A stretch of 63,996 bases of DNA, the filler included, from Reclinomonas americana ATCC 50394 (taxonomy: Eukaryota), in assembly GCA_048213135.1 (NCBI GenBank). It is 17 parts of 17 records of this genome, joined end to end, with 100 filler letters (N's around TTAATTAATTAA, not from the genome) between each part and the next. Parts side by side here need not be neighbours in the genome. Positions count along the whole stretch, not along the records: positions 22,809 to 28,394 come from AFZH01021813.1; 16 more parts are not named here. The stretch is one strand, 5' to 3'. Positions 1 to 63,996 of the stretch are shown in pieces (the stretch's first letter is position 1; every line of letters begins with the position of its first letter). The position numbers and the translations under genes are program-made. The notes beneath the pieces are model-generated. The model ran no database searches. It saw only the letters and a program-made list of their open reading frames with translations, and had not been told where the DNA came from.

Positions 1-3000
1 TCGGCGACGCTGGGAGGCAGTGTGAATGCGCAAGGTGGACCGACAGTCACCGTGTCGATTGAGTACTCAACGTCCATGACGTTTGCGAGTGGCGTACTGA
101 CTGCATCTGCAGTGTCACCGACCACCGTCAGCGGCAGCATGGACACGGCTGTGACGGGTAGTGCGACGGGCCTGACACCCAACACGCAGTACTACTTCCG
201 CATTGTGGCCACGACAAGTGGTGGAGCACCTGTGCAGTACAGTGGTGCGCTGCCATTCACCTCGTTGAGACTGCCAGTGCCGGTGGCCAGTAGCGCATCT
301 CCAACAAGTCCAGTGGCAGTGGCTCTCGTTGGCTCCGTAGATCCATCCAGTGCCCCCGCCGTTGCTGTTTCCATGGAGTACTCTACATTTGCGACTTTCG
401 TCATCGGCACAGTGAATCAAGCGACTGGCGTGTCACCTGCTGTGGTCGGTGGCGCATCGTCCGTGTCAGTCTCTGCCTCACTCACTGGCCTCACTCCGGC
501 CACGTCGTACTACTTTCGAGTGGTGGCCAGTGCTGGTGGTGGTGTGCCAGTGCAATCGAGTGCGCCGCTGGCATTCACCACTCCGTCTGCACCCGTGGTT
601 CTCGGCACCAGTGTGGATTCCATCGCGTTCACTGGTGCAACAGTGACAGTCTCCATTGATCCTCAAAATGTGGCGTTGGGGGCTGCGCTTGCCGTTCTTC
701 ATGTGTCCACCGATGCTGCATTCGGGAGCATGAACACAACCACCGTGACTTTGCCGACCATGCCTCCGATCACGGGAACTGTGGCAGTTTCGCTGACCGT
801 GAAGCTGGCGTCCCTCACTCCGGCAACACAGTACTACGTTCGTGCCCGCTGTGTGTTGTCCGGTGGCACGTACAGCGTCACCGGCAGCGTCATTTCCTTT
901 TCCACCGCTCCAGCATGTGCTCAACCGACATTTGGCACCAACTGTGAAGGTTTGCACAGCTGTGTTGATTATCCAACAGATCCATCCGCACTCACACCGT
1001 GCACGTTGTGCATCCAGGTCGTGTCGACTCGCTGTCTCCACTGCTGGTGAATCAGTATGGAACGACCACATTCACGTTGCGCGGCAGTCAATTGCTGCCA
1101 ACAGGTCTGCTCTTACCAGCACTGATTCGCACCTCTGCTTCTTGCCTCTCACTCGCCTCTTCATTCATGCAGATCGGATCCTGTTCACTACAGATCCCGG
1201 CTCGTGCTCCACCACTAGTACTTCTGCTGCAGCACCAGCACTCGCAGCCGATGCATCAAGCACCACTGTGAGTCCGGACGGCAAGCAGTTGACCGTGTCC
1301 GTCCGTGCCACCTCTCTGGCCACTACTGTCAGTCCATCCACTCCGTTATTTGCATGCCTCCAGTTGTGTCAGCGCCTCCTTTTGGTGTTGATGGGCTCTC
1401 CTCGCATCTCACCGCTGTTGGCAGGCGCGCACCATTTGCCATTTCGTACCCTGTGAGCGCAATGGGTATTCGCATCGACAAACAAGGTGAGCCGTGTTTC
1501 GGCAGTAGCATGCATGTGTCACTGCACCATCGTTACTCACTTGTGATAATGCAGAGCCATCCATCACTCGCATATCGCCTTCTGTTCTGAGCAACATGGT
1601 GTCCACACCGGTGACACTGGAAGGACAGCGATTGCCCGAGAGCGACATGTTGGCGCTGCTGGTGGAATCGTCGTCGTCGTGCGCCGGTGGTGTGGCGGCT
1701 GCTGGAACATCACTCGGCGCGTTCTCGGTGACTGCCTCTGGCACCGTTGGCGTGGCGCAGTTCACTCCGTCGCCACTGACCTCGGGATCGCTGCCGTCGT
1801 ACTCGGCGCTGACTTTGTGTGTGCGGTATGAAGAAACGCAGTGGTGCTTCTTGTACGCGTGTGTGCCGTCGATTGACGTGTCTTGGTCTCGGTGCAGGTA
1901 TTCTACGACTGGCTCGTTCCGACTTGTCTCTCGGCTTGACTTAGTCAGCGTAGTTGGTGAATCATACGTGTGGTTGGCTCCCCTTTTGCATGACGCCAAT
2001 TCTCACACGCTGGCGCCACACAGCTCCTGCCGCATCAATAGTGCAGCCAGCGACTGTCACCAATCTGGTGCCGTCTACACTCACCATCACCGGCAATTTG
2101 CTGCCACCGAGTGGAGTTGAAGTTGTCTTGCGACAGAAGACGACCACCGCTGCCTCCGTCAATGCGTGCGCCGTGACGACTGGTGGTGGTCCGCTGTTGA
2201 CTGATGTGGACGACGTGACACTCGGGCAAGTGATGGTGCAAAGTGCCGCACAAGTGACCGTGACAGTGACTCCACTGCGCACTGGCAACAACAGTCCTCC
2301 ACTGCACGAGCGACTGGCGCTGTGTATTCGGTGAGTTGTTGTGATCACCGCTGTGTTCGGGTATCTCACACACTCTCTCGCCAGCATGTCACCGCGCCAT
2401 GCGTTCCAAGAGCTGGGACCAATCGCCGTCGTTGGTTTCGTTTCATTCATTTTCGAAGTGCCCTCCTCCTCTGCGCTCATGCGCCCTCCACAGGGCCCAC
2501 ATTCACAACATTCTCGCCTCGTCAGCTGCGACCAGCAGTTCCATCTGTGGTCACCCTCAACGGCCAATCGTTCCACCCCGACGATCACGTGTTTGTCTTT
2601 GCAAATGGAACCGTCACATCACAAGCAGGCCGTGGTACTCGACACACAACTGCAGCTGCAGCAGGGCCAACGAGGTGCGCGTGATGTATGGCATATATGT
2701 GCATGCGTACTACAATCGCTCTGTGCATTGGGCTCACACACCTCGGCCACAGTACTAGCCGAGCAGCTGCTGACGTGCTGCTGTGTAACGGCCAGAGACT
2801 CAGTGACGCTGTGCTGACCCGAAGCACGTTTGTATCGAGCATCGAACGCACCGTGCTGGTGGAGACCTCGTGGACTGACACGGACTGGCTGATCTGTCTG
2901 CAACCGGCAGGTTTCGATGTGTCGTTGTCTCTCGCAGCCGTGGGGCTCTCCTCGCCCCTGTTGCACATCAGCAGTTGCGTTGTACAGATATGATGCTTGC

Positions 3001-4806
3001 AGTCACTGCAGCTGGCGTTGACTCTTCTTTCAGAGCCGGTTTTGTTTACAGTGACACCCACGGTGGCCTCAGTGGGAACACCGCTTGCGCTGACATTGCA
3101 AGGCACGGGCCTGCTGGCGACGGATTGGTTCACAGTGGTGCCTGCGGGTGTCGACTGTCCCACCTACTCGGATGGTGCACAAGCCACCAGCACCATGGCA
3201 GCGGGCGTCAACTCGTTTGATCGGCCACTGTCGTCCGTCACTGATCCGTTGCGCACGAGCCACACACGCACACTCTCTCGCTCACTCCACAAACAACTCA
3301 CTGTGAGAGTGATCAGCATAACTGGCGAGCTACTGCTGACTGGACGTGTGGCGTTCAGCCAAGCCGGGCAGTTTTCAGTGTGCGTCTTCTTCGATCACGG
3401 TCCGCCGGGCGAGGCGAACTCCAGTGTCAACACCGCGCAGACCGTGACCCGCGCAACAACACTCACTGTGCAACAAGCTGCCTCTACGACAAGCACCGCC
3501 GGTGGTAAGTTTTTCACTCTTCACGCTTCTCGTATTCAACACGCTCACCATCCATTTGCTTCCCGCAGCAACCAGCACCGCGGTCGACAGTGGCAGCGGT
3601 GGCGGATTGAGTCACGTCGCACTGATTGCACTAACGGCAGGGGGAGGCGGTGGAGTGGCGCTGCTGGCGGCACTGCTGCTGGCGTGGTGGTTCCTGTGGC
3701 GACGGCGCAGACAACAACGCAACAAGGGCAAGGTCGGTGTGCAAGTGGCGCCGTTGAAACAGGCACACTTTGCTGTCGCGGATTTCGACAGCAGCGTGGC
3801 TGCATCCACGAGCGTCACCGATCCCGATCTCGCCAGCCTCGACGATGTGGAGTCCAGTCCTCGGCACCGTGGCAAGAGCTCGCCCATCACAGTCGTTGCC
3901 ATGCAATGGCCGCGCATGTATGGAGTGTCACCTACAGCGCCACGCCCAGCGCGAAGGATCGATGAGTACGCACCACCACTGCCGCAGGATCGCGCTCTGG
4001 CGACCCGCCTATTGCGCTTGAGGCTGCAAGCGCACAATCTCGATGACTCTGTCGGCGTGCAGCAGGCGCATCCCTCCGTCCCTCGTGAGTCGCACAGGCT
4101 TCTTGCTTGTGTGTTGTGAAGATATGCTCACTGCGCCCTCTCTCGCAGAGCACTCGGCGCCAACTGCATGGCCAGCCCCGATGACGACGGCCCCCACCGC
4201 ATTGCCACCGCCTGTGCCACTGGCGCTGCATCCATCACGAGCGAGCCCCCACTCTGTGCTGCTTTTCGGTTACCGAGGGTTGCCTCTGCAACATGCTGCG
4301 CCGGCACCACCACCGACGTCGCCCTTCCAGCGCCTGCTCGATTTGCGACAGTCGCTGCCACGAGCACCGCAGGCCATTGTCGCACAAAACCCGCGCCCGC
4401 AGCTGGTTCAGCACGCTCGACAGCTCGCCCTCCAACAACAGTACGAGCCGCAGTTCCTATCCGGCAACAGCTCGTCGCCAATGCCCGGCGACGCGTGGCA
4501 CACGCAAGCACAACAGTCTCCAGCGGCGATGCTGTTCCGTGCTCCGGTGAGAAGTACTCACGCTGCACAATCACCATGGCGCACTCGTCTCACCACTTCT
4601 CTCTCTCACACGCACAGGCGTCGCTGATGATGCACGTGGGCGCTGCGCTGCCATACACACCACCGCTGCACGTGCAACTGCTGAATGCACGAATCGACCG
4701 CCCCGCCTCCCGCTCCAGCCGATTCCGTCTACCCGCTCTCGCCGCCTCGCATGCACACCCGTCGGCCTCACCGTGGCCACACCACCGCCCATATGCATTG
4801 CAGTGA
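1..4806 (+). CDS. Single-pass cell-surface protein with tandem FN3-like and IPT/TIG-like domains and a Pro/Gln-rich cytoplasmic tail (5' truncated, multi-exon)
   Basis: Three FN3-like repeats (TGLTPNTQYYFRIVA, TGLTPATSYYFRVVA, ASLTPATQYYVRA). Ig/IPT-like exons (VDSLSPLLVNQYGTTTFTLRGSQL; LFTVTPTVASVGTPLALTLQGTGL). TM segment followed by a basic stop-transfer (ALLAALLLAWWFLWRRRRQ, ~3610-3720). TGA at 4804-4806. Confidence 0.7.
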
Positions 4807-5453
4807 AACGAATGGAGCAGCAGACAGTTTCCGACGACGCAACGAGCCGCAGCGCGGTCGAGCAGAGTGATGCATATGCTCTCTTGGTAACAACGTCTTT
4901 TGCCGTCACTGTCACACGATCCCAGGGCACCTGCAACCCCCACTCTCCACGCGATTCCTCCTACGCCTCAGCTTCCACACCACGAGAAGGGTGCACTTCC
5001 TGCAACTCCTCAGCTTCCTCCCCACAAACATACAGTCAGAGTGCATGCGAAGTTATCTCAGAGAGAGAGAAAGTGGGCGGTAATACAGTAGTTCCTCCAA
5101 CACTTCAGTTTTCCGCACCACAAACACAGCACACGACAGTTCTCCCTTTGTCGCACGAGAGTCACAATACAACAACCATCGAAGTTGTCCTCTCTTCAGT
5201 GTGTGAGAAGAAAGCTGGCGCGCGGGACGAGTTCGCACCTTGCACGCCACAAACAGGTGTCGCCTTGTCGCACGCGCACGTGGCGAAGTGAAGATAATTC
5301 CCGCATGTCATGCACGTGTCCTGCACGCAACACACACTCGCCGGCACACACACGCACGCGCCACTGCTCTCTCCCCGCACATCCCACCCTTCGCACACAG
5401 CACACATCTCCTTGCCTCTCTCCCTCTCACACAAGAAGAAAACACGCGCGGCC

Positions 5454-10545
<5,092 letters not shown>

Positions 10546-10663
10546 GCTGCGCACCTGCAACCCCTCCTGTTTTTTTCATGTGTGTCTCGCATGTATGTTT
10601 GCAAAACAACAATATCATTCATTCTTATCGCATTTTTTCTCCCTTCTCTCCTTCGTTACTTGC

Positions 10664-22637
<11,974 letters not shown>

Positions 22638-22808
22638 GTGAGTGACGAGTCGCGCGCGCGTGTGTGTATGACAGTGATGATTGTTCGCACAAAGAGTGCT
22701 CGCGACGTNNNNNNNNNNNNNNNNNNNNNNNNNNNNNNNNNNNNNNNNNNNNTTAATTAATTAANNNNNNNNNNNNNNNNNNNNNNNNNNNNNNNNNNNN
22801 NNNNNNNN

Positions 22809-24799
22809 GATCAGTCTCTGTCACTGGCACACGTCCACTCCCTCTTCCCTCACACCCCCTTCCCTCTTTCTATCTCCTCCCCTCTCCACACACAGGATAA
22901 CACGCAGTTGGAGAAGGCCAGCATCATGCCACACCGATACGCCATGTATCACGTGGACCCGTCGCACTCGGAAGCGCGTCTGCGCATTGTGGTCAAGTCG
23001 ACGCGCGCTGACGATCGAGTGACGACCTTTGGCAAGTTCGGGTCGAGAGTGTATGCCTACAATCGCACGTACCAGGCGGTGTCGGAAGTTGCGCTCTCGC
23101 TCTCGGAGGCTACGATCGGCAAGCAAGGCTTTACCGTCCTTTTGTTCGTCGCGCGCAGATCTCGCCATGGGCGTTCCTTGTGCTTCCCGAGGACATGACG
23201 TGCGGTCCACCTACGTATGCAGGTGATTGGCTTGTGGTTGATCCTTGACTGCAAGTGGTGGTGGTGCTGAACCGCATAATGTGGCAGCTGGTACGTGTCA
23301 GCGCCTGTATGTGAGCGTGATGGGCGACAACAAGTTTCCGGCCACCAGTGGAACGTCGGCGTACTCGGTGGTCATCATGTCTGGTGCGTGTTTGTGCGCG
23401 CGCGCCGAGGGCCATCTTGTGTGCTCACTTGAGCGCGCAGACTTTGATTTCAAGGATTTCTCGTGCCCCGACGACAACACTGGCGCGCACGACTGCACCA
23501 AGAGCGCGCTGGTAAAGGTCGGCGGTGCCACCACCGTGTTCGACCCGATTGTCAATCAGGCGGTTCTCCGACTTGTGGACGGGTCGTTGATGCCGACGTC
23601 GGCCAGGAAGGACCAGCTCGGTACGTTCTCCGTCAACTTGACGACGTGCGTATCACAGCCTGATGTGTCTCTCTACCAGGTGGCTGGTTCTACAAGAACC
23701 CGAAGCGTCTGATCGACTCCTTCGACACCATGTTCAAGTTCCGCATTCACACGCAGAGCGAGTGCAACGATCCGCAGGAGTTTCCTCACTGCCACGGCGG
23801 CGATGGCTTTGCCTTTGTCTTGTACGGCGGTGTGGTACGTCTCCGTTGTGGTCCTCATGTCGCATGTCGTCTGCCGAGAGCTGAATGGGTGTTTTTGCTC
23901 CAGTCTGCCAGCGAGTTGCCGAGCGTGATCAAGAACTCTGGTTCCGCACTCGGCTTCGCCTGCACGGATCCGCTCACCGGCTGCAAGACGGGCCTGCAAA
24001 AGAGTTTGGCCGTCGAATTCGACACGTGGATCAACCAAGACAAGACGGATCCTGTGGCGGTGCGTGCGCGTGTGTATACGATCGTTGTCTATGTCAAGCT
24101 CACGCCTCTGTCGCTCCTGCAGGGTGTCCACTATTACAAAAACGCCTCAGGCAAGACCGTCGACTCGTTCCGAGGAAACCATGTGGCGATCTTCTCGTCG
24201 GGTGAGAACCCCAACGGCAATCACCATTACCTGTCGGTGAGTGTCCGCATAGCATGTGCTGAGCAGATAGCCTCTCTCTATCATTCACCCCGCTTCGTGG
24301 CGCGTGCACAGCCTCCTCATCTGGGCACCACGTTATTCATTCCCGACTTGAGGTGTGTAAAGCTATCCAAATGTCATGGGCTCGAACTGCAAAACCTGAC
24401 TCAACCATTCACAGCGACGGACAGGTGCACACGGTGGTGATTCAGTATTCCAAGTCCACTGCCCGTGTGGACGTGTACGTTGACGATCTCGATGTGCCGG
24501 CACTGGCGGCCGAGGTCATTTTCAGTTGCGTGTTCTTCTGCATCCTTGTTGAATATTCACAAGGATGGTCACCAACACCCGTGCGCGCACGAGCAGAGGT
24601 GGACGAGGAGCAGCTGCGCACTGGTCGTGCGTTCATCGGCTTTGTTGGCTCCACCGGCAACACGTACCAGACCGTCGACATTCTGTCGTGGAGGTTCTGC
24701 CAGGCTGTCGGATGCGACAGTTGCGTTGTCGTCGTCGTCGTCTCGCTCCCAAGCTCCACGCACTCCCGCTTACAGACCGTCTGTCTTGCAGTTTTCTAA
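22809..24799 (+). CDS. Protein with a C-terminal L-type (legume-like) lectin domain (5' end in gap)
   Basis: SFDTMFKFRI, GGDGFAFVL, SLAVEFDTW, NHVAI, DLSDGQVHTVVIQY and AFIGFVGSTG..QTVDILSWRF are the hallmark L-lectin motifs in the right order. Confidence 0.85.
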
Positions 24800-24846
24800 T
24801 CCCCACCTCCACTAAGAGTCGCGCTTCACTTGTATGCATTCCGCGC

Positions 24847-27800
24847 TCACCGCTGTAAGACCTTGTACACATCGCGATGATGGCACACATCCTCCTTCTG
24901 CGAGCAATAAAATACGGCCAATCCGTCATCCGGTCGTCTTGCACTGGAGGCCGTCGAGCAGCCACAGTCCTCCCACGAACGCGACTCCACTGTTCCCCCG
25001 CAGGCAATCACCCGATGAGTACGAGCTCACACGCACACTTATTCGAGAAAACATAATCAACGCAACCCCGTTTGCCTCGTCGCAGCAGCATGTCGTATCT
25101 GGCGGCGAGACTGATCACGTCTTCTGAAAGCACCTTGTACGAGCCCTCCTGGAGCACCTTCTTCAGCGCCACGTCCGACACAATCTTGCGCAGCTTCTCT
25201 CGCAGGTTGGGGATTTTCATGCCCTCGGGGATCTGCTTGATCAACTCGACCGCATCCTGCACACATCATCATTTTCACCACCGCATGAGTTACCACTACT
25301 GCGATCATTTTTCTCGTTCAAGTCACGTAACAAACTCGGTGCCGATGTGATCCAACAAGCTGGCAATGTGCTCCGGGTCCTTGACACTCAGCTGGATCAG
25401 GTCCTGCTTCAGACCGACGTCGTTGTGGTCCACCACAAACTCCACCGCCATCCGCACGTTGCGGAGCTTCTCCATGATCAAGTGCAACGCCTGCTTCAGG
25501 TTGCCCATGCGGCCAAGCACATACACCACCTCCTCGTTCCTCCCGTACTGTCTGCGGCGCGAAAGAACGTGAGCAGTGGGGAGGAATAAACCAACCAGGA
25601 TCAACAACGGTATCAACGGAACTCGCAGATGGCCAACGCTCGGTCCAGCATGTAGTGGTCGCTGCGCTCCAAAAACTTGAGAAGCAATTTCTGTTCGCGG
25701 TCTTGCGGAGTATCGTACTTGCAGTACAGCTCAATCTGCATGGGGGTGAACAGACACTCTCTTTTGAGAAACAACAGCATTCCATGGCGAGGACCGGGAG
25801 GAACGCACCTGTCTCTCGTGGAACTGAGCGCCAGCTGCCCTATCCTTCTCAAACAGTGCATGCAAAAAGTAGTGCAGGTTCTCTTCCCGACCAATGGCCT
25901 CCAGTTGTGCCACCACCCGCTCCGGCTGCGACAGCGCATGTCAGGGAACATGCACAAACACACGCAAACACGACACGGCGCGCGACTCAACCTTGATGCG
26001 ATCGGCATTGGCGACAAACAACTCCACGGCCCGCTGCACATTAAATTCGAGCAACTCCTGCAGGCTGTCTTGCACTTCGTGGAACAAGTTGTTTTCGCGA
26101 ATGTAGTCAAAGGCCGACTCCTTGCGGAGCTGTAGATACAGCTGTAGTGTCCGCGTCTGGTTGCCTTGGCGTCGGTACCTGTGGCGTGCCACCGCACGTC
26201 AGTTTCTCTGCTCCACATAATGAAGCACATACAGGCATCGGCGACGCAACAACTCCGCCAAGCCCTCCATCAATAGTTCACGCCCTCGACCTTCCGCAGT
26301 ACGAATGGCGTCCTCAGCGGCCACAATCACCGTGTGCACGTTGTACAGGTCGATTGGCCACGAAAACACGCGTTCCACAAAACGCTCCGGATCCAGAGCG
26401 ATGAAACGCGACAACACCATCTCGTACACCTCGGCCGGCAACGCATCCTCTGGATTCACGTCGAACGGGATGTGCACGGCGATGGCCTGGCATGCCGACG
26501 ACGATGACAAGGTGTGAGACACGTGCTATTCTTTTCCCCCCGACCCCTCTCGTAACGCACCGGTAGTTTGTTCTTCTGGTCAAATGTGTAAATCCACTTC
26601 TCCCACAGCGCCTTGTTGTTGCCAAAAAATCTCTTGCACTGCTCAGCCGCAAAGTCGTAGTCATCTGGGCACGCAAGTCAATCTTTCTTTTTCCACACAT
26701 TTCGCATAGATGAGGACGCAACTTTTCTCCATCAGAGACGTCAGGTAGCTCTCCGCCACCGTCACCAGCGTGTTGGGTGGCAGAATGGCAGCGTTCTGTT
26801 GCGCACACTCCAGAGCCTTGGTGAACCTGCACAAAATAACATGAGGCCACTGCTGACGGAGAAGAAAAAAGGGTACGGACTCAACTCGCTGCGGGTCACC
26901 AGCCACGTAATGTGGTCGTACATGGTCCGATTGCGCACGGCCACAATGTCGTGAGGTGAGACCACATAGTAGGTGGCCACCCCATTGACCACCACCCACT
27001 CCAACGAGTAATCGCGCCAGTCACACTCGTGGTGCCTGTGCAAGTGCGCGCGCGAGATGAGAATCGGTGCGCGGGGACAACGACGACGACGACGACGACA
27101 ACCACTACTCACCCTCGCAGCGGCAACTCGTCCGTCAGATGCTCCTCATTTCTCCTCGAAACGATGCGCACTTCGGGCTTGGCGCCGGTTTGTGCCACGG
27201 GATCGTCAGCCTGCGAGCGAAATCGGCGTCATTGTTCTGCATCGACTGAGATCGTTCATGACAAACACCACCACACGCAACCGGCGCATCGTCTGATCTT
27301 GGGTACGCCACCAGCACCAGCCGGTCGGCGTCGAGTGGTCGGATACCGCATACCGTGTAGTCCGTCATAAACCTGCAAGACACCAATGAGTGAGAATGCT
27401 GGAGGGACAGATAGCACAACAGAGGAGCAACGCAACATGGAGGTGATTTCCATACACCGAGCGGGAAGACCCGAGTCTCGCTGCTCCTGCGTCGTATCCT
27501 GCAAAGAGAAACACGAGCATGGATGAGTAACCTCGGAAGATCGATGGAGAAACACTGACTGGCCGTACCTTGACTTGCGCAATGGTGACCGTGTTGGCCC
27601 AGGCAATCAGCAACCGCACGCCCGTCTCCCACACCAGACTGCACTGGTACAAGTCAGGTCGCAAGTTGCTGGCTGGCCTGTGAATGTTGGTGATCTTTTG
27701 GCCGAGCGACAAATCGTGGACCTACGGGTTTCCACCAGGTTTTCAGCAACGCACCCACCGACTATCTCTCTCACTCTCTCACTCACACTACCCACACACC

Positions 27801-28337
27801 TTGACACCCCGATCATTGGCCCAGGCGATCAGTGGTCCGCACCACGCCACGCGGGTGATGGTGCCCTCGTTCTGATACAACACCGTGTCTTTCGTCGAGA
27901 ACCAACCTGCACAAACACACACGTTCAGCACGGGGAAATGAGAAATGTGGCAAACAAGCCGCACTCACCCTTGGTCGAGAACACCAGCTTCTGCCCCGCT
28001 CCGCCCGACACAAACGGCTTGGAGTTGCGCAGCTTGTACGCCGGATCGAGCGCCACACACCGCAAGCCCTTCTCCTGCTGCGGAAACTCGGCGCTCTCTC
28101 GAGCAAACGTCGTCGTGATCACCACTCGCCCATCATTGGCGCACGTCGCAATCCAGTCACCGCTGTCATCCGTCGACATGTCGTTCACCGGAATGCCCGA
28201 GTGTGGCTTGAATCGTCGCACTTCCTTCCCCTGATGGTCGTACACAATCACCTGTCCGCTGTGCAGTCCAATGGCCTGCAATCATCACACACAGACAGCA
28301 ATGAGCGTGACTGCTGGCCAAGCACAGCCGCGCCTAA

Positions 28338-28394
<57 letters not shown>
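24847..28394 (-). CDS. VPS41: HOPS complex subunit VPS41 (5' end in gap; at least 16 exons; last exon uncertain)
   Basis: IGLHSGQVIVYDHQG, VALDPAY..FVSGG, GWFSTKDTVLYQNEGTITRVAWCGPLIAWANDRGVK, YYVVSPHDIVAV..DHITWL, LWEKWIYTF, VYEMVL, EEVVYVLGRMGNLKQAL and LIKQIPEGMKIPNLREKLRKIVSD. Confidence 0.93.
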
Positions 28395-28494
28395 NNNNNN
28401 NNNNNNNNNNNNNNNNNNNNNNNNNNNNNNNNNNNNNNTTAATTAATTAANNNNNNNNNNNNNNNNNNNNNNNNNNNNNNNNNNNNNNNNNNNN

Positions 28495-31312
28495 AAAGAG
28501 TCAATCGATCTGCATTCTGTCAGTCAGTAAGTGACTTTTGTGTTTGTGTGATGTCTCTGAGTGCATCATGCGTGGCCATTCTGGAGGCACTTGCACGCGG
28601 ACACAGTGAGCAACGCAATGATGTCTTTCTCGTCCTCAATGCCGTGTTTGCATGCGTCGGAGCAGTGCTTGTCGTTGTTTCGTCTGTGTCTCTCTCAGTG
28701 TCTGTCTGTCTCTCTCTCACACATGCACACAGCTGTTCTGGTTCGCGCGCAAGCTGCCTTATCTCAAAGCCCGCTCACCTCTGCTCTCAATGCTCAATGG
28801 ATTGCAGCTGATCATTGGAAATATGTTCTCGTTCAGTCAATACCCCCTCTGCGCGCATGTTGTTACACGCCCGCGCTCATGTCGCGTGTTTTTCATAGTG
28901 CTTTGGTGAACCTTTCATCGGTGCCGTGTATGGTTCTGTGGGCGGCGCCGTTCCTGGTCACGCCGATCTTTATCATTGGACAGGTGTTTCGCTGTGTGCG
29001 ACTGATGCTCATCTTTCGGCGATCGGAGGCGCAGGCGAAGCGTGCGACACGCTCTTCTTCTTCGCGTAGGCGACGGCCTACGTTGGCGTCGAGGAAAGGG
29101 AATAAGTCACCGCGGGAGTCGAGCGAGAGAAGGCGACGAACGCTGGTGGCGTTTGAGGTCGATACGCATAAGGACGACGAGCACGAGGAGGAGGAGGAGA
29201 TCTCGCAGGGGGTGTTGTCGTCGCCTTCCGGGGCGCGTAGTGAGGAGGAGATGCAGCCGTTGGCGGCCGATGTCGATGCGCAGTCGATGCTGTCGGTGGA
29301 GACGGCGATGGAGACGGCCGATACGCTCAGTCGCTTTGCGTCGTCGTTTACGGGCGGAGAATCGCTCGACACGGAGAGTGTGGCGGGCGACACGACGCTC
29401 GTCGAGGCCAGCTCTCGCGATCGGCGGTTCAGCGAGGAGTACATGCTGCGGTGGTACTTTGCGGTCGTGGTGCTCATGCTCGTCATCTGGGTGGCCGTGG
29501 GACTGTCGGTGAGTGCGCGCAGAGGAGCAGGTTGAGCTGGCGCTGGGCAATGACGGCGTGTCTCGTTGCAGGTGGCGAGCTCGTACCGCACGTCGCAGGC
29601 GCCGACCGAAGAATCGTGTCTGTGCGCCAACCTGGTGCGCTACTTTACCGTCGGCAGCTTCATGGTGGCGCTGGTGTTTGACGTTCTCCAGCTGTACATG
29701 GTTTGCCTTTGCTGTTGTGTGTCTCTCTCTCTCTCCAGAAGTGTGTATTCAACTCGTTTGATGCAGATCTACCTGTTGCGCGGCGTGCGCGACCAGTTCT
29801 CCATCAACACAGAACTCAAAATCACCGTTGCGTGAGGGAATCTCTCTTGCCTCCTCTCCAAGTCCTCACTCGCCGTCCCCGCAGTGCCTGCTGGCATTCG
29901 TCAGCCTGATGCCGCCCGTCGTGGTGTCGTTCACGACGGAATTTGGCGGCTCCGCGTACCAAGTGATTCAGCTGATGTTCAGTTTCATCCTTATCGAATC
30001 CATGCTGGTGGCCGTCATCCTGGTCCCGCTGGTGCAGGCGTGGCGTGATTGGCGCGCCTCTGCGCATCTATCCTCTCGCTTCTTGGCAATTCGGCCAATG
30101 GAGCAGCATCTGCTGCCGGCCGACAACTTTGAGCATGTCATGTCGCAGACGCACGCGCGGCAGCTGTTCAAGCGGTACTTGGTGTCGGAATTCAGGTGCG
30201 TTCGAATTGTTGGGGGAATGCATGCTTCCATGTGCACTCACAAATGAATGTGCGTGTGCGTAGCGTGGAGAATATGGTGCGCTGCGTTGCTTGCCCCTTT
30301 TGGCTTTCCTCCCACCCACCCACTCACTCTCCTGCATGTCTCCATTCAGCTGTTCTGGGAGGACGTGGAGAAACTGAAAGAGTACTTCCTTCGACATGTA
30401 CTGTCGCATGCAGCTGATACGTCGCTCGTCGGCACCGATAGCAGCTCCGGCCGCGTGTATCACGTCAACATGACCGACACCAGCGGCAGGTTTGCATGAG
30501 AAATGAGTGCGACCTTGTATTTCCTTCCTCACTCGACCTGCTTACAGTTCGAATCCAAACACGCCAAGAGGATCCGTGCGGCATCCAGTGGTGCTCTGCC
30601 GCATGGTGCGCGCATGTTTTCGCATCCGCTCTTGCTCGCCGCACGTACACTCTCCCTCACTCACTCCCTCCCCTTCTCCACCTCAGTGCGACAAATTATA
30701 TCAGCGGTACATCGCCTCTGGCGCCGAGAACGAACTCAATCTTCCCGGCTCAATCACGGGCGAGATCCGCGAGGCCTTCCTCAAACACCACCCCAATCCC
30801 TACGCCTTCATGCTGGTCGACCGCTCCAATCGCCCACAATCGGTCGACAAGAGAATCACGCTGTACCCGACCGGCATCCCGGTGCCGGGCACCATCCTGC
30901 CACCCTCAATGTCCTTCCTCGGCAGCGGCTCCAGTACCGGAAGCTCCATCACACAAGCAGCACTGGCGGCTGTCGTCTCCGCGGGCACCAATAGCGACGT
31001 GCCGGTGCCGACCAACTCCGTGGTCACCATCTTTGACTCGGCCCTCAACAGCGTTCTTTACACATTATGGTATTGTCGACGTGCTTGCTTTTCGCCTGCC
31101 GCCTTCTCTGTTCCTAACATGCTGCGTGCGTCATACAGTACCGACAGCTTCCGTCGCTTCGTGGCCTCACCCGACTTCCTGGCACACCTGCGCAGCGAAA
31201 GAGAAATCCTGGTCTGCCAACGTCGCCACCTTGTTTCTTTCGCGCGCGAAATTCTCCTCACCCTTCTTCTCTCGTGCTGCAGAGCCGCATCGTAGGCGCC
31301 CGCATGTTATAG
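28495..31312 (+). CDS. Multi-pass (probable 7TM) membrane protein fused to a C-terminal RGS domain (5' end probably in gap; 3' end approximate)
   Basis: TM exons with YLKARSPLLS and LRGVRDQFSINTELKI. RGS motifs ARQLFKRYLVSEFSVENMLFWEDVEKLK, LYQRYIASGAENELNLPG, IFDSALNSV and DSFRRFVAS. Confidence 0.85.
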
Positions 31313-31393
31313 TAGCACTCTTACGCACGCAAGCCCAACTTAATAATAAATATGTTTAACATCGCGTCCTCCTGATCCTGTTACTCTCTTGCA

Positions 31394-33140
31394 ATGCGTC
31401 GTGGGAGCGCAGGAGCCTCTTCCTCTGGGAAGCGAGACAAGCGATCAAGTAAGCAGTCAGGAGCACCTCCAACAGCAGCAGCAGCAGCAAGTGAAGAAGA
31501 GCAGGCAGGCATTGACACGCGATCATCAAAGGTTCTTCCTCTCTCTCCCTGCATGTGTGTGAGAGTGCACAGCTCACACACTCTTGTGTGAGTGCAGTCG
31601 CCCACAGCACTCGTTGAGCCGCTGCTTAACAACGTACTAGGCGAGACACGCGCTGACTATTGGGCACGCATCGCGCCCTCACCAGAGTACACGTGCGTGC
31701 ATCTCTCTCACTCTCTTTCTGTCTGTGAGACTGAGGTAAGGCGACTGCAGGTGGCACCTGCGACTCCGACCACGTCTACCCATTGGACGACTACTGTTGT
31801 ACTTGCACGAGAAGGCGGCGCCGTTTGCGGGAAGCTGTGCGAGTTGGGAAGGCGTGCGAGCAGTGATTGCACAATGGGCGGTGTTGCTGGTCGTGCAGGC
31901 TGTGCTGGTGTATCGCTCGACGTTTCTGGGATGGGGCTTGATGGCGCTGGGTGTCTTCTTTCAGGTACACGATTGAGAAGGGGGGAAAAGGGGAAGGCTG
32001 CGTTGTGCGGGAAAGGTGACTGTGAAATCGATGATGTGCAGTGGCAGGAGCTGAATGTGTCGCGACCTGAGTTCCCCGACGAGCGGTTCCTGGTGCGCGA
32101 CATGATGCGCGAGGAGTATGATGTGGACGAGGTGGCAGAGTCGCCGCTGCTGCCGTTTTGTGCGTGCACACCTGCCTGTTTTTCCCTTCGATGTGCATTG
32201 CATGTGGCTGATATGAGTGAGGGGTATGCAGTGGAATCGCGCATTCGACGAACGTCGGTGGCGCTGACGCCGCTGCACATGTGCAACGTCGTGCTGAAGG
32301 TGGCCCCGGTGGCCTTGGTGTGTCTGGCAATCGGTTGGCCGGCTGGCAAGGGCATGGTGAGTGACGCGCGAATCCGTTGTCATGGTGTGCATGAATGCCG
32401 ATCCTCCTTCCTCTCATTTAGGTTAGAGGAGTTGTTAACGCCATTGGAATTACCCTGCTGCTCGGCGACGCGTGCTGGCCTTACCTGCACCAAGACACAT
32501 ACGGACTGCCGTCGAGACGGTGCGAGTCGCCGTTGCAGGCGCTGCTCACCATTGGCGTGTTTGCACGCGATGCTCCGGCCTTGTGCGCCCTCGGCGCCTT
32601 TATCGTCCTCGTGTCGTGGCGGTGCTTTTTGCAGTTGCGCACACACACACCATCCATCGCATGTCACCTCGGTGGTCAGCGAATGCGTGACCATTCCCTG
32701 GTTTTTGCAGGTACACGGTGAGCACGCGAGTCTACGACAAGTGCATGCCAGTGCAGCTGCGTGCCACGGCCCCGATGGTTCTCCTGAGCCAAATCCACCC
32801 CGGCTTCCAACACGGCTTCTTCACCGCACCCTCGCCACCGCCCACCGGCGAACGGCAACGCCTCACCTGCGTCTCCACCTCGCACGTTCTCGACTACATC
32901 TTCGTGGCCGTCGTGTGGACCGCCTTTGCCGCCCTCGCCTACCGCGCCTCACCGTTTGCCTACAAGGCCGTCATCGGCGTCGCCCTCGGCCTCTTCCTCA
33001 CACGACCTTCGTACGACCCCGACCTGCACTCACTCGCCACGCTCAAGGCATCCATCAAGAAGTGGTACTGGTGGCTCGGCTATGCACTGCTGGCGGCCGC
33101 CGAGTGGGACCTCTTGTCGGCACTCACTCGCGAACCTTGA
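31394..33140 (+). CDS. Hypothetical multi-pass membrane protein (multi-exon; start uncertain)
   Basis: Joinable exons with GT-AG boundaries. Hydrophobic segments LLTIGVFARDAPALCALGAFIVLVSW, YIFVAVVWTAFAALAY and WYWWLGYALLAAA. No family recognised. Confidence 0.55.
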
Positions 33141-33183
33141 GCTGTCCTGTGAACACCCGCCCAACAATAGTGAAAAAGCAATC

Positions 33184-34092
33184 ATGGGAGAGGTGGTGTT
33201 GTACTCGTACTGGCGAAGCAGCTGCTCGTGGCGTGTGCGGTCTGTGTGCTCTCTCACTCACACGCACTCACTGAGAGAGGGATGCTCATCCTCACTGCAT
33301 GCACAGCATTGCGCTGGCCTTCAAAGACATTTCATACAAGTATGTCGGTGTGAACCTGTTGACAGGCGAGCAGGTCAGCACTGTGTTGTCTCAGTGAGCG
33401 TGTGTGTGAGAGAGAACTGAGAGAGGGAGAGACGCTGCACAGAAATCACCGGAGTATTTGGCCAAGAATCCCGCCGGACTGCTTCCGAGTCTCGAGATCG
33501 ATGGCACTCTGTTGGCCGAGTCTGCGGCCATTCTTGAGTACTTGGAGGAGACTCGGTGGGCGCGCCCCCCTCTCACTAGCTCTCACTGATCCCCATTCCT
33601 TCTCTCACTGTGCCCCTGCAGTCCCGAGCCTCCGCTGTTCCCGGCCGATCCCAAGGACAAGGCCGTGGTGCGACAGCTGTGCTACCTCATCATGGCCGAC
33701 ATTCAGCCACTGCAGAACTTGTCAGTGATCAACAAGGTGCTGTCTTGGCATGTTGGGCGGGCCTGTGGGTGTCTGGCAACTCACTGCTGCGCGGACAGGT
33801 GGCGGCCGAGTGCGGCGCGGAGAGCAAGGAACCATGGGCGCGTTTCTGGATCGAGCGCGGACTGACGGCCTTTGAAGAGATTCTCCGCCGCACCGCCGGG
33901 CGCTACTGCTTTGGTGATGAGGTGACCATGGCGGATCTGTTCCTGCTGCCGCAAATCTACAACGCCAAGCGCTTCAAGGTGGACCTGACGCCCTTCCCGC
34001 TCATCACCGGCATTGTCGGTCGCCTGGAGGAGTTGCCGGCGTTCCAAGCTGCCGACCCTGCCGCGCAGCCCGACGCACCACCCTCGTCGTGA
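33184..34092 (+). CDS. GSTZ1: Glutathione S-transferase zeta / maleylacetoacetate isomerase (5 exons)
   Basis: LYSYWRSSCSWRVRIALAFK, EYLAKNPAGLLPSLEIDG..ESAAILEYLEE, DIQPLQNLSV, GRYCFGDEVTMADLFLLPQIYNAKRF and AFQAADPAAQPDAP. Confidence 0.95.
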
Positions 34093-34096
34093 AGCC

Positions 34097-34137
<41 letters not shown>

Positions 34138-34464
34138 CACACACGACGACGCGACGTACGTACGTAACGAACGAACGAACGAACGTAACGAACTACTAAC
34201 TTACTTACTTACTTACTTCTCTCTCTCCTCTCNNNNNNNNNNNNNNNNNNNNNNNNNNNNNNNNNNNNNNNNNNNNTTAATTAATTAANNNNNNNNNNNN
34301 NNNNNNNNNNNNNNNNNNNNNNNNNNNNNNNNCCGTCTACTCTCGACGTCGTTCGGTCCGTCCGTCGGAGGTAGGTCGGCCGGTCCGTACCGACGTACGT
34401 CGACCCGACCCGTCCGCCGCCGCGACCCGACCCGACCGACCACCCACCCTCCGTCGTAGACGTC

Positions 34465-34499
<35 letters not shown>

Positions 34500-34553
34500 T
34501 CGTCACCGACACCAGAGAGCTGTCGAGTACAACAAGCAAGATACACATTGCTT

Positions 34554-35489
34554 TCATCTGCCCTTCTCATCACCCTCCAGAGCCTTGCGCAACCACGTGC
34601 GACTGTGGCCGGCAAAGTAGTCGTCGATGCGCCCAATGTCGTCGTAGCCGAGACGCCGGTAGAACTCAGGCGCCTGAAAGTCAAACGTGTCGACCACTGC
34701 ACGCCGACATCCACGCTGCCTCGCCAGCGACTCGAGTCGCCGCAGCACCTCCGAGCCCATTCCGCGTCCCCTCATCGACTCGTCCACCCACACCATCTTC
34801 ACCTGCAAGTCGCCGCCCAGTGTCACGCCCGTGGCCGCAGCCACGAGCCTCCCGCGCTCGCGTACCAGCACGCCTGCATCCACGTAGCGCCACGCAAAGC
34901 CCACAGCCTCGCTGGCGTGCGCCGAGAGTCCCTCGTTGATCACGCGCGCGTCCTCGGCCGACACGCGATTCACCGACTCCACCACAGTGTCGGGCGACAA
35001 GTGCTGTCGCTCCAACATGTGTTGCACGGCGGCTGCGTTCGCGGGCAAGCGATCGGGGGCGCTTGGACAAGTCGCCTCCAATCGCTGCAGTTCCTCTTCC
35101 CATTGCGCGTGGCGTTGGAGGAAGCGACGACGGGCGAAGCAGTAGGGGACGAGAGAGAGGCCGAGTGTGCAAAAGGCGAAGAGCAAACCGCAGGCCAGTG
35201 GGCCTTGCAGCTCCTCGTGGGCGCGAGGTTCGTGCGAGAGGTGCGCGCGTCGGCGTCGCTGTGTGGTGTCGGGCGATTCCTGTGTGCGCGTGCATGTGAG
35301 AGGGTGTACCAGGGAGAGTGCCACATACACACACACTCGTGTGCCACGCACAGGGGATGGGGGGAGCTGGACTGCTCTTTGTTGACGATGATCGTCATCG
35401 TCTTCGTCTTCGTTTTCGCCAGTGTGATGCAGCAGTGAGCGACGCAGCTGCTCGGTGACCTTGTCGACGCTGTCGCTGGCGTGTGTCAT
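34554..35489 (-). CDS. GNAT-family acetyltransferase with an N-terminal extension
   Basis: Acetyl-CoA motif A VWVDESMRGRGMGSEVL followed by VVDTFDFQAPEFYRRLGY. Confidence 0.85.
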   Translation of the reverse strand: MTHASDSVDKVTEQLRRSLLHHTGENEDEDDDDHRQQRAVQLPPSPVRGTRVCVYVALSLVHPLTCTRTQESPDTTQRRRRAHLSHEPRAHEELQGPLACGLLFAFCTLGLSLVPYCFARRRFLQRHAQWEEELQRLEATCPSAPDRLPANAAAVQHMLERQHLSPDTVVESVNRVSAEDARVINEGLSAHASEAVGFAWRYVDAGVLVRERGRLVAAATGVTLGGDLQVKMVWVDESMRGRGMGSEVLRRLESLARQRGCRRAVVDTFDFQAPEFYRRLGYDDIGRIDDYFAGHSRTWLRKALEGDEKGR

Positions 35490-35630
35490 GTCACACCGTG
35501 CGCTCTTCACTCTCTCTTCTCTCACACTTTCCGAAACACGACACAACACAAAGAAGCGCAGACGGAGGACGACGACGAAGTCGTTGAATGGCTACAAAAA
35601 AGAAACTGCTGCTGCTGCTGCTGCTTCAGC

Positions 35631-38600
35631 TCAGCGCAGTGGAGGAACACCGCTGGCAAACGGTGCCGTTGACTGCGATGGTGGTGGCACTGGCGATGCT
35701 GCTGATGGTGCGGCAGCACGAAGCGTCTCCACGGCTGGCGTGCTGTCGCCGCGCGAGTGGTACGGTGCGACAGCCGGTGGTGCGGCCGCCGGCGACATGG
35801 ACAACATGGGCGGCACACCAATCGGGCTGGCAGTGGACAACGGCGAGTGCACCGGGGGTGGCACCGGCGACGCGTAGGTCGCCGTGTAGGGCCCGGCGGT
35901 GGCGACCGGAGCAACGTGATACGAGGCACCCGGTGCTACTTGCGTCCGCACGGGGTCGGAGATCGACGACACTTGCGGAGGCAGTGGCGCTTGATACGGC
36001 GTCACTGTGGGAACTGCCGGTGGCGGCGGCGGCGGTGCGTAGTACGATGGCGGACCCGCTGGAGTCGGCGTCGCGTACAGCGACGCTGGCGGCGCTCCGT
36101 ACGGGAGTGACACGGGCGGCGGCACGGCCGCAAACGCAGCCGGCGCCGGTGCATCGCTGTGCGGCGGCGGTGGTACATTGGAGAGAGTTGACGGAGCCGA
36201 GTTGACTGCCGACGCCGGTGGCTGGCCGGGCGCATACGACACCACAGGCTGCGCGCTGCCGTACAGATCTCCAGCCGGCAGTGATGCTGGCGGAGGCACA
36301 TACGAGTGATCTGCAACTGCGGGCGGTTCATGATGATCGTCGTGAGCGGCCGGGGGTGCGTGCTCCGGCACCAATGACTGCGGCTGTGCCGGCACTGGTG
36401 AGAGCGGCTGATCGATGGCGTAATGTTGCTGCGCAGGCGGAGACAAGGGATCTGCGCGACGAGCGACATGAAGTGAGCACAATGCATGCACGAGAAGACA
36501 GTGAATGTCACCAACTGACCATGGAACTCGGGCACGCTGTCTGGGTTGCGCAACACGTCCGCCAGGCGCTTTGCCCAACCTGGTCCCATCGGCTTTGTCT
36601 TGTCGGGACCGCGCTTGGCTTCATCCTGTGGCACCGCAACAGGCAACAGGTGAGATTTCGGCACTGCGCGAGCGAGACACACACAGGGACGCACCAGCCA
36701 CTGCAGCTTTTGTCGCATGCGCCATGCGCGCACGCGGATCGGCGTGTATGGGAAGCGTCCCTCCGCCACAGTGCTGTGCTCCAGTGCGACTTGCAGACCG
36801 AGAACAAAGTCGGTGGGGTTCACCGGTGACACAAAGTCGTAGGTGCGTTGCCGGGCGACCTGATGCGACACGCCAATGAGAAGCCGGTTCAGCTGCACGC
36901 CATGCGCAAATCACATACCACCGAGAAGCAGTTCCACGGAGTGCGGCGGAACGTGGCCCACGGTCCGCTCTTCTTGAAGTTCTTGGTGTACGGTCCGAGA
37001 ACCACGTAGCGAATCTGATTCAGCGGGATCACACGGTTCGGTGCCTTGTTGTGCGGGCCTGTAAATTCCACGAGTGAGTGACAAGCCACCGACAATGCAA
37101 GCCTGCTCCAGGGCACCCACCAAAGCGCAGCGACTGCCCGTCGTTAGACAGCTTTACGTAGCGACGCTGGACCTTGTTCTTGCGGAAGGCGACCTTGTCC
37201 ACGACCACACCCTGCTTCGCCACCTGGATGTACCGCTCGCTGCGGTCGTGCAGCAACTGGAGATCATGTGTGGAGGAGACTGCGCGGGAGACTCAAGTCA
37301 ACAAAACAAACTCGTACTTCCGTTCGATCCACGCCCAAAAAAACACAACGCAACATGATGACGGCGGGGCCAATCGCGGCGGTGGGACCGGTTCCGGCTC
37401 TGGCTCCGGCTCCGGTTCCAATACCGGCTCCGGTTCTGGTTCAGGCTCCGGCTGCTGCGGTGGCACCTCTGTAATCAAAAAAAGAGAGTCGGAGTCAGAT
37501 TGAGTCGCCATGAGAGGGGGGAAGCGGACAGCCGTGTACAGAACCTGGCACAGGCGGCGGAATCGGTCTTGGGTACGCGTACCGCATGTCGTAGATGGCC
37601 GGTTGTGGAGGATGCGTGCCGTGTGGCGGGCTGGCGAGTGCGCGTGCGGGTGGCGATGCCGACTGGGGGATCGAATGATGCGAGACAGGCGGCACGTCAC
37701 CGCTGTGGCCACTCTCCGAATCGCGGTTGTGGCCATTGATGTCGGGCTGCAGGAGCAGAGGAGTGAGTGAAGTGCGATTACAACAACGATGAAAGCAGTG
37801 CAAGCAAGCAAACCTCCACCGCTCGCGCCATCTCATCGTCATAGTCGAGCAAGTGCTGCGACGGGTGGTGGCCGTGCGGGTCGGCGGTGGCATGCAGCGG
37901 CGACGACAAATGATACACCATGCCGTCGCTAGCCACCTGCGGAGCCACGGCACCATTGTTGTGGTGGTAGCCCTGGTCGTACTCGTTGCCGTACATGTCG
38001 TCATCGTGCGGTGTGCGGTACTCGTCACCACCACCACCATACGGCTGCTGGCCGTGATGCTGATAATCGTCGTCATTGTAGCCGCCTGCCTGGAAACCAG
38101 AAGCGGCCTCTGCGGCAGCGACAGCAGCAGCTGCTGCGGCATAGTCGTCCTGCACCGGATAGGGTGGTGAATTCGGCTGCGCCGGTCGCTGCAGGCGAGG
38201 GCCGGCCGACGGAACTCGAGTCGGCGACCGTGAACCCTGCCGCCGACTGCGAGCCAGCATACTGAGATTGNNNNNNNNNNNNNNNNNNNNNNNNNNNNNN
38301 NNNNNNNNNNNNNNTTAATTAATTAANNNNNNNNNNNNNNNNNNNNNNNNNNNNNNNNNNNNNNNNNNNNCAATGAGCACGAGTGAACGCGCGAAGAGGA
38401 GAACGGGGGACCGCCGTCGACGCAACAGTCACGTTGCCAGACTGCGGCGTCGGTGATCGCGCGCGCTGAGCAGCGAAACAAGCAAGCACGAATGAATGAG
38501 TCGACGCGAACGACACCATGCCACCAGCCTCAGACACACTCAACAGGGAACTGCACCGGTTGGTACTGCTGCAGCGGCGATCCACCCTGCGTCGGCGACG

Positions 38601-39510
38601 CACCACGCGGAGGCGCCGAGGCCGCAGGAGGAGGAGGCGACGAGAATGCCGACTGCTGCTGCTGCGGTGGGGAAGCAGGCGCACCAGCTCCCTGCGATGA
38701 GGCACCAGGGTACACTTGATGCAGAGCCGCAGTGGGCGAGGCCATCTGCAAACAGGCAAGTGAGTGAGGAGGAAGGAGAAGTGCGAGGGGAAGAGATAGA
38801 GAGACTCACTGAGGAGGTGATGGTGCCGGAGTTTACTCGCGGCACTGCAGACGACTGCGCGCCTCTGTTGGCCTCCTCGGAGCGCCTCCGCTGCTCGGCC
38901 AATGTCAGCAGCTCGTGCTCGCCGCGCGCATTCAACGAGCCCTTCAGCAATGCATCACGCTCGGAAAATGCAAGCTGCAAAACACATGAGTTGTGTGTGC
39001 AAAGAGAGTGTGTGGACGAGTGTGCGTACCTTTTCAAACGCGGAGAACTTTTCGTTGAGACCGAATCGCAGAGGGCCTGTGTGGAGTGTGAGTGGAGAGT
39101 GTGTGGTGGAAAATGGCCCGCTTGTGTTATGCACAACCGAAAACAAAATCGCGATGCTGCTGTATATGTGTGTGTCTCGGCCACTCACTCACTCTCTGTG
39201 TGTGCGTGCTGCGACCAGTGCAACGCGTGTGCGTGTGTTTGTTGTTGTTTGTTGTGCGTGACATGGCGATGTCTCTTGTTCTTTCTTCCGCACCTGTGCC
39301 AAACGCGTTGACTCCGCCGCCATTCGCCGCCGCATTGGAGGAGTTGGGAGAGGTGGCGGAGGGAGGCGATGGAGAGCGTCCACTGCGCGCGCCGGAAGAA
39401 ACGGGACCGCTGTTTGTGGCAGCAGCCGCTCTCGAGGAGCGGATCGGGTGCGTCGTCTGCACAGGCATGCCGCCGTTGGCGGAGGCCGACGAGGCCGGTG
39501 CGCGGTACAT
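35631..39510 (-). CDS. Large low-complexity (Pro/Ala/Gln-rich) protein with a central PH-like domain (spans a gap; may be two genes)
   Basis: AKQGVVVDKVAFRKNKVQRRYVKLSNDGQSLR, RVIPLNQIRYVVLGPYTKNF, NCFSV and RTYDFV resemble PLC-type PH domains. Flanked by Pro-rich exons. Confidence 0.6.
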
Positions 39511-39625
39511 GCTTTTTTTCCTCGTAACAAATCGAAAAACAAATGTGCGACGTCGGCGTGTCCGGCGGGACACTGATTGATTTCAGGTTTTGTGCGAGCA
39601 AAAGCGACCAACGACAAAAATCGAA

Positions 39626-40641
39626 ATGGGTTGTGGTGCCAGTGTTGCGGGTGTGAATGCTGGGAGACGGGCGTCGCGGTTGAACTTGTGGACGAATGGC
39701 AATCCGGATGGACTGACTGACTCGGAGAGTGACGCGACTGGTTCGTTCGATTTCTTCGGTTTTTTTCACGCGGTTGTGTTGTTTTTGGAAGGGAGGCAGT
39801 TCCTCTTTCTTCTTCTCTTTTCCCTCGTGCGCGCACCTCCTTACTTTCGTGTCGACTGTGTCTGTGTGAGTGTGACGAACGCACGTCTGTGATCGAAAGA
39901 GCAACCAACGAAACGTGCACTTCGTGTAGACTGACTGACTGTTCTTCTTCCGCTTCACGAAACGCGCAGGGTGTGGTAAACTACGCGAGGCTCTCCATTC
40001 AGACCTGCAGACACCGCGCATCCACGTTCAGCGAGTGGTGAGTTGATGTTCGCCAGTTTGTTCGGAGTGGAGAGATATCGGAAAAAGCTCAGGATTGACT
40101 ATGTGCTTGACTGTGCGCTTCTCGGCAACAGAGTCTGGAGATACCGGCGACCCGCATGCCTTCTGCACTTCGTAGACCGGGCGATTCGCCATGTGCACGC
40201 GCCAAGTCTGCTCGGTTTGCCACCTCGCCAACATCACGAAAGTCGTCGGCAGCAGCTGGAGGAGGCGCATGGAACTTTGCTGGAGTGGTGCCGCGATCGC
40301 CACGCCGACGCATGAGTGTGGATCTGTCGACACTGGCCAATGCGCGTACACCAGTGGAGCGACTGCAGTACTACGCCACAGCGCGGCGGTCGTCGCTGTC
40401 GGCTGTCATGAAGGGTCCGACTCCTACCAACGACAACAATGACAACAACAACGCGGCGATGCTGACTCCGGGCGCGTTGGTGCAAGAGCGCACGACACGC
40501 GGCCTGTGGGAGGGCGCACTGGCCGACAGTCGCCGCCTGAGCTTCTCGTCGAGTCTGTCGTCGGTCTCGTCGGACAAGCTGACCATGACGACCCTCACGC
40601 CCACGGCCGGCACCGGCAACAACAATGGCGCCGCGCCATGA
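39626..40641 (+). CDS. Small hypothetical protein with an N-terminal MGCGAS dual-acylation motif (3 exons: 39626-39740, 39970-40037, 40132-40641)
   Basis: Exons join in frame through GT-AG introns. Starts MGCGASVAG. Confidence 0.65.
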
Positions 40642-40773
40642 GAGCGGCCGCCAACTGGCCATTCCATTCGTAGATAGCATGTACCGCGTGTTGCAGGAGA
40701 AGCGTACGCGAGGAGAAAAAGAGACAAGCAAGTGTAAAATGATGTGTACCTGGATGTTATATTGTTGTCGTCG

Positions 40774-54138: not shown

Positions 54139-54337
54139 TCTCGCACACACACACGCACGCACACGGAGTGAGCGGTGTTGTCTTGCGCCGAACTCCGGCT
54201 TTTATTGCTGTGTGATTGTGTCCTCGACGTCACCACCATCGTATGATACGTACGCTTCGTATTTATGAATGTGTGTATGAGGTAGCGCAGCCGCAACAAC
54301 AAAGAATGGAAAGAAAAGAAAGAGATAATCTACCGCT

Positions 54338-56582
54338 TTAGATGAATTGCATGGCCACCGTGGCCAGGCCGAGACCAATGATTATTGTTCCGAGAGTATA
54401 CGTCCACGCCATGGGCGGTCGCTTGCTGGGGTCCTTTTGCCTCAGGGCCCGCCAGTGCGCCACCACCGGGAAGGCGTACATGTAGATGAGACCGGAGAAG
54501 GCACCGGTGAACCGCAGAATGGTGCCAATGTACGGGTAAAACACACTGAAGCACGTGGTGGTTGCTGTGTGTGCAACAAGCATGACTACCGTTTAGCGCG
54601 CCGTTCTCCACTCGAAAAAGCAGTGTGCAAGGCACTTACCGAGAACCACGGCGTTCAACAAAATCACCCAGCCCCAGTTCGGCCATGCGTCCTTGAAAAT
54701 GTAGCCGTAGATTTGTGTGCGGATGAGGTAGACCAGCAGCGGGTACACGGTGCCGAGCTGGAAGAACACGCTGAGACGCGCGCACAAAGCCAGCAGGTCG
54801 TCGGCGCCAAACTGCGTCGAAAAGTTCTGCTCAATCGTCTCGCCACGGAAGCCCCACTGCGCAATGGCGCCGGGGATGAAGTAGCAGAGACCCGAGAGCG
54901 CAAAGGCAATCGCCAGATCGCGCCGGTTGTTCTCCGGCCGCGCCGCATTCTTCATGATTGGCAGGATGCCATTGTGGATGAAGAACGACAGACTTAGCAC
55001 ACCGCACAAGTGCGCCCATTGGCCTGCACGACGATATATCAGTGTCGAATGCACCAAGGCGGTGATGGGTGGCGAGGAGACACAACTGTTGTACAACTCG
55101 ATCTCCGGTCGCGGCTTGTTGTCGATCACGTCGCTGGAGTGCATGATGCTCTCCACCACGATGAACGACACCAGCAGGATCACAAAGAGAATGCCGAACG
55201 AGTTGAACTTGACCAGGAACGACACCTTCTTGATGTGCAACAGCGGCACCAGCACCACTAATACCGTGCAGGCGGCAATGGCCGGCGTCCACCAGCCGTC
55301 ATTCGGATCGCTGTGGATGGCGTCGCGGAAGGCCACAATCACCGAGTAGAACGTCTGCGACATGATTACGTGATACACAATGGCTGCCACCACGGAAACA
55401 CACACGACATGACATGAGTCGATGTTGCTTTCCTGAGATGCGAAAGTCAGCGGCGGCACGCAACTGGCACCCAGCAACACCGCCGAGCTCAGCGACAGCG
55501 TGACCACTTGCGTCCATTGGCCAATGTACTCCACGCACACCTCGCTGAAGTCGTGCTTGTTGTCGCCGTGCCGCAGAATCAGCGTGGCCGTGTAGTACGC
55601 GACGGCCAAGATCAGGAAAAAGATGCCAATGCCCATCAACAGACCGCTCTGCGCAAACGCCCACGGCATCGACAGAATGGTGGAGCCGACCATGGTGTTC
55701 CAGATGGAGAAGATGATGGCGATGGAGCCCTGCTTCCCGTCCGTCGACGGCGCCACAAACGGACTCTGCACCAGAAACATCTCCGACGGCAACACATGCG
55801 GCGGTGGTCTCATGATGTGCAGCGGCATGATCAAGCTGTCGCCGTCTTTCGACGCCATACTCGTGTCGGAGTGGAACGCCGCATGCGACGCCAGCTTGCC
55901 ATAGTACTGCGCGCACACCGCCGTGGTGAGAAGAAAAACCACGCGCAGAACAGCGCGGACAACTACCGCGCGCACCTTGACACGATGAAACATCGGCTGC
56001 TTGGAATTCGGCGTGTAAGGCTTGCGCACCACCACATCGTCAACTGTGGCAAAGCGGCCCTGCCCTCGTGCTGCTCTATTCTCCGAGCCCGGTCTGCGCA
56101 TACCCATAAACACTCTCATTCCTCCGATATCACATCCGCACATGCACATGCATTCAAAGACGCAACGGTCCCGCCGAATCCCCATCTCCGCGATCCAGTG
56201 GTGGCGTCACCGACCGCTCATCATCGTCATCGCCGTCGCCCACCTCCAGCGGAGCATGCCCGAGTCCAATCGATCCCGTGCTCCCATACGACCGCTGCCC
56301 ATGCGCAGGAGGCGGTTTCAAGTGATGCTGATGAGGAGCAGCAGCACGTGCCGCACTACCCGCCACATGCTGCTGCTGCTCATCATCATGTGCCAGTGGC
56401 GACGACAACAGACGATCCGTCTCCAACACCTGCAACTCATCACTGTCGTCGAATGCCAGTCTCCGCTCAACATCACCAGCAGTGCCTCCGTCATTGATCG
56501 AGCCTCCAGCACGCATCACAACAAGCGCAGGCGGAGTGTGTCGTGCGGAAGACGACGAGGGCGGCGACGATGGCGACCGCAT
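54338..56582 (-). CDS. SLC38A9: SLC38A9-like lysosomal amino-acid transporter/transceptor
   Basis: SIAIIFSIWNTMVGSTILSMPWAF, LLGATIVYHVIMS, KFNSFGI, GVLSLSFFIHNGILPIMKNAARPENNRRDL, IEQNF and FQLGTVYPLLVYLIR. Confidence 0.9.
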
Positions 56583-56812
56583 GGCAAACTCACTTGCTCA
56601 CACACACGCGCGCGCGTGCACACGAGCTCCGAGTGTGAGACAGCAAAGGAGAGAGACAGCAGACACGCGGCCTTGTGTGTGGCGTGCGTCAATGCTCCAC
56701 CGTGCAGAGGTTCCGTGATTCTTGCGGGACATTGTTTGTGTGAGTCACGCTTGTTGCCACACACACACTCTCTCTACGCGCTGAGTGTGTGTGTGTTGTT
56801 GTTGTGTTCCTT

Positions 56813-57761
56813 ATGGCCAACCCGTGCCTATGGTTGTACCGCATTCTCATCTGGCCCTTCCGGCTGATGGTGCTCTTCCTGCGCACACTGGTCTCTGGCG
56901 ACAAGATCCGCACGCGCGATGGCTTCTGGACCGACCTCGACTGCTCATACATCTGCGATGAACCGCATGAGAAGCTCATTGGTGAGAGCGCGCAAAGAAA
57001 GAGGGCATGTCTGACTTTCTTCTCACACACGCACTCTGTGTGTGTTTTAGCCATGGCATTCCCTGCGTCTGGGATTGCGCAACTGTGGCGCAATCCGATT
57101 ACGGAGGTGGCGGCGTACTTTCGCAAGCGACACGGTCTCGGGCACTATCGCGTCTTCAATCTGTCGGAGATTGAGTATAACTATGGGGATTTCGACAATG
57201 CGGTGGAGGAGTACGGCTTCCCCGATCATCACTCCCCGCCCATGGACTACCTCTACATGATCTGCACGAAAATCGATGAGTATCTCAAGGAGGATCCGCG
57301 GAATGCTGTCGCCGTGCATTGCCTGGTCAGTTCTTCTTCGTGCGAGAAGCTTGCTTGCCCTGCTGGCTCTCTTTCACTCATTCTCCTCACTCCTTCTCCT
57401 TCTTCTTGTGCATCTTGTTGTTATTGTTGTTCTTCTTCTACTACTTCTTTTTCTTCGTCGTCTTCTTCTTCTTCTTCTTCTTCTTGTTCTTCTCCCTCTC
57501 CTTCTTCTTCATCGCCTTCTTGCTCTTCTTCTTCTCCTCTTCCTTGTTCTTCTTCTTCTTCTTCTTCTTCTTCTTCTTCTTCTTCTTCTTCTTCTTCTTC
57601 TTCATCTTGTTCTTGTTGTTGTTCTTGTTGTTCTAGTTNNNNNNNNNNNNNNNNNNNNNNNNNNNNNNNNNNNNNNNNNNNNTTAATTAATTAANNNNNN
57701 NNNNNNNNNNNNNNNNNNNNNNNNNNNNNNNNNNNNNNCTCTCCTCCTCCTCCTCCTCCTC

Positions 57762-57803
<42 letters not shown>

Positions 57804-58898
57804 TCACTTCACGATCTTCCTCCCTCCCCTCCCTCCATTTCCAGGCCGGTCGCGGTCGCACGGGCACGGTGATTGCGTCATACATGGTCTACAATGGCAA
57901 GTTCGACTCGGGATCCGACGCGCTCGACTGGTTCGCCGAGCAGCGCTCGCACATCAACCGTGGCGTGCAGCAGCCGTCGCAGCGCCGCTACGTGCAGTAC
58001 TTTAGCGAGCTGATTGCGGGTCGGCGACCGGAGGCCAAGGTACATCTTCCCTTCTCGTGCCTTATTTGGCATGGTCAACGTGGTGTGACTCTCTTCTCCC
58101 CAGGTCCGTTGCCTCACCGAGGTGGTGCTGTATGCGGTGCCGAATTTTGATCACAATGGCGGCTGTCGACCGGTGCTGGAGGTGCGATCGGCGCCGACAC
58201 AGCACCAAAAGTCCAAGCTGCTGTTCAGCTCCTGTCCCGCCGTCAGCTCCGGCCTCATGGACACGGAGTTGCCAAAGTGCGTTTCCTTCTCTCTCTCTCC
58301 TTCTTATTTCATCTTTGTCGCCGTACTCAATGATGCGGCACAGACGTTTTGAGCAGAAAGATGGAGCCATTTCAATACCCGTGGGCCTGGTGCTGCCGCC
58401 GCTGGCCGACGTCTACATTCGCGTCATTCACTTCAAGGGCAAGAAGAAGAAGAACAAGCTCATGTTCCGCTTCGGCTTCAACACCGGTTTCATCGTGTCC
58501 GGCGTGCTGCGGTTCACGCGCCTGGAGATCGACGACGCCTGCAAGGACAAGAAGAACCGCTTCGGCAAGGACTTTTTCATGGACCTGAACTTTGAGGACC
58601 GCGATGACCACCCACCGACCTCCTTCGACTCGGACATTTCCACCATCTCGGCACCCGTGATGGACGCACTCGTGCGGCGGCGAGTTGCGTCATCACACCA
58701 TGAGCTTTTGTGGAAACGCTTGTATTTGCTCATCTTTTTCGCGTATAGGAACACTTGCGGCAAGCCGAAGCGTCGCTGCAGGCGGCAGCGCTCACCGAGG
58801 ACGCACTGACGGGAACGGGAACGTCGGCTTTCACCCTCGACATGGGAGGTGTGTCTCTCTCTCATTCAAGAGCCTTCGTTGTCGTTCATACTCACTCG
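56813..58898 (+). CDS. PTEN/tensin-type phosphatase plus C2 domain protein (spans a gap; 3' end in next gap)
   Basis: LRTLVSGDKIR..DLDCSYI, AMAFPA..WRNPI, RVFNLSE, FPDHHSPP, VAVHCLAGRGRTG, GVQQPSQRRYVQYF and MFRFGFNTGFI. Confidence 0.9.
57430..57635. repeat. (CTT)n trinucleotide-rich tract, intronic
   Basis: Direct observation; gives spurious poly-S/L/F ORFs. Confidence 0.9.
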
Positions 58899-58998
58899 NN
58901 NNNNNNNNNNNNNNNNNNNNNNNNNNNNNNNNNNNNNNNNNNTTAATTAATTAANNNNNNNNNNNNNNNNNNNNNNNNNNNNNNNNNNNNNNNNNNNN

Positions 58999-60110
58999 CG
59001 CTCGGTTGACCTCTGGCGGGTTCTTCACAGGTCGCGTATCCACGGCCACCTCGAAAGAGCCGCGGATTTTGTTTTTCTGTGTGTGCGTGTGTGCAGTTGG
59101 GAGAGTGAGCAAGTGAGTGAGTGGGTGCGTGTGAGAGGAGGGAGCAGATGTGCGTACCTCATCATAGTATGCAAAACGCAGGCCCGGCGGCGCAAATAGA
59201 CACAACAAGCTGCGCATCCGCGTCAGTCACACACGCGCGCACACACGCACACACACATTCTCTCTCTCTCTCACACACACACTCTCTCACTCACCGCCGC
59301 TTCCAGTTCTTCATCAGAAAGCCCTTCTCGCCCTGCTTGTGCACGTAGCCCTTGCGGAGCACACGCAGTGCACCAGTGGCCGTCGCCACTGGTGGCATGT
59401 GTGGCCCATCTGCATCAGCAGGCGACTCCACTGCTGCAGAGACACCGCCGCCGGCCTTGGTCAGCGAGGCGGGTTCGCCGGGCGGGCCGAGAGTCAGTCG
59501 GGGCGAAGTCACTGGCGACGCTGATGAGGACGACGAGGCGGTGGAGGAGGGCATTTGTTGGTGTGCGAGAGGTGGTGGTGGAACGGGCAGGCTCAGAGGC
59601 CCGTGTGGCGTCGTCATGGCGACGGTGGTGATTGAGGTGCGGTCCGTCCCAAGTATTTGTCCTGGTACCGCTCGATATCGACTTTTGCGGCGAGAGTGGA
59701 ATTGGCGCGCACGCCGGTGTTGGTGTGTATGGAGATTGGCGCGCGGTGTGGGCGCGAAGACTGGATCGGGAATTGCAGGTTGGTATCACATGCGCGGGCG
59801 GGAGAATCGATTCCGAATTCGTAAACGACGTCGCGCGATCGAGCACGCGTGGCGCGTTGATCATGAAACGGCACTGCTGGCCGTCTCGTGGACTGCGGTC
59901 CAGTTCGCGCGTGGATCTGGAGCAAGACGAACTGATACACAGCGCTGACGTCGACATTGATGCACACTTTTTGGACAAGTCGACAAAATCGATGTGTGGG
60001 GTGCGCCGGAGTGACAAGATTGATGCTATGGTGCAGCAGTGGGTGAAGGTGATGCAACAGAATGTATCGAAAGAACCCTGCGTGTCGATTGGGGACAGAT
60101 CGTGATCCAT
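58999..60110 (-). CDS. PH-domain protein (partial; start and 3' end unresolved)
   Basis: VLRKGYVHKQGEKGFLMKNWKRR, then LRFAYYDE and KIRGSFEV, a typical PH N-terminal half. Confidence 0.7.
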
Positions 60111-61504
60111 GCACGCATGGGCATGCGCACACTGCGTGTGTCATCATCACCTGCCGACGTCAGCACTTTTGCATGCATGTGCACGAGGGCCAGTAGCATG
60201 GGGGATCACCATCAGAACCGCTAACATGTACAGGTCAGGCGGCAAGGGCTGGGAGCGAAAGGCGACAAAAATCGAACGAGCTCGAGGATGTAATTGAATC
60301 GTCGGAATGCGAAACGCTGTCAACCGTGCGAGACTGTTCGCTGTTTCTCCAACCTACTATTCGAGTGCGGTAGTGTCAGTTCTTCTCTGCGTCTTCCTTG
60401 CTGCGTGTTTCACGCTCTTGGAGGACTGTGTTCGGTTTCTTCCTAGAAATTGTGCTGTCGGAAATACGACACAAGGTGTTTGGCATGGTGTCTCTGGCAT
60501 GTTTGCCCGTAATATGTTGACTATCCCACTGTATACTCTACCCTGTCCACTCTCTCAGCTCCTCTCGCCGAGCTGCGGAACTGGTTGGATGTGAGATCCT
60601 CCGATCCGCCACACTCTCCTCCTCCTCCTCCTCTGACCCAAAGCTCAGTCAACCGCCACGGTGTTGTCAGAGGAGCGGAGCGCGTGCCTCTCGCACTCAG
60701 CGCACACGCACGCGTCTCGGTGCATGTCCCGACCGACAACAGTCCACCCGCATCGGGTTCGGATTCACTCTCATCTCGATCTGCACCGTTACGCACCACC
60801 TCCATCAATTTCACCGCCAGTGGGCGCACCGGCGACTCACCGCCGACGCACCACCACACGGCTCGGCACCGCGCAGACACACGGGCATGACGAAGACGCA
60901 AAATTATGCCCATGTTCGGTTTCCGTTCTCCATTCGGAATGAGCGGTCGAAAGCACCTTGATTGCGTCGCTTCGAATCGACGCGGCCTCGGCACCACCAT
61001 CCGGTGACACACACGCACAACAACATCACCCGAGTGGCGAATAATTGTCGCACCACTGCCAGTGATGCGACGCGGAGCATGACATGATTGAGACACAATC
61101 GTTCAAATTTGTTCGCCGCACACTTCTGTTCTCTTCTCTCGCCACACCGACCACCTTCTCTCTTCCCGGCATCACCATCCCGCACTTCTCTCCAACCAGC
61201 ACCAAGACCGAGCGTGTGGCACGCGAGAGGCGGAGAGAGGCATGGTTTCGAGCCGGACACGATTCGCGACGTTACATCGCGAGCAAAAAACACACTCCAA
61301 ATCTTTTGTGAGCGAGCGAGTGGAAGTGGTGTCCATCCCACACAGGCTACCTTCCCTCCCCGTCTCCTCTCTGTGTCTCCCTCTTCTCCCCTCGCTATCC
61401 ACCCNNNNNNNNNNNNNNNNNNNNNNNNNNNNNNNNNNNNNNNNNNNNTTAATTAATTAANNNNNNNNNNNNNNNNNNNNNNNNNNNNNNNNNNNNNNNN
61501 NNNN

Positions 61505-63866
61505 GCCGCACCTGCAGTCGCCGCCCCCACGCAAGCGTTCTTTGCCAACACGCAACAGCAACAGCAGCAGCTGCTCCAACAGCAACAGCAGCAGCAGCAA
61601 CAGCAACAGATGCTTTTGCATGCGCAATTCATGCAAGTCATGGAGACGAACTCGTCTGCTGCGGCGGCGGCCGCCTCGGCTGCTGCGCCTCTGCAGCATC
61701 AGCAACAGTCAAACATGATGATGTATGACGAGCCGGCTGACATGCTGCCACCGCCGGCGCCCATGGCGTTCAACTATGGAGGCGACCCGCTGCAGGTGGA
61801 GCAGTACGCGGAGGAGATCTTTGCCAGCATGCGCGACCGAGAGGTGTGTGTCCACGTGTATGTGTGTGAGAGAGACGAGGGGCTAGTGAGGATTTTCCCC
61901 TTCACAGGGGTCTGTGAGCGAAAGACCACGGTTTTTGCTGTGAGCGGGCCTCAGTGGGCATTGTGTGTTTTTTGTTTTGTGTGGTATTTTTGTGTTTTTG
62001 TGGACGTGAGCGGTATCTCGTTGGCGCACTCTCCTCCTTTGTTGTTGATGTAGTTGTTGTGCGTGTGTGTGAGTGAGTGACGGAGATGCGGTTGGTGGCA
62101 CGCACCGCACACACTCGCGCGCGCGCGCACACACACGCACTCGCGAACTGTAACTCTGGAACTCCTGCTTTCCTTAACGATTTTGAGGTCGTTGTCGAAA
62201 ATCTCGCAATCACTTTCCTGTCATGCCCCTGTGTTTTTCTACGTTAACGTGTGTGCTTTTGCGACTCTGTGGTACCAATGCGCTCCGCATGCGAGCTTTG
62301 TGATGTAATATTCGCCGTGTCTTTCTTTTTCCTTCTCGCACGAGTTGTCCGCCTCACGATATATCGCACCGTCTCTCTCTCTCTCTCTCTGTGAGCTGTT
62401 GCATGTTGAGCTAGTGCTTCTCTGTTGTCGCGTTTTCTCAATCTCCGTGTGTGTGTGTGTGCGAGTCTTTGCCAAATCAAGCGACTGCGGTTGCAGACTA
62501 TTGTTGGTGCTGACTGGTGCTCTTTTGCGGCAGCTGCGGTACATGCCCAATCGCGACTACATGGCAGCACAGCAAGACATAACGCCGAAGATGCGTGGCA
62601 TCCTGGTCGACTGGCTGGTGGAGGTGGCTTTGGACTATAGGTACGTTTTTTATTGATTCTTATAGACAGAATATTCGCCTTTCCTTTCTCGCTCTCCCCC
62701 CTCTCTCTGTGTGTTGTCTCTCCCTCCTCCACCCCACCCACCCCCCACCGCACACTCTATCGTTCTCTTTGTCTCGCACATATCTCCGCCTTTTGTCCAC
62801 ACGTGTGTTTGTGTGGCCACGTCAACTAAATGTTCGGCACTGTCGCACATGCACATTGACAGAAAAGAGAAAAGATACACACACACACTCTACTCTGTCT
62901 TTCACGTGTGTCTCTTTCTCACTCACTCGCTCTTCTCCTGTTTTTCGACGTTGTCCCTCATTGATTTTCATTCTTTTCCCACGATCTCCAACGCTTGTTG
63001 CCATTTGTGACTAATCATTGCTTTTCCCCCCGCACCTTTCCACGTCACAGCTTGCATCCCGAGACGCTGTACCTCACCATCAACTACATTGACCGCTACC
63101 TGTCCATGGTGGCCGTCAACCGCACTCGCCTCCAGCTGGTCGGCATCACGTGCATGTTTGTCGCAGCGTTGCGTAACCCACTCTCGCTGTTGCCCGTTGT
63201 AGCAGAAGAGCTCATGTTCCTCTGTTTGTGATTGGGTGAGCAGCAAGTACGAGGAGATTACGCCGCCATCAGTGGAGGAGTTTGTCTACATGACCGAGAA
63301 CACGTACAACAAGGAGCAAGTGCTGGCACTGGAGACCTCGGTGCTCACCTCGCTCTCCTTCAACCTCACGGTGGTCAGCCCTTACTCGTACCTGCGCCGC
63401 TTCACTGATGCGGCGGCGCTCGGCGACATGGGTCTGCACAACCGCGCCTTCAAGATGCTGTCAGCTGTTGCGTACTTGGTCGCTGTTTGGTGTCGTCATT
63501 AGCTTTTTCTCAAAAAAACTGTCATTTCTCCCCGTGCAGTACTTTTGCGAGTTGATGTTGCAAGAATACGAAATGATCAAGTGGCCGGCATCACTGGTGG
63601 CCGCCTCGGCGGTGTGCGTGGCGCGCCACACACTTTCGCTGCCCGTGTGGAGCGAGACACTGGAAAGAACGTGTTTCTACACGCCCGCCGACCTGTCGCT
63701 GTGCATGGAGGACATTCTGTTCGTCTACAAGAGAACGCCCAATCCGCGACTGAAGGCGGTGTACGAGAAGTTCTCTCACGCGCGCTACCACCGAGTGTCG
63801 CTGATTGCGCCGCCTGCCGATCTGCCGCTGCTGTTCAAGCACCCGGCGATCCTGGCGCAAACATGA
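61505..63866 (+). CDS. Mitotic A/B-type cyclin, most like cyclin A (5' end in gap)
   Basis: [79 protein letters not shown] and AVYEKFS. Confidence 0.93.
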
Positions 63867-63996
63867 GGTGGCGGTGTGGTGGGCGGGGGAAGGCTACGAC
63901 GGTGGTGCTCTCCAGCTGGTGTCTTGTGGAGCGGCTTTTGGCTGCGGTTCTTTGCGTGTGTGTGTGGCGTGCGTTGGTTGAGTGGTTGGCTGGTGG

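Follow-up and report, generated by a model that had tools for sequence, protein, structure and literature searches.

How is an intron recognized when its donor consensus appears to have slipped by one base? The question is raised by the gene for the HOPS subunit VPS41 in Reclinomonas americana ATCC 50394 (assembly GCA_048213135.1), where nine of 15 introns open not with an ordinary donor such as GTGCGT but with GTTGCGT or a close variant. A preliminary description of this DNA had noted that these 'shifted' donors seldom follow the exonic G at position -1 that ordinary donors keep. It proposed that the intron's first G takes the place of this base in pairing with U1, which would free the last exon base from splicing constraint. 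We examined the proposal in VPS41 and across the window, by which we mean the whole stretch analysed (63,996 nucleotides in 17 joined parts), that is, in 64 kb of one genome.

The readable part of the VPS41 coding region, defined by Pfam and homologue alignment, and its introns are as follows.

24847-28275, minus strand: VPS41 coding region, readable part
27907-27968, minus strand: intron 1, 62 nt, ordinary donor GTGAGT, -1 G
27722-27799, minus strand: intron 2, 78 nt, ordinary donor GTGTGT, -1 G
27499-27568, minus strand: intron 3, donor 27568 GTACGG, -1 G, 70 nt; or in-frame tandem donor 27559 GTCAGT, -1 A, 61 nt
27373-27436, minus strand: intron 4, 64 nt, shifted donor GTTGCGT, -1 T
27211-27281, minus strand: intron 5, 71 nt, shifted donor GTTGCGT, -1 G
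27036-27112, minus strand: intron 6, 77 nt, ordinary donor GTGAGT, -1 G
26827-26885, minus strand: intron 7, 59 nt, shifted donor GTTGAGT, -1 A
26665-26722, minus strand: intron 8, 58 nt, shifted donor GTTGCGT, -1 A, downstream exon begins with A
26487-26560, minus strand: intron 9, 74 nt, ordinary donor GTGCGT, -1 G
26179-26250, minus strand: intron 10, 72 nt, shifted donor GTTGCGT, -1 T
25926-25991, minus strand: intron 11, 66 nt, shifted donor GTTGAGT, -1 G
25736-25808, minus strand: intron 12, 73 nt, ordinary donor GTGCGT, -1 G
25552-25622, minus strand: intron 13, 71 nt, shifted-type donor GTTCCGT, -1 A
25257-25331, minus strand: intron 14, 75 nt, shifted donor GTTACGT, -1 T
24990-25066, minus strand: intron 15, 77 nt, shifted donor GTTGCGT, -1 G

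The reading frame is open from the exon start at 28275, upstream of which lies a masked run of N, to a TGA stop at 24847-24849; the first readable exon (27970-28275) translates without a stop. Six exons match PF23411 and PF23556 in order and give the VPS41 architecture of a beta-propeller followed by a TPR-like/CHCR region. The single-exon matches are collinear with the profiles (Beta-prop_Vps41 61-129, 168-218 and 302-331; TPR_Vps41 58-121, 124-183 and 259-325). The spliced model aligns end to end with 12 homologues, among them an Ichthyophonus protein (P0013) and a Paraphysoderma protein (P0010), with gap-free junctions in conserved blocks. The exons flanking intron 10 match TPR_Vps41 58-121 and 124-183, contiguous across the junction, and at the intron 13 junction the conserved CEQYGRNEEVVYVLGRMGN block is restored. 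Homologues obtained by a HMMER library search reach at most 56% identity. A homologous-protein search with the 73-aa VPS41 exon as query gave no match, and a metagenome scan yielded two loci, each with 22 residues matched at 52%, which are not relatives and were set aside. In a separate search with an ADP/ATP-carrier exon the best identity was 78%.

Two of the 15 computationally defined introns (within 24990-27968; nine shifted and six ordinary donors) have competing donors. For intron 15 the gene finder picked 25038, which we rejected; homologues favour 25066 (4678 versus 4638 bits), and with this donor their alignments extend to residues 741-759 rather than 715. For intron 3, summed homologue bits of 4682 and 4678 leave the two candidates inseparable. 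Only three of the nine shifted donors follow an exonic G, exactly as first described. The companion claim, that all six ordinary donors do so, holds with donor 27568 (6/6 versus 3/9, Fisher p = 0.028) and slips to five of six if 27559 is used (p = 0.12). Taken alone, VPS41 is weak evidence for an association between donor class and -1 G.

The same contingency test was run window-wide on 203 introns predicted from open frame, codon usage and partial homology, with a retrained gene finder and resolution of strand conflicts. This set contains errors: one wrong VPS41 donor was found, and 25 of the 205 introns first predicted were longer than 100 nt and probably skip exons. Shifted donors, starting GTTGCGT instead of GTGCGT, account for 48 of the 203 predicted introns (24%), rather than the roughly 30 counted previously; the three with -1 G are all in VPS41, as had been stated. 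Among these predicted introns -1 G is found at 42/68 ordinary and 3/48 shifted donors (p = 4.2e-10). In a strict subset (45-100 nt, both flanking exons well-scoring) the figures are 28/38 and 0/26. A control free of gene models, which required a donor motif, a branch-like motif and YAG at 50-95 nt, gave 30/58 and 2/27 (p = 7.5e-5). GTT donors that lack the shifted core behave differently (-1 G in 8/15, -1 A in 0/15), and near-shifted cores have -1 A in 8/14. The observation that shifted donors do without the exonic G is confirmed, and the prediction of two complementary donor classes is borne out. Literature searches for a donor GTTGCGT or GUUGCGU led only to primers, siRNAs and similar items, those on protist GTT donors nothing relevant, and we found no earlier paper on such shifted donors.

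The last exon base of a shifted donor is not free of constraint, contrary to what had been proposed. At -1, G is actively depleted, falling to 3 from the 13.3 that codon position would give (p = 3e-4), and A exceeds its expectation (17 versus 8.7, p = 0.004); at -2, C occurs 21 times (14.8 expected). The composition at shifted -1 is like that at ordinary -2 (chi-square p = 0.52) and unlike that at ordinary -1 (p = 7e-10), and thus the exonic consensus is displaced by one base along with the intronic core. The core G[C/A]GT occupies +4 to +7 in shifted and +3 to +6 in ordinary donors. Preferences further downstream are +8 G (17/42) and +9 T (13/42) in the shifted class, versus +7 G (29/59) and +8 T (26/59) in the ordinary one. 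Log-likelihoods of the exon positions at shifted donors agree: -279 bits for a shifted mapping, -300 for exon background and -329 for a same-register mapping, which the shifted mapping beats by 50 bits. Weak ordinary donors have the usual -2 A (37 versus 16.2) and -1 G (44 versus 26). Exon positions -1 and -2 of shifted donors thus take the role of canonical -2 and -3, and would face U10 and G11. The other half of the original proposal, that the intron's first G sits in the slot of the exonic -1 G, is supported by the same likeness, so that the earlier interpretation as a whole is partly supported.

In their 3' halves the two classes are the same. Introns are equally long in both (68.8 versus 67.9 nt), with lengths tightly clustered at 55-86 nt; in either class the branch motif YTNAY lies a median of 19 nt before the 3' end, and the acceptor is GCAG or ACAG. 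Nothing in the branch motif, its distance or the acceptor thus sets shifted introns apart within the window, and on these features we rejected a second spliceosome, of which the window gives no hint. U12-type (minor) introns, which have undergone a lineage-specific expansion in Physarum, carry the 5' motif RTATCCTT and a conserved branch site TCCTTRAY close to the 3' end. The shifted introns resemble them in forming a second class that coexists with ordinary introns at a high share, needs no exonic -1 G and is marked by a sharp 5' motif lying wholly within the intron. However, the donor GTTGCGT is unrelated to RTATCCTT, and the branch-like CTCAY or CTGAY lies at the same median of 19 nt as in ordinary introns. 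An Rfam search of the window gave no match at gathering score; none of seven sub-threshold matches was an snRNA, and there was no U11 or U12. What the window shows is two donor classes that differ by a one-base displacement of the intronic and exonic consensus and share identical intron 3' halves.

The explanation that we favour, and hold to be just on the probable side, is that one spliceosome reads two donor dialects, the second through a U1 register shifted by +1. All introns would then be ordinary U2-type GT-AG introns. The ordinary dialect would present the U1-complementary block (A)G/GTG[C/A]GT (slash, cut site); in the second (about 24% of predicted introns) the whole block, exonic part included, would lie one base further 3', as (C)A/G-T-TGCGT. 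The intron's first G would fill the usual slot of exonic -1 G, facing U1 C9, and the last exon base would enter the ordinary -2 slot, facing U10, where A is preferred and G disfavoured. The GT at the cut would still serve later steps (U6/U5) in fixing the cleavage site. The shifted register fits the displaced consensus; from this we infer U1 as the reader, a single standard-like U1 and cleavage before GT.

There is precedent for such a register. According to PMC4856993, both the shifted register and the +2/+3 bulge register have been proven for human sites, and shifted-register human 5' splice sites are credited there to Roca & Krainer 2009 (ref. 10). As described there, these sites too keep GU at the cut and displace all U1 base pairs by one position, with G+1 facing U1 C9 and exon -1/-2 facing U10/G11; the 'Shifted +1' test oligo (Table 2 of PMC4856993) has an exon ending in CA, like the CA preferred here. 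In humans the register is a curiosity of few sites, whereas here it would concern 48 of 203 predicted introns with a sharp consensus of their own, GTTGCGT. The core in R. americana also differs in preferring C opposite pseudouridine 5.

Pairing energies support this account in part. The standard U1 5' end is of the ACUUACCUG type. Computed with this end, from which the host U1 may differ, the minimum-energy duplex of CCA/GUUGCGU is in the shifted register (C9:+1, U10:-1, G11:-2). Against the account, shifted donors pair weakly, with a mean of -1.8 kcal/mol versus -6.65 kcal/mol for ordinary donors. The register-by-register comparison suggested in the preliminary description returns the proposed register for CCA/GUUGCGU, but it also predicts that -1 G stabilizes shifted donors (-7.7 versus -4.0 kcal/mol). 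This is the opposite of the depletion observed, so simple U1 affinity is no explanation for it. The shifted core is also the stricter one, with G at +4 in 41/42 donors and C at +5 in 34/42, compared with +4 C in 24/59 ordinary donors (p = 8e-5). The position that prefers C faces pseudouridine 5 of standard U1, and GUUGAGU, which pairs better than GUUGCGU (-8.4 versus -4.0), is yet rarer. Standard-U1 energies predict neither the -1 G depletion nor the strong C preference in the shifted core.

A rival account is a dedicated reader: a U1 5' end fully complementary to CA/GUUGCGU, having A for C at position 8 and G/C at positions 5/6, and belonging either to an additional U1 isoform or to the organism's U1 in general. 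With two isoforms, two dialects would correspond to two snRNA species. The greater uniformity of the shifted class (+4 G, +5 C) is what one would expect of a reader in need of full complementarity, shifted donors pair poorly with standard U1, and this model, too, would yield -1 A and -2 C in the exon. To our knowledge, the U1 5' end is almost invariant across eukaryotes, which counts against such a reader. A mismatch at the C is evidently tolerated anyway, +4 C being common in ordinary donors too, and depletion of -1 G is not specifically predicted, as a G-U wobble is possible. Measured against the standard U1 given in PMC4856993, a perfect complement of the shifted consensus has true mismatches at positions 5 and 8 and nowhere else. 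Humans carry variant U1 snRNAs (O'Reilly et al. 2013, PMC3561869), which might, hypothetically here, let one genome read two donor dialects. Overall we consider a dedicated reader unlikely. A shade less likely again is its more specific form, in which two U1 species act in parallel, the standard one reading AG/GTRNGT and a second (A at position 8, 5/6 matching GC) reading CA/GTTGCGT, with -1 G selected against to stop unproductive capture by the major U1. If true, 5' splice-site recognition would be duplicated inside the major spliceosome.

A cause outside U1 would be a protein-binding or U6-related motif, or a source of intron gain whose target-site preference excludes G, the -1 pattern being a by-product. 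The strong C preference and G avoidance, unexplained by U1 energetics, point this way, as do intron phases, which are even in the shifted class (15/15/17) and skewed towards phases 0 and 1 in the ordinary one (26/27/15). However, an all-against-all blastn of introns of up to 100 nt found no introner-like copies: best matches span 12-20 nt (E >= 0.002), and without similarity beyond such chance matches there is no introner family. Head-to-tail inverted repeats are not enriched (3/42 shifted versus 4/59 ordinary), intron 3' halves are alike in both classes, and the likeness of shifted -1 to ordinary -2 would be coincidence. We regard such causes as improbable.

In the bulged register, C8 would pair with G+1 and A7 with U+2 as usual, and the additional U, at +3 or else at +2, would loop out of the duplex. 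This register, also proven for human sites according to PMC4856993, is the minimum-energy one for CAG/GUUGCGU (-7.7 kcal/mol) and may be the one used at those three shifted donors of VPS41 that follow a G. Human bulge +2/+3 sites (68 of 201,541, 0.03%; Roca et al. 2012, summarized in PMC4856993) likewise start with GUU followed by a displaced core, G/GUUAAGU resembling G/GTTGCGT. They keep and use -1 G, though, and under a bulge the exon should still end in the usual AG and profit from -1 G, which only three of the 48 donors here possess. A bulge entails that -1 G, +1 G and +2 U all pair as in canonical sites; this is not what the exons reflect, the same-register model fitting worst, 29 bits below exon background. 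As a general account the bulge is argued against, and we think it very improbable.

Least probable of all is that the introns are mispredicted or have TT donors, cut after the G with a 3' cut one base past AG. The gene finder did make at least one donor error, and a TT...AGN parse is compatible with frame. Against this, the two strands together hold 46 raw copies of GTTGCGT where about 8 would be expected (some 5.5-fold over-represented), 3/46 of them preceded by G, and this count involves no gene model. In VPS41 and a cyclin gene the junctions bring conserved blocks back together and keep Pfam matches collinear. The tight lengths come with branch and acceptor motifs, and the 3' end of a TT...N intron would not settle on any one base, the exon base after shifted introns being G 19, T 13, C 8 and A 7 times. 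All 48 shifted donors begin with GT, and GT...AG removal restores frame and homology in these predicted introns. The junctions at 63467, 29827, 55464 and 26722 had been taken as proof of cleavage before GT; this goes too far, as DNA cannot decide the point. The TT...AGN parse leaves the frame unchanged and alters one mRNA base, at 26722 giving Ser instead of Asn at a non-conserved position.

If transcripts confirm the shifted register, R. americana would represent a lineage in which a +1-shifted U1 register is a mainstream intron mark, used by about a quarter of introns, and not a rare human exception. The register between U1 binding and the cut would then be an evolvable parameter. The usual demand for G on the last, coding base of the exon would have been exchanged for a milder preference for A, with introns spread evenly over codon phases. 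Gene finders with a single donor matrix would mis-score about a quarter of the introns in such genomes, and the organism would offer a natural system for how the cleavage site is fixed independently of U1.

Introns in the window, which is eukaryotic, ∼ 56% G+C and dense in short introns over its 64 kb, were predicted from the sequence alone with a purpose-built gene finder (codon log-odds, GT...AG introns, self-training and strand-conflict resolution). Because the donor model of the finder uses intronic bases only, the exon bases under test were kept out of the prediction. The 205 predicted introns comprise 180 of 36-97 nt (mostly 55-86 nt) and 25 of > 100 nt; the latter probably skip exons. 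(GT)n tracts lie inside long predicted introns. Dropping genes below 20 bits left 203 introns for analysis. Shifted donors, which begin with GTT and carry the core one base further 3' (GTT[AG][ACT]GT) than ordinary donors (GT[AG][ACT]GT), account for 48 of the 203 (24%), or 62 once near-consensus cores are added. The heptamer GTTGCGT occurs 46 times on the two strands of the window (∼ 8 expected), and G precedes it in 3 of 46 cases by raw count.

The last exon base (-1) differs with donor class, as the preliminary description had claimed, and the contrast is stronger than was stated there: across the window's predicted introns, G is found at 42/68 ordinary versus 3/48 shifted donors (Fisher p = 4.2e-10 in the contingency test). 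Strict filters give 28/38 versus 0/26. A control free of coding potential, which required a donor motif followed by a branch-like motif and, at 50-95 nt, by YAG, yields 30/58 versus 2/27 (p = 7.5e-5).

Expected -1 and -2 counts take into account intron phase and the base composition at each codon position of the predicted coding sequence. At shifted donors -1 G is depleted (3 observed, 13.3 expected, p = 3e-4), -1 A is enriched (17 versus 8.7, p = 0.004) and -2 C trends upward (21 versus 14.8). The last exon base, which had been proposed to be freed from splicing constraint, is thus better described as taking on a -2-like preference than as merely released. Weak ordinary donors keep the exonic AG (-2 A, 37 versus 16.2 expected; -1 G, 44 versus 26). 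The -1 composition of shifted donors is indistinguishable from the -2 composition of the 126 non-GTT donors (p = 0.52) and sharply different from their -1 composition (p = 7e-10). Exon positions -3 to -1 of shifted donors fit best when the ordinary frequencies are displaced by one position (-279 bits); exon background scores -300 bits and the undisplaced ordinary frequencies -329 bits, in support of the +1 register put forward earlier. Near-shifted cores have -1 A in 8/14, and the ordinary preference for +7 G and +8 T recurs at +8 and +9 in shifted donors. Since shifted -1 resembles ordinary -2 and the downstream preferences move as well, these data support a model in which the entire recognition block, exon bases as well as intron bases, lies one base 3' of its usual place with respect to the cut. 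G is the rarest base at ordinary -2 (17/126), and equivalence to this position accounts for most of the -1 G depletion. We suggest that -1 G may be avoided at shifted donors because the U1 CC could slide along a GG and make the register ambiguous. GTT donors without the displaced core (e.g. AG/GTTTGC) have -1 G in 8/15 and A in 0/15. A small group with G/GTTTGC or G/GTTTGG (e.g. 30490, 37813, 49307, 29701 and 42977) always follows an exonic G; despite the GTT start these are without the displaced core, and their behaviour is that of ordinary donors.

Duplex energies were computed with the standard U1 5' end AUACUUACCUG (sequence from PMC4856993), from which the organism's own U1 may differ.

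Minimum-energy pairing of donor sequences with standard U1 (slash, exon-intron boundary).
CAG/GUGCGU: -10.7 kcal/mol, canonical register
CCA/GUGCGU: -3.9 kcal/mol, canonical register
CCA/GUUGCGU: -4.0 kcal/mol, shifted register
CAG/GUUGCGU: -7.7 kcal/mol, bulged/looped register

The shifted minimum for CCA/GUUGCGU agrees with the pairing first proposed. Affinity alone, however, would favour -1 G at shifted donors, because CAG/GUUGCGU reaches -7.7 versus -4.0 kcal/mol, and this is the opposite of what is observed. The shifted core is also stricter, with G at +4 in 41/42 shifted versus G at +3 in 48/59 ordinary donors, and C at +5 in 34/42 versus +4 in 24/59 (p = 8e-5). Shifted cores are GTTGCGT in 34/42, GTTGAGT in 4 and GTTGTGT in 4; ordinary donors split at the core position into C 24, A 23 and T 12. 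The strong core C suggests that the U1 5' end may be unusual, because C mismatches pseudouridine 5 of standard U1. Both the -1 G depletion, contrary to standard-U1 affinity, and the strict, C-preferring core keep a rival in play, in which a U1 whose 5' end has been altered (A at position 8, G/C at positions 5/6) reads the shifted donors. Such a U1 would match CA/GUUGCGU perfectly. No Rfam family, snRNAs included, reached the gathering score in the window, and none of the 7 sub-threshold matches is an snRNA.

We infer that shifted donors are cut before GT. A cut after the G at the donor and one base past AG at the 3' end would also be compatible with the DNA; it is frame-neutral and alters one mRNA base, so that at the 26722 junction Ser would replace Asn at a non-conserved position. 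The four junctions presented earlier as showing cleavage before GT (26722, 29827, 55464 and 63467) would thus fit either cut. The alternative cut would, however, leave the 3' terminal base of the intron unfixed, since downstream exons begin with G in 19 cases, T in 13, C in 8 and A in 7.

The displaced exon consensus disfavours a bulged-U register, in which the exonic AG would stay as it is. The window's only three shifted donors that follow G (27281, 25991 and 25066, minus strand) all lie in VPS41, a HOPS subunit gene (3/9 versus 0/39 elsewhere; post hoc Fisher p = 0.005), and these could use the bulged register. Six VPS41 exons match the Pfam Vps41 beta-propeller and TPR-like models in order, and 12 homologues can be aligned over the length of the spliced model, with gap-free junctions in conserved blocks. 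Identity to homologues is ≤ 56% for a VPS41 exon, with Rigifila, Ichthyophonus, a foraminiferan and a chytrid-like fungus among the named neighbours. The first visible exon is open as far as 28275, with a masked stretch upstream. As described earlier, 9 of the 15 predicted introns (24990-27968) have shifted donors (GTTGCGT ×5, GTTGAGT ×2, GTTCCGT ×1, GTTACGT ×1), 3 of them after G. The six ordinary donors (GTGAGT, GTGTGT, GTACGG, GTGAGT, GTGCGT, GTGCGT) each follow G, although 6/6 may drop to 5/6 because intron 3 has in-frame tandem donors 9 nt apart on the minus strand, 27568 (GTACGG after G) and 27559 (GTCAGT after A). Homology does not separate the two (4682 versus 4678 bits), and they may form an alternative 5' splice-site pair. 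VPS41 by itself gives weak evidence for the -1 G contrast (p = 0.028 with donor 27568 and p = 0.12 with 27559). For the last intron the earlier choice of donor 25066 is correct, because it carries the homology through to the C-terminus, with alignments ending at residues 741-759 as against 715 for the gene-finder choice 25038 (summed homologue bits 4678 versus 4638).

Introns are built very uniformly across the window, and apart from their donors the two classes are alike. Length is 68.8 nt for shifted and 67.9 nt for ordinary introns (SD 7.5-9.2 nt by class), a YTNAY branch-like motif (mostly CTCAC or CTCAT, median 19 nt from the 3' end) is present in 37/42 and 49/59, and both use GCAG (the main form) and ACAG acceptors. 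Nothing similar to U12-type signals was seen in either class; from these features, one spliceosome appears to serve both. Introner copies or mobile introns are ruled out, because all-against-all blastn of the short introns gave only 12-20-nt chance matches. Head-to-tail inverted repeats are not enriched (shifted 3/42, ordinary 4/59). The minus-strand shifted-donor intron 10990-11060 starts with GTTGCGTGTC and ends in ...GACACGCAACACAG, so that its two ends are perfect inverted repeats of each other over 10 nt; the introns do not generally share this.

Further Pfam-named genes encode RabGAP-TBC, an ADP/ATP carrier (best identity of an exon to any protein in a large collection, 78%), PTEN, two cyclin-like proteins, an amino-acid transporter, an acyltransferase, GNAT, GST, an NCKAP1-like protein and RPL28e. 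At 10664-22637 (minus strand) a single gene of ∼ 2,455 codons and 60 introns is predicted, a few exons of which match Pfam beta-helix and Chlamydia-PMP-repeat models weakly; it may encode a giant repetitive surface protein or be several genes merged. At 56325-56389 several miRNA-precursor models give sub-threshold matches on each strand (best, 32 bits with E = 0.011); these indicate a palindromic hairpin in the 5' portion of the amino-acid-transporter gene and are probably due to chance. Paired N runs (44 N, 12 bases, 44 N) occur at 16 places, e.g. 6136-6235 and 28395-28494, the latter adjoined by a long (CA)n repeat (28340-28394).

At GTTGCGT donors U1 would pair in a shifted register, as described at atypical human sites (Roca and Krainer, 2009, as cited in PMC4856993). 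According to the same article, bulge +2/+3 sites number 68/201,541 in humans and all validated non-canonical registers together ∼ 1.5%, whereas here a single such class, marked by a sharp consensus of its own, makes up ∼ 24% of the predicted introns. In the literature searched, mostly outside subscription journals, we found no description of GTTGCGT as a donor, of shifted registers outside humans or of protist GTT donors. Pending transcripts and the U1 sequence, two donor classes with a shifted consensus among the predicted introns are of real interest to splicing specialists.
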